A stretch of DNA of 64,000 nt from an uncultured Desulfobacteraceae bacterium. Its GTDB lineage: Bacteria > Desulfobacterota > Desulfobacteria > Desulfobacterales > UBA5852. This document shows positions 1 through 64,000 of this stretch, in pieces. How positions within the stretch are numbered: the stretch's first letter is position 1; every line of letters begins with the position of its first letter. Both the position numbers and the translations under genes were made by a program. The stretch covers positions 512,524 to 576,523 of the forward strand of contig CALNZV010000020.1 in NCBI GenBank assembly GCA_942491115.1, read 5' to 3'. The notes below the pieces were generated by a model, which was given only the letters and a program-made list of their open reading frames with translations, did not search any database and was not told the origin of the DNA.

Positions 1-24
1 TTCACCGTCGAAAGGGACGATTCC

Positions 25-546
25 ATGAAGTGGCACTGGCTGCCGATCCTGGCTCTTTGCCTGTTGAAATCAACGGCACTCGGAGCCGGCCCCACACCCG
101 GCGCGCAGCCGGCGGCCCCAGAGGGTCGGATGATCATCTCGCCGTCGGACCGATGCCCGGTCTGCGCGATGCTGCCGTCCCGGTTCCCGCGATTTGCAGC
201 GGCAATTCAATTGACGGACGGTGCCACCTACTATTTTTGCAGCCCGGGATGCATGATTACCGCCTGGCTCCGTCCGGAAGTGGTTCTGGGGATCCCCCCC
301 TCGAAGCGCCTCAGGGCCCTGGCCTCCGATTATTTCACCTCCCGTCATACCGATGCCGGGAATCTTCTGTGGGTGCCGGGTTCCGATGTGATCGGCCCGA
401 TGGGGCCGGCGGTGGTTCCACTGGGAACTGAAGAGGACATGCGCGCCTTCAGACGGCGGCACGGAGGATGGGTACCCTTCACCCTTGAAGATCTGACGAT
501 CGAACAGTGGGAGGCTATCCGGTCTGGAAGAGACCCCTCGCCATGA
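25..546 (+). CDS. NosL-family (Cu chaperone-like) secreted protein
   Basis: 173 aa. ATG at 25 with AAAGGGA upstream. Signal peptide MKWHWLPILALCLLKSTALGA. DRCPVCAM...YYFCSPGCM pattern typical of NosL-type proteins. Stop overlaps the next start (ATGA 543-546). Confidence 0.75.
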   Translation: MKWHWLPILALCLLKSTALGAGPTPGAQPAAPEGRMIISPSDRCPVCAMLPSRFPRFAAAIQLTDGATYYFCSPGCMITAWLRPEVVLGIPPSKRLRALASDYFTSRHTDAGNLLWVPGSDVIGPMGPAVVPLGTEEDMRAFRRRHGGWVPFTLEDLTIEQWEAIRSGRDPSP

Positions 547-902
547 ACGACCCTATTCTGCCAGCCGCGGATCCTCCCCGGGGCATCGCCACCAGGACCG
601 GAGACCGGATGGGACTCTCCGCGGCAATCGCCATCGGCGTCCTCGTCCTTGCCATCGCCGGAGCCGGCGCAGTCGGCATTCACATGGCGGCAACCGCCAA
701 TCGGAACTGGCCGGCAGTGCTCTCCCTGCAGGAGGCCACAGGCCTTTCAACTCCCGCCTGGAGTCCTAGCGGCCGACCATTGCGGATGCCGTCGGGGATG
801 ATCCCCGGCGTCGACCTTCGGTATGTTCCCGGGGTGCCTGCGGTGGCCCCTGCCTTGACGGATCCCACCTCCGCCCTGGTTGCTCGGGAGCCTGAAAGAT
901 GA
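543..902 (+). CDS. hypothetical single-pass membrane protein (Pro-rich C-terminal part)
   Basis: 119 aa from the ATG in the ATGA overlap at 543-546. One hydrophobic helix (LSAAIAIGVLVLAIAGAGAVGI). Ends in an ATGA overlap at 899-902. No recognisable domain. Confidence 0.5.
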   Translation: MNDPILPAADPPRGIATRTGDRMGLSAAIAIGVLVLAIAGAGAVGIHMAATANRNWPAVLSLQEATGLSTPAWSPSGRPLRMPSGMIPGVDLRYVPGVPAVAPALTDPTSALVAREPER

Positions 903-2056
903 TTCGGTTATCCCCTCCCCTCCTCTTGTGGGCCGTCCGGGACCTGATCCGCCGGCCGGTAGAATCCCTGATGCTGGTGGCCGCCCTGGGACTTTGCATC
1001 GCAATCACGGGAACGCCTCTCCTTTCCGCAGAGGCCCTCAGCCGATCCGTCGACGCCCTCATCTCCAAGGGGCCATCGGCCGTTCTCCGGAGGATTTCCC
1101 CCTTGGGGTGGGCGCCCCTTCCGCTTGAGGCGGTCGAGATCGCCGCATCCATCCCCGGCATCCTCTCCGTCAGACCACGCATATGGGGCGCGGTAATGGG
1201 GCCGGAGGGTCCCGTCACTATCATGGCCGCCGACGACCAATTGCTGGAGGGTCTCAGGCCCTTCGGCGCTGGGGATGGCCCCGAACCCGGCGAAGCCATT
1301 GCGGGCCGCCAGCTGCAATTCGCCGCCGGCCAGGGAAGGATCGAAATTCGGGGGGTCGATGGATATCGGTCTTTTCAGTTGAAGACCCTACTCGACGCCG
1401 GCGCGGACGCCGTTGCCTTCGATCTGGTCGTCTTGGACGAAACGGATGCCCGATTTCTTCTGGGCCTGCCCGACGGCCATGTCAGCGATCTGGCAGTGAA
1501 TGTCTACCATGAACAGGAACTGGCCGCCATGATGAGCGATCTGTCCTCCGGGTTTCCCTGGACGGTCGGCATCACTACCCGGGCGCAGACGCGCCGACAC
1601 TACCGCTCCTTCTTCGGCAGCCGATCCTCCCTGCAGACCGGGGCCGTGGCGTCGGCCGCCGTGGCCCTGGCCCTATTGGTGGCGACCACCCTTCGCGATC
1701 GCATCAAACGCCGGCGGGAGACCGGTCTTCTCAAGGCCTTCGGGTGGAGCACCTCCGATTTGGTCGCGGCGGAAGTGATCCGTTCCGGCGTTCTGGCCCT
1801 GAGCGCCGGCGCCCTCGGTGCCTGCCTGGCATATGGGGTCGTGTTCGGTTTTGGCACCCCATGGCTGACCGCACTTCTATTCGGATGGCAGGGCCCCATA
1901 CCCGAGATGGTGCTGACACCGAAGGGCGCCCTGGTGGTGATGATCGAAATCGCCGCCTGCATTCTCCTACCCTATCTGGCAGCTGCCGTCGGGCCGCTGC
2001 TGATATACGCCACCAAACCGGCCGAAGGATGGACCATCGACGACACGGGACCGTGA
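899..2056 (+). CDS. ABC transporter permease, FtsX/MacB/LolC-type
   Basis: 385 aa. N-terminal TM (LMLVAALGLCIAITG), a large extracytoplasmic segment, then a C-terminal 3-TM FtsX-like block (LLKAFGWSTSDLVAAEVIRSGVLALSAGALGA...). Translationally coupled on both sides. Confidence 0.8.
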   Translation: MIRLSPPLLLWAVRDLIRRPVESLMLVAALGLCIAITGTPLLSAEALSRSVDALISKGPSAVLRRISPLGWAPLPLEAVEIAASIPGILSVRPRIWGAVMGPEGPVTIMAADDQLLEGLRPFGAGDGPEPGEAIAGRQLQFAAGQGRIEIRGVDGYRSFQLKTLLDAGADAVAFDLVVLDETDARFLLGLPDGHVSDLAVNVYHEQELAAMMSDLSSGFPWTVGITTRAQTRRHYRSFFGSRSSLQTGAVASAAVALALLVATTLRDRIKRRRETGLLKAFGWSTSDLVAAEVIRSGVLALSAGALGACLAYGVVFGFGTPWLTALLFGWQGPIPEMVLTPKGALVVMIEIAACILLPYLAAAVGPLLIYATKPAEGWTIDDTGP

Positions 2057-2061
2057 TTGCT

Positions 2062-2730
2062 ATGGGATTTGCCCTCAAAGATGTCCACTTCACATACGGC
2101 CCCGAATCACCGGAAGCCTCGGCGGTATTGCGGGGGGTGAATGCCGTATTCCCCAGTGGCGCCATCGGCCTGGTCACGGGAGAAAACGGTTCAGGTAAAA
2201 CCACCCTTCTTCATCTTCTCGCCGGACTTCTCCGTCCGACCGAGGGTGAGGTCGAGGCCGACGGCCAACCGGTTTCGAGATGGACGGCCAGCCACAGAGA
2301 CCGGTGGCGACGCCGGGTGGGAATCGGATTTCAGCATCTGCGTCTTATCGGCGACCTCACCGCTCTGGAAAACGTCATGTTGCCCTCTCTGCCTCGGGAG
2401 CGATCCCTCAAGCCCCTCAGAGAGAGGGCCATGGCCGCCTTGGACAAACTGGAATGCGCCGACCTGGCATTTCGGTCAGCGGAGGGATTATCGGGAGGAG
2501 AACGCCAACGGATTGCCCTGGCCCGGGCGCTGGCTCACCACCCCCGTTACCTGATCGTCGATGAGGCGTTTTCCCATCAGGACGGGAAGGGGGCCGCATT
2601 GATCAAGACAGCCCTTGTCGGCATGGCCGAAAGGGGGGCCACCGTGGTGGCATCGGCCCACGGTTGCGAGCTCGAGTGGTGCCACCAGGCATTCCGGATT
2701 CGTCGACGAGCCCTGGAGCCCGTGAAATGA
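2062..2730 (+). CDS. ABC transporter ATP-binding protein (LolD/MacB-like)
   Basis: Walker A GENGSGKTT, signature LSGGERQR, Walker B YLIVDEA. ATG at 2062; an alternative GTG at 2053 overlaps the permease stop (GTGA 2053-2056). Confidence 0.9.
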   Translation: MGFALKDVHFTYGPESPEASAVLRGVNAVFPSGAIGLVTGENGSGKTTLLHLLAGLLRPTEGEVEADGQPVSRWTASHRDRWRRRVGIGFQHLRLIGDLTALENVMLPSLPRERSLKPLRERAMAALDKLECADLAFRSAEGLSGGERQRIALARALAHHPRYLIVDEAFSHQDGKGAALIKTALVGMAERGATVVASAHGCELEWCHQAFRIRRRALEPVK

Positions 2731-3755
2731 TCGCTCATCCGGTGGTCCTGGCCATACTGGTATCCGACGGTCTGGTCCTGGCCCTGGAAACCGGTGTGTT
2801 CCTGTTTTCGTTTCAGGCGTTGTTGAACTGGAATCCGGCATCTTCATCCAGGCGTCAGCTTCGTCTGGAGGCCATGCACGAATCGGCTGATGTGGCCGCC
2901 GGTTTTGCCTTCTGGCTCTTTGCCCTATCGACTCTGGCTCTTGGTGTGGCCGTGGCCGCACTGTTTCCGGACCTGGTTCCCGGAGCCATGTGCGGCACCG
3001 GCGTCCTCCAATCTATGGGAACGCCCGGTCCGGTGGCCCTCACTCTTCGGCTGGCGTCCCTCGCTCTTTTGTATTGCCGACGGGCGGCAATCAAACTCAA
3101 TCATTCCGATCCCAGATCTCCCGCCACCCTGTGGGATGCCCGATACCAGCTGGTCGTGTTTCCGGTGGTGGCCTGGGCTGTCGTGACCAGTGGGGGCGCC
3201 CTGACGGGAATGGACATGGAGCGGCCGGTCCATTGCTGTGCCGTCGTCTATGATGCGTTTCGCAGCATAGGGGCTGCGGGCCCCCGTGGGGAAATCCCGG
3301 ATGTCTTTCGCCTCTCGGCATTCGGTGGCTCATTCCTCCTCATCGGGTCCATTCCCCTCTATTTGGCCAGAAAAGGGACCCCAGGAATCCGTCAGGCCGC
3401 AGGCCTCCTGCTGTTGACCCTATTTTGGATGGCGGCATCGGCATCAGCCCTGGTCTATGTATTGTCGGCCTATGTGTATGAAGTCCTCCATCACCACTGT
3501 CCATGGTGCCTGTTTCTACCCATTCACCGGTCTATCGGCTTTCCTCTCTTCGCGGCCTGGATGCTGGCCGGAGCCGAATCCATGACCGCCTGCATGGCTG
3601 CAGTCCACCATAGGAGGTTTCCAGAACTCGAAGCGGTATCGTCCCGGCGATTTCGCTCTGCGGCACGGCGAACGGCAGGAGCCGCGGCCATCTTCTTCGC
3701 CATATCGTCGACACCCGCAGTGGTATGGCGGATTTGGTTCGGGGTCTGGCTGTAA
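2727..3755 (+). CDS. polytopic (~8 TM) membrane protein with conserved-looking Cys/His motifs, function unknown
   Basis: 342 aa from the ATG in the ATGA overlap at 2727-2730. About eight hydrophobic segments. Motifs MCGTG, HCCAVVYD and HHHCPWC lie in alternate loops. No family recognised. Confidence 0.7.
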   Translation: MIAHPVVLAILVSDGLVLALETGVFLFSFQALLNWNPASSSRRQLRLEAMHESADVAAGFAFWLFALSTLALGVAVAALFPDLVPGAMCGTGVLQSMGTPGPVALTLRLASLALLYCRRAAIKLNHSDPRSPATLWDARYQLVVFPVVAWAVVTSGGALTGMDMERPVHCCAVVYDAFRSIGAAGPRGEIPDVFRLSAFGGSFLLIGSIPLYLARKGTPGIRQAAGLLLLTLFWMAASASALVYVLSAYVYEVLHHHCPWCLFLPIHRSIGFPLFAAWMLAGAESMTACMAAVHHRRFPELEAVSSRRFRSAARRTAGAAAIFFAISSTPAVVWRIWFGVWL

Positions 3756-3837
3756 GACTATCGGATGGGGTGTATCAGGGGTTAACCCTCGTGAGTCGCT
3801 GGCCGTTCATGGGTGAGGGGCGGGGGGGGAGGGGAGA

Positions 3838-4047
3838 TCATGGATGGGCATTGGCGAGGCTATTGCTGGACGACGGCACCTCCCGATATTCGGGTCCGAG
3901 CCGGGGACCGGTGCGCCGATCGCTCATGATCCGCCTGTCCTTGCCGGAGCGCCGTTCCGGGATATGGCCGCTGTAAGTGTAAATGCGGCGGTCGATCCCC
4001 GATCGCCTTCCGCCATTGTCAGCAGGGTTCCCCCCCATGATCCACAT
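3838..4047 (-). CDS. small Arg-rich protein with tandem RRSGxDRR-type motifs (hypothetical)
   Basis: 69 aa (66 aa from the second ATG at 4038). Repeats: RRSGIDRR, RRSGKDRR, SDRRTG. GGAGAG precedes the ATGs and an AT-rich island lies upstream (4055-4180). No homology recognised. Confidence 0.35.
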   Translation of the reverse strand: MWIMGGNPADNGGRRSGIDRRIYTYSGHIPERRSGKDRRIMSDRRTGPRLGPEYREVPSSSNSLANAHP

Positions 4048-4087
4048 CTCTCCGGAAATTGTTGAAAAATAAACTCAATATTAGTAA

Positions 4088-4102
4088 GCAAATATCATTC
4101 CC
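4088..4102 (-). promoter_or_regulatory. possible sigma54-type -24/-12 element upstream of the small Arg-rich ORF
   Basis: Minus strand reads cgGGaatgatatttGCtt, i.e. GG-N10-GC with TTGCT at -12. It sits about 40-50 nt upstream of the ATG at 4047/4038. The match to the TGGCAC half is weak. Confidence 0.2.
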
Positions 4103-4545
4103 GGCTTTATCCCATATGGTGAATAAATATATCTAACCGATATTAAAGTGATTTTGATTTGAAGCGATAGGATCTGGATGTCGTCAGGGTCAATTCTTTT
4201 CCCAGGAGGCTGAAACCGGTTTCCTACTTTCAGCAATTCGGTTATCTAAAAAGGTCCAGAAGGCCCACAACGGTGGCCAATGGGTGCCGGATCGGATGCT
4301 GGGCAACGGTCTGAGCCTTGTCGGTCGCGTTCAGACGGTGGCAAGCCGGGGGTCTCAGATGGCTCGATCTTGCCGGTTCGCCGAGATCCGATTCAAGAAC
4401 GGTCCTCAGCGAGCGTCTTTACGGGGCCTTGGTGGCGAGTGTAGGCCAGTCGGAGAGCCGATGCCCAGAGGTCTACCAATACCCATACGGAAGGATTCTG
4501 CATCACCGCATTCAGCAATGGTTTGCCCACCGACGGGTAGAATTA

Positions 4546-4596
4546 CTAAAAAAAACAACCGGGTGCAGTGACGGCAAATCGGTCGTCTGCACCCGG
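4546..4596 (-). terminator. Rho-independent terminator after dctP
   Basis: Minus strand reads CCGGGTGCAG-(18 nt)-CTGCACCCGG followed by TTGTTTTTTTT (plus-strand A8 at 4548-4555). It starts 25 nt after the dctP stop. Confidence 0.6.
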
Positions 4597-4620
4597 CATG
4601 GGAGAGGGAAAATGACCGCC

Positions 4621-5724
4621 CTATTTCTTTAGAGCGTATTTTTCAGCGATCACATTGTAGTATGCATTTTCGGAGACCGATCCCCAAACGCCCACCTGGG
4701 CCTTGAATGTCTTGAATGCTTCATGAACCTTTCGGGACATGGCGTCTTTGTCAGCCTCTTCTTCAAGGGTTTCATCGGCCAGTTTGCGCAGGTCTTCCAT
4801 GAGCGGGTCCGGGAACCGCACCAGATTGACGTTGTGCTCCGAGATCAGGGTCTGCAAGGCGGCGCCGTTGCCGGCCTCGAATTCGGAAAGGCTCCACATG
4901 TTGGTTTCCGCCGCTACGGCGTCCACGATCGCCTGAAGATCTTTTGGCAGGGATTCGTAGGCCTTCTTGTTGAAAATAACCTCAAGGCATGTCCCCGGCT
5001 CGTGCCATCCAGGGTAGTAGTAATATTTGGCTGCTTTGTAAAATCCCATGCGAAGATCGTGCATCGGTCCGACCCATTCCGTGGCGTCGATGACCCCGCG
5101 CTCGAGGGAGGTGAAGATCTCCCCGCCGGGAAGAAGAACCACTGTCCCTCCGGCCTTGGCGATCACTTTGCCGCCCAGACCCGGGATGCGCATCTTCAAC
5201 CCCTTGTAATCGTCTATGGACTTCATCTCCTTTCGGAACCAGCCGCCCATCTGAACCCCCGTGTTGCCCTGGGGCCTGGGGATGACGTTAAAGGGAGCGT
5301 AAACCTCCTCCCACAACTGCAGTCCGCCGCCGCTGTAAAACCATGCGTTGATCCCCTGGGCGTTGAAGCCGAAAGGGACCGCTGCAAACCACTGGGCCGC
5401 CGGCACTTTACCGGCCCAGTAATATGAAGCGCCGCTGCCACATTCCACCGTTCCGTCGGAAACGGCGTCGAACACCCCCAGTGGGGGCACCAGCTCGCCG
5501 CCGGCGAACACCTGAATCTTCAGCCGCCCTTCGGAGACTTCCTCCACTCGCTTGGCAAACCGTTCCGCGCCGGTCTGAAGCACCGGCAGGTTGGGCGGCC
5601 AGGTGGAGACCATTTTCCACATGTACTTCTTCTGCGCGATGACCGCCGGAGCCGCCATCGTCGATGCCGCTGCCGCCGCCACGGCAGCAACACTCGTTTT
5701 TTTCAGGAAATCTCTTCTTTTCAT
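4621..5724 (-). CDS. dctP: TRAP transporter substrate-binding protein (DctP family, COG4663-like)
   Basis: 367 aa. Tat-like signal MKRRDFLKKTSVAAVAAAAASTMAAPAVIAQ. WKMVSTWPPNLPVLQTGAERFAKRVEEVSEGRLKIQVFAGGELVP is typical of TRAP solute receptors. AGGAAAGGAG RBS. Confidence 0.9.
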   Translation of the reverse strand: MKRRDFLKKTSVAAVAAAAASTMAAPAVIAQKKYMWKMVSTWPPNLPVLQTGAERFAKRVEEVSEGRLKIQVFAGGELVPPLGVFDAVSDGTVECGSGASYYWAGKVPAAQWFAAVPFGFNAQGINAWFYSGGGLQLWEEVYAPFNVIPRPQGNTGVQMGGWFRKEMKSIDDYKGLKMRIPGLGGKVIAKAGGTVVLLPGGEIFTSLERGVIDATEWVGPMHDLRMGFYKAAKYYYYPGWHEPGTCLEVIFNKKAYESLPKDLQAIVDAVAAETNMWSLSEFEAGNGAALQTLISEHNVNLVRFPDPLMEDLRKLADETLEEEADKDAMSRKVHEAFKTFKAQVGVWGSVSENAYYNVIAEKYALKK

Positions 5725-5788
5725 TTAGGGCTCCTTTCCTAGGTGGTGGTTGTCAGAGGAAAAACCCATCGACACGGTGAACGAAAGC

Positions 5789-5817
5789 ATCCTAATGATC
5801 TTGGACCATCGAATCAA
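5789..5817 (-). promoter_or_regulatory. candidate internal sigma70-type promoter for dctP
   Basis: Minus strand reads TTGATT-N17-TAGGAT inside the 192-nt dctM-dctP gap. Confidence 0.25.
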
Positions 5818-5916
5818 GCATTATTAAGTTAATAACCCGCCGTTGATCGATGAACATCGTTCAGTTTGTCGTGCTGGCGGATCTCCCCCACAGGATGACG
5901 GCGGTCTCGGCTCAGA

Positions 5917-7242
5917 TCAATTGCCGAAAACCACTTTCGGCAGCCAGGTAACGAGGGACGGGAAAAGGACGACGATTAGAAGCCCGATCAACTGAAAAAA
6001 GACAAAGGGGATGATACCCCGGTAGATATCACCGGTCTGAATTTCCGGCGGCGTCACCGCCTTCAGGTAGAAGAGAGAAAACCCGAAGGGCGGCGTCATG
6101 AAGGAGGTTTGAAGGTTGACGGCGATCAGGATGCAGAACCAGGCCGGGTCAAAGCCGAACTCGATCATAATCGGCGCCAGCACCGGGACGTGAATAAACG
6201 TGATTTCGATGAAATCCAGGAAAAATCCAATAACAAAGATGATACCCATGACGATGAAAAGCACGAACCACTTGCCATGGGTTTCGGCGATGCCCCCCAG
6301 GAACCCTCTGACCAGCTCGTCGCCCCCCATCCCCCGGAAGACAAGACCGAAGGCAGCGGCGCCCACCAGGATGATGAAGACCATACAGGTCAACTGCATG
6401 GTGGAGTCCATCACTTCTTTTAGAATCGTCAGGCTGAATTTTTTGTTGATAATCGTCAGGAAGGTCGCACCCACGGCCCCGACTCCGGCGGCTTCTGTGG
6501 GAGATGCGATGCCGGCGAAGATGGAGCCCAGAACGGCGAGCATCAGAAACAGGGGCGGGAACAAGGCACGGGTCACCTTCTTGAACAGGATCGACGGGGT
6601 GAGGGCGGCCAGTTCTGATTTGGGCGTTGCCGGAGCCCACTCCGGCCAGACCACGGCCGCGATAAGGATGTAGAGAATGTAGAGGCCCACCAGAACAAAA
6701 CCGGGCAGTACGGCGCCCATGAAAAGATCCCCTACCGGTACCCCGACGATGTCTCCGATCAGCACCAGTACGATGCTCGGGGGGATAATCTGCCCCAGGG
6801 TGCCAGAGGCGGAAACCGTCCCGGTGGCCAACTCCTTCCTGTATCCGCGTTTGAGCATGGTCGGAACGGCCAAAAGCCCCATGGTAACGACGGTAGCGCC
6901 GACAATGCCCGTCGAGGCGCCCAGTAGCGCCCCCACCACCACCACCGAAATGGCCAGACCGCCCCGCATTCGACCGAACAGTAGCCCCATGGTATTCAGC
7001 AAGTCTTCAGCGAGCCCCGACCGCTCCAACATGACTCCCATGAATACGAACAGGGGAACAGCCAGCAATGTGACGTTGGTCATGACCCCCCAGATGCGCA
7101 GCGGCAGCAGGTTGAAAAAGTCCCAGCCAAAGCCGATCAGCCCGAAGACCAAAGCGGTTCCCATGAGGGTAAAGGTGACGGGAAACCCCACCATCAGCAA
7201 AATGGTGAGCGCCAGAAACATCCAGCCCGGCAGGTATTCCAT
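5917..7242 (-). CDS. dctM: TRAP transporter large permease
   Basis: About 441 aa, highly hydrophobic multi-TM protein with DctM-like sequence throughout. ATG at 7242-7240 overlaps the dctQ stop (TGATG). Confidence 0.9.
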   Translation of the reverse strand: MEYLPGWMFLALTILLMVGFPVTFTLMGTALVFGLIGFGWDFFNLLPLRIWGVMTNVTLLAVPLFVFMGVMLERSGLAEDLLNTMGLLFGRMRGGLAISVVVVGALLGASTGIVGATVVTMGLLAVPTMLKRGYRKELATGTVSASGTLGQIIPPSIVLVLIGDIVGVPVGDLFMGAVLPGFVLVGLYILYILIAAVVWPEWAPATPKSELAALTPSILFKKVTRALFPPLFLMLAVLGSIFAGIASPTEAAGVGAVGATFLTIINKKFSLTILKEVMDSTMQLTCMVFIILVGAAAFGLVFRGMGGDELVRGFLGGIAETHGKWFVLFIVMGIIFVIGFFLDFIEITFIHVPVLAPIMIEFGFDPAWFCILIAVNLQTSFMTPPFGFSLFYLKAVTPPEIQTGDIYRGIIPFVFFQLIGLLIVVLFPSLVTWLPKVVFGN

Positions 7243-7772
7243 CAAGATTCTACCTCCGCCTCAGCATTTTTCCCAATGATGGTCAGAAAGCTCTTGAGTC
7301 CCAGAGAGATGCCCTGAAGGGTGATCAACCCAAACCCTGCGGGAATGCAGGCCTTGATGAGATACCGGTAGGGAATTCCGCCGGGGTCCGCGGATCCCTC
7401 CATGACGGCAAATGAGTTGCCGACGAACTTCCACGAAGTGACGATGACCATGTAGCAGCCGGGGAGCAGGAAAAACAGCACCCCCAGAAAATTGATCCAT
7501 GCCTTACCCTTGTCGCCAAAGCGCTGGTAGAAAATATCGACCCTGACATGACCGTCCTTGAGAAGGGTATAGCCGGCGCCCATAAGGAAAATGACGGCGA
7601 ATAGGTGCCATTCCAGCTCCTGGGTGAATACATAGCTCGTTTTGAATGCGTACCGCATCACGACATCGACGAAAACCACCAGGACGACCAGAGTGGTGAC
7701 CCAGGAGACCCCCTTTCCAACCCAGGTATTCAGAGTGTCGATCCACCGGCAAAGGGTCCGGATAAGCGCCAT
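7242..7772 (-). CDS. dctQ: TRAP transporter small permease
   Basis: 176 aa from the internal Met (MALIRTLCRWIDTLNTWVGK...). Four hydrophobic segments, located directly upstream of dctM. The longer ORF to 7832 has a non-native-looking N-terminus. Confidence 0.85.
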   Translation of the reverse strand: MALIRTLCRWIDTLNTWVGKGVSWVTTLVVLVVFVDVVMRYAFKTSYVFTQELEWHLFAVIFLMGAGYTLLKDGHVRVDIFYQRFGDKGKAWINFLGVLFFLLPGCYMVIVTSWKFVGNSFAVMEGSADPGGIPYRYLIKACIPAGFGLITLQGISLGLKSFLTIIGKNAEAEVES

Positions 7773-8195
7773 GGTTATTCCCTTTCTGACAAAAAAAAGC
7801 CGTCCGCTGTTGCGGGCGGCCGACGACGGCATCTTGGGTGACCGGCTGGGGATATGGGATCATGCAAAGGAGCACACCCTCGTTCATCGAAGTCGGAAAC
7901 CCTCAGTTCACAGGAGTATCCGCCGGTTCGGCTTGATGTTGGATAGAAATTGAGACTTCCATTTCGTATATTAGGGATTAAGATGGGTGTCAACCGGAGA
8001 CCGGTCGTTCGGGGGACCGACTGCCCAGATTCATTGACCTTCCCCCCCATTATTGAAGAGCACGCGACCCCGGCCCGGGCATGCCGCGTTCACCATTGCA
8101 GAGGGGTTTCCCGCGCATCCTTCGGGGAGACCGATACAGGGGAAAGATTCGTTGATGGACAGCGCTCCTCTCCGACCCCGACCGAGGATCACACG

Positions 8196-9419
8196 ATGTC
8201 TTCTTTTTCAAACGCCGAAAAGCAACTACTGACCGTGACCAGTTTCGGTCACTTCATGAGTCACTTCAACATGCTGACATTCCCCGCCCTGGCCATTCCA
8301 CTTGCCGGGGGACTGGACTTGCCCCTGGCCGAGGTCATGGGCCTGTCCTTTCCCATGTACCTGCTGTTCGGCCTAACCGCTCTCCCCTGGGGAATGATAG
8401 GAGACCGCTGGCGATCCGATCGTCTCATGGTCGTCTTCTTTCTCGGTGCTGGAATGGGGGGATTGGGTGCCGCTGTATTTATGGAATCACCGACGATGAT
8501 CGCCGCATCCCTTGGGGTGGTGGGCCTGTTTTCCGGCATTTACCACCCCATCGGGCTGGGAATGATCTCAAAGGGCGTGACACGCATCAGCGTTGCCATG
8601 GGCATCAACGGGATGTTCGGAAATCTGGGGTTGGCCATGGCACCGCTCCTGGCCGGCGTTGCCAATTGGATCTGGGGGCCAAGGGCGGCCTTTTTGATTC
8701 TGGCTGCCTTCAATTTCGCGGGAGCCCTCTGGGCCGCCAGGCTGCCCCATGGGACACCGCCGACCCGATCGGCATCAGTGGCCGAATCCCCGAACGGAAG
8801 CGGGCGTCAGGCCTTCGTGATCCTCCTGATGGCAATGATGCTGGGGGGAATCGTCTATCGGGGAGCCACTCTGACGACCCCCCCATTGCTGGAAATGAAC
8901 CTTCAAGGACTTCACCAGATGTTGACGCCTTTTGCCGGAGCCGCCCTGACCCCGAATCTGGAGGCCACCATCATCACCTCGGGTATTTTTCTGGTGGGAA
9001 TGATCGGTCAGTACACCGGCGGCAGGATGGCTGAACGGTTCGATCCCCGCTGGTGTTATTTGCTGTTTCACGCCTCCGCCCTTCCCATGGCGTTCATGAT
9101 GGCGAGGACCGCCGATCTGGGCCTGGTATCGGCTGCCGTGGTCTATTTTTTCTTTCTGCTCGGCATGCAGCCCGCGGAAAACACCTTGTTGGCCCGTCTG
9201 ACGCCGAAGCGTCTCCACCACTCGGCTTTCGGCGTCAAATTCGTTCTGACCTTCGGTGTCGGGGCCCTTGCCGTCAAAATGGTCGAAGCCATCGAGACGG
9301 CGCTCGATCTGGGTGCGGTGTTCATGGCCCTCGGCATCGGTTCAACCCTCCTGGTTGCCGTGATCCTGCTGCTCATCCGTCGAACAACCTCCGCGGTCGA
9401 TACCGTCGCAGCCAGTTGA
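8196..9419 (+). CDS. MFS transporter
   Basis: 407 aa from the ATG at 8196 (MSSFSNAEKQLLTVTSFGHFMSHF...). About 12 hydrophobic segments. The upstream part of the ORF (7950-8195, TTG start) looks non-coding. Confidence 0.85.
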   Translation: MSSFSNAEKQLLTVTSFGHFMSHFNMLTFPALAIPLAGGLDLPLAEVMGLSFPMYLLFGLTALPWGMIGDRWRSDRLMVVFFLGAGMGGLGAAVFMESPTMIAASLGVVGLFSGIYHPIGLGMISKGVTRISVAMGINGMFGNLGLAMAPLLAGVANWIWGPRAAFLILAAFNFAGALWAARLPHGTPPTRSASVAESPNGSGRQAFVILLMAMMLGGIVYRGATLTTPPLLEMNLQGLHQMLTPFAGAALTPNLEATIITSGIFLVGMIGQYTGGRMAERFDPRWCYLLFHASALPMAFMMARTADLGLVSAAVVYFFFLLGMQPAENTLLARLTPKRLHHSAFGVKFVLTFGVGALAVKMVEAIETALDLGAVFMALGIGSTLLVAVILLLIRRTTSAVDTVAAS

Positions 9420-9431
9420 AAGGCCTCCCCA

Positions 9432-10277
9432 ATGAACGACCGCTCATTGCCGATGGATGGATCGCAGACCGTGAGGGATTTGACGGGCGTCATCTTCGAC
9501 ATCAAAAAATTCGCCATTCACGACGGCCCCGGCATCCGAACCACCGTGTTTCTGAAGGGGTGCCCCATGACCTGCCATTGGTGCCACAATCCGGAGGGGC
9601 AGCGGCCCGACCCTGAACCGGTTCCCTGCCCCGGCCCGGCCCCTGGACCGGAAATGGCTACGGAAACCGTCATCGGCCGCCGGGTGCGCGCCGGAGACGT
9701 TCTCGCCGAAATCGAAAAAGACCGCCTTTTCTACGATGAAAGCGGCGGAGGTGCCACCTTTTCAGGAGGCGAGCCTCTGATGCAGCCCGATTTCCTTGAA
9801 GCGCTTCTCGACGGCTGTCGATCCGCATCGATCCACACGGTGGTGGACACCACGGGCTGCGTCCCTGCCCGCGTCTTGATGAGGATTATGGGTAAAGTGG
9901 ATTTGTTTCACTACGATATGAAACTGATGGACAGCCACATCCATCGGCGATTTACCGGTGTGCCGGTCGAGCCGGTTCTCGATAACCTCCAACGGCTGTC
10001 GGCTGCCGGCCGGCCTGTCGTCATCCGTTTTCCGTTGGTGCCGGGCGTCACCGACGACGACGACAACCTGACGGCCATTTCCGACTGGCTCCGTTCACTG
10101 CCGACGCCGCCCGTCCGGCTCGATGTGCTTCCCTTCCACCATCTGCATGCCGGCAAATACGCCCGTCTGGGCCGACGGGACCCCATGGTCTGCACCGACG
10201 GGGCATCGGCCGAGGAGGCCAGATCCGCCGCCGATTTTTTCAGAACCGACGGTTTCACCGTTACCATTGGAGGATGA
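9432..10277 (+). CDS. glycyl-radical enzyme activating protein (radical SAM)
   Basis: 281 aa. DGPGIRTTVFLKGCPMTCHWCHNPE (CX3CX2C). GGGATFSGGEPL motif. Stop overlaps the GRE start (ATGA 10274-10277). No ferredoxin-like CX2CX2CX3C insert is present. Confidence 0.9.
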   Translation: MNDRSLPMDGSQTVRDLTGVIFDIKKFAIHDGPGIRTTVFLKGCPMTCHWCHNPEGQRPDPEPVPCPGPAPGPEMATETVIGRRVRAGDVLAEIEKDRLFYDESGGGATFSGGEPLMQPDFLEALLDGCRSASIHTVVDTTGCVPARVLMRIMGKVDLFHYDMKLMDSHIHRRFTGVPVEPVLDNLQRLSAAGRPVVIRFPLVPGVTDDDDNLTAISDWLRSLPTPPVRLDVLPFHHLHAGKYARLGRRDPMVCTDGASAEEARSAADFFRTDGFTVTIGG

Positions 10278-12646
10278 ACCCGATGACACCGAGAATCCAG
10301 CAGCTTCGACGGGCCAGTCTGGAGGCCCCTGCATCCATCTCCCGGGAGAGGGCACAGCTCGCCACGGGATTCATGAAAGGGGCCGAAGGGGCCGGCGACG
10401 CGATTCCCGTCATGCGGGCCAAACTCTTCAGGCACATCCTCGAGCACAAGTCCATCTGGATCGGCGACGGGGAACTCATCGTGGGGGAAAGGGGTCCCAT
10501 GCCGAAGGCGACACCCACCTACCCCGAGATCTGTCTCCACACCATCGACGACCTTGACACCCTCGCCTCCAGGGAGAAGGTGGCATTCGCCGTGGACGAT
10601 GGGGTGAAGCAGGCCTATGAGGAAACGATCATTCCCTACTGGCAAGGGAAGACCATCCGGGAGAAGATTTTCTCCTCTGTGCCGAAAGCCTGGATCGACG
10701 CCTACGATGCCGGTGTATTCACCGAATTTCAAGAGCAGCGCTCACCCGGGCACACCGTGCTGGGCGACAAGATTTACCGCCATGGATTCCTTTATATGAT
10801 CCAAGAGATCAGGGCAACAGTGGCCGCCCTGGATTTCGTGAACGACCCGAGAGCCCTCGACCGCAGAGACGAACTTCAGGCCATGGAAATCGCCGCCGGG
10901 GGGCTCATCGCCTTTGCCGGTCGGTATGCCGATGCCCTGGCTGCGCGGGCTGCTGAAGAGACCGATGTCCAACGGGCTGACGAGTTGTCGACGATGGCCC
11001 TTATCTGCCGCAACGTACCCGCCCGGGCGCCCGAGACCTTCTGGGAAGCCCTTCAGTACTACTGGTTCGTCCACTTGGGGGTCATCACCGAGCTCAATCC
11101 CTGGGATGCCTTCAATCCCGGGCGGCTCGACCAGCACCTGTATCCGTTCTACCGGCGGGAGATCGACGCGGGAACCCTCGATCGTGAGAGCGCCAGGGAA
11201 CTGCTACAGGCCTTCTGGATCAAGTTCAACAATCACCCCGCCCCGCCCAAGGTCGGGATTACGGCCAAGGAAAGCAACACCTACGTGGACTTCGCCCTGA
11301 TCAATATCGGCGGCGTCCGACCCGACGGCGCCGATGCCGTCAACGACTTGTCCTACCTGATGCTCGAGGTGGTTGAAGAGATGCGGCTGCTGCAGCCAAG
11401 CGCCATGGTGCAGTTGAGCAAAAAAAACCCGGATCGTTTCCTCAAGCGGGCCCTTTCCATCATCAAAACCGGTTTCGGTCAGCCGTCCCTGTTCAACACC
11501 GACGGCATTATCCAGCAGTTGACGGGCCAGGGGAAACGCATCGAGGATGCCCGCTGCGGCGGGGCCAGCGGTTGCGTCGAAAGCGGGGCCTTCGGCAAGG
11601 AATGCTATATTCTGACGGGGTATTTCAACCTGCCGAAGATCCTTGAACTCACCCTTCACAACGGCCTGGATCCCCGAACCGGCCGGCAAATCGGCCCTGA
11701 AACCGGAGACCCACGCTCCTTCGACAGCTTCGCCGCCGTTATGGAGGCGTTTTCACGTCAGCTCCGCCATTTCATCGACATCAAGATCCGGGGAAACAAT
11801 ATCATCGAGAGGATCAACGCGAAGTACATGCCGGTCCCCTTTCTCAGCCTGTTGATCGACGATTGTATATCCAGGGGCCTGGACTACAACGAGGGGGGCG
11901 CCCGGTACAACACATCCTATATCCAAGGGGTGGGGCTGGGCACCCTGACCGACAGCCTGTCCTCGATCCGCACCCATGTATTCGAGCGGGGCGTGCTGAC
12001 CATGGGGGAATTGCTGGCATTGCTGGAATCGGATTTCGACGGCAGTGAGGCACTGCGACGTCGTTTTCTCGAAAACACGCCACGCTACGGCAATGATGAC
12101 GACGGGGCCGACGACCTGCTATCCGAAATCTTCGAGCAGTTTCACGGAGCGGTGGACGGACGCCCCAACACCAAGGGGGGGCACCACCGGATCAATCTAC
12201 TTCCCACGACTAGCCACGTCTATTTCGGCAGCCTCCTTGGCGCCACGCCCGACGGGCGGCAATCGGGCGCCCCTCTGTCGGAAGGCATCTCACCCGTGCA
12301 GGGCGCCGACCGCAGGGGGCCGACGGCGGTGTTGAAATCCGCCGCCAAAATCGATCACCTCCGCACCGGGGGGACGCTGTTGAACCAGAAGTTCACCCCG
12401 ACGATTCTCGAGGACGATGCCGGCATCGACCGACTGGCAAGCTTGGTTCGAACCTATTTCCGGATGGATGGACATCACATTCAGTTCAATGTGGTGGATG
12501 CCGACACCCTCAGGCGTGCCCAGTCGGAGCCCGAGAACTACCGCGATCTGATCGTCCGGGTGGCGGGCTATAGCGACTATTTTGTCGATCTGACGCCCGA
12601 ACTTCAGGAAGAAATCATCGGCAGAACTGCCCATTCGGTTATCTGA
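10274..12646 (+). CDS. hypD: glycyl radical enzyme, trans-4-hydroxy-L-proline dehydratase (HypD)-like
   Basis: 790 aa. Glycyl radical motif RVAGYSDYF near the C-terminus. Thiyl loop GGASGCVESG (Cys-x-Glu, eliminase type, not the PFL Cys-Cys). Length and residues at 160, 278, 434, 436, 450, 645 and 765 coincide with the HypD residues as I recall them. Alternative start at ATG 10283 (GGAGG at 10269-10273). Confidence 0.7.
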   Translation: MNPMTPRIQQLRRASLEAPASISRERAQLATGFMKGAEGAGDAIPVMRAKLFRHILEHKSIWIGDGELIVGERGPMPKATPTYPEICLHTIDDLDTLASREKVAFAVDDGVKQAYEETIIPYWQGKTIREKIFSSVPKAWIDAYDAGVFTEFQEQRSPGHTVLGDKIYRHGFLYMIQEIRATVAALDFVNDPRALDRRDELQAMEIAAGGLIAFAGRYADALAARAAEETDVQRADELSTMALICRNVPARAPETFWEALQYYWFVHLGVITELNPWDAFNPGRLDQHLYPFYRREIDAGTLDRESARELLQAFWIKFNNHPAPPKVGITAKESNTYVDFALINIGGVRPDGADAVNDLSYLMLEVVEEMRLLQPSAMVQLSKKNPDRFLKRALSIIKTGFGQPSLFNTDGIIQQLTGQGKRIEDARCGGASGCVESGAFGKECYILTGYFNLPKILELTLHNGLDPRTGRQIGPETGDPRSFDSFAAVMEAFSRQLRHFIDIKIRGNNIIERINAKYMPVPFLSLLIDDCISRGLDYNEGGARYNTSYIQGVGLGTLTDSLSSIRTHVFERGVLTMGELLALLESDFDGSEALRRRFLENTPRYGNDDDGADDLLSEIFEQFHGAVDGRPNTKGGHHRINLLPTTSHVYFGSLLGATPDGRQSGAPLSEGISPVQGADRRGPTAVLKSAAKIDHLRTGGTLLNQKFTPTILEDDAGIDRLASLVRTYFRMDGHHIQFNVVDADTLRRAQSEPENYRDLIVRVAGYSDYFVDLTPELQEEIIGRTAHSVI

Positions 12647-12686
12647 AGAGGCGCGGGGTTGGCCCGACGAACGCCCCAGGAATGGC

Positions 12687-13679
12687 TCATTGGGCGGCCC
12701 TCTTTCGGGATAAAACGGCCTCAAGGGTTTCCTCGAACACCCCTGCCATGGGCCCGCCTTGTTCCACGGCCATTCGGGCGGCAGTTAACGCCTCGTCGAG
12801 ACGGTTCATGGACATGAGCACATGGGCCAGGTTGTTGCAGCCCGGGGCATAGGGGGGCACCTGACGGCACAGACGGTCGAATACCACGGCGGCATCGGCT
12901 TCGAGACCAGCGCCGTATAGGCTGTTGCCCAGGCCCATGCGGGCTTGAGGACTGTCAGGCCATCGATCTAAAGCCAACCGATAGCCTGCCGACGCAGCTT
13001 CCCATTGCCCCGCCTGCTCCAGGGCCGCGACGGCCCGCAAAACGGCCGGGGGGTCTCCGGAGGCCGGCAGCCGGCCTGGCGGCAGAACCACCAGCCCCCA
13101 GAAATCCGCCAGTCCCCAGGTAAAACGAAACCGATCCAGGGATTGCGCCTCCGGGCGCTGCCGTCCGCTGTGCAGCCAGATCCGTCCGGCTTCCGGATCG
13201 ATACCCACCACCACCGAATAGTGCCAGGCGGAAACCAGCCCCCCCCCACGATCCTCCAATACGATCACCGGATGTCCTCCCTCGAGCTCGCCATAGAGCG
13301 CGTCCATCCCGGAAATGGGATAGGCGAGCCTCCCGTATCGGCGGGCGGCGCCCGTCATGTCGGACTGAAAGGACCCTTTGCGTCCCGGTGTATACACCAA
13401 TGGAACCAGCAGATCCGGGGAGATGGCCCGTCCCCCCCATGCCATCACCATGGCCAGGGCGGCCGGCCCACACTGGTAACGATCCTGCACGATGACCGGC
13501 ACCCCTTCAATCCATAGGGCCGGCCGTCCCTCCAGGATCGGGGGCTGACGCCACCCGGTACAGCCTGCCAATAGAATGACGAAGAGAAGGAAAGAGCGGC
13601 GGCTCCAACATCGCCTGCGTTTCGAAATCAGTCCTGGTGAGGTATTCGGATGCCGGGTCTCGACAAGATCTGGAACCAT
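12687..13679 (-). CDS. PA2778-type cysteine peptidase (C39-like) with C-terminal TPR, lipoprotein
   Basis: 330 aa from the ATG at 13679. Lipobox LLFVILLAGC. QDRYQCGPAALAMVMAW (papain-like Cys) and WHYSVVVG (His). TPR-like C-terminal part. The annotated 515-aa ORF is an artificial 5' extension. Confidence 0.7.
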   Translation of the reverse strand: MVPDLVETRHPNTSPGLISKRRRCWSRRSFLLFVILLAGCTGWRQPPILEGRPALWIEGVPVIVQDRYQCGPAALAMVMAWGGRAISPDLLVPLVYTPGRKGSFQSDMTGAARRYGRLAYPISGMDALYGELEGGHPVIVLEDRGGGLVSAWHYSVVVGIDPEAGRIWLHSGRQRPEAQSLDRFRFTWGLADFWGLVVLPPGRLPASGDPPAVLRAVAALEQAGQWEAASAGYRLALDRWPDSPQARMGLGNSLYGAGLEADAAVVFDRLCRQVPPYAPGCNNLAHVLMSMNRLDEALTAARMAVEQGGPMAGVFEETLEAVLSRKRAAQ

Positions 13680-13774
13680 CCGAAAGCAGACAGGCGTCGT
13701 GGAGGGGGCCATCTGGGGAACCTTCCCAGCCCCCCCGGTCATGATCCCGAAGGGGTCTGGAGAATGGGTAGGGA

Positions 13775-14185
13775 TTAGATTCGTTTCACGAAGGGAAAGA
13801 TCTCGGTATAGCCAAGAATATCCGTGACCAAGAGCACCAGAAAAACAATGAGCGACGCGCCGACGATGATCCCGAGAGTACCCCCGCCAGCGGGCATCTG
13901 ATCGATCCGACGGTTGATCTCCCGAACCTCGGTATCCGTTAGCGCGGCGACCCTCGCCCCGGCCTCGTCCGGGGAAATCCCTTGGGAGGAGAGAATATTC
14001 CGAACATCTTCCCGGTTCAAAAAGTCCTGGATCCTGCCACGCTCTGGGGCCTGAAGATCGCTTTCGAGGCAGCTGTCGGTGCCGATCATACGGGCATGGG
14101 CCACCGGTGCGGCCACCTGGGTGGCGCATACGGCGGCAACTAGAAAAATGGCTATCGCTTTGGTGAGGGCCTTGATGGATGGCAT
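13775..14185 (-). CDS. PA2779-type small protein (signal peptide plus C-terminal TM)
   Basis: 136 aa. GAGGAG RBS. Signal MPSIKALTKAIAIFLVAAVCATQVAAPVAHA. C-terminal TM GIIVGASLIVFLVLLVTDILG. Located directly upstream of the PA2778-type peptidase. Confidence 0.6.
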   Translation of the reverse strand: MPSIKALTKAIAIFLVAAVCATQVAAPVAHARMIGTDSCLESDLQAPERGRIQDFLNREDVRNILSSQGISPDEAGARVAALTDTEVREINRRIDQMPAGGGTLGIIVGASLIVFLVLLVTDILGYTEIFPFVKRI

Positions 14186-14309
14186 AGGCAGTCTCCTCTG
14201 GTTGGGGTGAGGGCAATGACGCCTTTGGCGCCAAAAAGTGGCCATACAGGGCCTCGATACCGGCGACGGGGTCGGAAACAGCACTGGATGGTCCGGCCCA
14301 TGCACCGCG

Positions 14310-14639
14310 TCAATCAATGGGTTTCCGAGAACGAACGGCATCTGAAACCCAGTCGAGGAAATCAGGATTCCCTCCCTCGATAGGGAGAGCGACGATGCAG
14401 GGGCAATCGTAGCTGTGGAGCCGTTTGACCGCGGCAACAAGATCCGGCAGGCGCTCCGTCGTCGTTTTGGCGATAAGCACCGCCTCCTGATCCTCCTGGA
14501 GTTCGCCATCCCAGACATAGAGACTTTCCATGCCGTCGATCAAATTCACACAGGCGGCAAGGTTTTCTGTAACCAGAAACCGTCCGATACGCCTGGCCTC
14601 ATCCAAGGTGCCGGCCGTCATGTAAACCCACTGGATCAT
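14310..14639 (-). CDS. cutA: divalent-cation tolerance protein CutA
   Basis: 109 aa. LAACVNLI...SLYVWDGELQEDQEAVLIAKTT...HSYDCPCIVALPI is a typical CutA1 pattern. AGGAGA RBS. Confidence 0.85.
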   Translation of the reverse strand: MIQWVYMTAGTLDEARRIGRFLVTENLAACVNLIDGMESLYVWDGELQEDQEAVLIAKTTTERLPDLVAAVKRLHSYDCPCIVALPIEGGNPDFLDWVSDAVRSRKPID

Positions 14640-14743
14640 TGGGGTGTCTCCTGTCTCGATGTTCAGGGCTGCTAAAGACTCGGCAGCGGGCCTGCCATCG
14701 GCGATCCCCGTATCCTAGTCGGCTGGCTGAACCATTCTCCGGC

Positions 14744-14932
14744 TCAGCCGGAGCGACCGTCGTCACAGGGAGCGTCCTCTGAGTCGTACCGGGAGTGCTC
14801 CGCCCCCGACGCCTGGCAGACCGGAAGCGGCTCCGTTATGCGCATCTGCCGCCCACAGCATTCGGGCGGGCCGTTCGCTCCCGGGGCTGAGTCCACCGTT
14901 TTCTCACAATGGTCGCATTGGTAGTGGTTCAT
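14744..14932 (-). CDS. desulforedoxin-like Cys-rich mini-protein
   Basis: 62 aa from the ATG at 14932 (GGAGGA 4 nt upstream). YQCDHCEK...ECCGRQM matches the CxxC...CC desulforedoxin-type Fe(Cys)4 spacing. Acidic tail with two more Cys. Confidence 0.5.
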   Translation of the reverse strand: MNHYQCDHCEKTVDSAPGANGPPECCGRQMRITEPLPVCQASGAEHSRYDSEDAPCDDGRSG

Positions 14933-15403
14933 CGAATCCTCCATTGCATCACCGATGCGGGGAAAAGCACCGTAACTGGTAGTGATAGTAACGAAAACCC
15001 TTCTGATTGTAAAGCATATAGGAGCGGCCGACCCGCCGATGTGAGACCGCGGTCGCCTGACCGTTCCCATAGGGCGGGCGCGGATTCCGACGGTTATGAG
15101 GCCCCTCCCGATGGGCTCGAAGGGACCCCGACGTCGTCCGATGCCGACATCAGTGAGCGCCGGCCTTGCATTTCCATCTTGTTCGAAGCGGCCATTTTGG
15201 CGTATGGGAAAGGGACGGGAACGATCCTTCCGACGTCAGCAGGCGGCTGGGCCCCGGGTCGGGGTGGCCGTGGAAAAGAACGCGAACCGTCTCCGGGGAA
15301 AATCGAGGGTCGGGGCTCCATTTGCCATCAAGAGCCCAGCTGCCGGACAAGGCACGGGTCAAAACGATTCTGCCCACAGCAGGCAACAGAAAGGGGGACA
15401 CCA

Positions 15404-15835
15404 GTGATCACCGGTAAACCGTTGGACCGTCTTCAGGTGGGCGAACAGGCGGAGTTGGCCAAAACCATCAGTGAAACCGATATCTACCTCTTTGCGGGGA
15501 TTACGGGGGATTTCAACCCGGCCCACATCAATGAAGCCTATGCCGCGAAAACCGCCTTCAAATCCCGTATCGCCCACGGCCTGCTGCCCGCAGGGTTGAT
15601 ATCCGCCGTTCTCGCCAATCAACTGCCGGGACCCGGCACCGTATACATCGCACAGGAACTTCGATTTCTGGCACCGGTGTATGTGGGTGACACGATCACC
15701 GCCCGGGTGGAGGTCATCGATATCGATCGGGGGAAAAAACGGGTACGCTTGAAAACCAGCTGCCACAATCAGAGCGGCACCACCGTCATCGACGGCGAGG
15801 CCACGGTCAGCCCCCCCCGCCCCGTCAGGGAGTAG
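15404..15835 (+). CDS. phaJ: MaoC-like (R)-specific enoyl-CoA hydratase
   Basis: 143 aa from the GTG at 15404 (AAGGGGGA RBS). FAGITGDFNPAHINEAYAAKTAFKSRIAHG hot-dog hydratase motif. Adjacent to PHA genes. The long ORF from 14909 is an artificial extension. Confidence 0.8.
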   Translation: MITGKPLDRLQVGEQAELAKTISETDIYLFAGITGDFNPAHINEAYAAKTAFKSRIAHGLLPAGLISAVLANQLPGPGTVYIAQELRFLAPVYVGDTITARVEVIDIDRGKKRVRLKTSCHNQSGTTVIDGEATVSPPRPVRE

Positions 15836-16379
15836 GTTCCGACGGTTCCGGGTCGTCCCCATCGCCGGCGTCGCTCTGCCCGGTATCCGCCGAGGCCGGT
15901 GTTCGATCCTCGAGGTATTCACCGAAGGCCCGGACCAGATCGCCAAATTGGCGGGTCTGATTTTCGGTCAGCTCTTTCAGGGCTTCCATGGTCGTCGACT
16001 GAACATCGCCCTCACCGGTAACCACACCGCTCAGGTAACGAATCATCCGCGCCTGCTCCTCATTTTCTTTTCGGAGCGCATCCCGCTCCTCCTCAAGGCG
16101 GCGGTAGTCGTTGAGGGGAACGGCCCCCACCATCTGGAGCCAGCCCTCATAGGCTGCCTGGAAATCCGTCATGCCCGGTGGCAGGGGATCGGCCTCCGCG
16201 CTGCGCTGCCCCTCATTGCCCGGTGTCAACCGATAGGTTTGTCGAAACATTTCGGCCAGCCCGTCAGCGCTCGCCACACCGCCTCTGAACCACTTCGTCA
16301 TCTCATCGATCTGGGTCTGGCCCCGTGCCGCATTGATAAACAGATTTCCGATGAACTCCAAAAATCTCGGATCCATCAT
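15825..16379 (-). CDS. PHA synthase-associated coiled-coil protein (PhaE-like or class IV PhaR-like partner, tentative)
   Basis: 184 aa. Start overlaps the phaC stop (ATGA at 16376-16379). Central heptad-like segment (YRRLEEERDALRKENEEQARMIRYL) and an acidic Pro-rich tail. Confidence 0.5.
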   Translation of the reverse strand: MMDPRFLEFIGNLFINAARGQTQIDEMTKWFRGGVASADGLAEMFRQTYRLTPGNEGQRSAEADPLPPGMTDFQAAYEGWLQMVGAVPLNDYRRLEEERDALRKENEEQARMIRYLSGVVTGEGDVQSTTMEALKELTENQTRQFGDLVRAFGEYLEDRTPASADTGQSDAGDGDDPEPSEPTP

Positions 16380-17959
16380 TGGTCCCTCCCGGCTGTTTCG
16401 GCATCCAGCCGAAGCTGGAATTCAACAGGTCCGGCACAGCCGGTATTGGTGCAGACGTAGGCTCCGTCTCCGGCTTCCGGATCAAGGTTTGATGTGGCTA
16501 TGGCAACGTGTCCCCGGGGATAGGAGGACAGTTCGACGTCGATGAAGTCCATCGGCGCCAGCGCCGCCGCCGGATCCACGAGATTGTCCTTCTCCGCATA
16601 GCAGATCAGGTAGGGTATCTTTCGATCCCTGATGCGCTTGAAATTGAGCTGACGGCCAAACAATCGCACCGGCAAGGTGCCGTCATCGGAAACCGGTCGC
16701 CGGTAAGATTCAAAACTCAAGCGGGTGACCGCTTCCGGAAGGTCCACCTGGTCATAGAGCAGCCAGTGGTTGATGGCCAGGGAGGATTTGCTGAACCCTT
16801 TCTCCGGGGGGTCGAACCGGTCCATCATCTCGAGATCGCGGTAAAAGGCGGTTACCGGCCCTTCGAGTTCGATGCTTTTCAACTTGTAGACCCAGCTCAT
16901 GATCCCCCCGTCCACCACCCGGTTGCCGTTCGGCAGCACTTTGACGGCATAGCCGAGATCTCGAAACCCCTCGGGTAGCAGGCGAATGAATGCCGCCAAA
17001 TCCTTGCTTCGGGACCCGTCCATCGGGGACACGCAGGTCATCAGGGCATCGGCAAGTCCGTCGAGTTCCCCTGACAGAAGCGTCAGCATGGCCAGAAAGC
17101 CCCCCTGACAATAGCCGCAGAGGGTAGCGGGCCGACCGTGGGTTTTCAGGATGGCTTCACAAAAAAACCGCGTATCCGACGCATCTTCCTCTCCGGTCAT
17201 GGTCTGGACCGCCGGATGCTCGGAGATGGGTTTGATGATACGAATGAATGTCGGAAACCCCTGATTGGCAAAGGCATGAACGAAACTGCGGTTTTCAGCG
17301 GGTAAAAACGCCATGATGTTGGGGCCGAGGACCGACGGGGGAATGATCAGAATGGGTTTGGTGTCATTTCGGACTTCGACGCCCTGCCTGTTGGGGAGGA
17401 CCTGTAAGAGACGGAATCGGTCGGTTTCTGCGATGAGTCGGTAGCCGTCGTCGTCGAAGTGAAAGCCGAATTCCTCCTTGATATCATGGATGGCCTTGGG
17501 GAAACGTCGCGAAACCGCATCCATGAGCGCATACTGCCGCTGACTCAGCTGAAGCAGCTTCTCGAGGCCGCTTCCGTTGCCGACATCCAGACAGCCGGCC
17601 CATGCATCCATCCACTGGGGCCAGCGCCTCCCATGAAAGGTAGCAACGGCGTCCATGCTGCCGTTCAGGCAGCGGGCGGCCAGTTCGGCATTGACTGACA
17701 ACAGCGACAGATAATCTTGCAGAGAGTCCCACCGGGGACTCTCAATCCATTTTCGCTGTTCTCGCCGGACGAAGATGGCCGCAGCGTTCATCAGCGGCTC
17801 TAAAAAACCGGATGAATAGCCGGCCATCCCCTCCCAGTAGCGGGTAGCTGTCTGCCATTGCGAGGAGAAGAGGCGCAACCACAGTTCCCCTGTCGGGGTC
17901 AGAAGATCCAATGGGGTCGGGGCAGCAAAGGGATCGGTTCGAAGTGGGGTCCCCGCCAT
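16376..17959 (-). CDS. phaC: poly(R)-hydroxyalkanoate synthase PhaC
   Basis: 527 aa from the ATG at 17959 (GAGGAGAGGAG RBS). Alpha/beta fold with the PHA-synthase lipase-like box LCGYCQGG (G-x-C-x-G-G). Confidence 0.85.
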   Translation of the reverse strand: MAGTPLRTDPFAAPTPLDLLTPTGELWLRLFSSQWQTATRYWEGMAGYSSGFLEPLMNAAAIFVRREQRKWIESPRWDSLQDYLSLLSVNAELAARCLNGSMDAVATFHGRRWPQWMDAWAGCLDVGNGSGLEKLLQLSQRQYALMDAVSRRFPKAIHDIKEEFGFHFDDDGYRLIAETDRFRLLQVLPNRQGVEVRNDTKPILIIPPSVLGPNIMAFLPAENRSFVHAFANQGFPTFIRIIKPISEHPAVQTMTGEEDASDTRFFCEAILKTHGRPATLCGYCQGGFLAMLTLLSGELDGLADALMTCVSPMDGSRSKDLAAFIRLLPEGFRDLGYAVKVLPNGNRVVDGGIMSWVYKLKSIELEGPVTAFYRDLEMMDRFDPPEKGFSKSSLAINHWLLYDQVDLPEAVTRLSFESYRRPVSDDGTLPVRLFGRQLNFKRIRDRKIPYLICYAEKDNLVDPAAALAPMDFIDVELSSYPRGHVAIATSNLDPEAGDGAYVCTNTGCAGPVEFQLRLDAETAGRDQ

Positions 17960-17999
17960 GACGGCTCCTCTCCTCGGCAACAGCGTCGAGTGGCAGAGA

Positions 18000-18260
18000 T
18001 TATTCCCAGGCCTTGATTGCTGCGGCATATCGATCGGACGATTCCAGCATTGTCTTGTGGAGAAAGTCCGAGTTTTGCTTCATGTTGCCGGCCCATTGCT
18101 GGATGATCGATTTCCCGGTATCCGGCAGATAGGGAAGAGTCTCAATGCCGATCCGAATGGCCGTCTGGGCATGGTCCTGAAGCGCCGCCATGGTTTTAAC
18201 GGAGCTGCGAACCATTTCCCTGTTGTAAGCGCCCACGCGCGTCATCTGGTTTTTGATCAT
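18000..18260 (-). CDS. phasin-like protein (paralog 1)
   Basis: 86 aa (GAGGTGG RBS). Aligns by eye with the neighbouring 93-aa ORF (LPYLPDTGKSIIQQWAGNMKQ vs VPGMPEEGRKMVQEWADAYKK). Confidence 0.55.
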   Translation of the reverse strand: MIKNQMTRVGAYNREMVRSSVKTMAALQDHAQTAIRIGIETLPYLPDTGKSIIQQWAGNMKQNSDFLHKTMLESSDRYAAAIKAWE

Positions 18261-18302
18261 TGGATCCACCTCTGTTATTTGCAATGCACAATCAGTTAGG
18301 GG

Positions 18303-18584
18303 TTATTTTTTGGATTTGCCGGTATCGGCCTCGCCGAGGAATGAATCGAGCTTGTCAAACCCATCGTCCACCGCTTTTTTGTATGTCTCACGACCTTTTT
18401 TGTAGGCGTCGGCCCATTCTTGAACCATTTTCCTGCCTTCCTCTGGCATGCCGGGTACCTGTGACATCAGGGACTTGAACATGGCCTCGGTCTGATCCTG
18501 AACCATCACCAGGGCTGTGAAAGCGTTGCTGAACGTGGCTTTCTGAAATTCGACCATCTGCTTTGCAATCTTCTTTGATTCCAT
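18303..18584 (-). CDS. phasin-like protein (paralog 2)
   Basis: 93 aa from the ATG at 18584 (GGAGG RBS). Amphipathic helical, Lys/Glu-rich. First gene of the phasin-phasin-phaC-partner string. Confidence 0.6.
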   Translation of the reverse strand: MESKKIAKQMVEFQKATFSNAFTALVMVQDQTEAMFKSLMSQVPGMPEEGRKMVQEWADAYKKGRETYKKAVDDGFDKLDSFLGEADTGKSKK

Positions 18585-18815
18585 GGTTTGACCTCCTTGT
18601 CGTTGCTGCGGTTGTGGGTTGTGTGGGTCGGCGGACGCCAGTGCGTCCAGCTTGTTGCATTGCAACAAATATCTGGCATTCAGTCCTCATTGTCAAGTAA
18701 ATATTTACAAATCGCCCCTGGTAGGATACCCAAAACGTCGGCAATTCACCTTCATGCCTCTACAGGCAGTTCACCACCCACCCTGCCACCCCCGCCCAGG
18801 GAAGGAACCACAGCC

Positions 18816-19298
18816 GTGACCCATCCGGTGATGATTAAAAAATACGCCAATCGACGGCTGTACGATACCGATACCAGCCGATACATTACCCTGGGGGAGC
18901 TGGCCCAGCTGATTCGCGACGGCAAACGGGTTGAGATCGTCGACGCCAAATCGGGCGACGACGTCACCGCCTTCATCCTCACCCAGGTCATCATGGATCA
19001 AGCCAAGAACAACAACGCCCTGCTGCCGCCGCCCCTGCTGCATCTGGTCATCCGCTACGGCGACAATCTTCTGGTGGATTTCTTCGAAAATTACCTGCAA
19101 CAAGTCCTCAGCGCCTATCTGAACTATCGATCAACCGTCGACAAGCAGTTCAAGGAGTGGCTCGATATCGGAACGAATCTGGCGGATATTTCACGCCATT
19201 CCACAGGGGAACTGAATCCGTTGAAACCCTTTTTCGATATGTTTTTCGATGCCTCGACGGTTCCAACCCGAAATAAAAAAGTGGACGATGAGGAATAA
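18816..19298 (+). CDS. phaR: PHA synthesis repressor PhaR
   Basis: IKKYANRRLYDTDTSRYITLGELAQLIRDGKRVEIVDAKSGDDVTAFILTQVI is the canonical PhaR N-terminal DNA-binding domain. Start is the GTG at 18816 or the ATG at 18831. Divergent from the phasin genes. Confidence 0.85.
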   Translation: MTHPVMIKKYANRRLYDTDTSRYITLGELAQLIRDGKRVEIVDAKSGDDVTAFILTQVIMDQAKNNNALLPPPLLHLVIRYGDNLLVDFFENYLQQVLSAYLNYRSTVDKQFKEWLDIGTNLADISRHSTGELNPLKPFFDMFFDASTVPTRNKKVDDEE

Positions 19299-19402
19299 CT
19301 CCGGACTCCGTTTGACCATGGAATGCGGATTGCCAAGGGATGTTCCGAATTCAACACCCGGGTCCGGCGGTCACTCATCGACACTTCAGCCGATGCCTGC
19401 CG

Positions 19403-20179
19403 TCAATAGGTCGAAGAGATCCGGTCAAGGAAATCGACGATCGCAGACGTGACGGCAGCGGGCTTTTCCACGGGAATCATGTGGCCCGAGTCCTTCACCC
19501 GGACCCGCACCGACCGGGGAATTTGCCTGGAAAGGTAATCACTGTATTTGGGAGGGGTCAACCGGTCCTCGGTTGCCGATACCACCAGCACCGGGAGATC
19601 GATCTCCTTCACCCTCGCCATGGCGTCGAAACGGTTACAGGCGGTAAAATCCCCGGCGGCGACCCCAGGATCACAGGCGGCGATCGTTTCCAGGGCGTCG
19701 TGGCGCCTGGAGGCATCGGTCTGGCCTGAAAACCCCATGTCGTCGTAGAGGTCGATGAACCGCTCGAAATCGGATTCGATGGCGTCAAAAAGAATCGGCA
19801 GCACCTTCAACCGCGCACCGGAACTGATTAATATACCAGCGAGAAACGGTCCGGGATAGTCCAGGAGCAGCCGTTGGACAATGGCGCCCCCCAAACTGAA
19901 TCCGCATGGCACCGGATGTTGAATGTTCATCGCTTCCATGAAATGGAATACGGCTTCGGCGTAAGCTTTGACCGACGCCCTTCCGGGGCCCTTGCTCGCC
20001 CCATGACCAGGAAGGTCGATGGCAATGGTATTGATCAGAAAAGACAAGGCCTTAACCTGTTCCTTCCACAGGGTGCAGGCACCGCCCGAGCCATGAATGA
20101 ACAGCAGTGTCGGCAACTGGCTCGACAATGGCCACCTGCCGGCAATGAAATGGATTCCGTCTACCGTTTTCGTTTCCAT
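19403..20179 (-). CDS. alpha/beta-fold hydrolase
   Basis: 258 aa. LLFIHGSGG oxyanion region and nucleophile elbow GFSLGG. Confidence 0.8.
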   Translation of the reverse strand: METKTVDGIHFIAGRWPLSSQLPTLLFIHGSGGACTLWKEQVKALSFLINTIAIDLPGHGASKGPGRASVKAYAEAVFHFMEAMNIQHPVPCGFSLGGAIVQRLLLDYPGPFLAGILISSGARLKVLPILFDAIESDFERFIDLYDDMGFSGQTDASRRHDALETIAACDPGVAAGDFTACNRFDAMARVKEIDLPVLVVSATEDRLTPPKYSDYLSRQIPRSVRVRVKDSGHMIPVEKPAAVTSAIVDFLDRISSTY

Positions 20180-20453
20180 GGGAAATCCTTGATTGGAAAG
20201 CCCTTCACCATCGCTATGGGACGGGAACAGGGGGGGAGCAGGCAGCGGATCGTCTCGGACTGGACATCGTCTTCCCGATCTTCAGGAGGGCGCTGAAACT
20301 ATAAACAATGGCTGGAGGGCTGTCAAAAGATTATTGCCGGCGTTGACGGGCAGCGACGGTTCCAGGAAACAGACCGTCGGACCGTTCCGGTGGACGGTTG
20401 CCGGCACGGCTTCCGGACAGCGATCACATCCGAAAACGCAACGGAACTAACCC

Positions 20454-21110
20454 ATGGGAATTCGACAACTCAGACGCCGCATGCAGCAGCAGCGGGAAGC
20501 GGCCAGACGGCGGTTTCGCCGCCAAAAAAATGCCAACTTGCTGGCGGAACCTGGCCATCACGCATTCGCCATTGTTCTTGATCATCTGAAGCCGGCCTTC
20601 AACATCGGGAAAATATTCAGGAGTGCCGATGCCTTTGGCGCCCGCGAGGTTCACCTGGTCGGCATCGATTTTTTCGATCCCTCTCCGTCCATGGGGTCGT
20701 TCAAATGGGTGCCTGCCCGCTTTTTTGATGAGTTTTCAGATAGCCACGAGGATCTGAGCCGCCGGGAATACGCCCTTTACGCTCTGGACCCCGCCGGGCG
20801 CCTTCCATTGCCGGATATCCGGCTTCCGAAAAAAAGCGCTTTCATCTTCGGCCACGAGGAGTATGGCCATAGCTTCGACCGTTCCGCATTCCCCAGCGTG
20901 ACTCCCGTCATGATACCCCAACTCGGCAAAGTGGAGAGCCTCAACGTCAGTGTGGCCGCCTCGATCGTCATGTACGAATACTGGCGCCAGCACCGGGATC
21001 CGGAAACCGCCCCCATGCGCCCTCGGTACCGCCATCGGGACGTCCGAAACATCCCCCGCCTCGGGTCTGTCGATACCGATGGCCTCCCCCCTGGGGATGC
21101 TCCCGGCTAG
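20454..21110 (+). CDS. TrmH/SpoU-family RNA 2'-O-methyltransferase
   Basis: 218 aa. NIGKIFRSADAFG, FIFGHEEYG and VESLNVSVAASIVMYE motifs of SpoU methylases. Confidence 0.8.
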   Translation: MGIRQLRRRMQQQREAARRRFRRQKNANLLAEPGHHAFAIVLDHLKPAFNIGKIFRSADAFGAREVHLVGIDFFDPSPSMGSFKWVPARFFDEFSDSHEDLSRREYALYALDPAGRLPLPDIRLPKKSAFIFGHEEYGHSFDRSAFPSVTPVMIPQLGKVESLNVSVAASIVMYEYWRQHRDPETAPMRPRYRHRDVRNIPRLGSVDTDGLPPGDAPG

Positions 21111-21427
21111 CTGCCGCCCAAGACCGGAAGCGACTCCCCTGCCGGGGAAAGGCTCAATACCCCACTGTCGGCTCCGGAAAGGTCCACATCGAACTCATCG
21201 AAAATGCCGCCGAGGAGGATATCGACCCGCCGTGTGCGCTCCACCAGGATTCCCTGGCGGTCAAAAACAATGGGCCCATTGGGATCCAACACCAGTTTGA
21301 GGGTAAAAAAGGCCTGTTTTCCCTTTCGCACCGAAAACCGATCCCCGGGATTGAAACGGGTGCCCATCAGTTCATGGGCCGGGATCAGGATTCCCCTTCG
21401 CTGAGGGTCATGGACGGCTCTTGGCAT
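21107..21427 (-). CDS. hypothetical protein with AbrB/SpoVT-like N-terminal motif
   Basis: 106 aa. RGILIPAHELMGTRFNPGDRFSVRK resembles the swapped-hairpin motif (xIPxxxxxxxxxxxGD). Last gene of the pxp-like operon. Confidence 0.4.
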   Translation of the reverse strand: MPRAVHDPQRRGILIPAHELMGTRFNPGDRFSVRKGKQAFFTLKLVLDPNGPIVFDRQGILVERTRRVDILLGGIFDEFDVDLSGADSGVLSLSPAGESLPVLGGS

Positions 21428-21504
21428 TAGTTGTATCCTTTACAACCCATGGAATTCCGCGGTATCGGACCGGTGGGCGGAGATCTTCCTCCGATGGGGC
21501 CGGC

Positions 21505-22338
21505 TCAGCCGCCGTGGGTGTCGGCATAGTCGGCAAATCGCTTCATGATATCCAGGGTGCGGGGCCCCGGGACGCCATCACCAAGGCGGATGGCATTGAT
21601 GCGAACCACCGGAACGATTTCCTTGTTCGATGCCGTAATGAAGGCCTCATCCATCAGCATCAGCTCATTGGCGTGAAGATCGCGTATCTCGAGAGGGAAA
21701 TCGTCCTTCATCAGATTGATGACCACCTGGCGCGTTATTCCCGGCAAAATCCCCGTATCCGGCGTCACCAGGACCTCACCGATAAACCCGAAGAAATTGG
21801 AGGTGGTGCCTTCCAGCACTCGACCCATGCCATCAACGTACAGAGATTCGACGGCCCCCTGCTCCCGGGCATCCTTGAGAGCGAGAATTCCCGGAATATA
21901 GTTGGTGCTCTTCGCTCCCGGCACGAACCGGTCTATATGGGAAGTGATCACCTTGACCCCCTGCGCGTACCATTCCTTGGGCAGCCCGTGGAGGGGGGTG
22001 ATCATCACGATCAAGCGCGGGTCGTCCATGGGGGTGATGGAATCTTCGCTGCCGCCCCCCGTCACGAGGATGCGGATATTGCATTCCCGGTGGGAACTTT
22101 TGGAGAGAGCATCCTCAACGATATGGATGATGTCCTGCCGGGACCATTTCAGGGTCATACCGATCAGCCGGGCGGATCGTTCCAACCGTTTCACGTGGTC
22201 GGCCAGATGAAAGGGGCGCTTTCCATAGGTTCGGAGAAAGTCGAACACGCCGTATCCTCTCAGGACTGCCAGATCTCGAATGCTGATGACCGCTTCCGAC
22301 TCCGTCACGGCCTTTCCGTCGATGGTGATGATGTCCAT
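21505..22338 (-). CDS. class IV (fold type IV) PLP aminotransferase (BCAT/D-amino-acid aminotransferase/ADC lyase family)
   Basis: 277 aa. AAGGAG RBS. RGYGVFDFLRTY, GAKSTNY (PLP Lys region), EGTTSNFF and ILPGITR motifs. Confidence 0.85.
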   Translation of the reverse strand: MDIITIDGKAVTESEAVISIRDLAVLRGYGVFDFLRTYGKRPFHLADHVKRLERSARLIGMTLKWSRQDIIHIVEDALSKSSHRECNIRILVTGGGSEDSITPMDDPRLIVMITPLHGLPKEWYAQGVKVITSHIDRFVPGAKSTNYIPGILALKDAREQGAVESLYVDGMGRVLEGTTSNFFGFIGEVLVTPDTGILPGITRQVVINLMKDDFPLEIRDLHANELMLMDEAFITASNKEIVPVVRINAIRLGDGVPGPRTLDIMKRFADYADTHGG

Positions 22339-22368
22339 GGGTATGCTCCTTTGGGGTATCCGTTGCCA

Positions 22369-23235
22369 TCATGGTGCCGGGTTGAATCGGGCCGCCAGGG
22401 TTTCCAGTTCCCTCTTCCGGGTTTTCGCCACGGAGACCGCCTCATCCATGGAAACCTCCTTGAATCGCACCATTTGCTCCGGTCCGATTTGGGCAAGAAA
22501 ATCCACATCGGCGCTGATGACGTTGTAGATGCGGGGGTAGCCCCCGACGGTTTGGCGGTGCCGAAGGAGAATGATCGGACCCTTCGGGGTCAATTGAATC
22601 GTTCCGTCGCTGACAGGAGCGGAGATCATATTTTCAAGAGACGTCGATAGCGTCGCTGTATCGCTGGACAACCGCATGCCCATGGTGCTCATCTCGTGGG
22701 TGGTTTTCCAGGATACGGCGGTAAAACGGTCTCCACGGTCCAAGGTGCCGTGTTCGGGACCTCTGAGGACACGGACCCGTCCCTCGGCGTCGGGCCAGGA
22801 AAACACGTCATCAAACCGCCCACGGCTCCTCCCGGCCAGCGCGGCATTCTCCTTGAGGCCGTCGGTGGGCAGCAGTGAAACATATCCCCTGAAGCCCAGT
22901 CCCTTTTCCCCCATCTCCAGCACGCTGCCTGAAGGGGCGGCTACCGTTTCGCCGTGCCGCACTGAAATCGCCTCTCCGCCAGCGGGAAGGAGAAGTCGAC
23001 AATGGGGAAAGTGGGCGCCGGTCAGGACCACGGTGCAGTTGGCTGTCAACCGGATAACCGGGGGAAGAATCACCTCCAGGGTGACGATGCCGCGATGACC
23101 ACCCAGAAGAATCCTGCCCGTGTCGAATGCCAGGCGATCCATACAGCCGCCGGGACTGACCCCCACATCCTGCCTGCCGAACACCGGTGGTCCCGCTTCA
23201 TCGAATAGACCCGATTGAAGGACGTCGTATGTCAT
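22369..23235 (-). CDS. pxpC: 5-oxoprolinase subunit C-like (PxpC/KipA, allophanate hydrolase subunit 2 family)
   Basis: 288 aa. MTYDVLQSGLFDEAGPP...GVSPGGCMD start and TVGGYPRI motif typical of this family. Confidence 0.8.
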   Translation of the reverse strand: MTYDVLQSGLFDEAGPPVFGRQDVGVSPGGCMDRLAFDTGRILLGGHRGIVTLEVILPPVIRLTANCTVVLTGAHFPHCRLLLPAGGEAISVRHGETVAAPSGSVLEMGEKGLGFRGYVSLLPTDGLKENAALAGRSRGRFDDVFSWPDAEGRVRVLRGPEHGTLDRGDRFTAVSWKTTHEMSTMGMRLSSDTATLSTSLENMISAPVSDGTIQLTPKGPIILLRHRQTVGGYPRIYNVISADVDFLAQIGPEQMVRFKEVSMDEAVSVAKTRKRELETLAARFNPAP

Positions 23236-23287
23236 CGATAGCTTTCATGGCACGGTGAAAAATCAGCGCTGGCGGCTGTTGTCCGAA

Positions 23288-23968
23288 TCAATCGATCCTG
23301 TCGACGGCCTCGAAGCGCACCCGGTCCCCCGGTTTGAGAACCGTCAGCAACTCGGGCCGGGTTCGCCCGATCAGGTTCCAGCCACCAGGAGATTCCTGGG
23401 GGTAGATACCGGTCTGTGCCCCGCCGATGGCAACGGTGCCCGCAGGGATCCGGGTCCGGGGGCTTTCCAGCCGTGGGGTGATCAATCGATCGTCCAGGCC
23501 GATAAGATAGGGGAAGTGGGGCTGGAATCCAATCATGGCAACCGTGTAATCGCCCCCAGCGTGAAGGCCGATCATCCTTTCGACGGACAACCCGCTGTGA
23601 CGGGCCACCCGATCCAAGTCTTCGCCGTCATAGACCACGGGGAATCGATAGGTTTCAGCGTCCGCCGGTGCGTCGACGTCTCCGCAACGACCGGCCGCTG
23701 TTCCGACCCGTTTGCGGATACGAGGGATGTCGGCGACAGCCGGGTCGAAATACAGCGCCACCGCATTGTAGGCCGGCACCACATCGGTCACCGAAAGCCC
23801 CTCCAAATAGGGATCCGCCTTCAGCGCCCGATAGAGCCGATGAACCTTCCTGGATACGGCGAGGCCGATGCCGTCGCCGAGGGACCAGCACAGGCAGCCG
23901 TCCCCGATGAAAAACGAGGCGCCCCCAGAGAGGTCCGCGCCGTCATTGTCTTCATAGTCGGTAGTCAC
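23288..23968 (-). CDS. pxpB: 5-oxoprolinase subunit B-like (PxpB/KipI, allophanate hydrolase subunit 1 family)
   Basis: 226 aa. VVPAYNAVALYFDP, IGFQPHFPYL and GGAQTGIYPQESPGGWNLIG motifs. Confidence 0.8.
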   Translation of the reverse strand: MTTDYEDNDGADLSGGASFFIGDGCLCWSLGDGIGLAVSRKVHRLYRALKADPYLEGLSVTDVVPAYNAVALYFDPAVADIPRIRKRVGTAAGRCGDVDAPADAETYRFPVVYDGEDLDRVARHSGLSVERMIGLHAGGDYTVAMIGFQPHFPYLIGLDDRLITPRLESPRTRIPAGTVAIGGAQTGIYPQESPGGWNLIGRTRPELLTVLKPGDRVRFEAVDRID

Positions 23969-24737
23969 TGTCTGCTCGATCTCCGACGAACATGTGCCCC
24001 GGGGTGTGGGTGATCATCAAGGGGGGGCGCGCCACTATGGCCGCCATCTGAGGCGTGACGCCGCAGGCCCAAAACACCGGCACATCATCCGGGTAAAGAG
24101 TGACCGCATCGCCCCAATCGGGTTCCGAAAGATGGTCAATACCCATTTTTTGGGGATCGCCGATATGAACCGGGCTGCCATGGACCGCCGGGAAATCCCG
24201 AGTCACTTCGACGGCACGGACGATGTCCCGACCCTGGAACGGCCGCATGCTGACCACCATCGGAGACCTTCTGAACCGGCCGGCGGCATGGCAAAGCACA
24301 TTGCTGCGGTACATGGGCACGGTAACCCCCTCCTCGATATGACGAATCTTCAGGCCGTCCCGCATCAAGGCCTGCTCGAAGGTAAAACTGCACCCCAGCA
24401 GAAAAAATACGAAGTCCGGCGACCAGAGGCTCGATATATCGCCAACCTCCGCATCCAACTCCCCATGACGATAGACGCGATAGCTCGAAATATCCGTGCG
24501 GATATCCGCCTGATCGGCCACAAATCTCGTGACAGGGTCTCCCACGTCGCCAACCTCGATCACCGGACATGGCTTTGGATTTCGTTGGGAAAAAAGAAGA
24601 AAATCAAATGCCCAATCCTTCGGTAATATGACCAGGTTGGCCTGAACATACCCGTTTGCCTGCCCGCTGGTCTGACCGGTAAATGCTCCGGTGCGGGCGG
24701 CTTGTCTGAGCTCGCTTCCGGTTGTGTACACCTTCAT
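23952..24737 (-). CDS. DUF1445 putative hydro-lyase (YcsI / D-glutamate cyclase-like family)
   Basis: 261 aa. GQTSGQANGYVQANLVILPKDWAFDFLLFSQRNPKPCPVIEV is the characteristic N-terminal signature. Overlaps the pxpB start by 17 nt. Confidence 0.8.
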   Translation of the reverse strand: MKVYTTGSELRQAARTGAFTGQTSGQANGYVQANLVILPKDWAFDFLLFSQRNPKPCPVIEVGDVGDPVTRFVADQADIRTDISSYRVYRHGELDAEVGDISSLWSPDFVFFLLGCSFTFEQALMRDGLKIRHIEEGVTVPMYRSNVLCHAAGRFRRSPMVVSMRPFQGRDIVRAVEVTRDFPAVHGSPVHIGDPQKMGIDHLSEPDWGDAVTLYPDDVPVFWACGVTPQMAAIVARPPLMITHTPGHMFVGDRADSDYRL

Positions 24738-24985
24738 CTCCTGTTGAGGGCCTCATGGGGCGGCCAGATGGAAGAGCCGATGGAGGGATTCGGCCATGAC
24801 CCAGGTCGCCGGCGAGGCCCTGGATCTGAGCACCACCGGTGGCTCGGGGGGTGACTCGTTCAGGGGCTCGGAAGGCCAACGGTTACCCTATGGACTTCCG
24901 CATTGTCAATGCCGACGGGCATCAGCCGCCCGAACCGCCTCCGGAAGCTGCCGGATGGGGCTCCCGTCAAAAAACGGCTTCGCGG

Positions 24986-25014
24986 TTGATCACTGCGGCC
25001 TTCTTCGCTATACT
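24986..25014 (+). promoter_or_regulatory. sigma70-type promoter (TTGATC-N17-TATACT)
   Basis: -35 TTGATC at 24986-24991, 17-nt spacer, -10 TATACT at 25009-25014. Located about 44 nt upstream of the ATG at 25058. Confidence 0.45.
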
Positions 25015-25057
25015 CAATCCCTCTTATCGATTCTTCCGTTGAAGTGGCAGGGACCGA

Positions 25058-25390
25058 ATGACAAAACTGAGCACTGTCTCATTTTCGGGATGCAGCGGCG
25101 ACCGCCACTCATTTACGGCCTACAGCCTGAATTCCCACTTCAGCAAAACGGGCGGAGTCTACATCGTCACCCGGCGCTATCAGAATGAAACCGGTCGCTT
25201 TACCCAAAGCATGGTTTTTGTCGGTGTGGCCGACGATCTGTCGAGGGAGATGATCGATCACCCCCTGTCCCCCTGTTTCAAAAAATACGACGCCAATTGT
25301 ATCTGCATATACAACGAAACCGATGCAGGCCGCCGGGATGACGTACGCTCCGACCTCCTTTGCAAATATGCCCCTCCCTGCAACGCCTGA
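25058..25390 (+). CDS. small conserved-looking hypothetical protein (possible GIY-YIG-like fold)
   Basis: 110 aa. GGVYIVTRR...MVFVGVADDLSREMIDH...CFKKYDANCICIY...APPCNA. Has its own promoter. Family assignment is tentative. Confidence 0.5.
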   Translation: MTKLSTVSFSGCSGDRHSFTAYSLNSHFSKTGGVYIVTRRYQNETGRFTQSMVFVGVADDLSREMIDHPLSPCFKKYDANCICIYNETDAGRRDDVRSDLLCKYAPPCNA

Positions 25391-25525
25391 CCGTCCGTTT
25401 TACCACTGCCTTGCCACCCCATCGGCTGCAGGCAGCCCTCTATTGAAGTGGCGGTTGGAAACCTTTTCCCGGGAGCAGAATCGCTGCCTGACTCGCAAGC
25501 GTCCGGGGTTCGGAACCGTCGGGAT

Positions 25526-27862
25526 CTATGGCATTTTCAGAATGTCGGCGATCTTCTGGGACAGCTGCCCCATGGAGAAGGGTTTCTGGATGAATCCGTT
25601 ACACCCCCGGCGCAGGATACGGGACGCCTGGCCGTCAAGGGTATATCCACTGGCCAGCAGCGCCTTGACTTTCGGGTTGATATCGCGCAGGCGGTCAAAG
25701 ACCTCTCCCCCGCCGATATCCGGCATGATCATGTCCAAAATGACGAGATCGATGGACTCCCGATGCCGCTTGTAGATCCGGACGGCATCGCGTCCGCAGT
25801 CGGCTTCAAGCACCGTGTATCCGATATGCTTGAGCAGGCGAGCGGTCACCTTCAAAACCACTGGTTCGTCGTCGACAACCATGACGCAGCCGGTCCCTTT
25901 GATGACGGCCTCCGCACTCCTGCCCGCATTGGTGACTTTCTCCTGGGAAACCGGCAGAAAAATATCAAAAGTGGTGCCACGATCGAGTTCGGATTCGACG
26001 CCGATATAACCGTCGTGTCCCTTCACGATGCCATACACGGATGCGAGCCCTAGACCCGTACCCTGTCCCAGTTCTTTGGTGGTAAAAAACGGTTCGAAGA
26101 TCCGTGAGCGAATTTTGGGGTCCATCCCGAGGCCCGTATCGGAGATGCTGATCAGGGCGTATTTGCCGAGTTTGACAAGATCGTCCTCGGTTTGAATCTG
26201 CTGATGGGAGACATTGGAGGTTCTGATGAAGATCTTTCCGCCTCCAGGCATGGCATCCGCTGCATTGTTCAGGATATTGAGCAGGACCTGTTCGATCTGC
26301 CCCCGGTCGACGGCAACGGCATGAAGGTCTCTCAGCAGACTGTAATGAACCGATATTTCATGCCGGGTCCGGCTGAAGGTATCCACCGTCTTCTCGACCA
26401 GTTGATTCAGATCGGTCGCCTGAATTTCGATCTTTCCTTTTCTGGCATACCCCAGTAACTGGGCAGTCAAGGTAGCGCCGCTACCCACCTGCTCTTGAAT
26501 TTTCCTTAACTCTTCATAATTGGGGTGTTGTTTATCGGTATCGAGAAGCATCAGAGAGACACAGCCCTGGATGCCCATGAGAAGATTGTTGAAATTGTGG
26601 GCAATGGCTCCGGCCAGGGTGCCGACCGCCTCCATTTTTTGGGCGTGGCGGAACTGCACCTCCAGCTGCTTTTGTTCGTTGATGTCCCTGAGAAAGTTGA
26701 GGGTCGCCGGTTTTCCCTCCCACTTGATGGGCACCGTGTTGAGCTGAACCCAGTAGGGTTCACCATCCGAAAGAATGAGCCGGAAGGGATAGGAGTCGGT
26801 GCGATGGACCGTCTTACCTTCCATCTGTCGATCCAGGATGATGTCCTTGTCGACCGGGTCGATATGGTCGAAAAAAGACTTCTCCTTCAAATTGATCCCA
26901 AGGTACTGGGCCAGTTCCCGGGTCTGGGGGTTAGGGAATTTGATCTTACCGTCCTGGAGAATAAAAATGGCATCCTTTGCATGTTCGACCAGAAGACGGT
27001 ATTTCGCTTCCGATTCTTTGATGGCCACTTCCGCCCGCTTGATCGGATCGATATCCTTGGCAACGGACAGGACATGGGATTCACCGCTCAGATTGATGAT
27101 GTTGGCCGACAGAAGCCCGGTTCGGACATCTCCGTTTCTCAGTCTGAATAGAATTTCAAAGTCCTTCACTGACCCGCGGCGCCGTATACGCGTCATGATT
27201 CTAAGGGCATCTCTGGGGTTGGCCCATAGATTCAAGTCTTCAGGGGTTTTCCCAATGACATCTTCGCTGGTATACCCCGTCAGTTGGCTGAAACCATGAT
27301 TGATCATCGTATAGGCGCCGTCCCGCAGTCGGTTGATAAAAATAGCGTCGGGACTGGTTTCAAGCGCCGTTTCTAAAACCGTGCTGGCCATCTCCAGTGC
27401 GGTGGTGGCCCGCAGATAGTCGCTGATGTTTCTGGATATGGCGAGAAATCCCTGGGTCACCCGAAGGTCATCGGTGACGGCGGACAGGGAGGTTTCCATC
27501 TCGAGTTTAGAGCCGTCATGGGCCAGCAGTTCGATGTCGACAAACCGTGCCTGCCCTCCTGAAGAGAGGGCCGTTCCCGCCTCCTCCACTTTGCGGCGGT
27601 ATTTGGGAACCAGAAAGTTTCGAAAATCTTTTCCCACCAGGGCACCGACCGGATATCCAAGCCATTTCTCACAGGATGGCGCAACGAAGGTGATTTGCCA
27701 TGAGGTATCGAACATCCAGACCAGATCGGTGACGCTTTCAATCGCCTGGCGATAGACGGACAGCGTCTTCTCCATGGTTTCCACCTGGCTGTTGAGGCGT
27801 CGATTCTCGAAGTCGATGGTATTCGGGGGCGGGGTGTTGCTTACCCCAAACTGGTTTCCCAT
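25526..27862 (-). CDS. hybrid sensor histidine kinase (multiple PAS, HisKA, HATPase, receiver)
   Basis: 778 aa. Several PAS-like repeats. H-box [14 protein letters not shown]-box [14 protein letters not shown]-terminal receiver [10 protein letters not shown]...[13 protein letters not shown]. Confidence 0.9.
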
Positions 27863-27920
27863 GCTGGCCGTTTGCTCCCTGTTGGATGTGGGTTGCCCGC
27901 CGGGCGCGGGCGCCTTGACA

Positions 27921-28940
27921 CTATATCAGCCGGTGGGCCTGACTCTCGGTTTTTCCTGCCGGTGTGATCCGGATGTAATCCAGTTTCCGCTGCAGTTCAC
28001 GGATGGTCATGGCGCCACCGTAGGTCAGACCCGACCGGAGACCCCCCGTTATGTCAGCAATGATCTCCGACTCGTCCTCCCGGTAGGCAACGGTCGTCGC
28101 CACCCCCTCGGCCGTCTTCCATTCGGCCATGCCGCCGTGGAAGTCATCATGTGCTTCGCTGCTGGCCATGCCTCGGTAAACCTTGACCCGAACCTCTGAG
28201 CCGTCTTTCTCTTTTTGGGTGATGACCGGTCCCGGCGTAGGTCTGGTGCCAGCCAGCATGCTGCCGATCATGACAAAATCCGCACCGAAAGCGAGGGCTT
28301 TGACGATATCCCCCGGGGTACGAATGCCGCCGTCGGCCACGATCGATCGATCCGCGCGTGCGCAGTTTCTGAGGGCCGTCAGGTTGGGCACCCCAAAACC
28401 GGTCTTAAGCCGGGTGGTGCACACCGATCCGCCGCCGATGCCCACCTTGACGATGTCGGCGCTGCAGGATGCCAGGTAGTCTGCTCCCGCGTAGGTGGCG
28501 ACATTGCCGGCCATGATGCAGGCATTTTTACCAAGCAGCTGTCTGATGTGCTTCAGGGTTTTGCCCACATATCGGGCATGGGCATGGGCCACGTCCACAC
28601 AAAACCGGTCGGCACCGGCCCCCTTGAGGGCCTCGGCGCGTTCCAGATCTTTGGGCGTGCAGCCGATGGAAACGAATACCGGGTGGCGGCACGCCTTGAA
28701 TACCCGAATGTTGTCTTCCACCGACATGTATCGGTGAAGGACTCCGATCCCCCCTTTGTCGCCGATAAAATTCGCCATGTCGGCTTCGGTGATGGTATCC
28801 ATATTGGACGTCATCAAAGGAAGCTCCAAGTGGATCTTTCCCGTTCTGTCGGTAACGGATAGATCGACAATTCGCCTGGATTCCCAGTGATTGTAAGACG
28901 GAACCAGCAGGACGTCGTCATAGGTGATCGCATCGCTCAT
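27921..28940 (-). CDS. GMP reductase-like protein (IMPDH/GMPR family, no CBS pair)
   Basis: 339 aa from the ATG at 28940 (GGAGA RBS). DIVKVGIGGGSVCTTR catalytic Cys loop, DGGIRTPGDIVKALAFGADFVMIG and GGLRSGLTYGGA resemble GuaC. Confidence 0.75.
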   Translation of the reverse strand: MSDAITYDDVLLVPSYNHWESRRIVDLSVTDRTGKIHLELPLMTSNMDTITEADMANFIGDKGGIGVLHRYMSVEDNIRVFKACRHPVFVSIGCTPKDLERAEALKGAGADRFCVDVAHAHARYVGKTLKHIRQLLGKNACIMAGNVATYAGADYLASCSADIVKVGIGGGSVCTTRLKTGFGVPNLTALRNCARADRSIVADGGIRTPGDIVKALAFGADFVMIGSMLAGTRPTPGPVITQKEKDGSEVRVKVYRGMASSEAHDDFHGGMAEWKTAEGVATTVAYREDESEIIADITGGLRSGLTYGGAMTIRELQRKLDYIRITPAGKTESQAHRLI

Positions 28941-29133
28941 AAGAAAGTCTCCATGCGCCGGACCCTGGAGGGTCAAATCACCCTCGGGGCGACCGATCGG
29001 GTGGTGGAATCTGACGGGCTTGAAAAGCCCCGGGTATATTACGGGTTTAGGGCCCAAGGATCAACCCCTGCCAGTATTTGCCGGGAATCTTGACAATCTC
29101 AGGCTGTCTTTTTAAGCTGCCGTCGTCGATGGT

Positions 29134-31578
29134 TTGGCCTCTGCCGGCCACCAATCCGTCGCCCAACCATCCCCTGACCCCCATAGAACGGGAACCCAAC
29201 CATTGAAAACGCCGCTTCAGATTGCCGTTCGAACTCTCGTGGCGTTCTCTCACAGAGGCGGCGACCTGAACCGTTCCTTTCAACACCCCGCCTCTGCCCT
29301 GGAAGGCATCCGGGCCCACCAGAAAATCCAACAGGCGAGACCCGATGGGTATATCCCGGAGCACTCACTCGTCCGCCAGGTGGAAACCGAACGATTCCTT
29401 ATCGACATCAAGGGTCGAGTCGACGGGGTGTGGCAGCGCAACGGCCGAACCGTCGTCGAGGAAATCAAGACCACAAACCGGGATCTGGCAGGGCTGACCC
29501 CCGATGGCAGCGAGCACCATTGGGCCCAACTCACCGTTTATGCCTGGATGGTTGCCCGGGAAAGGGGTCTGCCCGGGGTTGAAGGGCAACTCACCTACTA
29601 CCGCCAAGGAACAGGAGAGATCCTCGAACTCCACCGGGAGCTCTCCATCGAAACGGCGTCGGCCTTTGTGAGCGGGCTTATCGACCGCTATTTGTCTTGG
29701 GCGGAGCTTCTGGTGGACTGGCGCAGGGAGAGGGATGGGTCGATCCTGAGGCTCTCCTTTCCCCATCGCGACTTTCGGCCCGGCCAGCGGACCATGGCCG
29801 TTTCCGTCTACCGAGCCATTCGGGAAAACGGCCGGTTGATGGTCGAGGCGCCCACGGGCATCGGCAAAACCATGGCCGCTCTGTTCCCCGCGGTAAAGGC
29901 CATAGCCAACGGGTTGTCCCACGGTATTTTTTATCTCACTGCCCGCACCACAGGTCGGCAGGCGGCAGAGGCAGCCCTGGAGCGGATGCGGGAAAAGGGG
30001 CTCCAATTCAGGGCACTGTCCCTGACGGCAAAAGACAAGCTGTGCGCTTATCCCGAATCCGCCTGCACGCCTGAAGAGTGCCCCTGTGCCCGGGGACACT
30101 ATGACCGTCTGGCTGAGGCCTTGGAGGCGGCCATGGCCACCCAGGCCCTTACCCGTCCGGTGGTCGCAGACCTGGCCGACAGGCACCGGGTTTGCCCCTT
30201 CGAATTTTCACTGGAACTTGCCCAGTGGGTTGACGCCGTCATCTGCGACTACAACTATGCCTTCGACCCCCGGGTCCATCTTCGCCGATTTTTCCAGGAC
30301 CATCCGGCATCCCATACCTTTCTGGTGGACGAAGCCCACAACCTGGTGGACCGAGCCCGGGACATGTTTTCAGCGGAGTTGGCCAAGCAGCCCATCCTGG
30401 CCCTGCGCCGCTCCGTCCGCAAGCGGTTGCCAGACCTCTACCGGTCATTGGGCCGGATTAACCGCTGGATGGTGACGGCCCGGAACGTCACCGACGCCGC
30501 CGGGGGGCAGCGGAGCGACCCCCAGCCCCCCAGCGGGATGGCGCCATTGCTTCGCGCCGCGGTTCACCAAGCCGATCGGTGGCTGATCCGAAACGAAAAC
30601 GCCGATTGGAGGGACGACCTTATCGATTTTTATTTCACCGTCACTAATTTCCTTCGCATCCTGGATGCCTACGACCACACCTATGCCACCTGCTACGAAT
30701 CCGACGGCCGACAGCTTCGGATCAAGCTCTTCTGCATCGATCCGTCCGGTCAACTCGGCCAGGCCATCGGCCGTGGGCGGTCTGTGGTCTTTTTCTCCGC
30801 CACCCTGAGTCCTTCGGCTTATTTTTTGGATCTATTCGGTTGCGACCCGGTGACGCCGTTTTTTGCGCTACCGTCTCCCTATCCGAAGGCCAATCTAAAG
30901 CTGCTGGTGGACGGGAGCACGTCGACCTATTTCAACGAGCGGCAATCCACCAGTCCCAGCGTCGTCGAGGCCATCCGTGCCATTACCAGCGGAAAGCCCG
31001 GCAACTATCTCTGTTTCTTCCCTTCTTACGCTTACATGGCAATGGTTCACGACGCCTTTTCCACACGGTACCCGCTAACGGCCACACTGGTCCAGACACC
31101 TGCCATGAGCGAATCGGAGCGTGACGACTACCTGAATCGATTCGGACACCTCAACCCGGAGACGGAGACCCTGATCGGTTTCGCCGTCATGGGCGGCATA
31201 TTCGGAGAAGGTATCGATCTGGCCGGAGACCGGTTGTCCGGGGCGATCATCATCGGAGTCGGACTGCCCGCCCTGTCGCCGGAAAGGGAACTGATCCGTT
31301 CTTATTTCGCCGACACCCATGAAGCGGGCTTCGAATACGCCTACCAGTATCCTGGCATGAACCGGGTTCTCCAGGCAGCAGGCCGGGTCATTCGCTCTGC
31401 AGAAGACCGAGGGGTCGTTCTTCTGCTGGACCGCCGATACCGCACCCACCGATACCGGACGTTGTTTCCCGATGATTGGCGCCCGGTGATGGCGGCAGCC
31501 CCCCAGGATATCAAACGGATCGTCACCCACTTCTGGTCCTCCCGAAGCCCTTCTCCCCGAAGGCTGGGACATCCATAA
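29134..31578 (+). CDS. PD-(D/E)XK nuclease / Fe-S XPD-DinG-type helicase fusion protein
   Basis: 814 aa (TTG start, uncertain). The N-terminal ~200 aa has RecB/Cas4-like motifs (GIRAHQ, GRVDGV, VVEEIKT, QLTVYAW). Then Walker A APTGIGKT, a four-Cys cluster CAYPESACTPEECPC...VCPF, and DEAH box VDEAHN. Confidence 0.85.
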   Translation: MASAGHQSVAQPSPDPHRTGTQPLKTPLQIAVRTLVAFSHRGGDLNRSFQHPASALEGIRAHQKIQQARPDGYIPEHSLVRQVETERFLIDIKGRVDGVWQRNGRTVVEEIKTTNRDLAGLTPDGSEHHWAQLTVYAWMVARERGLPGVEGQLTYYRQGTGEILELHRELSIETASAFVSGLIDRYLSWAELLVDWRRERDGSILRLSFPHRDFRPGQRTMAVSVYRAIRENGRLMVEAPTGIGKTMAALFPAVKAIANGLSHGIFYLTARTTGRQAAEAALERMREKGLQFRALSLTAKDKLCAYPESACTPEECPCARGHYDRLAEALEAAMATQALTRPVVADLADRHRVCPFEFSLELAQWVDAVICDYNYAFDPRVHLRRFFQDHPASHTFLVDEAHNLVDRARDMFSAELAKQPILALRRSVRKRLPDLYRSLGRINRWMVTARNVTDAAGGQRSDPQPPSGMAPLLRAAVHQADRWLIRNENADWRDDLIDFYFTVTNFLRILDAYDHTYATCYESDGRQLRIKLFCIDPSGQLGQAIGRGRSVVFFSATLSPSAYFLDLFGCDPVTPFFALPSPYPKANLKLLVDGSTSTYFNERQSTSPSVVEAIRAITSGKPGNYLCFFPSYAYMAMVHDAFSTRYPLTATLVQTPAMSESERDDYLNRFGHLNPETETLIGFAVMGGIFGEGIDLAGDRLSGAIIIGVGLPALSPERELIRSYFADTHEAGFEYAYQYPGMNRVLQAAGRVIRSAEDRGVVLLLDRRYRTHRYRTLFPDDWRPVMAAAPQDIKRIVTHFWSSRSPSPRRLGHP

Positions 31579-31595
31579 AAAAAGGAGCGCAACCC

Positions 31596-32795
31596 ATGAC
31601 CACTTCAGACCTGCGGGTGCCGGCGTCCGAGCTATACGACAGAATCCGGCGCTTTCAGCACCAGCTTCGATCGGATGGATCCGACGGTGCTTTGATCCTC
31701 CAGAACACCGATCTCTATTATTTTTCCGGCACTATCCAACAGGCCCACCTTTACATTCCCGCCGAAGGGGAACCGCTGCTCATGGCGCGAAAAAGCCTTC
31801 CCAGAGCCCGGGAGGAGTCCGCCCTCAAATGGGTCGAGGCCATCAGGAGCCCCCGCCAGCTGCCGGATCTACTGACCGCTTCCGGCATCGCCATTCCCCA
31901 TGTCCTTGGCCTGGAAATGGATGTCCTGCCGGTGAGCCAGTATAGGGTTTACGCCGATCTTTTCCCCGATACCAAGCTGATCGATGTTTCCACCGGTATC
32001 CGCCGAGTCCGCTCCGTCAAATCGACATATGAAATCGATCAGATCCGCTATGCGGCGCAGATGGCAGACGAGGTGGCCGCCACCATGGCGATCCATGTGC
32101 GCGAGGGGATGACGGAGGTGGAACTGGCCGGCCTGATCGAGGCCGAGGCTCGAAAACGAGGGCACCAGGGCGTGGTCCGGATGCGCATGTGGGGAGGAGA
32201 GCTGTTTTATGGCCATTTGCTGGCTGGGCCTCAAGCCGCGGTTCCCAGCTATCTCGCTTCCCCGACGGGAGGGGCGGGACTCACTCCGGCGGTGGCCCAG
32301 GGTGCGGGATTTTCTCCCATTCGGGCGCGGGAACCGATATTGCTGGACTATGTGTTCGCCTGGAACGGCTATATTGCCGACCATACGCGCATCTTCGCCA
32401 TCGAAGGGCTTCCAGAGGACCTTCTGAAGGCCCATGGGACCATGCTGGAAGTCCAGGAAACCGTGAAAGGCGCCATTCGCCCGGGCGCCATTGCCGGCGA
32501 TCTCTACTCCCTGGCTGTTGATGCGGCCGAGGCCATGGGGGTTGGCCAGTGGTTCATGGGTACCGACGACAGCCGTGTCCGCTTCATTGGCCACGGCATC
32601 GGACTTGAGCTTGACGAAGTCCCCTTTCTGGCCAAGGGGCAGGATACGGTCCTGGCGCCGGGCATGGTGATCGCTCTTGAACCCAAACTGATCATCCCCG
32701 GAAGGGGGGTGGTGGGAATCGAAAACACCCATCTGGTGACCGAAAACGGTGTCGAGCAATTGACCGGCTTCGACGACGGTATCTTCATCTTGTAA
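31596..32795 (+). CDS. M24-family metallopeptidase (Xaa-Pro aminopeptidase/dipeptidase-like)
   Basis: 399 aa from the ATG at 31596 (AAAGGAG RBS). Creatinase-like N-domain plus pita-bread fold motifs (DYVFAWNGYIADHTR, GHGIGLELDE, IALEP, VGIENT). Confidence 0.85.
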   Translation: MTTSDLRVPASELYDRIRRFQHQLRSDGSDGALILQNTDLYYFSGTIQQAHLYIPAEGEPLLMARKSLPRAREESALKWVEAIRSPRQLPDLLTASGIAIPHVLGLEMDVLPVSQYRVYADLFPDTKLIDVSTGIRRVRSVKSTYEIDQIRYAAQMADEVAATMAIHVREGMTEVELAGLIEAEARKRGHQGVVRMRMWGGELFYGHLLAGPQAAVPSYLASPTGGAGLTPAVAQGAGFSPIRAREPILLDYVFAWNGYIADHTRIFAIEGLPEDLLKAHGTMLEVQETVKGAIRPGAIAGDLYSLAVDAAEAMGVGQWFMGTDDSRVRFIGHGIGLELDEVPFLAKGQDTVLAPGMVIALEPKLIIPGRGVVGIENTHLVTENGVEQLTGFDDGIFIL

Positions 32796-32995
32796 CGAAC
32801 AGGAACCGTTTCTTCAGCTCCGGCGACGGGTGTCCCCAGAACCGCCACATCCGGTGGGACCCGGCGATCTCACCAGGATCGACGACAACACCGTTGCGGG
32901 CTGTCGTTCCATCCGAAGCAGAAGGTCAAAGGATCTCCAGGCTCAAGAAAAGCGGGATACCGGGAGTCGCCGTCACCGAAGAAGGTTGCTCACGG

Positions 32996-33265
32996 TCAGG
33001 ATTTGGCGGATTTCAACGCCTGGACGATCCGCTCCCGGGCTTGGGAGGACAAGGGCGGCAAATCCCCCAAATCTTCATTTTCCTGTCCCGCCAGACGGCA
33101 GATTTCCCGGATTTTCATCACCTGGGACCGGAACCTGGCGCAGTGGCGGCACATGGCCATATGAAACCGGATCATCATTCTCTCGGTAAGGGGCAGCCGC
33201 CGATCCATCGATTCGGACACTTTTCGGCTGACCGCTTCACAGTTGAACATCCAATGGGGCAGCAT
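32996..33265 (-). CDS. anti-sigma factor (zf-HC2)
   Basis: 89 aa. HMAMCRHC (H-x3-C-x2-C) motif. Located 3 nt downstream of the ECF sigma gene. Confidence 0.7.
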   Translation of the reverse strand: MLPHWMFNCEAVSRKVSESMDRRLPLTERMMIRFHMAMCRHCARFRSQVMKIREICRLAGQENEDLGDLPPLSSQARERIVQALKSAKS

Positions 33266-33268
33266 CGC

Positions 33269-33823
33269 TTAGTCACCTCGGTCGACCCAGTATTTCTCCA
33301 GACAGCGGCGAAGTCCCATCCGCGCCCTGTGAAGTAGGGTCCAGCAATTGGTCGGAGAAATGTCGAGCTCCTGACAGATACGGGAGGTGTCAAACCCTTC
33401 AAATTCTCTGAGACTGAACACCCTGGCCATCCGCTCGGGCAATTCCCCCAGGCACCGAAACAGCCAGGATAAAAACTCTTTTCGCTCAACACTTCCCAGG
33501 GGATCGCTCCCCCAGGCCCGGGGCCGGGTTTTCCATTGCCCCGGGCCGTCAAAAGGCCAATCGCTGGGAAGCTCTGCGGGATCCAGCCCGTCCCCAATGC
33601 GCTCCGGTCGCTGTCGCCTGAAATGGTCGACGATCTTGTGTTTCAAGATGCCGGTCAGCCAGGTACGAAAATCCGAGCGATTCTGAAACCCCTGCCGTCC
33701 CCTCAGGGCAGCCAGCAGGGTTTCCTGAACGACATCCTCGGCTGCGGATGGATCGCCGATTCTGGCCAGGGCGAAGCGGAAGAGATAATCGCCGTAGCGT
33801 TCCAGCCATTGTTCCGGATCCAT
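33269..33823 (-). CDS. ECF-type RNA polymerase sigma-70 factor
   Basis: 184 aa from the ATG at 33823 (GAGGAGGGG RBS). Region 2 is DVVQETLLAALRG...FRTWLTGILKHKIVDHFRR. Region 4 is LPERMARVFSLREFEGFDTSRICQELDISPTNCWTLLHRARMGLR. Confidence 0.85.
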   Translation of the reverse strand: MDPEQWLERYGDYLFRFALARIGDPSAAEDVVQETLLAALRGRQGFQNRSDFRTWLTGILKHKIVDHFRRQRPERIGDGLDPAELPSDWPFDGPGQWKTRPRAWGSDPLGSVERKEFLSWLFRCLGELPERMARVFSLREFEGFDTSRICQELDISPTNCWTLLHRARMGLRRCLEKYWVDRGD

Positions 33824-34231
33824 ATCTCCCCTCCTCGACGGTTGTGCACCGGTCGTCAGGGTCAGTATGACGCGATCGTTCAGTGATCGCAATGGCCATG
33901 GTTGCCAAAGCCAAACGCCCCCATCGCTCAACCAATACGCAGAAAAGAGGCGTTTAAGTGACAGTGTAGCCTTGTGGGGAAAATTTGGCAATGGTATCGT
34001 CGCCACCCATGGGTATCCCCTCCTCTGTCAAAATCGGAGAAACCCTTTGCAAACCGATGCCTTCCGGATTATGGTCCCGACCGCCACCGGTAGACCCAAG
34101 GACCGATGCCATCATCCACCGGCCGTCGCGCCCGTCTTTTTCCCAGACACCGGCCGCCGGAAAGCCGGCTGCAGTGCGGGGTCTGCCCACCGGGGGCCGG
34201 TAGCCGATGTCGCTTGTCAGGAGAATCGCCC

Positions 34232-35158
34232 TTGACCACCCACTCCCCCCACTCGATTCCGGCTTGGAGCGGCTATGGATATGTGATCCTCGCCGCCGTA
34301 TTATGGGGCACCTCGGGATCGGCCGCGAAATATCTCTTCACCTCGGGAGTCACCCCCTTCGCCATGGTTCAAATGCGGCTGACCATTACGGCCGCAGCCC
34401 TGTTTCTGGGCCTTTCGGTCTACCGGCCCCGGCTGCTGCGGATCGACCGGCGAGACATCCCCTATTTTATCCTGTTCGGCGCTGCAGGGATGGCAGGCGT
34501 TCAGTTTACCTATTTGTTTGCCATCAGCAAAATCCAGGTGGCCGCCGCCATTCTCCTTCAGTATCTGGCGCCGGGGTTTATCGCCCTTCACGCAGTGGTT
34601 TTTTTCAAGGAGCGTCTGGGCGCCACCACACTCCTCGCCCTCGCCAGCGCTTTCTGTGGCTGCTATCTGGTGGTGGGGGCCTACCATCTCTCCCTCCATG
34701 AGATGGATGTCTGGGGAATCGGCAGCGGTATTCTCTCCGCCGTAGGCTTCGCCTGGTACTCCATCCAGGGAGAGCACGGCATGCGAAAATACAGCGCCTG
34801 GACGGTCCTTTTTTATGCCATGGCGTTTGCCACCGTCACCTGGAACATCTTGGTGCCGCCCCTAGACGGTTTTCTCCAGGACTACCGTCCCCGGCAGTGG
34901 CTCTGGATCGGTTATGTGGGCATCATGGGAACCCTCGCCCCTTTTGGACTGTATCTGGAGGGGGTAAACCGCATCCGGTCCACCCGGGCCAGCATCACGG
35001 CCACTCTGGAGCCGATTACAGCGGCAGTGATTTCCTACCTGTTTTTACATGAGGTCATGAAATGGCCCCAGGTGATCGGTGCCGGGCTCGTCATCATCGC
35101 TGTCATCCTGCTGCAGCTTCGACCGAACCCCAACGTGGGCATACCCCCGGCCGAATGA
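34232..35158 (+). CDS. EamA/DMT-family transporter
   Basis: About 308 aa from the TTG at 34232 (CAGGAGA RBS). Ten hydrophobic segments. AAVLWGTSGSAAKYLF is a typical EamA start. The start codon is uncertain. Confidence 0.8.
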   Translation: MTTHSPHSIPAWSGYGYVILAAVLWGTSGSAAKYLFTSGVTPFAMVQMRLTITAAALFLGLSVYRPRLLRIDRRDIPYFILFGAAGMAGVQFTYLFAISKIQVAAAILLQYLAPGFIALHAVVFFKERLGATTLLALASAFCGCYLVVGAYHLSLHEMDVWGIGSGILSAVGFAWYSIQGEHGMRKYSAWTVLFYAMAFATVTWNILVPPLDGFLQDYRPRQWLWIGYVGIMGTLAPFGLYLEGVNRIRSTRASITATLEPITAAVISYLFLHEVMKWPQVIGAGLVIIAVILLQLRPNPNVGIPPAE

Positions 35159-35276
35159 GCCCTTTTCGGTGAGCGGCAAGCCTTCCGGCAAGGGAAGACA
35201 CCGGGATCCCGCGTCACCACGAGGTCCTCGCCCATTAGTGGCCGTCACCGCCTTAAAATAGAAATGGCGATATCCA

Positions 35277-36653
35277 GTGCTGCTTTCAAAAGACAGATAC
35301 CGGGAAGTGCTGACCGTGAGCCTCCCCCTTGTTGCCAGCACGGGCTCCATCCTGGTGATGGAATTCACCGATCGGCTGTTCCTGGCGGGCTACTCCCTGA
35401 ATGCGATCGCCGCCGCATTGCCTGCCGGCATCGCGGCCTATTTCTTCATCGTTATCTTCCAGGGCACCGCAGGCTATGTCAATGTCTTCGTTGCCCAATA
35501 CCACGGATCGGGCCGGCCGGAACGAATCGGAGAAATCCTCTGGCAAGGCATCTATTTCGCCATGGGGGCCGCCATTTTGCTGGCCCTCCTGGCCGCCACA
35601 GGACCATGGCTCTTTCACTGGGCGGGACACCCGCCGGCGGTCCAGGCGCTGGAGGTCGTGTATTTCAAGACCCTGATGATGGGGGGAGGCATCAACGTCC
35701 TGGGGGCGGTCTTCGCAGGGGTTTTCAGTGGAAGGGGCCTGACCCGACCGGTGATGGTCAGCCACGCCCTGGCAGCGGCCCTCAACGTTCCGCTGGACTA
35801 CTGCCTGATCAACGGCATCGGTCCCTGGCCGGCACTGGGAATTTTGGGGGCGGGCATCGCAACGGTCGTGGCATGGTCGGTGACGGCAGCACTGCTGGCC
35901 ATCGCCGTTTTCAGAGGAAGCCTCCAAACTGGCCATTTCGGGTTCGACCGGCGCCAATTCCAGCCGGCGCTGCTGAGGCAGTTGGTGTTATCCGGCAGCC
36001 CCGGCGCTTTTCAGTTTGCCATGGACATCTTTGCATTTTCGTTTTTCATTTTCATGGTGGGACGAATCGGGCAGGAGGCGCTGGCCGTCACCAATATGGT
36101 CATGTCCATCAATGCTCTGGCCTTCATGCCGATGATGGGGTTTTCTCTGGGCACCAGCTCCCTCGTCGGACACGCCATCGGCAAAGGGGATATCCATCTG
36201 GCATCGGAGCGGGTCCAGGCGACGCTTCATATCACCCACGCCTATGTGCTGGTCATTTTTCTGTTGCTGACCATGGCACCGCAATGGCTGCTGTCCCTGT
36301 TTCATTCCGCGGACATCCGTCCCGACCAATGGATCCATATCAATGCGGACGGCATCATTTTGTTAAGAATTATCGCCGTCACCATCTTCTTCGATGCGGG
36401 CTACATGGTGTTCACCGGTGCACTGAAAGGGGCCGGGGATACCCGGTTCATCATGTGGAGTTTGCTGCTGCTATCGGGCGGAGTCATGGTACTTCCGGTC
36501 TGGATTGGGGTCGAGGTTTTCGGGCGGGGCCTCTTCTACGTGTGGGCCTGGGTGGCCATGTTTATCGTGAGTCTGTGGGGGGTTACCGGGTGGCGATACC
36601 GCCAGGGCCGGTGGCGCGGTATGCGGGTCATCGATACGCCCCCAAAGCACTAG
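35277..36653 (+). CDS. MATE-family efflux transporter
   Basis: 458 aa (GTG start). YREVLTVSLPLVASTGSILVMEFTDRLFLAGYS is a typical MATE N-terminus. 12 TM. Confidence 0.85.
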   Translation: MLLSKDRYREVLTVSLPLVASTGSILVMEFTDRLFLAGYSLNAIAAALPAGIAAYFFIVIFQGTAGYVNVFVAQYHGSGRPERIGEILWQGIYFAMGAAILLALLAATGPWLFHWAGHPPAVQALEVVYFKTLMMGGGINVLGAVFAGVFSGRGLTRPVMVSHALAAALNVPLDYCLINGIGPWPALGILGAGIATVVAWSVTAALLAIAVFRGSLQTGHFGFDRRQFQPALLRQLVLSGSPGAFQFAMDIFAFSFFIFMVGRIGQEALAVTNMVMSINALAFMPMMGFSLGTSSLVGHAIGKGDIHLASERVQATLHITHAYVLVIFLLLTMAPQWLLSLFHSADIRPDQWIHINADGIILLRIIAVTIFFDAGYMVFTGALKGAGDTRFIMWSLLLLSGGVMVLPVWIGVEVFGRGLFYVWAWVAMFIVSLWGVTGWRYRQGRWRGMRVIDTPPKH

Positions 36654-36740
36654 TCGTACTTCCCTGCTGAATAGAGCCGCTGGGTCGGCAGCCCTGTCCG
36701 CCTGTTGAGTCCTCCGTGTCGCCGATGTCGACTCCGTCCC

Positions 36741-38489
36741 TTAGGGGATACGGATGAAACACTGGTCCGAGTCGTCCAGGTCAAGGATGTCTTCCTGATC
36801 GTCGAGGGCGCTGGTGTCTCCGGACGCCAGGTAGTCCAGGGTGGCCTGCATTCTGGGGGTTGCCTTGGCGATAAAGACCCTGGCCACCTTTCGCTTCCGC
36901 TCGGACTTCAGCGCATCCATGCACAGCAGATAGGCCAGGGTGGTATCGATGGCCATTCCCACCATTCGGGCGGCGTGGTATTCTTGAAAAACGCTGTCCC
37001 GCCTGTCCTTAATGACGGAAACGGCCTTTTCCAATTGGGTGCGGAACTGCTGGGCGATGCCGAAAAGATCGGACACCGGCGAGAAGTCGACATCGTTTTC
37101 ATAGGTATTGAGACGCTCGAAGAGGGTACCGGCCACCACCCCGCCAACGGCCGCCACCACCTGAAGCTGTGTGGTGCCCTCGTAAATGTTGGTAATCCGG
37201 GCGTCCCGGTAGAGGCGCTCGACATCGAACTCCTTGGTGTAGCCCACGCCGCCATGGACTTGAATCGCTCGGTAGCAGACGCTGTTGGCCATCTCGCTGG
37301 CATAGGCCTTCACCATTGGCGTGAACAGGGCGGCCAACCGGTCGTAATGCCGTCCCGCCTCCCGGAGATCAGATGCCGACTCCGGATGAACTTGGGCCTT
37401 TTCTTCGATGCCCTCCTTGATGTCCACGATGCGGGAGGTTTCGTAGAGTAAAGTGCGGGCGGCTTCGAGTTCCACCTTCATGTCCGTCAACATCTCGGAG
37501 ATCGCCGTAAAATGCCGAATCGGTCGATTGAACTGCATCCGGTCCTTGGCATATTGGGCCGCTTCCCGATAGGCCGCCTCGCCGACACCGACCGCCTGGG
37601 CCGCCACGCCAAGCCGGGCCCCGTTCATGAGGCTAATGGTGTATTTGATAAGACCGAATTTCCGCTTGCCTAGTAGTTCGGCCTCCGCGTCGTTGAACTG
37701 CAACTCGCAGGTGGGCGATCCGTTGATGCCCAGCTTGTGCTCGATGCGGCGGATCGTCATCTTCTCGTCGCGCTCGTAGATATAGAGGGAAATGCCTCGG
37801 CCACCGGTGGATCCTACCTCCGAGCGGGCCATGACCAGGGAGACATCCGCACAACCGTTGGTGATGAACCGCTTGACACCACTCAACAGCCATTTGCCCC
37901 GGTCGTTCAGTCGGGCCTTCAGCATGACAGCCTGGAGGTCGGAACCGGCATCCGGCTCCGTCAGTGCCATGGCTCCCGACACCTCTCCCGAAGAAAACCG
38001 CGGCAGATAGCGTTTCCGCTGATCTTCGCTGCCGAATTTGTAGATGGTGTCCGCGATTTCCTGGAGTCCGAATAGATTCATGAGAGAAGCATCGGCCCGT
38101 GAAACGATCTCGGTGGCCATGGAGTAAATGGTTTTGGGCATGTTGAGCCCGCCGTAGCGTCTGGGCAGGGTGAACCCCATGAGCTCGGCCTTGGTGAGCC
38201 GGTCGATGGCCTCTTCCGTGCCCGGTGCCAGAATGACCTCGCCGTCCTTGAAACGGGCACCGACGGTGTCCACGTCCCGGGCACGGGGAGCGATGAAGCT
38301 GCCGGAAATTTCTCCGACGATGTCAAGGACGCGGTGATAGTTGTCGATGGCGTCCGCCAGATCTTTTGGGGCTTCGAGATAGTCGTCCTTGTCGGCGAAG
38401 CCGTCTTCCTTGAGCTCGACGACCCGGGACAGGTCCATCTGCTTCAGGTGAAAACCGATATCAGGGTTGTCGCGATAAAAATTCTCCAC
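36741..38489 (-). CDS. acyl-CoA dehydrogenase (long form with N- and C-terminal extensions)
   Basis: 582 aa (GTG start, GGGAGG RBS). ACAD core motifs (GAMALTEPDAGSDL, ITNG, QVHGGVGYTKEFDVERLYRDARITNIYEGT). Confidence 0.9.
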   Translation of the reverse strand: MENFYRDNPDIGFHLKQMDLSRVVELKEDGFADKDDYLEAPKDLADAIDNYHRVLDIVGEISGSFIAPRARDVDTVGARFKDGEVILAPGTEEAIDRLTKAELMGFTLPRRYGGLNMPKTIYSMATEIVSRADASLMNLFGLQEIADTIYKFGSEDQRKRYLPRFSSGEVSGAMALTEPDAGSDLQAVMLKARLNDRGKWLLSGVKRFITNGCADVSLVMARSEVGSTGGRGISLYIYERDEKMTIRRIEHKLGINGSPTCELQFNDAEAELLGKRKFGLIKYTISLMNGARLGVAAQAVGVGEAAYREAAQYAKDRMQFNRPIRHFTAISEMLTDMKVELEAARTLLYETSRIVDIKEGIEEKAQVHPESASDLREAGRHYDRLAALFTPMVKAYASEMANSVCYRAIQVHGGVGYTKEFDVERLYRDARITNIYEGTTQLQVVAAVGGVVAGTLFERLNTYENDVDFSPVSDLFGIAQQFRTQLEKAVSVIKDRRDSVFQEYHAARMVGMAIDTTLAYLLCMDALKSERKRKVARVFIAKATPRMQATLDYLASGDTSALDDQEDILDLDDSDQCFIRIP

Positions 38490-38501
38490 GAAGGCCTCCC
38501 C

Positions 38502-39509
38502 CTATAGCTTGGCTTTGTAAGCCTTGATCATCTTGGGAATCACGTCGGCCACATCGCCAACGATGCCGTAATGGGCAATGGTAAAGATAGGCGCCTCCGG
38601 ATCCTTGTTGATGGCAATGATCCGCTTCGCTTCCCCCATGCCGGCCCGGTGCTGAATCTGGCCGGAGATTCCGCAGGCGATGTAAAGGTTGGGCCGCACC
38701 GTGGTTCCCGTCTGGCCGACCTGGTGGGCTTTTGGCAAGATACCGGCATCAACGACCGGTCTCGAGGCACCCAGAGTGCCCCCGAGAGTCTTGGCCAGGG
38801 CCCGCGCCTGATCGACGGCATCAGCTGCCCCCATCCCAACGGAAACGATGATGTTAGCCGCCTTGAGGTTGACGCCTCTTTCTTCCCGAAGCACCTCGAG
38901 GACCTCGGTCATGAACGCCTCATCCGGCAGATCGCAGGGCTCCCTCACAATGTCCGTCGATCGCTCAGGGTCCGGATCGCTCAAGGGCATGACCCCCTCT
39001 CGGACGGTGGCCATGCTGGGCAGACTCTCCGGCGACACAATGGTGGCGATGATGTTGCCGCCGAAAGCCGGCCGGATCTGAAGAAGGGTCTTGGGGTAGA
39101 CCTTATCCTTGATCTTATGCTCTCCGATCTTCAAATCGGTACAGTCGGCCGTCAGTCCGCAGCGAAGCTCGGAAGCCACTCGTGGTGCGATGTCCCGTCC
39201 CGTAGTGGTGGCCCCGAACAGAACGATTTGAGGAAGGTATTTACGGATGACCTCGACCATGAGCCGGGCGTAGGGTACGGATGTAAAGTGGGCGAGCCTC
39301 GGATCGTCGATGTAGTATACCTTCCGGCATCCGTAATGGCCCAGCACCTCCAGGGAGGCTCCCATATCGTGGCCGATGACAACGGCCTCCGCCTGACCCC
39401 CGAGCTTCCTCGCCAATTCTTCGGCCTTGCAAACGAGTTCCAGACTCACGTCGGCGATCTGCTTGTCGGTTTGCTCGATAAACACCATCACATTGGGTTG
39501 TGCTTGCAT
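38502..39509 (-). CDS. etfA: electron transfer flavoprotein alpha subunit
   Basis: 335 aa from the ATG at 39509 (AGGAG RBS). The C-terminal FAD domain PNLYIACGISGQIQHRAGM is the EtfA signature. Confidence 0.9.
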   Translation of the reverse strand: MQAQPNVMVFIEQTDKQIADVSLELVCKAEELARKLGGQAEAVVIGHDMGASLEVLGHYGCRKVYYIDDPRLAHFTSVPYARLMVEVIRKYLPQIVLFGATTTGRDIAPRVASELRCGLTADCTDLKIGEHKIKDKVYPKTLLQIRPAFGGNIIATIVSPESLPSMATVREGVMPLSDPDPERSTDIVREPCDLPDEAFMTEVLEVLREERGVNLKAANIIVSVGMGAADAVDQARALAKTLGGTLGASRPVVDAGILPKAHQVGQTGTTVRPNLYIACGISGQIQHRAGMGEAKRIIAINKDPEAPIFTIAHYGIVGDVADVIPKMIKAYKAKL

Positions 39510-39522
39510 CGAAATCCCGCTC

Positions 39523-40392
39523 CTAACCAATGATATTGTCCTGCATCAACTCCTGGACCAATTCCGCCACCCCTTCACTGGAGTTGGGGATCTGCTGGAC
39601 GCCGCTGGCCGTCAACACCACGTTTTGTATCTTCTTCACCTTCGTTGGGGATCCTGACAATCCGCAGAAGCCATGGTCGGCGCCGATGGAGTCTACATTC
39701 CATTCCCGGATGTACTGGGTCACCGTGCACACCCCGGGATCCAAGTAGGCATCGTCGTATGAGCCGTCGCACTCCTTTCGGCCGATGTTCTTGTAGGCCA
39801 TCACCCGCTTGGCGCTGGGAGAGCGGGGCTCGTTGGCTTCCGCGGTCACCGTCATCAGAACGGGAAAACGGGAACGGACGATCTCCTGACCGCTTTCCAC
39901 CGCCCTCCGCGCGGTCACCGTATCTTCGGTGACCGCCTCGATCGCCGACACGCTTGTGATCTGATTGATACCCAATTTTTCGGCGATCTGGGGGCCGACC
40001 TGGGCTGTATCCCCGTCGATGGCCTGCCGCCCGCAGAAAATAATGTCGTAGTTTCCGATCTTCCGAATCGCGCAGGAGAGGGCATAGGAGGTGGCCAGGG
40101 TGTCCGCTCCGGCAAATCGGCGATCGGAAACCAGAATGACGTCGTCGGCCCCCCGAAACAGGCACTCTTTCAACACCTCGACCGCCGTCGGCGGCCCCAT
40201 GGAAATAGCCGTGATCCGCCCCCCCGCCGTCTCTTTCAATTTGAGGGCTTCCTCCAGAGCATTCAGGTCCTCCGGGTTGAAAATAGCCGGAAGGGCAGAC
40301 CGGTTGACGGTTCCGTCTTCCTTCATGGCGTCGCAGGTCACGTTGTGGGTGTCCGGCACCTGCTTGACCGTTACGATGATATCCAATCCCAT
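39523..40392 (-). CDS. etfB: electron transfer flavoprotein beta subunit
   Basis: 289 aa from the ATG at 40392 (GGTGGAGGA RBS). IIVTVKQVPDT...NPEDLNALEEALKLKE and FCGRQAIDGDTAQVGP are typical EtfB sequences. Confidence 0.9.
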   Translation of the reverse strand: MGLDIIVTVKQVPDTHNVTCDAMKEDGTVNRSALPAIFNPEDLNALEEALKLKETAGGRITAISMGPPTAVEVLKECLFRGADDVILVSDRRFAGADTLATSYALSCAIRKIGNYDIIFCGRQAIDGDTAQVGPQIAEKLGINQITSVSAIEAVTEDTVTARRAVESGQEIVRSRFPVLMTVTAEANEPRSPSAKRVMAYKNIGRKECDGSYDDAYLDPGVCTVTQYIREWNVDSIGADHGFCGLSGSPTKVKKIQNVVLTASGVQQIPNSSEGVAELVQELMQDNIIG

Positions 40393-40771
40393 GGAATCGT
40401 CCTCCACCTTCCAGAAAATAAAACAAGCCCAACCTGGGTCCTGAACGGATCATCCGGCTCGGAAGACGGAATCGGCGTCATTGGGAGATCCCCCCCAGGT
40501 CCATGGGCTTATTCGGAAATATTGCGATGTCTGATCGTGCCACTCACGATTTCCGCAGACACGCATACCCTTTTCCGAACCGGTTGTCAAACCATTCCTA
40601 GTAGTGCCGACGCCGAATTGATCCATTGTTATTCCTAATAATGTTAAATTATTGTCACTCCATTTTGACTTATCGTCAGTCAGATCAAATGAGTCATTTT
40701 CGGTGGGGTCACCTCCTCCCTCACGATCGTCTACAGAGACACAGATCCTCTCGATCCCATCCTCCGGGACT

Positions 40772-40799
40772 TTTACGGGAGCCAGCGACATGATATAAT
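40772..40799 (+). promoter_or_regulatory. candidate promoter with extended -10 (TTTACG-N16-TGATATAAT)
   Basis: -35-like TTTACG at 40772-40777. TGnTATAAT at 40791-40799. Located 47 nt upstream of the MBL gene ATG at 40846. Confidence 0.35.
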
Positions 40800-40845
40800 C
40801 CAAATGATGAAGGCTTTCCCTCCGCCACAGCAAAAGGCTCGGAAC

Positions 40846-41682
40846 ATGACCGTCCGCCTGACCATTCTCTGTGAAAACTCAGTCGCTGTCCCCTTCGGTG
40901 TCCTGGGCGAGCACGGATTCGCCTGCTATTTGGAAACCGGTGACGGCAACTACCTGTTCGACACCGGACAAGGCTTCGGCATCGTCAGGAATGCGAGGGT
41001 TCTCGACAGAGACCTCGCTGCCATTCGAACCATACTGCTCAGCCACGGTCACTACGACCACACCGGTGGCCTTCCGGCCGTTCTCGACATCCGGGGATCG
41101 GTGGAGGTGATGGGGCATCCGGAGATGTTCGCCCGCCGCATCTGGTCCGACGGAAAGGTCGAACGGGACATCGGTATTCCCTTTCACCGGAATGATCTCG
41201 AGTCCCTTGGCGCCCGGTTCCGTCTGGTGGCGGATTGGACCGAGGTGGGCCCCGGTGTCTACTTGACCGGCGAGATACCTCGGGAAACGCCTTTTGAAAA
41301 GGGGGATTACCGGATGATCCGGATCGGAGATGACGGTGGCCGAACCCAACCGGACCCCTTGGGGGACGATCTATCCCTCGTTGTGGATACTCCCAAGGGG
41401 CTCGTTCTCGTCCTGGGATGCGCCCACGCGGGAATGGTCAATATTGTGCGCCATGTGCAGCGTCGGTTTCCTTCAAAAAAGATCTACGGGATCATCGGCG
41501 GCACCCATCTCGGATTTTCAGACGACCATCAATTCGACGCCACCCTTGAGGTGATCGAAGAATTGGGCATCGAAAAAATTGGCGTCTCCCATTGCACCGG
41601 ACTGGCCAACGCCGCTGTACTCCACCACCGGCTGAAGGAGCGTTTTTTCTTTGGGGCTGTGGGCGCGGTTCTCGAGGTGTAG
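40846..41682 (+). CDS. MBL-fold metallo-hydrolase (COG1237-like)
   Basis: 278 aa from the ATG at 40846. LTILCENSV...EHGFACYLETGDGNYLFDTGQG...ILLSHGHYDHTGGL (HxHxDH motif). Confidence 0.8.
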   Translation: MTVRLTILCENSVAVPFGVLGEHGFACYLETGDGNYLFDTGQGFGIVRNARVLDRDLAAIRTILLSHGHYDHTGGLPAVLDIRGSVEVMGHPEMFARRIWSDGKVERDIGIPFHRNDLESLGARFRLVADWTEVGPGVYLTGEIPRETPFEKGDYRMIRIGDDGGRTQPDPLGDDLSLVVDTPKGLVLVLGCAHAGMVNIVRHVQRRFPSKKIYGIIGGTHLGFSDDHQFDATLEVIEELGIEKIGVSHCTGLANAAVLHHRLKERFFFGAVGAVLEV

Positions 41683-41840
41683 GGGGCATCCCAGGGATGC
41701 ACGCCGTCAAATGAGCCTTCCCCCACTCCGGAAAGGGTAATGAACCGGGAAACCCGCTGATCCCCGACGGGGTCGTTGACGGCCCCTCGGTTGGTGCTTA
41801 ACAAGTGATCATACGCGCCACCGATATCCTATGGAAACCC

Positions 41841-42350
41841 ATGGATTTTCTCACCCTGACATCCCTGATGGCCTTGTTCATGATCTCCCCGACTGTCGCT
41901 GGAGCGGAAACGGACAGGCAGCCCTTGACGGCGGACAAAGTGGTGGTCAGGAAGGCTGACCGTCAGCTGCTTTTGATGCGTGATGGGCAAGTGCTTTTGG
42001 GCTTCGTCATCGCCTTGGGTGACGAGCCGATGGGTCACAAGCAGGCGGAGGGGGACTGGCGAACGCCGGAAGGCACCTATACTATCGACTGGCGGAATCC
42101 TGAAAGCCGATTTTACAAAGCGCTTCACATATCCTACCCCAATGCCGCCGATCGGCAGAGAGCCCAGAAGGAATGGGAAGATCCTGGCGGAATGATTATG
42201 ATTCACGGGATGCCGGCCGAGGCCGGTTCCAAGCCAGAGAAATACGCCGGAAAGGACTGGACGAACGGATGTATCGCCGTGACCAATGCCGCCATGGACA
42301 TCATCTGGTCCGCCGTCCCCGACGGGACCCCCATCGATATTCTGCCCTGA
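41841..42350 (+). CDS. L,D-transpeptidase-fold protein (YkuD domain, YafK-like)
   Basis: 169 aa. Signal peptide. YkuD catalytic region MIMIHGMP...DWTNGCIAVTNAAMD (His ... Cys). Confidence 0.8.
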   Translation: MDFLTLTSLMALFMISPTVAGAETDRQPLTADKVVVRKADRQLLLMRDGQVLLGFVIALGDEPMGHKQAEGDWRTPEGTYTIDWRNPESRFYKALHISYPNAADRQRAQKEWEDPGGMIMIHGMPAEAGSKPEKYAGKDWTNGCIAVTNAAMDIIWSAVPDGTPIDILP

Positions 42351-42365
42351 GTCCATACCGACGGT

Positions 42366-44045
42366 TCAGGGCACTAAATAGCTGCGCCAGTGAACGACGG
42401 GGCCGTTTAAGCCATCCAGCAGCTTGTCGTCCCGATCGTAGATATCCTCCCGAAAGATGACCGACCCCTCCCGGTCGACGCCGACCGTTCCGTAATTCAA
42501 GACGATCGGCAGCGGTTTTTGGAGATGAAATCTCAGGGTTGCCCCGGAGGCCAGGGCCTCCATCAGAGAATCGCCATCGCCGCCATCTTCCTGCAGGATC
42601 AATCTGGCAAGCTCAAAGGGACGTTCAACCCGGATGCATCCGGCACTGAGGGCTCGTTTTTCCTCTTCAAACTCCCCTTTGTCCGGCGTATCGTGCATAA
42701 ACACATAGTAGGGGTTCGGAAAGATAAACTTGATCCGCCCGAGGGGATTCTCGGGGCCTGGCGCCTGGACCAGCTTGTAAGGCAGGGAGAGTGCGCTGTA
42801 TCTCGTCCACCGGATGCTTTCCGTGGCGACCGGTCTTCCGTTGAGATCGACCACCCGGAGCTGCTTTTTCTTCAGATAGCCGGGATTTTCTTTAATTCCC
42901 GGCAGGACATCCCGGTCCAATATACCCGGCGGTACGGTCCATGTCGGATTGACCTCCATATAGCGGATCGCCGACTGAAAGACCGGTGTGTGGCGGTAGG
43001 GATCGCCCACCTGTGCCCTGGCCGTCCAGGCCGTTCGCTCGTCCTTGATAAAGCGGACACGAAAATCGGCAATGTCCACGGCGACGAACCGCTCAGGAAC
43101 GTCCCTGAGCACCCATCGGGCTCGCTCCAGGTTGACTCGGATCCGGTCGATCCAGTACTCGACCGGCAAGTTCAGCATATCGAGGGTGTCTTCACCGACA
43201 GCCCCCTCGTAGTCATCGGCCCCGGGTGCATAGATATCGATACGGTGGCGCTTCTGAAACCGGGCGACCGCGCTGGCGAGGTCGTCGTCGTATCGGTCGG
43301 AGGCCGTCGACCATTGCCCTAAATCCCCCGATGCCGCCAGTCGCCGCCGAAGCTGCCGAACCGCCTCGCCTTGCATTCCCCGCTCAAGGAAGGTGCCGTC
43401 AGGAATCCGTTCCCATGGACCCGCCGACGCCATCCCACGGTAGTTCGACAGGGCCGCCCTGAGTTGCCGGTATAGGGGATGTAAGGGCCTGAGGCCCTCG
43501 ATGAATACCGATACCGTTCCGGCCTCCACCTGCAATTCGAGGAGATCGGCCGCCTCCTTGTTCTTTATGGTTCGCCAAAACCGCCATTCGGGATGCATGG
43601 ATCTCGGATTCACTTTCCCGAAATAGATGTGAAAGGCCAAGCGTATAAGGCTGTCGGTCAGCAGAATATCGAGATCGGCCGATTCCTCCGATGTCAGGGC
43701 GCGGGCCATCGACCGTTTTCTGAAAGATTGAATCTGGAGAAGGTGGTAGTCGTAAGGGTTGAGACCGTCTTGATCGATCGACCTTACGGTCGCGAGCAGT
43801 TGGGGGGCAGACCGGGGATTTTGCCACAAGGCTCGAAACTGCCGTTTTCTGTAGAGTGCCGGCAGGGCCCTGGTGGATTCGATCGAGGCGTGGCCGATCA
43901 GGAGGTTCCCTGACGTCTCCAACTGGGAGATCCGGTTCCGGATCCAGGGAGAGAGGTTGTCGGAAATTCGGGAGGCCGCCGGGAGGCCGGCAGGCAACAC
44001 CAGTATCACAGCGGCGATAAGAAGCAATAGAGAACATCGTCTCAT
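42366..44045 (-). CDS. L,D-transpeptidase family protein (YcbB/LdtD-like, with PG-binding domain)
   Basis: 559 aa from the ATG at 44045. Signal MRRCSLLLLIAAVILVLPAG. PG-binding-like LRRRLAASGDL...LASAVARFQKRH. Catalytic region YVFMHDTPDKGEF...LSAGCIRVE. Confidence 0.8.
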   Translation of the reverse strand: MRRCSLLLLIAAVILVLPAGLPAASRISDNLSPWIRNRISQLETSGNLLIGHASIESTRALPALYRKRQFRALWQNPRSAPQLLATVRSIDQDGLNPYDYHLLQIQSFRKRSMARALTSEESADLDILLTDSLIRLAFHIYFGKVNPRSMHPEWRFWRTIKNKEAADLLELQVEAGTVSVFIEGLRPLHPLYRQLRAALSNYRGMASAGPWERIPDGTFLERGMQGEAVRQLRRRLAASGDLGQWSTASDRYDDDLASAVARFQKRHRIDIYAPGADDYEGAVGEDTLDMLNLPVEYWIDRIRVNLERARWVLRDVPERFVAVDIADFRVRFIKDERTAWTARAQVGDPYRHTPVFQSAIRYMEVNPTWTVPPGILDRDVLPGIKENPGYLKKKQLRVVDLNGRPVATESIRWTRYSALSLPYKLVQAPGPENPLGRIKFIFPNPYYVFMHDTPDKGEFEEEKRALSAGCIRVERPFELARLILQEDGGDGDSLMEALASGATLRFHLQKPLPIVLNYGTVGVDREGSVIFREDIYDRDDKLLDGLNGPVVHWRSYLVP

Positions 44046-44209
44046 GGGTATCGATCGATTCGTCGGTGGAAAGACGCCGCTACCTTCGGTCGGTTGGCTT
44101 CCATCGAAGAGACATCCGATGGGAGCTAAAGGCGTCAGGAAGGCCGGCGGTTCGGTCGGTATCATTTTACTCCAATGTCAATCAAGGGGTCAATTCAGGG
44201 CGTCTCGGG

Positions 44210-45730
44210 TCAGATGCCGGCCAGTTCTCGGTTAAGGCGCCGCCAAATTTGTCGATGATCCGCCACCCGACACGGCCGGGCCAGTTCCTCCAGCACTTCG
44301 GACACATAGCGCTCCCGCCGCATGCCCACCAGGGCACAAGTCACTCCGTCTGTGCACCGAAGGGCTCTGAGAGCGGTCTGGCTGAGAGGCATGCCGAGGG
44401 GCGCCCAGTCCGGAACCACCTCCCGAACAGCCTCCCGGACGGTGCGGCAGACTTGGGAGGATGCCGCCGCAGCTCGGGAGGCCAGGCCGTCAAATAGGGC
44501 CTCGGCAAGGGTTCCGTGGGACGTCATCCAGTCCTGTTCAGCCGGCGAGGCCCCCATTTTCTGGAGGAGCCCAAAGACGCCACGGATGCGGGGCTCAAGA
44601 AATGTATTGCGGAGATGCTGCCACGCTACCAGGGACTCGATTCCATCCTTGTGGTGGCGCAGGTAGGCCCCCACCCCAATCTGCTCGGAGAGCCGCGCCT
44701 TGATGCGGGAATCCAAATCTCGGGCGGGAAGAAGGGATTGGATCAGTTGCGCTTCGGACGCCAACAGGTGATCGATCCGCCGGTCGATCTCCTTCGAGGT
44801 TTCAGGAGCCGCTGCGGGAACCTCGGCCAGGCGTATCAGGCGCCCCCGGCTCAGGGCATTCAATGGTCGGTTCACCAGCACCCCAAGCCCCAGATCCTGG
44901 GCAGCCTCAAGCAGGGTGGCACCGCTGGGCTGATTGTTTTCAAGGACCGATCCGGATTCGAACAGATTCATGGGAAATTGGATGATCCGCAGATGATGGT
45001 TGGAAGAAACATCCTGGGCTGCCTCCAGAAGACTCTCTAGGTTGGTGAATTGGGCATCGTCCGCAGCGGTAGGGAAGGTATTGGAGCTGATGCCGTAGCT
45101 TCGGATCCGTCCCCTGGCCACCTCCCCCTCCAAATACTCGAGTGCCACTCTCAATCGCCGAAGGTATTCGGTCCGGGCGGTCTCGAGATCGATGGAACGG
45201 CGGGCCGCCCATCCCAGATAATACTCAGGATTGTGCAGGAGGTAACCGTCCAGGGTTTGGAGCCCCAGTCGCCGGAGGGAACGAGTCAGCTGATCTTCAA
45301 GAAACACCGGATGGATGCAGTGCTCGAGCCCCTGGACAACCGTTATTAGGTCCTCGAAAGGTCGCCCCTGGCGTTTCCTTTCCTGGCTCAACGCAAAATT
45401 TCTGCCCTGAAGGTAGCCTGCCTTCGATACCACAAAGAGCGAGGCCCTTGTTATGCCGCCGCGCTCGATTTCGGTTGCAAGCACATGTCCGATCAGCGCC
45501 TCGGAGCCCCCGTCCCCGTAATTGGCGCTGGTGTCGATGAGGTTGATGCCGCCCCTGATGGCGGCCCGCAAGGCAGCGTCGTGCCGGATATTTCCCTGAT
45601 CGATGCGGTACCCTCCGAACCCCGCCTGACTAATGAGAGGACCGGATTCGTATACCGGTCGATAGCAACGCCCGGGTAAGGTCTTCGATATCGATGCCGT
45701 TTCATTCACGGACGCATACCCATTGATCAT
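44210..45730 (-). CDS. aldo/keto reductase with long C-terminal extension
   Basis: 506 aa. GFGGYRI...INLIDTSANYGDGGSEALIG and LHNPEYY are AKR motifs. The C-terminal ~180 aa has no assigned domain. Confidence 0.8.
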   Translation of the reverse strand: MINGYASVNETASISKTLPGRCYRPVYESGPLISQAGFGGYRIDQGNIRHDAALRAAIRGGINLIDTSANYGDGGSEALIGHVLATEIERGGITRASLFVVSKAGYLQGRNFALSQERKRQGRPFEDLITVVQGLEHCIHPVFLEDQLTRSLRRLGLQTLDGYLLHNPEYYLGWAARRSIDLETARTEYLRRLRVALEYLEGEVARGRIRSYGISSNTFPTAADDAQFTNLESLLEAAQDVSSNHHLRIIQFPMNLFESGSVLENNQPSGATLLEAAQDLGLGVLVNRPLNALSRGRLIRLAEVPAAAPETSKEIDRRIDHLLASEAQLIQSLLPARDLDSRIKARLSEQIGVGAYLRHHKDGIESLVAWQHLRNTFLEPRIRGVFGLLQKMGASPAEQDWMTSHGTLAEALFDGLASRAAAASSQVCRTVREAVREVVPDWAPLGMPLSQTALRALRCTDGVTCALVGMRRERYVSEVLEELARPCRVADHRQIWRRLNRELAGI

Positions 45731-46020
45731 GACACGACTCCCTGGCGGACAAAGGCGTTGCCCCTGTCCTTTCGCTGATAGTAACCGACCGTTCGTTATA
45801 TGGGGACCGATGGATTCAGCCGGAAAGAGTAAGGCCGGGTCGACGACGATTCAAGGGATCGACCCATGATTTAAGCCCAGAAAACGGGCGTTCCATGGCC
45901 AAGGGTGGCTTTGAGAAAATGGCGCCGTCATGCTAAGAAGGCAGACTGCCGGTTTCTCATAGAATGGTCTGACCCCCTATTCAGAGCGCTACCCTGGCCG
46001 GAACCGAAGGGATCCACCCT

Positions 46021-47238
46021 ATGGAATTGCCCCCCGACATCCAGAAGTTGCGGCAGCAGCTCCGCCGATTGGAAGCGGCGACCACGGAAAGCCAACGACG
46101 ATACCATGCGCTGCTAAAGGCCATCCCCCTCATGATGCATGCCCTTGACGCCCAAGGTCGAATCATCGATGTCAGCAACTGCTGGCTCAATCGGATGGGC
46201 TACGAACGCCGGTCGGTTCTCGGTCGGTATTTCGGTGAATTCGTGGCCCCTGAACACCGTCGGTATATCGTCGAGGGGCTTCTAACGGTTCTGCCCGAAG
46301 CACCCGGTCGAAGGGAAGACGTCTACCCCTTGGTCACCGGGGATGGCCGGCGTCTCGATATTCCGATGACAGTGGATGTGGAAAAAGAACCCAGGGGGCA
46401 GTCATCGGATGTGCTCATCTTTCTGGAAGTCCCCGACTGCAGTCAGGACGCGGTGGAAGAAAATACCATGCTGCATCAGCGTCTTCAAATGCTCCACAAA
46501 ATGGAAGCGATCACCACCCTTGCCGGTGGCATCGCCCATCAGTTCAACAACAACCTATCGGTGATCACCGGCCATTTGGACCTTCTTGAAATGGACAGCA
46601 ACGAAGACGAGGGATTCATGGTCAATGCCGCCCCAATGCGGGGAGCCGCCCGCCGGATGTCTCAGCTCACGGAACAACTGCTTGCCTATGCCAGGGGTGG
46701 GCGATACGGGGCCTTTGCCATACCCGGCGCCAAATTTGTCCATGACGCCCTCGCCCTCCTTCGACACAGCCTCCCTGACCATATCCGGCTCGAAACCCGT
46801 ATCGAGAACGGAACCGGCAGCATTCACATTGACGTCACCCAGATGCAGACGGCTTTGGCGGCAATCGTTTCCAACGCCTTAGAGGCCATGCCTGCAGGGG
46901 GGACCATCAGGCTAACCTGCTGCAATCGATTGGTGTCGCCCCAGGAGGTGAGCACCCGACCGGGGATGCGACCCGGCAAGTATGTACTGATTTCGGTAGC
47001 GGATACCGGAGAGGGTATGGACGAAGAGGTCCGGCAGCGGCTCTTCGATCCGTTCTTTTCAACGAAACAGATCGGACGCGGTCTTGGCATGGCCGCCGTC
47101 TACGGGACCATAAAGAGCCATGGGGGATGGATCGGCGTGGAGTCGCCCCCCGGTGAGGGAGCGTGTATTCGTCTCTATCTCCCTGTTATAGAGCCCCTGC
47201 CTCGAGGACGAAAGGCCGCTGGCAACCCGCGGCCGTGA
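46021..47238 (+). CDS. PAS-domain sensor histidine kinase
   Basis: 405 aa. N-terminal coiled coil plus PAS. H-box AHQFNNNLSVITG. ATPase motifs DTGEGMDEE and GRGLGMAAVYG. Confidence 0.85.
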   Translation: MELPPDIQKLRQQLRRLEAATTESQRRYHALLKAIPLMMHALDAQGRIIDVSNCWLNRMGYERRSVLGRYFGEFVAPEHRRYIVEGLLTVLPEAPGRREDVYPLVTGDGRRLDIPMTVDVEKEPRGQSSDVLIFLEVPDCSQDAVEENTMLHQRLQMLHKMEAITTLAGGIAHQFNNNLSVITGHLDLLEMDSNEDEGFMVNAAPMRGAARRMSQLTEQLLAYARGGRYGAFAIPGAKFVHDALALLRHSLPDHIRLETRIENGTGSIHIDVTQMQTALAAIVSNALEAMPAGGTIRLTCCNRLVSPQEVSTRPGMRPGKYVLISVADTGEGMDEEVRQRLFDPFFSTKQIGRGLGMAAVYGTIKSHGGWIGVESPPGEGACIRLYLPVIEPLPRGRKAAGNPRP

Positions 47239-47681
47239 CCTCGGGTATCCATCAATGCCGATCGTCAGCTTGGGCCATGACGTGGGTGTTTCCCCCCGCA
47301 TCAGGCGGCGACCCTACCCCTGTCTTAGGGAAGGAAACGGCATTCCATTCATCGTCTCCGACCACCTCGCGATCCTGAAGCAGATCGGCGGGACACCCCC
47401 ATACGGATGGGCCCCGATACGCCGTCGGTGCCCGCAGGTCTGGCAGTTCGCCCCCTGAAGCAACGATGTGACCGGCGGTCGGCAACGATGGTCGGGGCGA
47501 TCCAATGGGCTCCATGGACCGAAGGCCCGTCGGGTCGTTTGAGACTCCAAGGCCTTGATGACCGGGGGGAATGCATAGGGAACCTCCTCCGATATCTACC
47601 GTTTACGGCCGTCCTTCAGGGCGGTTTTCACCTCCGTCAGCGTCGGCCGTTCCGAGAGAAAGGCATCGATCCAACCAGCGG

Positions 47682-48062
47682 TCATGGCGTCGACGGAGGC
47701 GCCTCGGGAAACCGCATCATGGCAGCGGTTTCCAGGAAGCAACTGTTGACAAAACGTTCCACGCTGTAAGGCTTTGGTCGAATTCCCTCAACCGTCATGG
47801 CCTCCACCAGATGGTCGCGGTTGAAACTACAGTAGGCGGCCTTGAGGGCGGATCGCCAGGCATTCTCTCTCAGGGCCTCCGAACGGGACGAACGGTATGT
47901 CATCTTCTGTTCATACCGCTCGATCAACCGGTCGACATGGTCTTGGTAGAAAGCAACGGCCCCCATGGTCGCCGCCTCCTCGGCCAGTGCAGCGCCTACC
48001 CAGGGGGGAATGAGCCATAGGACCGCCGCCAGACCCAAAATCATTCCTTTCATGGGTGTCAT
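47682..48062 (-). CDS. hypothetical secreted protein (3' end possibly frameshifted)
   Basis: 126 aa from the ATG at 48062 (AGGAAAGGAGAG RBS). Signal MTPMKGMILGLAAVLWLIPPWVGAALA. An alternative frame continues with a natural-looking C-terminus to 47596. Confidence 0.45.
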   Translation of the reverse strand: MTPMKGMILGLAAVLWLIPPWVGAALAEEAATMGAVAFYQDHVDRLIERYEQKMTYRSSRSEALRENAWRSALKAAYCSFNRDHLVEAMTVEGIRPKPYSVERFVNSCFLETAAMMRFPEAPPSTP

Positions 48063-48359
48063 CGGTATCTCTCCTTTCCTCCATCGCGGATTACGCTCGC
48101 ATCCCTTCATTGGCAGAAAAGGCATCACAGGGCTGTCGGGAAATCCATCGGAAAAAGAGACCGAAAACCGTCTTCCGGGAATCGATAGAACGCGGGGATG
48201 ATCGATCGACAACGCCGGGAAGCGGCCAGACCAAGGCAGTCGATATCAAAAGGACGGATCGAGCAGGGAGTGGTGGATGATGGCAAAGAGTAGATCCGAT
48301 TGCCACAGGAGAATCAACCCCTGAAAAACCCCTGCAAACCCTTTAGGGTTCTCCTCGGG

Positions 48360-49634
48360 TCAGGCGCGGGAGACAAGGAACGCCCTCAGACTGGCTTTTC
48401 GGTCCGTGAGCCCCAGCTTCTTCCGTATGCTGGAACGGTGGGCCTCGACGGTTTTTTCAGAGACATTGAGAAGGTCGGCGATTTCCTTAGTGCGAAATCC
48501 TTCCTTGACCAGCCGGGCGATCTCGATCTCGGTGGCGCTCAAGATGCCAATCAGGCGATTGAAGCCTGTGGAAAAGGGCCTTGAAAGGGCATCCAGATGC
48601 CCTTTGAGTTTTATCGCCAGAGATTCCATGCCGGTACCCTTGGCACGGAAACAAAGGGCCTCCGCACAGGGACGAAGGGCATTGTCGATCTGCTGCCGGA
48701 TGGAACGGTCGAGCTCCGCCTGGTCCTCCTGGCGGCGCTGAAGAAAGACCTTCAAGGCCGTGTTCATCGCTTCCAGGGCCTGTTCTCGGGCAATCCGTTC
48801 GCCCTCTTGGGCTTTTCGGTCCGTGATATCCCGGGCAATCCCCATAAACCCCGTGGGCCGCCCATCGGAATCCGTGATCAGTGAAATCGAGGCCTCGATG
48901 GTGCACCGGCCTCCGTCCTTCCGGATCAATTCCCAGTCGAAAGCCTTGGCGGCGACGCCGGTTCGATAGACCCGGTTGAACACCCGAAACACTTTCTTTG
49001 CATTGGCCCTGTCCATGAACACGCGGTTGCTCATTCCCATCAGCTCATTGGGCGGGTAGCCGACCATCCTGGCCATGGACCGGTTGAAAAACTGCATGGT
49101 TCCTCTCAGGTCCACCTCGTAATAACCGTCTTCAATACTGCCGATGATGGTGCGATAGCGCTCCTCACCCTCTTTCAAAGCCGCCATGATCCGTTTGCGC
49201 CGGGTCGTGTCCCGGGCAATGCCCATAAAGCCGATGGGCTTGTCCCGGGCACTGCTTTTCAGCGCGACGGATATTTCGATGGCCCGGCGCCGCCCGTCCT
49301 TCCGGAGCAGTTCACAATCGACGGCACGGGCACCGATTCCCAGAAGACGGACCCGGCTGAGAACCGATTTCATGTGGCGGGCGGAGTAGGGAGTCATGAT
49401 GTCCCAATACCCCATCGAGATCAGTTCGCTCTTCGAATACCCCGACAGCAGGGCCATACGGTCGTTGGAAAACGTGAAGGTTCCGTCGAGGGCCAGTTCA
49501 TAATACCCGTCTTCGATACTCTCGATAATGCTGCGGCATCGGTTCTCTTCCTCCCGCAGGGCCTCGGCGGCGGGTCTCCGCCTATCCGGAACGGTCGATT
49601 CGGGTCTGCTTTTCTGAGAGGTGTCGGTAGTCAT
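48360..49634 (-). CDS. PAS-PAS-LuxR-type transcriptional regulator
   Basis: 424 aa. Two duplicated PAS modules (IIESIEDGYYELALDG... and IIGSIEDGYYEVDLRG...). C-terminal LuxR HTH LSATEIEIARLVKEGFRTKEIADLLNVSEKTVEAHRSSIRKKLG. Confidence 0.85.
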   Translation of the reverse strand: MTTDTSQKSRPESTVPDRRRPAAEALREEENRCRSIIESIEDGYYELALDGTFTFSNDRMALLSGYSKSELISMGYWDIMTPYSARHMKSVLSRVRLLGIGARAVDCELLRKDGRRRAIEISVALKSSARDKPIGFMGIARDTTRRKRIMAALKEGEERYRTIIGSIEDGYYEVDLRGTMQFFNRSMARMVGYPPNELMGMSNRVFMDRANAKKVFRVFNRVYRTGVAAKAFDWELIRKDGGRCTIEASISLITDSDGRPTGFMGIARDITDRKAQEGERIAREQALEAMNTALKVFLQRRQEDQAELDRSIRQQIDNALRPCAEALCFRAKGTGMESLAIKLKGHLDALSRPFSTGFNRLIGILSATEIEIARLVKEGFRTKEIADLLNVSEKTVEAHRSSIRKKLGLTDRKASLRAFLVSRA

Positions 49635-49999
49635 CGATGTCGGTCTCCGTGCCCTGTGAACCCTTCCAAAACGGTAGCTGTTCGACGGTCCGCAGGGTCG
49701 TCGGCATCCCTGTCTTCGGTAAGCCGGGTGTTAGGGAATCTCGGCGTGTTGGCGGCGATGTCGAGTCGATGGATGTAAACCGATGGAACAGTGGTGAAAT
49801 AGCGGGCAACGGTCGGGAAAAGCGCGGTCGGGTCGCAGTGAATGCGAGGTGAGGGCCGGCAGGAAACGGTTCGTAGCCGAGACCATTCCATAAAGCCACA
49901 ACCGGGGGCATCAGTCAAGCCGGTAGCCGGCAACCGCCGCACCGGTGGGGCACCGACGATGGAAAATCGACCGCGGCGGCGTCTACAGCGTGACCGGGT

Positions 50000-51253
50000 T
50001 TAGAATTTATACCCCAGGCTGAGGGCCACCAGATGAAGGTTGCTCTCGTAGTCGCCGTTGGCCGGGAACCCCGTATCGGCGCCGATGTCGTTATCCTTTT
50101 CCTTCTCGACCTCTTTTTGGAAGGCGTAGGCGAAAGAGGCTTCGAAGCCCTTGATTCGGTAAGAAGTGCCGACGCTGAACACATGGGAATCCGAGTCCGG
50201 ATTGGAAGGCTCAAAGGTCTTTCCAGGGATAGCGCCCTTCTCGTAGAGGTAGCCTGCCATCAACGCCCAGGAATCGCTCACTTGGTACTTACCGCCAATC
50301 ATGACGCCGTAGGTATCCCTGTAGTGCTTGGGTGATGTCTGGCTGTCCTGGCCGGCGATGGGATCGTCCAGTTCCAGCTTTAATTGTTCGTACCGGGACC
50401 ACCCCTCATACCGGAATCCCGCCTCCATCACGAACCGGTCGGAGAAGTGGTAGGCCAGCCCCGCCAGGAACTGTTCCGGGAGATCGAGATCCACGCTGCC
50501 GCCGGTTTTTGGAAACAGTCCGGCGATCGGGTCGGCGGATGCGGGCAGCTTGTTTTTCACGTCCCCATCCAGGGTTGCATCGTATTTGCTCCGGTAGGAC
50601 ATCCCCAAATGCAGCCGGTCCGTCAGTTTGGCAAACAGCCCCAGATTGAATCCCCAGGCGGTGTCGTCCCCCGAGAACTCCTGCCTTCCCTCTCCGAATG
50701 GAAATGCCTGGTTCAGGTTGAGCCGTCGTTTCAGCGTGCCGTCCAAGATCATATAATCGATGCCGGCGGCGAGCGAAAGCCAGGGAGCAAGCCGAACCGA
50801 TACCGCCGGGTTGATCACATAGGTGGTCAACTCGCTTTTGGTGGCGATGAAGCGCCCCTCCCAATCGTCGGGCCACTCGGTGCTGAGACCGAAGGGATTG
50901 AAGATGCCGATGCCCGCACTGAGCCAGTGGTTGACGGCATGGGTGGCATAGAGAGTGCTGGGAAAGTTGGCGTTGCTTTCGCCGGCGGTATTTCTTCCGG
51001 TAAGGTCGCTGTTGAAATCACGATCATCGTAAATGAGGGTCGTACCGATTTCGAACTGGGTTCCCGGAAGATCGTTCATGATGGCCGGGTTGTAGAAAAG
51101 GGTGGACGGTGAATCGGAATGGGCAATGACGGCATTGGCCTGGCCCAGGGCCTTGGCCCCTTGGGTAAACACTGAGAAACCCGCAGCCCCAGCGCTGGAT
51201 GCAGCACACCAAAAAATCAAAAAAACCCCCCACGACCATCGGTAATGATACAC
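50000..51253 (-). CDS. FadL/TodX-family outer-membrane hydrophobic-compound channel
   Basis: About 417 aa from the GTG at 51253 (CAGGAGG RBS). Signal peptide. GFSVFTQGAKALGQANAVIAHSDSPSTLFYNPA N-terminal hatch motif. Beta-strand-rich, with a C-terminal LSLGYKF. Confidence 0.8.
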   Translation of the reverse strand: MYHYRWSWGVFLIFWCAASSAGAAGFSVFTQGAKALGQANAVIAHSDSPSTLFYNPAIMNDLPGTQFEIGTTLIYDDRDFNSDLTGRNTAGESNANFPSTLYATHAVNHWLSAGIGIFNPFGLSTEWPDDWEGRFIATKSELTTYVINPAVSVRLAPWLSLAAGIDYMILDGTLKRRLNLNQAFPFGEGRQEFSGDDTAWGFNLGLFAKLTDRLHLGMSYRSKYDATLDGDVKNKLPASADPIAGLFPKTGGSVDLDLPEQFLAGLAYHFSDRFVMEAGFRYEGWSRYEQLKLELDDPIAGQDSQTSPKHYRDTYGVMIGGKYQVSDSWALMAGYLYEKGAIPGKTFEPSNPDSDSHVFSVGTSYRIKGFEASFAYAFQKEVEKEKDNDIGADTGFPANGDYESNLHLVALSLGYKF

Positions 51254-51750
51254 GATCGAAACCTCCTGAAAAATAGTTAAATACTCATATATCCAGCGGT
51301 TTGGGCCACCAAAGCCAGCCTTAGTTCGATTTGTTAATGGAGTCAAACGAATCCGATGCTCGGTCCAGTCTTCGCCTGCGCATGTCGGGGGCTGCGATCA
51401 AAGCGTCGGTGGTGCGCCAGGACGGAGAGCCCATGGGCACTCACTTGCAAGGGCCCCTTCTATCTCTTATCGGCAACTGCCCCGATTAGGACGAGCACCG
51501 CCTACCGGATTGCTCCCGAAGGCAGGCGCCTGCTGGAAACGACAGTCGCGGTCAGGGGAACCCATCACGACCATCGACGACGGCCGCATTGCCGAATCCA
51601 TCTTTGCCGTTTACCTGTCCACGAATCGTTCTTATTATTCTGGTAGAAAGCAACGCCGTCCCATCGGCAACAGCCAAATCCGACCCCGGCCTCGACCACA
51701 CGGTTCCCTTTCCATTGGCACCTTCGGACGGCTGACTCCCAACGATCGAG

Positions 51751-52110
51751 ATGGAAGCCATGGGTGATTCCTTTTACGAAACCTTCCGTGTCGTCATGAT
51801 TTTTCTGGCGGCGTGGCTGTTTTATTCGTCCATGAAAAAGATCGATTACCTCTGGGCCAACCGCAGCCCCCTGAGCGACGGTGAATACCTCTCCCATTTG
51901 GCAAGGACCGGCGGCATCAGCGAGTATGATCTCTTCCTTCGGGCTGCCGAGGTCTGGAGTATCCCTCGTTCCAGGGTGGAAGCGGACTTCAAGGACTATC
52001 TTCTCCACGACCAGATGCCCCACTACATGAAAGACTTTATCCGACGACACCGGATGCCCGCTCCCGACCAGGCCGTCAACGAGCGAGAAGACACCCGTGA
52101 TCGGCCTTAA
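51751..52110 (+). CDS. hypothetical membrane-anchored protein
   Basis: 119 aa. One TM (FRVVMIFLAAWLFYSSM). Looks more protein-like than the overlapping antisense ORF 51565-52050. No family recognised. Confidence 0.4.
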   Translation: MEAMGDSFYETFRVVMIFLAAWLFYSSMKKIDYLWANRSPLSDGEYLSHLARTGGISEYDLFLRAAEVWSIPRSRVEADFKDYLLHDQMPHYMKDFIRRHRMPAPDQAVNEREDTRDRP

Positions 52111-52252
52111 ATCGACTCCTCGGCCGTGTCCACCGGTTCACGCCTGAACCACGTGACAGGCACCGCTTCCGACGGCTTTTTCGCTCACAAATGGAGGCGG
52201 GAGGGATCGTCTCTGTTGTAAGATCGTCCAGGAAGCGCCGACGCGACGGGAG

Positions 52253-53353
52253 TCAGTGAGGAAGTTCAACCCTTAGAAATCGGGGGCGATAAATGGTTGC
52301 ATCCAGATAGAGGGCGTCCGGGCTGCGGACATGATTGAGGTTGTAGGACAATAGGAGGCGACCCGCCTCCGTAAACTGAGGATGGACCGACGGATTGTAA
52401 GCCGCCACGTCCTCGTCGGCCTCGGGTGCTCGATAGCGCAGAATGGGGCCGTTCCATGGCCCTTGGGGCTCGGGAGACACATACAGCACCAGGTCGGGCG
52501 AAAACGGCTGGCGCCGGTCCATGGTGATAAGGGCAAAGCCATCATCACCCCACGCCGTAACGCCGTATTGAACGGAGACCCCAGTCAATATGCCCTGGGA
52601 CGATGCGGAGTGAAGGGACCAGCCGCGGCCATCCCAGAACGACCAGGAGCCGCCGAGATCTCCCCTGGGGGCCCGGGCGACGTGGGCGACCGTTCCGCCT
52701 CCCTGGTCTTTCGTGCCGAACACATAAGTGTATCGGGTCGCCTCCAGAAGGGCCACGCCATACATAACACCATTGTCGTATGCCAGGGGGGCGATGGCCT
52801 CCAGGTCGAGGGAGGGGTAGGCAAGGGAGGCGATCTCTGTCCCCACCCATTTCCACCCCCACATCCCAGGGGACTGTTGGAAAAACCGGTGAAGGAACAC
52901 CCGGATCCGGCGGTTTTCAACCACTCCGTCACCCGGCCAGTACCATCGGGAGGGTGACTCGGCAGGAAAAAAGGCGGACGGGCTGTCGACCGGTCCCCCG
53001 TGGAGGGTCGTAAGGTGCTTTCCCCTCTGCAGCACCAGGCAGTTTCTCACCATTGGCGACATTGGCGATCTGGAACCGTTCGGTCGAATCCGCCCCAGAA
53101 AACTGTCCCCAAACAGCCACAGGGTGCTCCCGTCCGGGAGCGAAACCGATTGGGTGGCATCCCCTCCCGTCCACCCCGGGCCATGGCTTGAAAAGAGCGC
53201 ATTGAAATGGATGTCCGGTGCAACAGCGGTTGCCGGCAGGTGCGATGAGCGAACCGGTGACCGGCATGACAGAAGCCCTAAGGACAAAACGGCCAGAAGG
53301 CAGGTCAGTGCGATGATTCTCAGGCTGTCGTTTCTTCTGATCAAGGCGATCAT
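52253..53353 (-). CDS. secreted lipoprotein, DUF4185-like (beta-propeller, glycoside-hydrolase-like; tentative)
   Basis: 366 aa. Lipobox LSLGLLSC. WTGGDATQSVSLPDGSTLWLFGDSFLG and YNPSVHPQF resemble DUF4185-type proteins as I recall them. Confidence 0.55.
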   Translation of the reverse strand: MIALIRRNDSLRIIALTCLLAVLSLGLLSCRSPVRSSHLPATAVAPDIHFNALFSSHGPGWTGGDATQSVSLPDGSTLWLFGDSFLGRIRPNGSRSPMSPMVRNCLVLQRGKHLTTLHGGPVDSPSAFFPAESPSRWYWPGDGVVENRRIRVFLHRFFQQSPGMWGWKWVGTEIASLAYPSLDLEAIAPLAYDNGVMYGVALLEATRYTYVFGTKDQGGGTVAHVARAPRGDLGGSWSFWDGRGWSLHSASSQGILTGVSVQYGVTAWGDDGFALITMDRRQPFSPDLVLYVSPEPQGPWNGPILRYRAPEADEDVAAYNPSVHPQFTEAGRLLLSYNLNHVRSPDALYLDATIYRPRFLRVELPH

Positions 53354-53391
53354 CGGTTTTTCTCGATAACCGAGGCTACCGTCGACGGATG

Positions 53392-55431
53392 TCAGTCCCC
53401 AACCCGCCTCACGGCGATGCAGGTAATGTCATCGGTGGGGGGGCACGTTCCCACATGTCGTTTCAAAGCGTCCTGTAAACCGGCGATTTGGCCGCCCGCC
53501 GAAGTGGATGCGCTGCCGATAAAGGCCTCCAGCCGCTCGCTGCCGAAGGGAGCCCCGTCGCCATTGACGGCATCCACCACACCGTCCGTCAGCCCGATCA
53601 ACCCGTCGCCCGGAAGAAGGACGGTTTCCGCCGATCGAAAGCGGGCATCGGAAAAGGCCCCGACGGCAGGACCCGTAGGCCGGAGACGGTCTTTCACGAC
53701 CCCTCTCCCGGTAACGACCGGGGGCTCGTGCCCCCCGTTGACGTATACCAGCTTTCCTGATGAGGGGTCGAGGACACCAAAAAAGAGGGTCGCGAACATC
53801 CCCTCCTCGCCATGGGTTACCGCGATATAATGGTTTACGGTAGTCACGGTGCGAAGGAGGAGGGTATCGGATGACAATCCAGATGAGTCTCCTGGGGCAG
53901 CCAGCCCGCCGTCGGCTCCGGAAAGCACACGAATGAGGCTTCTGAAGATGGCCATAAAGAGGGCGGCGCCAACCCCTTTGTCGCAGATGTCGGCAATGAC
54001 GAGACCATAGCGTTTCCCACCCGCCATGGGGAACACGTCGTAAAAATCCCCGCTGACTTGACGGGCCGGTTCGAAAAGAACGGCCATCTCCCACCCCTCG
54101 ATATTGGGAAGAACGCTTGGAAGAAACCCCTTCTGGATCCGACGACCGATTTCCAATTCCCCCTCGGCTGCCCGGCGAGCCCTTTCGTTTCGGGCATACA
54201 AGGCGGCTTTCTCGATGGTGATCATCCCCACGATGGCGCCCGTCGATAAGATAACAGATACAATAGGGATCACCACCGGGAGTAGAAGACGAAACGCCCA
54301 GAGAGCCATTGTGGCGATGCCGATATATCCGATTCCCACCGCCAGAGCCCCGACGGCAAAGACCGGGGTGGAGGAGCGGAAGGACAGGAGAAACACCGCG
54401 CCGAGAAGTGCCAGTTCGATCAGGGGGGTAAAGGCCCAGGGGGCCGGTTTGACGACCGTGTTGGAAAGAATGGCGTGAATCAGCGCTCCGTGGATCACGC
54501 CTGTCGACATAATGTCGGGCCCGGGACCCCGCAGCACCCGGATGGGTTGGCCGCCCGTCTCCGAAAAAATGGCGACGGACCCCGCCAGGCCCGGATCCCC
54601 CTCCGTTTCAAGAATTTCGCTGTAGCTGATGTGCCGGAGGCTTTCGGGCCATCGGCCCACATCCAGAATCACACGGCCTCGTCGGTCAATGGGAATCCTC
54701 CGTTGAAGCCGCCCCGATGCATCCGACAGTCGAACCGCCCTCCCTAGATCGACGACCACCCGATCCAGTGAAACGCCCTCCGCCTCGCAGACGGCCCGCA
54801 GAGCCAGACTGGGCACATAGGTATCGCCAGAGCGGACCACCAGAGGCACCCGGCGGAGGATACCGTCCGGGTCCGCAATCAGATTTACGAAACCGTAACC
54901 CCCTGCCTCGGCAGCGATGGAGGCATAAGGAGTCCGAAGGGTCCGACCCGCGGGCAGATTATCGGTGTCTCCCCGGACATCCAGAGTCCAGGAGACCGGC
55001 GGACGCGACTCCACGGTCTCCCGCAGTCCATGGTCGGACGGCACCAAATCCGGTTCGACCCCCAAAATAACCCTTCCCGATGACTCGACAGCCCTGGCCA
55101 AGGCCTCGTCTTCAACCCCGTCGCCCGGGCCGTCAAAGACATGGTCGATGACCAGAGGTCCAGCCCCAAGGGTTGTCAGCCGCCGGATCACCTGACCGTG
55201 GATTGACCGGTTGAGGTAATAGTTGGCATCCACGTGAACGAGACGGGATGGTGTGTGGGAGTCGGCGGGATCGGGTCGGAAGTGGTGGGTAAACAGGGGA
55301 TCGGATAGTCGATGGCGCAGGCCCTCGAACCGATCCGGATCCCCCCATTCGAGCCCGTGGGAGAGGGCGGCAGCCATCAAAATCAGAATCCATCGTCGCC
55401 CAAGGGTTCCAGTGACCGCCTCGATCAGCAT
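53392..55431 (-). CDS. CHASE2 sensor domain / PP2C (SpoIIE) serine phosphatase membrane protein
   Basis: 679 aa. N-terminal TM plus a periplasmic CHASE2-like region, three TM segments, then a PP2C region (SGDFYDVF...GLVIADICDKGVGAALFMA...GDGLIGLTDGVVDA...DDITCIAV). Confidence 0.8.
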   Translation of the reverse strand: MLIEAVTGTLGRRWILILMAAALSHGLEWGDPDRFEGLRHRLSDPLFTHHFRPDPADSHTPSRLVHVDANYYLNRSIHGQVIRRLTTLGAGPLVIDHVFDGPGDGVEDEALARAVESSGRVILGVEPDLVPSDHGLRETVESRPPVSWTLDVRGDTDNLPAGRTLRTPYASIAAEAGGYGFVNLIADPDGILRRVPLVVRSGDTYVPSLALRAVCEAEGVSLDRVVVDLGRAVRLSDASGRLQRRIPIDRRGRVILDVGRWPESLRHISYSEILETEGDPGLAGSVAIFSETGGQPIRVLRGPGPDIMSTGVIHGALIHAILSNTVVKPAPWAFTPLIELALLGAVFLLSFRSSTPVFAVGALAVGIGYIGIATMALWAFRLLLPVVIPIVSVILSTGAIVGMITIEKAALYARNERARRAAEGELEIGRRIQKGFLPSVLPNIEGWEMAVLFEPARQVSGDFYDVFPMAGGKRYGLVIADICDKGVGAALFMAIFRSLIRVLSGADGGLAAPGDSSGLSSDTLLLRTVTTVNHYIAVTHGEEGMFATLFFGVLDPSSGKLVYVNGGHEPPVVTGRGVVKDRLRPTGPAVGAFSDARFRSAETVLLPGDGLIGLTDGVVDAVNGDGAPFGSERLEAFIGSASTSAGGQIAGLQDALKRHVGTCPPTDDITCIAVRRVGD

Positions 55432-55479
55432 ATCGATCCGCTCATCATTCGCCCCCGCTGTCGAAGCAGCCCTGTTTGC

Positions 55480-56937
55480 CTACAGGGTCCGGGGATGCAG
55501 GAAAAGGTTCACATCGAAAATAAGGGTATGCCGGGCCGGTGCAGGGCCCTCAGCGCCCTCGATGTCGAATTCCCTCAGATCGATCGAAAATGCGGTTCGA
55601 ACGATGAGGCGGGGTTCTCCTCCCTCGCCGATGACCGGCTCGAACTCCGCGGGGCACTCCAGCGCAACGCTCTTGCCTTTCAGGGTAAAGGTCCCGGAAA
55701 CCACACCAGGCGACAGTTGGCCGTAGGCAATCTCGTCATCGCTGGACACGCGGGAAATATCGTATCGGGAAGCCGGATATTCCCTGGTGTAGAGGAGAAG
55801 ACTGCCGCGAATGGCCTCGTCCAGGGTGGGTTCCCCCATGGTGATACTAGATCGTGTGTCCACTTCGACAAAACCGGAAGCACCGTCCAGGTTCAACCCT
55901 TCGGGAAGGGTCAAGGCACCTGAGGCGGCGGTCACCTCTCCCGTGTAGTTGTCTAACGGCGCGGGGAACCGAAACTGGATGATCGGGGGATCCCCGGGCC
56001 CGGGGGCGGCCAAAGTCCAGTGGGATCCGAGGGGGGCAGCCGGACCTGAATTCCCGGCGGTACCGGGAGGCTCTGGAGGCAAAGGGAATCCGATGGCGTT
56101 CCAGTCCCGAGTGGGGACCGTCCGAGCGACGGGGTCAAAGGCATCCCCCGACTGAGGGAGCTGAATTTGTCTGGCGACGGCCTCCTCCATGAGCCGCCCA
56201 GCCTCCCGAAACAGGGCGTTCCGGTCTTCCCATGGCCCAACCAGGGGATCTATTTTTTTCACGTACACCGGCTCCTTGCAGTGGAACTGGGAATAGAGGG
56301 CAAGGGAGAGAAACAAGGTGCCGTCCTGGGACCGCCATGGGTAGAAGTCCATGTAGAATCCACGGTCTCCCCGGCCCAACGACACCGTGGATCGAGGCGC
56401 AAACCGCTCCATACCCTCGAAAATGCTCTTTAAGGCTTCCGATTTAAAGGCCGCATCGTCGTATGGGTCGGGAGGGGTGCCGGTGACCGACGATATTTTA
56501 ATGGGCGCCCAGATGCTCGAACGCCCGGCAGCCCATATCGGAATAGCCTCGCGACGGTTGGGGTCGTCCCCCTGGGGTATGAAACGGGAGGTACGGATGA
56601 AATGGCGGAGTCGTGACGGGGTGGTGGTTCGCCCTTGGTAAATGGATCTTCCCCGGTGGTTTTGATAGACCATAAGGGGGGTAATGGTCACCGCTTCGGG
56701 AACGCCGCCAGCCACCTCAACCAGATGAATCGACACACCCATGTCGTCGGCCGCCTTGCGGATGTCGGGCAGCTGAACTTCGCGGAACACCTTGTCCACA
56801 TCGGACGCTCCCGAGTGAACGAAAACGATGAGTTGCTCGTATGGCCCATCGGCGGAAACCGATGTCGGCGTGATCGATACCAGCAGGACGAGCAGGCGCA
56901 GTAGGGTGGTATTCCACACAAGAATCCATCCGGTCAT
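55480..56937 (-). CDS. secreted protein: unknown ~330-aa N-terminal region fused to a YceI-like C-terminal domain
   Basis: 485 aa from the ATG at 56937. Signal/anchor LLRLLVLLVSITPTSVSA. C-terminal ~150 aa (GEVTAASGALTL...VSGTFTLKGKSVALECPAEFEPV...LIVRTAFSIDLREFDI) is YceI-like. Confidence 0.6.
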   Translation of the reverse strand: MTGWILVWNTTLLRLLVLLVSITPTSVSADGPYEQLIVFVHSGASDVDKVFREVQLPDIRKAADDMGVSIHLVEVAGGVPEAVTITPLMVYQNHRGRSIYQGRTTTPSRLRHFIRTSRFIPQGDDPNRREAIPIWAAGRSSIWAPIKISSVTGTPPDPYDDAAFKSEALKSIFEGMERFAPRSTVSLGRGDRGFYMDFYPWRSQDGTLFLSLALYSQFHCKEPVYVKKIDPLVGPWEDRNALFREAGRLMEEAVARQIQLPQSGDAFDPVARTVPTRDWNAIGFPLPPEPPGTAGNSGPAAPLGSHWTLAAPGPGDPPIIQFRFPAPLDNYTGEVTAASGALTLPEGLNLDGASGFVEVDTRSSITMGEPTLDEAIRGSLLLYTREYPASRYDISRVSSDDEIAYGQLSPGVVSGTFTLKGKSVALECPAEFEPVIGEGGEPRLIVRTAFSIDLREFDIEGAEGPAPARHTLIFDVNLFLHPRTL

Positions 56938-56974
56938 CGCACCTTTCGAGGGTAGTGGCTGCCTGGACATGGGC

Positions 56975-57565
56975 CTACTGGCGGATGCCCTCCACGCTGA
57001 TGGTGATCTCCACCTCATCGCTGACTCCGTCGGCCATGAATGTCATCCCGAAATCGCTTCGCTTGATCGTGAAAACGGTTTCAAACCCCCGCCGGTAATT
57101 GCCCCACGGATCCTTCCCGGATCCCGTATCCACGGCTGTCACCGTTATCGGTTGGGTCGTCCCGAGAAGTGTCAGGTCTCCGGTCACTTCGAAATGGGTG
57201 TCATCGACCTTTTTGAATGCCGTACTCTTGAAGGTGATATGAGGGTGCTTTTCCACATCGAAGAAATCAGGGCTCCTCAAATGCTTGTCCCTTTTTTCCA
57301 CATCGGTATCCACTTTGCTGGCATCCAGTTGCATCTCGATGGCACTGTTTTCCGGCATGGCCTCGTCGATGGTGAAGCTACCGGTCGGCTCCTCGAAGCG
57401 ACCGTAGGAATAGCCGATTCCCAGGTGCTTGACTCGGAACATGGCATAGGCGTGGGAAGAATCGACCTGGTAGCTCTCGGCCGCGAAGGAGGGAATCGTT
57501 GCTCCGGCCGACAACGAGAACAACCCGAGCACGATGCCGATAATGATGTATCGAAGTGAAGGCAT
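56975..57565 (-). CDS. YceI-family periplasmic (polyisoprenoid-binding-like) protein
   Basis: 196 aa. Signal peptide. SYQVDSSHAYAMFRVKHLGIGYSYGRF...LRSPDFFDVEKHPHITFKST...VTGDLTLLGTTQPITV is the canonical YceI pattern. Confidence 0.85.
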   Translation of the reverse strand: MPSLRYIIIGIVLGLFSLSAGATIPSFAAESYQVDSSHAYAMFRVKHLGIGYSYGRFEEPTGSFTIDEAMPENSAIEMQLDASKVDTDVEKRDKHLRSPDFFDVEKHPHITFKSTAFKKVDDTHFEVTGDLTLLGTTQPITVTAVDTGSGKDPWGNYRRGFETVFTIKRSDFGMTFMADGVSDEVEITISVEGIRQ

Positions 57566-57716
57566 ATCCGTCTCCTTTCTGAAAAAAGTATTTACAAAAA
57601 GGGTATGACCGCCTTTCCCATAATCAAGTCCGAAGACGCTGGAAGACCCAGACCGGTGCCGGTAGCTTCCGGGCCGCGGTCGCTCGGATACCGGCGGTCA
57701 AATAAAGGGTCACGCC

Positions 57717-58634
57717 TTATGCGGAATCGTCTTCGATCTGGATGCGGTCGTAGAGGTTGTCTTGAGGGGGGGTCCCGCGCCGTTCACCTGAGATCGTGCA
57801 GGAATCGAAGTCGGGCCGGTCGCTACGATTGAGGCTGACAAGCGCCTGAACCACATCCCATCGGAAGCGCCCTTCTTCTGCCATGTGGGTAATTTCCTCG
57901 AGGGCGGTCCGCAGATCGTAGGAGGTCGGCCGATAAGGACGACGGGCAATCAAGGCGTCGAAGACATCGGACACCGCCACGATCTCGACCAGGGGATCTT
58001 TCAGGAGCAATCCCGACGGATAGCCGGAGCCGTCCCGTCGCTCATGGTGGTCTCTGGCGGTAACGGCGGCAGGGTGGTCTGGATCGTTGAAGAAAACGCT
58101 CAAAAGCACATAGCCCCCCAGAGCGTGGTGTCTTAGGTAGTCCCGCTCTCGGCGGGTGAGGGGCGTTTGTTTCTTAAGGATGGCCATGGGCACGCAGAGT
58201 TTCCCAAAATCGTGGGTGGTCGCGGCCACCGCCTGGCGGGCCGGCAGGGAGGGGGCGGTAATGAGATCCTGAGCTAAAAGAATCGAGAGGGCAAAGACCA
58301 CGAGGATATGCCGGTAGGTGTAAGGATCCTCTCTCTTGAACCGATCCAGAATGGCAAGAAGGGGGGCGACCAGCTCAATCTGTGCCATCAGGTCGAAAAC
58401 ACCCGCCACCTGTCTCTTGTTGGAGAACATCCGGTCATAGGGCGCTTCTCGACAGAACCGATGAAGGTCCGTGAGGAGCGATCCGTGGTCAAACAGGCGC
58501 ACCCCGGGGTAGTCTGTCTTCTCCCGGCGATGAATCGCCTCTTCCAGGGATTCTCTCGTCAAGAGGGTACCGGCGGGCATCAATTCGGTTCCGTCCGGCA
58601 GGGCTACAGGGTAGCGCAGAATCGGTGGTTTCAT
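57717..58634 (-). CDS. HD-GYP domain protein (putative c-di-GMP phosphodiesterase)
   Basis: 305 aa. HDFGKLCVP (HD) and HHERRDGSGYPSGL (HD-GYP signature). Confidence 0.85.
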   Translation of the reverse strand: MKPPILRYPVALPDGTELMPAGTLLTRESLEEAIHRREKTDYPGVRLFDHGSLLTDLHRFCREAPYDRMFSNKRQVAGVFDLMAQIELVAPLLAILDRFKREDPYTYRHILVVFALSILLAQDLITAPSLPARQAVAATTHDFGKLCVPMAILKKQTPLTRRERDYLRHHALGGYVLLSVFFNDPDHPAAVTARDHHERRDGSGYPSGLLLKDPLVEIVAVSDVFDALIARRPYRPTSYDLRTALEEITHMAEEGRFRWDVVQALVSLNRSDRPDFDSCTISGERRGTPPQDNLYDRIQIEDDSA

Positions 58635-59042
58635 GTCTGGCTGGTTGGATTCTGGGATAACGGCATTAACTCAATGGCGCAGATCATACCACAACGGTTG
58701 AGGCGAGGGCAATTCCCAATATACTGCCCTCGGGCTCCGAAACAATAGGCCTTTTGTCGGGTATTCCCAGACGACAGGGCTTCACGATTTAACGCTGGAG
58801 GGTCGATCTTTGGGCAACGCCCCAGAATCCTGGATCGGTAACGGTCGGAGAAAGGGGTCGTTATCCAGGCGTCGACGACCGTCAACGGATGCCACCACTG
58901 AAAAAATCCTTCTGTCGGCTTGCCCCAAACCCGGTAACCCACTATGATTCCCGACAGCGGCGAGCAACCGGATGGGTCCACCCGTCAGGGCGGCCCCGCC
59001 CGGCCACAATGCCATATCCATCATCGACATAAGGAGGCGGCC

Positions 59043-60044
59043 ATGCGGGCAGCAGTATTGCACGGGAAAAAAGACCTCGACAACCTCGTTTTGGAAGATA
59101 TCGACGACCCCCGCCCCAACCCGGGTGAGGCCGTCGTGCAGGTGGAGGCTGCGGCCATGAACCACCGGGATGTATGGATTCTTCACGGTATGTATCCCGG
59201 CATCCGATTGCCGGCCGTGCCGGGATCGGACGGATGCGGCATCGTAATGGCCGTCGGAGACGAGGCCGACGAGAAATGGGTCGGTAAAACCGTCATCATC
59301 AACCCAAGCATGAACTGGGGAGACGATTCCAGGGTCCAGGGAGACGGCTACCACATCCTGGGGATGCCCGCCAACGGCACCTTTGCCCAGCAGGTATGCG
59401 TCCCGGTGGGAAATCTCGTCGAAAAACCCGGGTACCTTTCCGATGAACTCGCCGCCGCCCTGCCCCTTGCCGGACTGACCGGATTTCGAGCCCTCGTCAC
59501 CCAGGGAAAGGCAACACCGGAGGATGTGATTTTGGTCACGGGTTTCGGAGGAGGGGTGGGGGCCCTCACCACCCAGATGGCCATCGCTATGGGGGCTCGG
59601 GTGGTAACGACGTCCAGCAGCGATGAGAAATTGGAAACGGCTCGGAAGATGGGAGCGGAGGTCGGAGTCAACTACCGGTCGCCGGGATGGATGGATGCGA
59701 TTCTTGAGAAGACCGGTGGCGTCGATCTCATCGTCGACGGGGCGGGGGGGAAGGCGTTCGGCCCCATGCTGAACCTTCTGAAACCCGGAGGCCGGGTGGT
59801 GTCCTACGGGGCCACGGCCGGCCCCATCGAAGACATCGATGTCTACCGATTTTTCTTCAAACAACTGACATTTAAGGGATCGACCATGGGCAGCCCGGAA
59901 GATTTTGCGGGTATGGTCAACCTGTTCGAAGACCACCGGTTGACGCCGCTGGTGGACCGCGTGTTCGCGTTGGAAAACATCCACGCCGCTTACCGTCTCA
60001 TGATGGACGGCAAACAACTTGGGAAAATCATTCTCCGGCCATAG
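59043..60044 (+). CDS. zinc-type MDR alcohol dehydrogenase / quinone oxidoreductase family protein
   Basis: 333 aa from the ATG at 59043 (AAGGAGG RBS). GEAVVQVEAAAMNHRD, PGSDGCGIV, and a Rossmann VLVTGFGGGVG. Confidence 0.85.
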   Translation: MRAAVLHGKKDLDNLVLEDIDDPRPNPGEAVVQVEAAAMNHRDVWILHGMYPGIRLPAVPGSDGCGIVMAVGDEADEKWVGKTVIINPSMNWGDDSRVQGDGYHILGMPANGTFAQQVCVPVGNLVEKPGYLSDELAAALPLAGLTGFRALVTQGKATPEDVILVTGFGGGVGALTTQMAIAMGARVVTTSSSDEKLETARKMGAEVGVNYRSPGWMDAILEKTGGVDLIVDGAGGKAFGPMLNLLKPGGRVVSYGATAGPIEDIDVYRFFFKQLTFKGSTMGSPEDFAGMVNLFEDHRLTPLVDRVFALENIHAAYRLMMDGKQLGKIILRP

Positions 60045-60158
60045 CGGAGTGCGACGGGAAGCGATCGGGTCGGACACCTCAACCGCCATGCCTGTGAATG
60101 GGTCATCGTTTCCCCGACAAACCCGACCGACAGCCGTGGCGAAAGGATTTCACCAGGG

Positions 60159-61241
60159 ATGAACGCCAAACGCTTTCTCCTGCCAGCGGTTATTTTGGTC
60201 ATTGTCTCGGCCGTCGCCTATTATCATTTCCCGGGCCGGAAAGTCCCCGTTGAGTCCCCGCCCCGGACGGTGTCCCCCCGGGGGGATCTGGCCGCCGTCG
60301 AGCAGTCCACTATCGCTATCTTCAACAACGCGTCCCCATCGGTGGTTTACATTTTCACCGAAAATGCCGTCGGCGGGTTTTTCGGAACACAGCAGTTGAG
60401 GCAAGGGGCGGGCTCCGGATTTTTATGGGATGCCCTCGGCCATGTCGTCACCAACCACCACGTCATAGAAGGGTCCAGGCGGATTCGTGTCCGGCTGGAT
60501 TCCGGTGAAGCCATCGACGCCACCCTGGTGGGTTCATCTCCGGACCATGATTTGGCAGTCATCCGGCTGCGCTCCGTGCCGTCGGGTCTTTACCCCCTCC
60601 CCATTGGAACCGCCGGCGACCTCCAGGTGGGTCAAGCCGTCTATGCCATCGGCAATCCCTTCGGCTTGTCGCGAACCCTCACCACCGGTGTCGTCAGCGC
60701 ACTGGACCGCCGCCTGCCAACCACCGGCGGCCGGGAAGTGGTGGGCGTCATTCAAACCGATGCCGCCATCAATCCGGGCAACTCGGGCGGTCCCCTGCTG
60801 GATTCCGCCGGCCGACTGATCGGTGTCAACACCGCAATCATTTCGGGGTCCGGAGGCTCTGCCGGCATCGGGTTTGCCGTGCCCGTGGACACCATCAATC
60901 TGGTGGTTCCTCAGTTGATCAGCAGCGGAAAGGTCCCCCGCCCCGGAATCGGCATCACCGTCCTCGATGCGGAAGCGGCCGCAAGCTTAGGCGTCGTGGG
61001 TGTGGTCATCGACCGGGTGCTTCCCGGGTCCGAAGCGGAGCGGGCAGGCCTGGAGGGCATCGACTACCGTGAGCGGGTCCTGGGGGATGTCATCATCGGA
61101 GCAAACGGTCAGTCGGTCAAGGATCTGGTGGATTTTTCTCGAATCATCGAGGCCGCAGGCATCGGTCAAACCATCCGCATTACGGTTAAGCGGGCTGACC
61201 GGGTCCGGGAGGTGGATGTGAGGATCATGGATATCTCCTGA
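60159..61241 (+). CDS. HtrA/DegP-family serine protease with one PDZ domain
   Basis: 360 aa. N-terminal TM. Catalytic triad contexts HVVTNHHV, DLAVIRL and GNSGGPLLD. C-terminal PDZ (LPGSEAERAGL). Confidence 0.9.
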   Translation: MNAKRFLLPAVILVIVSAVAYYHFPGRKVPVESPPRTVSPRGDLAAVEQSTIAIFNNASPSVVYIFTENAVGGFFGTQQLRQGAGSGFLWDALGHVVTNHHVIEGSRRIRVRLDSGEAIDATLVGSSPDHDLAVIRLRSVPSGLYPLPIGTAGDLQVGQAVYAIGNPFGLSRTLTTGVVSALDRRLPTTGGREVVGVIQTDAAINPGNSGGPLLDSAGRLIGVNTAIISGSGGSAGIGFAVPVDTINLVVPQLISSGKVPRPGIGITVLDAEAAASLGVVGVVIDRVLPGSEAERAGLEGIDYRERVLGDVIIGANGQSVKDLVDFSRIIEAAGIGQTIRITVKRADRVREVDVRIMDIS

Positions 61242-62997
61242 CCGTCCATGTCGCCGGCACGGGGGCGACGGATGCCCCTTGTCGCTCCCCTCTAGAATAG
61301 ACAATGCGCCCTCCGATGATGGTCATTTCGACCCGGGTACCGAGAATCCGTTCTTCGGGAATGGTCATGATATCCCGGGAAAGCACGGTAAAGTCCGCCA
61401 GCTTTCCGGTTTCTATGGATCCCTTGACCGCCGCCTCGAATCCGGCAAAGGCCGCATCCAGAGTATAGGATCTCAACGCCTGGTGGCGGCTCATGCGCTG
61501 GTGGGGCTCGAAACCACCCTGGGGTCGACCGTCGAGGGTTTTTCGGGTGACCGACGCATAAAAGGAGGCAATGGGGTTGAGGGGCTCCACCGGGGCATCC
61601 GTGCCATTGACCACAACCGCCCCCGAGGCCAGAAGCGCCTGCCATGGATAGGCCCCGTGATCGATACGGTCCCTGCCCAAGCGGTCGATGGCCCAGGGGC
61701 GATCCGAAGAGAAATGAATCCCCTGAATCGAGGCAATCACCCCCATCTTGGCAAAACGGGGAATATCCACCGGATCGATGTGCTGGGCGTGCTCGATCCG
61801 GAAGCGGTGGTCTTTAGCCTGGGCGGGATAGGCGTCAAAGGCACGCTCGAATTGGTTCAACACCTCGCGGTTGGCCCGGTCGCCGATGGCATGCACGCAG
61901 AGCTGAAACCCCCTTTTCAATGCGGCCGTCGAGAGTCGGTAGAGGTCTTCCATGGGGACCAGGTGATGGCCGAAGTGCCCCGGCCGGTCGGCGTAAGAAG
62001 ATAGAAGCCAGGCGCCCCGGGAACCCAGGGCCCCGTCGGCAAACAGCTTGAAGGCCCGGATGGTAAGGAATCGGTTGCCCGAGTCGATTTCGGGCCCCTT
62101 TTCCAGCCACTCCTCCACCAGTCCGCCGTCACTCCCGTCCACCATGACCCATAGCCTCACCCCCAAGCGGCCTTCGGAGAGAAACGATCGGTACAGGTCG
62201 ATGGTCTCCCTGCCGGAGCCGGCATCCCTGAAGCTGGTGATCCCGTTTTGGAGCGCTTCGGAAATGGCCAGGGAGAGGGCCTGTCGATTCTGCGCCTGCG
62301 TGGCCTCAGGTATGGCCCGTCGGATCAACCCCTGGGCACGCTCGGTAAAGACGCCCGTGGGCGTTCCGTCCCCTCCCCGAATGATCTCTCCATCGCCGTC
62401 GACCTCGGTTTGGGGCGTAATGCCCGCTAGGGTCATGGCCATGGCATTGGCCAGCCCGGCGTGACCGCTGGCATGGGTGAGGAAGACCGGATGAGAGGGA
62501 CTGACCCGGCTAAGGGCTTGATGGACCGGAAACCCCTTGACCACGGTATCCGGCGGTGGGTCCCATTTGCTCTGATGCCATCCCGTCCCTAAAATCCATT
62601 GGCCGTGAGGAGTTGTCTCCACCGCCGACGCCACCTGCCGGACGAGTTCGGGATAGCTCTCGGCCCCGCTCAGATCCAGCATCATCCGAGCGTGCCCTAT
62701 GGCCAGGAGATGCCCGTGGCTTTCGATCAGACCCGGGACCACGGTTAGGCCCTCGAGATCGATCAGACGGGTGGCGTTCCCCCGCCACTCGTCCACATCG
62801 CCCGCACCTCCTACATGGACAATACGCTCCCCGACCACGGCAACCATACTCGCCAGTTGCTGACGGTCGTTCATCGTATGGAACCGCCCGTTGTAAAGGA
62901 GCATGTCTGCCGGACGGGCGCCCGCCTCGTGGGCACGGGTGTTGAAAAAGATGACCATCCACAGCGCGACAATGGCCGCGGCGACGGGTCGACCCAT
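61225..62997 (-). CDS. amidohydrolase-family metal-dependent hydrolase (Amidohydro_3/YtcJ-like)
   Basis: 590 aa. Signal/anchor. PGLIESHGHLL (HxH) and a C-terminal GSIETGKLADFTVL motif. 3' end overlaps htrA by 17 nt (convergent). Confidence 0.85.
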   Translation of the reverse strand: MGRPVAAAIVALWMVIFFNTRAHEAGARPADMLLYNGRFHTMNDRQQLASMVAVVGERIVHVGGAGDVDEWRGNATRLIDLEGLTVVPGLIESHGHLLAIGHARMMLDLSGAESYPELVRQVASAVETTPHGQWILGTGWHQSKWDPPPDTVVKGFPVHQALSRVSPSHPVFLTHASGHAGLANAMAMTLAGITPQTEVDGDGEIIRGGDGTPTGVFTERAQGLIRRAIPEATQAQNRQALSLAISEALQNGITSFRDAGSGRETIDLYRSFLSEGRLGVRLWVMVDGSDGGLVEEWLEKGPEIDSGNRFLTIRAFKLFADGALGSRGAWLLSSYADRPGHFGHHLVPMEDLYRLSTAALKRGFQLCVHAIGDRANREVLNQFERAFDAYPAQAKDHRFRIEHAQHIDPVDIPRFAKMGVIASIQGIHFSSDRPWAIDRLGRDRIDHGAYPWQALLASGAVVVNGTDAPVEPLNPIASFYASVTRKTLDGRPQGGFEPHQRMSRHQALRSYTLDAAFAGFEAAVKGSIETGKLADFTVLSRDIMTIPEERILGTRVEMTIIGGRIVYSRGERQGASVAPVPATWTVRRYP

Positions 62998-63057
62998 GGG
63001 GTCACCCCCTCCGTTGACGGAATGATTTCCAAATGGATAAAGGGCGGCTTGAATCCC

Positions 63058-63463
63058 TCATCGACGATAACTGAAATGAAGGTAACGCTTGGGACGCAAT
63101 AATAAAGGGATCCCCTTGATTTTGAGGACATCAAGGACAGATGACGGCACCGCGGTCGGTTGATCCCATGGGATCGGGCGGGCGTGGGTGGCCGGAATCA
63201 TGGCACTTCCGATGAGAGACATGCCCAGGGCCTCGGCAATACATCCCATGGTGTTGGCGGTGCCAAGAAAGGAGCAGGAACCGCAGGTGGGAGCACAGAC
63301 ATCCTCCATACCCACCAGATCCGCATCGGTGATCTCACCATATATGAAGACGACCCACGGCGTCGATGATGGAGGTGGAGTCCGAGGTGCGGCCGGCGAT
63401 CTCCGGCCCTACCAGCATCGGTCCGCCATTGGCCAGAATGGCCGGCAGATCGAGCCGGGCGGC
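63058..63463 (-). pseudogene. remnant of an IlvD/Edd-family dehydratase (internal fragment, frameshifted, both ends missing)
   Basis: Frame A (63463-63338) reads AARLDLPAILANGGPMLVG...IIDAVGRLHIW*. Frame B continues YGEITDADLVGMEDVCAPTCGSCSFLGTANTMGCIAEALGMSLIGSAMIPATHA, matching the IlvD Fe-S Cys region (CPTCGSCSGMFTANSMNC in E. coli). Only about 130 of about 570 expected codons are present. Confidence 0.55.
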
Positions 63464-63519
63464 TCAGGATTCTCCGGCTGCGCGTGCGGCCTCCTCTGTG
63501 ATACGGGCCCCGTCGGTTG

Positions 63520-64000
63520 TCACCGGGCCATCAAGGCGGCAAGCCTGATCGCCTCGATCATGGACTGGGGGTTGGCGCGGCCCTCACCAGCCTTTCCAAA
63601 GGCGGTGCCGTGGTCCACGGAAGTTCGGATGATGGGAAGTCCCAGGGTGACGTTGACACCTGCCATCTGGCCCCATGTGCCGGTGGTGTCGTCGTACTGA
63701 AATCCCACCAGCTTGGTGGGAATATGGCCCTGGTCGTGATACATGACGACCACGGCGTCGAACATACCTCCCCGCATTTTGGAGAAGACGGTGTCGGCCG
63801 GAAGCGGCCCCTCGACCCGCCTCCCCTTACCACGGGCAGCCACTACAGCCGGCGCGATCTCCCGATCGTCCTCGGTTCCGAAGAGCCCACCCTCCCCGCA
63901 ATGGGGATTCAGACCGGCGACGGCAATGTGCGGCTTGGGAATGCCCAGCCGGGTCAAAGCGTCATGGGTGAGGTCGACAACCGTTTCCACCCGCTGCTTC
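63520..64000 (-). CDS. pdxA: PdxA-family NAD-dependent dehydrogenase (4-hydroxythreonine-4-phosphate dehydrogenase family), 5'-truncated by window end
   Basis: The C-terminal ~160 aa is visible. [26 protein letters not shown] and [10 protein letters not shown] are PdxA signatures. The ORF runs off the window. Confidence 0.85.

What the first reader, a model, noticed from the sequence alone, without database searches (positions are those of the whole stretch)
9432..10277. GRE activase lacking the ferredoxin-like auxiliary-cluster insert, which is replaced by a Pro-rich linker
Seen directly: about 48 residues separate CPMTCHWCHNPE from the GGGATFSGGEPL motif (GQRPDPEPVPCPGPAPGPEMATETVIGRRV...). 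This stretch contains a single Cys and no CX2CX2CX3C motif. Established knowledge: activases of PFL2-class eliminases (glycerol dehydratase, CutC, HPAD, BSS and, as far as I recall, HypD) carry a ~50-60-aa insert binding two auxiliary [4Fe-4S] clusters, and only PflA/NrdG-type activases lack it. A PflA-like minimal activase translationally coupled (ATGA) to a HypD-type GRE is therefore unusual. It looks like a lineage-specific deletion of the auxiliary domain.
Basis: partly seen in the sequence, partly recalled or inferred. Interest (0 to 1): 0.6.

Follow-up and report, generated by a model that had tools for sequence, protein, structure and literature searches.

The report
Hydroxyproline dehydratase activase lacking ferredoxin domain
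The gene really encodes an activating enzyme for a hydroxyproline-degrading radical enzyme that lacks the usual extra iron-sulfur domain, but the same short form occurs next to this enzyme in many bacterial phyla and in Asgard archaea, so it is an ordinary member of a large, little-discussed subfamily and not a local oddity.

Summary
Observation confirmed. ORF 9432-10277 (+) is a 281-aa radical-SAM glycyl-radical-enzyme activase. Its stop overlaps (ATGA) the start of a 790-aa GRE that passes NCBIfam's HypD equivalog cut-off and keeps all 13 HypD active-site residues. Between CX3CX2C and GGEP there is no CX2CX2CX3C motif and only one Cys.

The protein belongs to the HypD-activase/TIGR02494 lineage, not the PflA lineage, and the insert was lost. 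The loss is not peculiar to this genome. 113 of 119 closest homologues are equally short. 43 of 69 scorable HypD loci from different species (Desulfobacterota, Bacteroidota, Ignavibacteria, Calditrichota, Verrucomicrobiota, Omnitrophota, Denitrovibrio, Asgard archaea) have a short activase directly upstream. On a HypD tree all short-activase loci form one clade (one inferred loss; monophyly in 81/100 bootstraps). An assembly artefact is excluded, because an 86%-identical homologue from an independent metagenome aligns without gaps.

C. difficile-type and gut Parabacteroides HypD activases keep the insert. Insert-less activases of another eliminase class (GRM5) are already in the literature.

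It most likely works like PFL-AE, with one [4Fe-4S] cluster. Interest is modest: a natural comparison set for the unexplained ferredoxin domain.

The parts
9432..10277 (+). Glycyl-radical-enzyme activating enzyme (radical SAM), 281 aa, without the ferredoxin-like insert
   Evidence: ORF. Pfam PF04055 and PF13353. TIGR02494 scores 265.6 bits against a cut-off of 174. AF2 model has pLDDT 93.7. Best fold match is PFL-AE 3CB8, TM 0.93 normalised to the target.
9561..9584 (+). CX3CX2C motif (C44, C48, C51), ligands of the radical-SAM [4Fe-4S] cluster
   Evidence: Sequence. Invariant in 78 homologues. Aligns with C29/C33/C36 of PFL-AE (PMC13450708).
9597..9674 (+). Pro-rich linker G56-I81 that takes the place of the roughly 55-residue two-cluster ferredoxin-like insert; holds one non-conserved Cys (C66)
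   Evidence: pLDDT is 71-82, with a small hairpin at residues 62-64 and 79-81. P61 and G82 are conserved in at least 90% of homologues; the rest varies.
9765..9776 (+). GGEP motif (G112-P115), the SAM-binding 'GGE' motif of radical-SAM enzymes
   Evidence: Invariant in alignment A2. Aligned with GGE of PFL-AE. The role is taken from established knowledge of radical-SAM enzymes.
10274..12646 (+). [quoted passage not shown]
   Evidence: NF043068 scores 1222.6 against 1100. 6VXC scores 1009 bits, against 407 for HplG. F152, R156, H160, D278, K326, S334, D339, F340, C434, E436, Y450, T645 and G765 are all conserved. Residue roles are from PMC7077986.
12566..12568 (+). Codon of Gly765 (RVAGYS), the glycine on which the activase is expected to install the radical
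7950..9419 (+). MFS transporter ORF, same strand, ending 12 nt before the activase start; probably the first gene of the operon. The true start is probably internal to this maximal ORF.
   Evidence: Pfam MFS_1 covers residues 98-440. ORF.
4621..7832 (-). Divergent TRAP transporter genes: dctP 4621-5724, dctM 5917-7245, dctQ 7242-7832
   Evidence: Pfam DctP, DctM and DctQ. The same arrangement occurs in the Desulfobacterales MAG locus L003.

Best explanation
This is a functional, minimal activating enzyme for the adjacent HypD. It has the radical-SAM core only. One [4Fe-4S] cluster on C44/C48/C51 binds and reductively cleaves SAM, and the 5'-deoxyadenosyl radical abstracts hydrogen from Gly765 of HypD, as PFL-AE does for PFL. 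Electrons presumably reach the radical-SAM cluster directly from a soluble flavodoxin or ferredoxin; this step is inferred. The roughly 25-residue linker is a surface loop or hairpin stub left where the two-cluster ferredoxin-like domain used to be. The protein descends from insert-bearing HypD activases. The insert was lost once, or very few times, in the ancestor of a large HypD/activase subfamily, and that gene pair has since spread across many bacterial phyla and Asgard archaea. The window holds an ordinary member of that subfamily, in a Desulfobacterales-like genome, placed next to candidate hydroxyproline transporters.
For: Family and motifs. TIGR02494 is above cut-off. The best equivalog model is the HypD activase (262 bits), well above PflA models (183 and 131 bits). 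DGPGIR, CX3CX2C, GGEP and the other core motifs align with PFL-AE and are invariant in 78 homologues.

Fold. AF2 pLDDT is 93.7 and the best match is 3CB8, TM 0.93.

Partner. HypD is above the equivalog cut-off and keeps all catalytic and binding residues. The genes overlap by ATGA.

Breadth. 113 of 119 nearest homologues are short. 43 short against 26 long activases lie directly upstream of HypD in species-representative genomes. 73 short, 58 long and 16 intermediate forms occur among the 150 nearest cluster representatives. Short activase/HypD pairs occur in Desulfosarcina ovata, a Heimdallarchaeota genome and a Desulfobacterales MAG that is syntenic with the window.

Single loss. On the HypD NJ tree the Fitch count is 1 change, long to short. 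A shuffle null gives a mean of 22.3 and a minimum of 17. The short clade is monophyletic in 81 of 100 bootstraps, with C. difficile and gut Parabacteroides HypD included.

Plausibility. IbsAE and 4-Hpad-AE can install the glycyl radical without auxiliary clusters (PMC10239695).
Against: No biochemistry exists for any short HypD activase that I could find. In 4-Hpad-AE the ferredoxin domain was reported to be needed for a lasting radical (cited in PMC13450708), so activity without it cannot be taken for granted. The activase-only tree is poorly resolved: 3 changes in the point tree and 4-13 in bootstraps. The trees are distance-based NJ trees on a sample biased towards relatives of the query, namely the best 80 of at least 595 loci. 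A trans-acting ferredoxin encoded elsewhere in the genome cannot be excluded.
Confidence: 0.85

Rival explanations
1. It is a private, recent deletion, an assembly error, or a decaying pseudogene in this genome.
For: The linker is unusually Pro-rich and GC-rich. Its sequence is shared only with P0002.
Against: The reading frame is intact. There is no tandem repeat. An independent metagenome homologue is 86% identical with no gap through the linker. More than 100 homologues have the same spacer length of 45-64 residues. All core motifs are conserved. The model is confident.
Confidence: 0.02
2. It is a PflA-type minimal activase recruited to a HypD locus by non-orthologous displacement, not a HypD activase that lost its insert.
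For: The architecture and predicted fold equal PFL-AE. The insert is absent.
Against: HypD-activase and TIGR02494 models score 262-266 bits, against 183 and 131 bits for PflA models, even without the insert. The flanks of the former insert (NPE[GS]Q..PE and ..GR..[ST]V) are shared with long HypD activases, and about 20 residues more than in PflA remain. In activase trees the short forms group with long HypD activases, and E. coli PflA lies on a long separate branch. The partner HypD tree places the short clade inside long-activase HypDs.
Confidence: 0.05
3. The auxiliary-cluster function is still required but is supplied in trans by a separate small ferredoxin that docks on the activase, possibly at the linker.
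For: The ferredoxin domain has been linked to radical persistence in 4-Hpad-AE (PMC13450708). The start of the linker (P61, PEPE-like) is fairly conserved.
Against: No ORF of at least 50 aa with a CX2CX2CX3C motif exists anywhere in the 64-kb window. No ferredoxin gene is conserved next to the pair in L001-L003. IbsAE works without its auxiliary clusters.
Confidence: 0.08

Closest known systems
C. difficile HypD activating enzyme (HypD-AE; NCBIfam NF043069 T4HPD_activ_SAM)
   Same: It is the best-scoring equivalog model. It has the same radical-SAM core and motifs and the same kind of partner (HypD). The expected reaction is the same: a glycyl radical on Gly765.
   Different: The window protein lacks about 55 model positions (roughly 40-95) that hold the eight auxiliary Cys, and it scores 262 bits against a cut-off of 425. 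The activase gene lies upstream of hypD here, whereas it lies downstream in the gut Parabacteroides locus L087.
E. coli pyruvate formate-lyase activating enzyme PflA (PDB 3CB8, 3C8F)
   Same: Single-domain radical-SAM architecture with no auxiliary clusters. The predicted fold superposes with TM 0.93. DGPGIR, CX3CX2C and GGE motifs are aligned.
   Different: Identity is only about 28%. PflA models score below their cut-offs (183 against 232 bits). The spacer is about 20 residues longer than in PflA. The partner is a PFL2-class eliminase, not PFL.
Activases of GRM5 microcompartment loci (1,2-propanediol dehydratase GRE)
   Same: This is a documented case of a PFL2-class eliminase activase that lacks the ferredoxin-like insertion (PMC6325248).
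   Different: It has a different GRE partner and a microcompartment context. No GRM5 sequence was compared here, so whether the loss is independent is unknown.
E. coli PflC and YbiY (TIGR02494 activases)
   Same: They belong to the same subfamily. They show that the insert region is evolutionarily labile.
   Different: PflC keeps a shortened insert with about one cluster's worth of Cys, and YbiY has a full-length but partly degenerate insert. The window protein has none.

Membership tests
Radical-SAM glycyl-radical-enzyme activases (TIGR02494 PFLE_PFLC subfamily) | Whole-protein score above the curated cut-off | tested here: met
   265.6 bits against a cut-off of 174.35
Radical-SAM glycyl-radical-enzyme activases (TIGR02494 PFLE_PFLC subfamily) | CX3CX2C cluster motif, N-terminal DGPGIR motif and GGEP SAM motif | tested here: met
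   C44/C48/C51, D31-R36 and G112-P115. These are invariant in 78 homologues and aligned to PFL-AE.
Radical-SAM glycyl-radical-enzyme activases (TIGR02494 PFLE_PFLC subfamily) | Gene adjacent to a glycyl radical enzyme gene | tested here: met
   ATGA overlap with the 790-aa GRE. The same pairing occurs in 72 related loci.
Radical-SAM glycyl-radical-enzyme activases (TIGR02494 PFLE_PFLC subfamily) | Ferredoxin-like insert with two CX2CX2CX3C motifs (typical of the subfamily, not strictly defining) | tested here: not met
   49-residue spacer with one Cys. No Fer4 Pfam family is matched.
Radical-SAM glycyl-radical-enzyme activases (TIGR02494 PFLE_PFLC subfamily) | SAM cleavage and glycyl-radical installation activity | not testable with these tools
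   Requires anaerobic biochemistry and EPR.
HypD activase equivalog (NF043069) | Score above the equivalog cut-off of 425 bits | tested here: not met
   261.9 bits in two stretches. The shortfall partly reflects the missing insert. Even the long environmental HypD-linked activases score only 343-407 bits, so the cut-off is tuned to close relatives of the seed sequences.
HypD activase equivalog (NF043069) | Partnered with a bona fide HypD | tested here: met
PflA (TIGR02493 / PRK11145) | Score above the cut-off | tested here: not met
   183.1 against 231.75 bits, and 131 against 375 bits.
[quoted passage not shown] | Score above the equivalog cut-off | tested here: met
   1222.6 against 1100 bits. 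6VXC scores 1009 bits, against 407 bits for HplG 7VUA.
[quoted passage not shown] | Catalytic and substrate-binding residues H160, D278, D339, E436, C434, S334, F340, Y450, T645 and G765 (PMC7077986) | tested here: met
   All are identical in the window protein and in 47 of 47 HypDs that have short activases. The E. coli YbiW and PflD controls differ at the HypD-specific positions.

The most novel reading that the evidence does not exclude
A single ancient loss of the ferredoxin-like domain defines a monophyletic HypD/activase subfamily spread over about ten phyla, including Asgard archaea. Its sister lineages, with the same substrate residues and the same gene order, keep the domain. If the short activases work alone, they form a natural matched pair for finding out what the unexplained auxiliary-cluster domain of GRE activases does. 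They are also a small, simple non-PFL activase for structural work.
Probability: 0.55. Interest if true: 0.45.

Novelty: new variant of a known kind. Interest (0 to 1): 0.3.

Why it matters
A 2026 review still states that the vast majority of GRE activases carry the ferredoxin-like domain, that only PFL-AE and RNR-AE consist of the radical-SAM domain alone, and that the function of the domain is unknown (PMC13450708). The data here show that a large share of environmental HypD systems use a domain-less activase, while closely related HypD systems keep the domain. For this eliminase the domain therefore appears dispensable in nature. The two forms could be compared directly for radical yield and persistence, choice of electron donor, oxygen tolerance and solubility. 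For genome annotation, short HypD-linked activases fall below the NCBIfam HypD-activase cut-off and are named only generically. For this particular window, nothing unusual needs explaining.

Tried and rejected
An exact-sequence look-up of the window activase found no contig. The cluster look-up returned no accession or name, so the source organism is inferred only from its best relatives (Desulfobacterales) and from synteny with L003.

Levin et al. 2017 (PMC5705181) and Vey et al. 2008 (PMC2571006) are not held. The cluster content of C. difficile HypD-AE therefore rests on the NCBIfam model and on the reconstitution protocol in PMC7077986.

A phrase search for 'lack(s/ing) the ferredoxin/auxiliary' combined with 'glycyl radical' found nothing. 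A search for HypD in Asgard or Desulfobacter papers found nothing relevant.

I expected gut Bacteroides HypD activases to be short. A search with the Bacteroidaceae MAG activase returned only unnamed environmental sequences. The B. vulgatus fragment 3CAN turned out to belong to a 302-aa insert-bearing activase, whose Parabacteroides relative lies downstream of a HypD. That idea was dropped.

A stand-alone ferredoxin near the locus was looked for and not found.

I considered HplG (trans-4-hydroxy-D-proline C-N lyase) as the GRE's identity and rejected it (407 against 1009 bits).

A second AF2 model, of a long activase, was not run. The tools cannot superpose two models, so it would not have changed the verdict.

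Full report
**1. What is in the window**

ORF 9432-10277 (+) encodes 281 aa. Its TGA stop (10275-10277) overlaps the ATG (10274) of a 790-aa ORF, 10274-12646. Pfam finds Radical_SAM and Fer4_12 in the first protein and PFL-like plus Gly_radical in the second.

NCBIfam places the first protein in the GRE-activase subfamily TIGR02494, at 265.6 bits against a cut-off of 174. The HypD activase model NF043069 is the best equivalog (261.9 bits, below its cut-off of 425). It matches in two pieces, with query 77-281 on profile 96-299, which leaves out roughly profile positions 40-95. The PflA models score lower, at 183 and 131 bits.

Residues C44, C48 and C51 form the CX3CX2C motif. E55 to G105 are separated by 49 residues that contain one Cys (C66), no CX2CX2CX3C motif, and 8 Pro in G56-I81.

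An MFS transporter ORF ends 12 nt upstream on the same strand, and a TRAP transporter (dctPQM) lies divergently. The window has 59% G+C.

**2. The partner is a genuine HypD**

- The GRE scores 1222.6 bits on the HypD equivalog NF043068, above the cut-off of 1100.
- It scores 1009 bits to C. difficile HypD (6VXC), against 520 bits for glycerol dehydratase and 407 bits for HplG.
- Its numbering coincides with native C. difficile HypD. F152, R156, H160, D278, K326, S334, D339, F340, C434, E436, Y450, T645 and G765 are all conserved. These are the residues shown by structure and mutagenesis to bind Hyp or act in catalysis (PMC7077986).

**3. It is not an artefact**

- No tandem repeat lies at 9400-9800.
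- P0002, from a JGI metagenome, is 86% identical over all 281 residues with no gap. The match includes the linker and the N-terminal MNDRSLPMD, which supports the ATG at 9432.
- All core motifs are invariant in a 78-sequence alignment.
- An AlphaFold2 model has mean pLDDT 93.7 and pTM 0.90. Confidence dips to 71-82 only in residues 61-80, where a small hairpin (62-64 and 79-81) is predicted.
- The best structural match is PFL-AE 3CB8, with E 5e-24 and TM 0.93 normalised to the target.

**4. How common the short form is**

- **Nearest homologues.** Among the 119 non-self best homologues, 113 have a spacer of about 45-74 residues with 0-2 Cys (all but one within 49-64 residues). Only 6 have a spacer of 95-96 residues with 8-10 Cys. 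These are P0019, P0053, P0054, P0062, P0105 and P0117. Named sources include Desulfobacterales, Desulfonema, Desulfosarcina, Desulfococcus, BRC1, and Heimdall-, Hod- and Promethearchaeota.
- **Partners of the short forms.** Short activases sit directly upstream of HypD-sized GREs (about 788 aa) in three loci. One is Desulfosarcina ovata, where GntR, ornithine-cyclodeaminase-like and proline-racemase-like genes follow. One is a Heimdallarchaeota genome. One is a Desulfobacterales MAG whose locus is syntenic with the window.
- **Survey starting from HypD.** A scan of one genome per species returned the best 80 of at least 595 HypD relatives, at 62-73% identity. In 69 of these the upstream activase could be scored. 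43 are short and 26 are long.
  - Short: Desulfobacterota, many Bacteroidota (including the isolate Prolixibacter denitrificans), Ignavibacteria, Calditrichota, Verrucomicrobiota, Omnitrophota, Zixibacteria, Denitrovibrio and a Promethearchaeati archaeon.
  - Long: Anaerolineae/Chloroflexota, Aminicenantes, Bacillota, Gemmatimonadota and Acetothermia, plus one Desulfobacterales MAG and one Ignavibacterium MAG.
- **Exhaustive HMMER search of 50%-identity cluster representatives.** It gave 13,197 hits. Among the best 150, 73 are short, 58 are long and 16 are intermediate. The intermediates are half inserts with 4-5 Cys, or long inserts without Cys.
- **HypD residues across the survey.** All 47 HypDs with short activases keep all 13 HypD residues. 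The activase is upstream on the same strand in every scored locus.

**5. Origin of the short form**

- Long HypD-linked activases align to NF043069 positions 2-299 in one piece. Short ones align only from about position 92 onward, plus the N-terminus.
- The multiple alignment shows a clean absence of both Cys motifs. The flanks are conserved: NPE[GS]Q..PE before the gap and GR..[ST]V after it.
- A HypD neighbour-joining tree rooted on E. coli YbiW and PflD puts all short-activase loci in one clade. Parsimony needs one change, from long to short. A shuffled-state null gives a mean of 22.3 and a minimum of 17.
- After adding C. difficile HypD and a gut Parabacteroides HypD (both with long activases), the count is still one change. 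The short clade is monophyletic in 81 of 100 bootstraps.
- The tree of the 239-column activase alignment is less resolved, with 3 changes in the point tree and 4-13 in bootstraps. This is still far below its null of 22.6.
- The best reading is one loss, or very few, in an ancestral gene pair that was then inherited and transferred as a unit.

**6. Comparison with what is known**

- The 2026 GRE review says that the vast majority of activases carry the ferredoxin-like domain, that PFL-AE and RNR-AE have only the radical-SAM domain, and that the function of the domain is unknown (PMC13450708).
- Ferlez et al. 2019 note that GRM5 activases lack the insertion (PMC6325248). An eliminase-class GRE with a minimal activase therefore has a published precedent.
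- IbsAE and 4-Hpad-AE can form the glycyl radical without auxiliary clusters, although radical persistence suffered in 4-Hpad (PMC10239695).
- C. difficile HypD-AE is reconstituted with 12 equivalents of Fe and S.
- The gut Parabacteroides/B. vulgatus-type HypD has a 301-302-aa insert-bearing activase downstream of the GRE.
- I found no paper that describes short HypD activases.

**7. Mechanism**

Shown here: the radical-SAM core is complete, the motifs are conserved, the model matches the PFL-AE fold with high confidence, the gene is coupled to an intact HypD, and there is no auxiliary Cys motif.

Inferred: one [4Fe-4S] cluster, reductive SAM cleavage, hydrogen abstraction from Gly765, and direct reduction by a soluble flavodoxin or ferredoxin.

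No ferredoxin-motif ORF exists in the 64-kb window. This argues against, but does not exclude, a partner acting in trans.

**8. Verdict**

The insert has been lost, and the characterised type of HypD activase has it. The feature is neither rare nor specific to this lineage. The window's gene is a typical member of a large, old subfamily that is uncharacterised in the literature. Interest is modest, at 0.3. Its value lies in the subfamily as a natural comparison set, not in this locus.

Noticed in passing
Cluster representatives P0142, P0197, P0263 (Cys-free spacers of 83-90 aa) and P0181, P0199, P0235, P0251, P0255 (4-5 Cys); E. coli PflC and YbiY (L085:6259-7137, L084:7613-8512): The insert region of GRE activases comes in graded states: a full two-cluster form, a half form with one CX2CX2C..CP motif (as in E. 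coli PflC), a full-length form that has lost its Cys, and a deleted form. The region looks like a hot-spot of remodelling.
   Followed up: partly
L051:1630-3987 (MAG assigned to Ignavibacterium album): This HypD homologue has RVADYS in place of RVAGYS, so Asp replaces the radical glycine, and it has Cys in place of R156. It sits next to a long activase. It could be a sequencing error, a dead gene, or a non-canonical radical enzyme.
   Followed up: no
L053:1586-3657 (Desulfosporosinus sp. FKB): Two insert-bearing activase genes lie in tandem upstream of one HypD. The distal one scores 169 bits and carries STPES in place of HNPES after the cluster motif.
   Followed up: no
L087:699-8040 (gut Parabacteroides-type contig): The HypD locus has the opposite gene order, with the GRE first and then a 301-aa insert-bearing activase. 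An Asp-Al_Ex family transporter and an aminotransferase follow. PDB 3CAN (B. vulgatus) is the C-terminal part of this type of activase.
   Followed up: partly
L001:9155-11988 (Desulfosarcina ovata AP021879): Downstream of the short activase/HypD pair lie genes for a GntR regulator, an ornithine-cyclodeaminase/mu-crystallin-like protein and a proline-racemase-family protein. This looks like a hydroxyproline catabolic cluster. It is absent from the window.
   Followed up: no
window 7950-9419 (+): The maximal MFS ORF starts at a TTG, and about 80-95 residues precede the Pfam match. The real start is probably internal. L003, which is otherwise syntenic, lacks this MFS gene between the TRAP genes and the activase.
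   Followed up: no
window 12687-14234 (-) and L003:9246-10217: A C39-like peptidase/TPR protein is conserved immediately downstream of HypD on the opposite strand, in both the window and the related Desulfobacterales MAG. No link to hydroxyproline metabolism is evident.
   Followed up: no
L013, L046, L047, L070 (Anaerolineae/Anaerolineales loci): These HypD loci have 4 kb of upstream sequence but no activase ORF within the stretch held. The activase may be encoded elsewhere in these genomes.
   Followed up: no

Follow-up and report, generated by a model that had tools for sequence, protein, structure and literature searches.

A conserved operon in a Desulfobacterales clade

The window, by which we mean the whole 64-kb stretch of DNA analyzed here, comes from a Desulfobacterales bacterium and contains five genes that form a genuine operon. 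This operon appears to be a clade-specific, reduced form whose most likely function, on balance, is the interconversion of 5-oxo-D-proline, D-glutamate, and 2-oxoglutarate, with enzyme activities, a direction of flux, and a partner for its PxpB- and PxpC-like proteins that we infer. What the sequences themselves show is which genes are present, how they are conserved and selected, the signature residues of the transaminase, the co-occurrence of the genes in clusters, and one gene fusion. All five genes lie on the minus strand. The first (positions 23952–24737; 261 aa; PF07286) encodes a DUF1445/UPF0317 "putative hydro-lyase" of the D-glutamate cyclase family, and is followed by genes for a PxpB-like protein (CT_C_D; KipI/AHS1 family; 23288–23968; 226 aa; GTG start; PF02682), a divergent PxpC-like protein (CT_A_B; KipA/AHS2 family; 22369–23235; 288 aa; PF02626), a fold-type IV aminotransferase that is predicted to be a group II (non-canonical) D-amino-acid transaminase (21505–22338; 277 aa; PF01063), and, as the last gene, a small conserved protein with no family match (21107–21427; 106 aa). 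According to the ORF coordinates, one 17-nt overlap is followed by gaps of 52, 30, and 77 nt, in exact agreement with the gene count, strand, and spacing described in an earlier sequence-only reading. That reading had also reported the window to be devoid of PxpA, which was borne out by a six-frame HMM search that found no PxpA (LamB_YcsF) in any frame of the 64 kb (best E-value 5.7). The five-gene arrangement and its flanking synteny were found again in five further contigs, and the dN/dS values across all five genes (0.06–0.22) indicate that these are real genes and that their arrangement is not attributable to chance.

A search of 1.84 billion representatives with the 106-aa protein yielded no more than 21 relatives at E ≤ 1e-3; the protein has a dN/dS of 0.10–0.18 relative to three orthologues and an AlphaFold2 model with a pLDDT of 87.7. 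It matched nothing in Pfam or NCBIfam, nor anything in the PDB when searched with Foldseek. An AbrB/SpoVT swapped-hairpin identity was tried by aligning the protein with the AbrB N-domain in hhalign, which gave no match. The name "AbrB-like", which the gene had initially been given, is therefore unsupported by profile, fold, or domain alignment.

DUF1445, PxpB-like, and PxpC-like proteins

By sequence, the DUF1445 protein belongs to the D-glutamate cyclase family (PF07286/UPF0317), scoring above the curated thresholds of both Pfam (D-Glu_cyclase/DUF1445; 2e-61, 206 bits versus 25) and NCBIfam (NF003969; 389 bits versus 324). It retains every column that is invariant in its relatives, of the 78 columns that other DUF1445 proteins conserve, the window clade deviates at only 4, and dN/dS relative to the sister genome L002 was 0.06. 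Its closest PDB entries, 2pif and 3db9, are UPF0317 proteins without functional annotation. DUF4392 (GLUCM-like_C), the companion of DUF1445 in the mammalian enzyme DGLUCY, which is the sole characterized member of the family, was not found in the 64-kb window (six-frame HMM search; best E-value >5). Which domain of DGLUCY is catalytic, DUF1445 or DUF4392, is not established, and we count the lack of DUF4392 in the window against the proposed function.

The PxpB-like protein matched PF02682 (CT_C_D, PxpB type; 8e-56), with 143.8 bits against the TIGR00370 cutoff of 145.55, 25 of 27 conserved columns retained, and a dN/dS of 0.15–0.22. The 17-nt overlap of its gene with the DUF1445 gene is common to three clade members (the window, L165, and a JGI contig). 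The PxpC-like protein matched PF02626 (CT_A_B, PxpC type; 2e-38) and did not reach equivalog scores (NF045499, 98 bits versus 500; TIGR00724, 108.6 versus 230.2); it retained 33 of 36 conserved columns, yet both Asn residues were missing from the GNxLLGN motif (dN/dS 0.17–0.22).

PxpB and PxpC have been proposed to form the ATP-dependent phosphorylating part of 5-oxoprolinase, with PxpA thought to decyclize the lactam, and the literature value of the equilibrium constant [Glu]/[5-oxoproline] is approximately 0.035. The three subunits of a PxpABC 5-oxoprolinase are not all encoded within the 64-kb window. Purifying selection acts on PxpB and PxpC in the clade that lacks PxpA (dN/dS 0.15–0.22); they must either be partnered by a PxpA encoded elsewhere or have a new mode of working. 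The clade represents a natural experiment on whether PxpB and PxpC can work without PxpA.

Related loci and the place of PxpA

A fuller form of the operon is conserved, widespread, and uncharacterized. Its gene order is DUF1445, DUF4392, PxpB, PxpA, PxpC, D-transaminase, and alanine racemase. The core from DUF1445 to the transaminase was present in six loci (L010, L011, L050, L051, L068, and L167), with the racemase after the transaminase in four of them (L011, L050, L051, and L167), and the fuller operon was found in Desulfobacterota, Spirochaetes, and marine metagenomes. The same set of genes occurred in other orders, with a canonical-type D-transaminase, in L122, L127, L139, L144, and L160, the last of which carried the single PxpC–DUF4392 fusion detected. 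DUF4392 was encoded by a neighboring gene in the six core loci and in L006 and L007.

The DUF1445, PxpB, PxpC, and transaminase genes of the window are orthologous to those of the fuller operon and have the same relative order, whereas DUF4392, PxpA, and alanine racemase are missing from the window clade, in which the 106-aa gene is an addition. The comparison thus shows the window operon as what is probably a clade-specific reduced form, in which DUF4392, PxpA, and the racemase were lost and the small protein was gained. Neither PxpA nor DUF4392 is encoded in six syntenic members, and in the sister genome L002, PxpB and PxpC have also been lost, so that the DUF1445–transaminase pair alone remains. 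Clusters without PxpA were found only in the window's own clade; outside its six members, PxpA was present in every untruncated locus with PxpB and PxpC, including 22 of 22 in the DUF1445 sample.

This regular association favors an arrangement in which PxpA is supplied in trans, PxpABC is an ordinary ATP-dependent 5-oxo-L-prolinase, and DUF1445 and the D-transaminase constitute a separate, merely co-regulated D-glutamate branch, a possibility of real weight that we nevertheless place short of probable. The purifying selection on PxpB and PxpC and the retention of most of their conserved columns are consistent with it, and detached pxpA genes do occur, as in L011, where an additional PxpA gene stands alone 7 kb from the cluster. 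However, the 21 kb to one side of the window operon and the 39 kb to the other were free of PxpA, as was the DNA within approximately 10 kb in L001 and L165, and the separation of pxpA from pxpBC was otherwise unseen in the approximately 35 clusters examined. The loss of the two conserved Asn residues from the clade PxpC, together with its position far below the PxpC model cutoff, also argues against this explanation.

The sequence-only reading had instead suggested that DUF1445 functionally replaces PxpA. Because the two proteins are found together in every fuller cluster, and in all 22 of the untruncated DUF1445 loci with PxpB and PxpC, they are not alternatives in general, and the suggestion is not supported. 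Restricted to the window clade, it would mean that DUF1445 took over the ring opening by PxpA and forms, with PxpB and PxpC, an ATP-dependent 5-oxo-D-prolinase that feeds D-glutamate to the transaminase. The stability of the PxpA-less arrangement in six syntenic contigs, with PxpC identity down to 62% and purifying selection, and the conservation of the DUF1445/PxpB overlap are in keeping with this, as is the PxpC–DUF4392 fusion, which together with the DGLUCY architecture shows that cyclase and Pxp parts can physically associate. Another decyclizing partner is also mechanistically conceivable, because phosphorylation of the lactam is attributed to PxpB and PxpC and its decyclization to PxpA. 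Nevertheless, besides the co-occurrence of DUF1445 with PxpA, 11 of 24 well-flanked loci had DUF1445 but no Pxp gene, and L002 dropped PxpB and PxpC but kept DUF1445 and the transaminase, indicating that DUF1445 does not require PxpB and PxpC. We therefore consider the replacement rather doubtful even within this clade. The most far-reaching proposal, which we likewise advance with considerable reserve, is that the clade DUF1445 is the decyclizing partner of PxpB and PxpC in a PxpA-independent 5-oxo-D-prolinase, that the group II D-transaminase drains D-glutamate to 2-oxoglutarate, and that the fuller operon encodes a new bacterial D-glutamate/D-pyroglutamate pathway.

Predicted specificity of the transaminase

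The fourth gene product matched PF01063 (Aminotran_4; 3e-50) and fell below each NCBIfam cutoff for BCAT, DAAT, and ADCL. Its best match in the PDB was the Haliscomenobacter D-amino-acid transaminase (7p7x/7p8o; 1e-41), and this best solved relative prefers D-glutamate and 2-oxoglutarate. Because overall similarity was the same to archaeal BCATs (33%) as to the D-transaminase Halhy (34%), the assignment of D-specificity depends on the residues of the motifs and on the gene context. Among 31 family members, R27, F32, F34, R36, R89, K143, and E176 were invariant, position 87 was a nearly invariant Asn, and position 239 was always Lys or Arg. The fold-type IV core, comprising the catalytic Lys, the PLP N1-binding Glu, and the phosphate-binding Arg, corresponds to K143, E176, and R51, all of which are invariant. 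With the group II motif taken from Table 1 of PMC12429042, the R-[RK] dyad was identified as R27xxxxF32xF34xR36 plus N87xR89, with no Y-R-H carboxylate trap. The basic residue of beta-turn 2, which would accommodate the gamma-carboxylate of D-glutamate or 2-oxoglutarate, is K239, which aligns with Halhy K241; this position is reported to be equivalent to AmicoTA K237 and DestiTA R262, and the AmicoTA Lys binds the gamma-carboxylate. In terms of gene context, 25 of 62 relatives have an alanine racemase gene as their immediate downstream neighbor. We predict from these features that the transaminase is D-specific and of the group II type.

The signature residues, which the sequence-only reading had singled out as a check, are thus those of a group II D-transaminase (R-x4-F/x-R) and not of an IlvE-type BCAT: the YxxxxFxGxR and YxR motifs, the GTAA loop, and the curated scores of IlvE were all lacking. 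It is true that the highest-scoring NCBIfam model was a BCAT subfamily (175 bits) and that relatives are named "branched-chain amino acid aminotransferase" in their sources, as would be expected if an ordinary IlvE BCAT unrelated to the pxp and DUF1445 genes lay beside them by chance. However, no BCAT model reached its cutoff, the BCAT residues Y31, G38, and Y95 are replaced by R, F, and N and the GTAA loop by ASNK, and the adjacency to pxp and DUF1445 genes recurs in several phyla, also with a second D-transaminase subfamily, which makes such a coincidence extremely improbable. The coupling of the transaminase with DUF1445 and pxp is frequent yet not obligatory, which we count against the proposed function: 46 of 54 well-flanked transaminase loci had no pxp or DUF1445 neighbor, and in 8 of 24 DUF1445 loci all of the partners were missing. 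A large Desulfobacterota family that is now named "branched-chain aminotransferase" should probably be relabeled as D-amino-acid transaminases.

Proposed pathway

In the reading that we prefer, the DUF1445 protein would close or open the lactam ring, and the transaminase would move the amino group of D-glutamate to pyruvate, yielding 2-oxoglutarate and D-alanine, so that transamination could pull the thermodynamically unfavorable ring opening. PxpB and PxpC may provide ATP-dependent activation of the lactam, partnered either by a PxpA encoded beyond the window or by DUF1445 itself. The D-glutamate/5-oxo-D-proline theme, proposed together with a D-transaminase before the related loci were compared, gained strong support from these loci, through the co-clustering of DUF4392, the adjacent alanine racemase, the second D-transaminase subfamily, and the PxpC–DUF4392 fusion; the accompanying idea of DUF1445 as a PxpA substitute did not.

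The flux may also run in the biosynthetic or homeostatic direction, with the transaminase making D-glutamate from D-alanine and 2-oxoglutarate for murein or another D-glutamate product and DUF1445 removing the surplus as 5-oxo-D-proline, as in mammals. D-Glutamate synthesis is the classic role of D-transaminases, some relatives of the window enzyme are encoded in operons of the type Alr, PGA_cap, racemase-like, and Ddl-like, and cyclization is both the thermodynamically favored direction and that of mammalian DGLUCY. This scheme is unlikely, however, in that it leaves the conserved ATP-dependent PxpB and PxpC (or PxpABC) without a role, and a cyclase beside an oxoprolinase would create a futile cycle if both used the same enantiomer.

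A PAS hybrid histidine kinase gene (25526–27862, minus strand) lies just upstream of the operon and is a conserved upstream neighbor in all clade members. In B. subtilis, the PAS kinase KinA is reportedly controlled by KipI and KipA, which are homologues of PxpB and PxpC. The mycobacterial homologues lack 5-oxoprolinase activity and bind a different complex, which would also fit PxpB and PxpC being KipI/KipA-type regulators of this kinase instead of enzyme subunits. Nevertheless, L002 retains the kinase though PxpB and PxpC were lost, and in the fuller clusters, which have PxpA and no kinase, they lie after DUF4392 and before the transaminase, so we regard a regulatory role as very unlikely.

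Comparison with known systems

As in the PxpABC systems of E. coli (YbgJKL) and B. subtilis, the PxpB- and PxpC-type genes of the window lie next to each other in the same order. In B. subtilis, the operon order, which we take to be ycsF-ycsG-ycsI-kipI-kipA, places ycsI directly upstream of pxpB, as the DUF1445 gene is in the window. In contrast to PxpABC, the window has no PxpA in 64 kb, its PxpC lies far under and its PxpB just under the NCBIfam cutoffs, and the cluster is tied to a D-amino-acid transaminase and not to an Mn/5-oxoproline transporter.

In mammals, D-glutamate cyclase (DGLUCY; C14orf159/9030617O03Rik) is a DUF1445–DUF4392 fusion that converts D-glutamate to 5-oxo-D-proline, and its DUF1445 domain is of the same family as the first gene of the window. 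The window has DUF1445 only, whereas the fuller bacterial clusters have DUF1445 and DUF4392 as neighboring genes, and DGLUCY is not known to have a transaminase or an ATP-dependent partner. The bacterial DUF1445 (UPF0317) proteins, although widespread and represented by two structural-genomics structures, have no assigned function.

The known group II D-amino-acid transaminases are Halhy of Haliscomenobacter hydrossis (7P7X), AmicoTA of Aminobacterium colombiense (8AHR/8AYK), and DestiTA of Desulfomonile tiedjei. The literature found on these enzymes does not discuss a pxp/DUF1445 gene context. The window enzyme shares with them the R-[RK] dyad, a beta-X strand that begins with RxxxxF, and the basic beta-turn 2 residue, as well as the catalytic Lys, Glu, and Arg; however, it is only 34% identical to Halhy, has Thr in place of Halhy R179, and belongs to an uncharacterized, Desulfobacterota-centered family. 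The repeated linkage of DUF1445, DUF4392, 5-oxoprolinase subunits, two independent D-transaminase subfamilies, and alanine racemase thus provides an assayable hypothesis of a bacterial D-glutamate/D-pyroglutamate pathway.

Gene content and surroundings of the operon

The five minus-strand genes of the operon encode, in order, a DUF1445 protein (23952–24737; Pfam D-Glu_cyclase/DUF1445, 2e-61), a PxpB-type protein (23288–23968; CT_C_D, 8e-56), a PxpC-type protein (22369–23235; CT_A_B, 2e-38), a class IV aminotransferase (21505–22338; Aminotran_4, 3e-50), and a 106-aa protein (21107–21427). The ORFs are spaced by a 17-nt overlap followed by gaps of 52, 30, and 77 nt, in exact agreement with the sequence-only reading. 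The 17-nt DUF1445/PxpB overlap was found again in the related contig L165 and a JGI contig, a conservation compatible with translational coupling. The DUF1445 protein scored above the NCBIfam equivalog cutoff for "putative hydro-lyase" (389 vs 324 bits); PxpB was slightly below its cutoff (143.8 vs 145.55 bits), PxpC well below (98 vs 500 bits), and the aminotransferase below all NCBIfam cutoffs for BCAT, DAAT, and ADCL. An exact look-up of the DUF1445 protein gave no recorded match. HMMs of PxpA and DUF4392, made from related loci, found neither protein in any of the six frames of the 64-kb window (best E = 5.7), and the claimed lack of PxpA from the window therefore stands. Promoter and terminator scans of the operon returned sites no more numerous than in shuffled sequence and therefore say nothing about transcription units, and an Rfam search of the operon and its upstream region gave no riboswitch and no other known RNA element.

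Upstream, a PAS/PAS/HisKA/HATPase/receiver hybrid histidine kinase (25526–27862, minus) and an IMPDH/GMP-reductase-like protein without the CBS insert (27921–29057, minus) are neighbors kept in every member of the window's clade. The 788-nt gap between the kinase and the operon contains an oppositely oriented ORF of 110 aa (25058–25390, plus), which has no Pfam match, is 55% identical to positions 5029–5361 of the clade contig L001, and is absent in L165 and the sister genome L002. Downstream lies a polyhydroxyalkanoate-related gene group (16376–20179), syntenic in L001, L002, and L165, within which are encoded a 550-aa PHA-synthase-like protein with a weak class III PhaC match, a PhaR-like repressor (18588–19298, plus), and an alpha/beta hydrolase (19403–20179, minus).

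The 106-aa gene is real, with dN/dS values of 0.10–0.18, but rare: a search of 1.84 billion representatives yielded 21 relatives at E ≤ 1e-3. Its AlphaFold2 model is confident (pLDDT 87.7) and has the order beta-beta-alpha-beta-beta-beta-beta-alpha-beta-beta. The "AbrB-like" label previously attached to this gene found no support: Foldseek returned no PDB match, Pfam no domain, and hhalign nothing against the AbrB N-domain. An internal repeat was also rejected, because BLASTP of one half against the other was empty. Weak repeated matches, with 2–4 stretches each, occurred in four giant proteins of 1,900–5,200 aa (P0127, P0133, P0135, and P0139), one of which carries fn3 and Calx-beta domains; these hint that large surface proteins may carry the same fold as a repeated module.

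Related loci encode a fuller operon

When one genome per species was scanned with the transaminase as the anchor, 80 loci were obtained, mostly from Desulfobacterota MAGs, with some from Spirochaetes and Anaerolineae. They were annotated with purpose-built HMMs, and the precomputed Pfam calls of the contigs later agreed. The order DUF1445–DUF4392–PxpB–PxpA–PxpC–aminotransferase was found in L010, L011, L050, L051, L068, and L167, with an alanine racemase after the aminotransferase in L011, L050, L051, and L167. The second gene, between DUF1445 and PxpB, is PF14336 GLUCM-like_C (DUF4392). Other loci contained PxpB–PxpA–PxpC–aminotransferase (L003 and L022), DUF1445–DUF4392–PxpA–aminotransferase (L006), DUF1445–DUF4392–aminotransferase (L007), or DUF1445–aminotransferase–small protein (L002). 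The cultured species Desulfatiferula olefinivorans (L166; GCA_054657895.1, 8636–12239) has no class IV transaminase in its cluster, where PxpB–PxpA–PxpC are followed by a 65-aa ORF and then an alanine racemase; this ORF is situated where relatives have the transaminase and might be its remnant.

Anchoring on DUF1445 added 80 further loci from metagenome contigs, 24 of them flanked by 4 kb or more on each side. PxpA, PxpB, and PxpC were all present in 13 of these 24, with the addition of DUF4392 plus a class IV aminotransferase in four and of DUF4392 by itself in one; three loci had DUF4392 only, and eight had none of the partners. Two more gene orders were DUF1445–PxpA–PxpB–PxpC–DUF4392–aminotransferase (L122, L139, L144, and L160) and aminotransferase–DUF4392–PxpB–PxpC–DUF1445–PxpA (L127). 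The aminotransferases of these five loci belong to another subfamily, with only 24% identity to the window protein. They carry the canonical FxxxxYxV signature, or in L127 a variant of it, and their top NCBIfam matches are D-amino-acid transaminase models; the best PDB matches of the L139 protein are Burkholderia and Bacillus D-transaminases. In L160 (6346–8106, plus), one 587-aa frame encodes a PxpC–DUF4392 fusion in which each domain is full length (CT_A_B, residues 26–291; GLUCM-like_C, residues 327–581). This was the only real fusion among the candidate long frames, and it joins 5-oxoprolinase to the partner domain of D-glutamate cyclase. The long DUF1445/DUF4392 "fusions" in L137, L140, L125, L131, and L102 were stop-to-stop frames that merely extend ahead of normal genes. 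At least three gene orders, D-transaminases recruited from two subfamilies, the PxpC–DUF4392 fusion, and the joining of DUF1445 to DUF4392 in animals point consistently, on comparative grounds, to joint action of the clustered genes on D-Glu and 5-oxoproline.

The aminotransferase has a group II D-transaminase signature

Relatives of the window aminotransferase constitute a large family of 277–281 aa, mainly from Desulfobacterota and commonly auto-named "branched-chain aminotransferase." The closest solved relative is the Haliscomenobacter hydrossis D-amino-acid transaminase (Halhy; 7p7x/7p8o, 1e-41), with archaeal BCATs close behind, followed by the Aminobacterium colombiense D-transaminase (AmicoTA). 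Overall identity, 34% with Halhy and 33% with the A. fulgidus BCAT, cannot separate the two; on the sequences compared, the specificity-determining positions can. The BCAT motif is YxxxxFxGxR plus YxR, and that of group II D-transaminases is RxxxxFx[TSYA]x[SALR] plus x-x-[RK] (Table 1, PMC12429042). In the window protein, the corresponding stretches are R27xxxxF32xF34xR36 and N87xR89. Across 31 family members, R27, F32, F34, R36, and R89 do not vary, nor do the catalytic K143, E176, and R51, and N87 is nearly fixed. ASNK occurs where the BCAT carboxylate loop has GTAA, and K239 aligns to Halhy K241, the position reported to be equivalent to AmicoTA K237, the lysine that, in the crystal complex, binds the D-Glu gamma-carboxylate. 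Both Halhy and AmicoTA prefer D-Glu/2-oxoglutarate and have no activity on L-amino acids.

Of the genome loci found with the transaminase as anchor, 62 extend for 5 kb or more past the gene, and in 25 of these an alanine racemase lies directly 3′ of the transaminase on the same strand (including L009, L013, L025, L032, L034, L036, L038, L043, L045, L048, L049, L052, L054–L057, L059, L064, L069, L074, L077, and L081). Sixteen of these 25 go on with PGA_cap (CapA-like), Asp/Glu-racemase-like, and Ddl-like (ATP-grasp ligase) proteins, and the whole set, with the alanine racemase, looks like a Desulfobacterota operon devoted to some peptide or polymer that contains D-amino acids. Because the motif positions and the gene context agree, the window aminotransferase is quite probably a group II D-amino-acid transaminase. 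An ordinary BCAT is ruled out by the motif residues, the sub-threshold model scores, and the gene context.

The PxpA-less clade retains PxpB and PxpC under selection

The arrangement DUF1445–PxpB–PxpC–aminotransferase–106-aa protein is common to six contigs: the window, L001, L004 (the Desulfobacterales MAG JASFIA01, with a 92% identical transaminase), L165, the JGI contig, and the JGI contig's short twin L164. They share upstream (M24 peptidase, DEAD_2 helicase, IMPDH-like protein, and PAS hybrid kinase) and downstream flanks (SpoU methylase, alpha/beta hydrolase, and PhaR), and neither PxpA nor DUF4392 occurs within the approximately 10 kb available on either side. Within the same flanks, L002 keeps DUF1445, the transaminase, and the small gene, and PxpB/C are gone too, which makes the clade, to judge from gene content, a stepwise reduction of the fuller operon.

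The dN/dS values against L004/L001 were 0.22/0.15 for PxpB, 0.22/0.17 for PxpC, 0.11/0.18 for the transaminase, and 0.10/0.15 for the 106-aa gene; DUF1445 had a value of 0.06 against L002. Of the columns conserved in PxpA-linked homologues, 25 of 27 were retained in PxpB and 33 of 36 in PxpC. Intact frames, dN/dS of 0.15–0.22, and these retained columns rule out PxpB/C as relics decaying after PxpA loss. A role for them in KipI/KipA-like regulation of the neighboring PAS kinase, a gene that shares the flank throughout the clade, is given lower weight. In the clade's PxpC, the GNxLLGN motif at residues ~41–47 reads GRILLGG(H), with both Asn gone, and near residue 253 Glu takes the place of a conserved Gly. 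The Asn loss is not diagnostic of PxpA-independence, because L011 also lacks the pair yet encodes PxpA.

Proposed pathway and the place of PxpA

The enzyme activities assigned here to the operon are all predicted from sequence. Published work proposes ATP-dependent phosphorylation of 5-oxoproline as the task of PxpB/C and decyclisation as that of PxpA, and the uncoupled equilibrium [Glu]/[5-oxoproline] is ~0.035, a value presumably equal for the D enantiomers. Given this unfavorable equilibrium, ring opening by the DUF1445 hydro-lyase would need either D-Glu removal or ATP coupling. The adjacent D-transaminase could remove D-Glu (D-Glu + pyruvate → 2-oxoglutarate + D-Ala), which would account for the persistence of the DUF1445–transaminase pair alone in L002, and in the fuller operon D-Ala would then be recycled by alanine racemase. 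The mammalian D-glutamate cyclase DGLUCY converts D-Glu to 5-oxo-D-proline; a flux in that direction, in which D-Glu is synthesized and the surplus disposed of as 5-oxo-D-proline, carries lower weight than ring opening. For the fuller operon only, D-to-L inversion via 5-oxoproline, in which racemase-like DUF4392 would carry out the inversion, is pure speculation.

The conserved, selected PxpB/C would most plausibly provide the ATP coupling. They may do so with a PxpA encoded elsewhere, a possibility that we rate below even odds. L011 contains a second, solitary PxpA-like gene (17440–18201, plus; 282 bits) approximately 7 kb downstream of its complete DUF1445–DUF4392–PxpBAC–transaminase cluster, so detached pxpA copies do occur in this bacterial order. 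Direct ATP coupling between PxpB/C and DUF1445 appears unlikely. The sequence-only reading had DUF1445 replacing PxpA, but PxpA is present in 22 of the 22 untruncated DUF1445-anchored loci with PxpB/C. Because the two co-occur wherever PxpB/C are present outside the window clade, the general pattern argues against substitution, and a clade-specific takeover would be a minority possibility.

Comparison with known systems

Comparative data from the related loci thus divide the sequence-only reading: its D-glutamate/5-oxo-D-proline theme is considerably strengthened and widened to a conserved multi-gene operon, and its replacement of PxpA by DUF1445 is disfavored. A full-text literature search found no paper on the function of DUF1445 among those mentioning it, and mention of DUF4392 only in the DGLUCY discovery paper; the PDB entries for DUF1445 are only unannotated UPF0317 structures. 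We found no published description of this conserved bacterial operon of six genes, or seven when the alanine racemase is counted. The window operon is, on its predicted gene content, a new, reduced variant assembled from known families. The DUF4392 of the fuller operon corresponds to the second domain of mammalian D-glutamate cyclase, itself a DUF1445 + DUF4392 protein.
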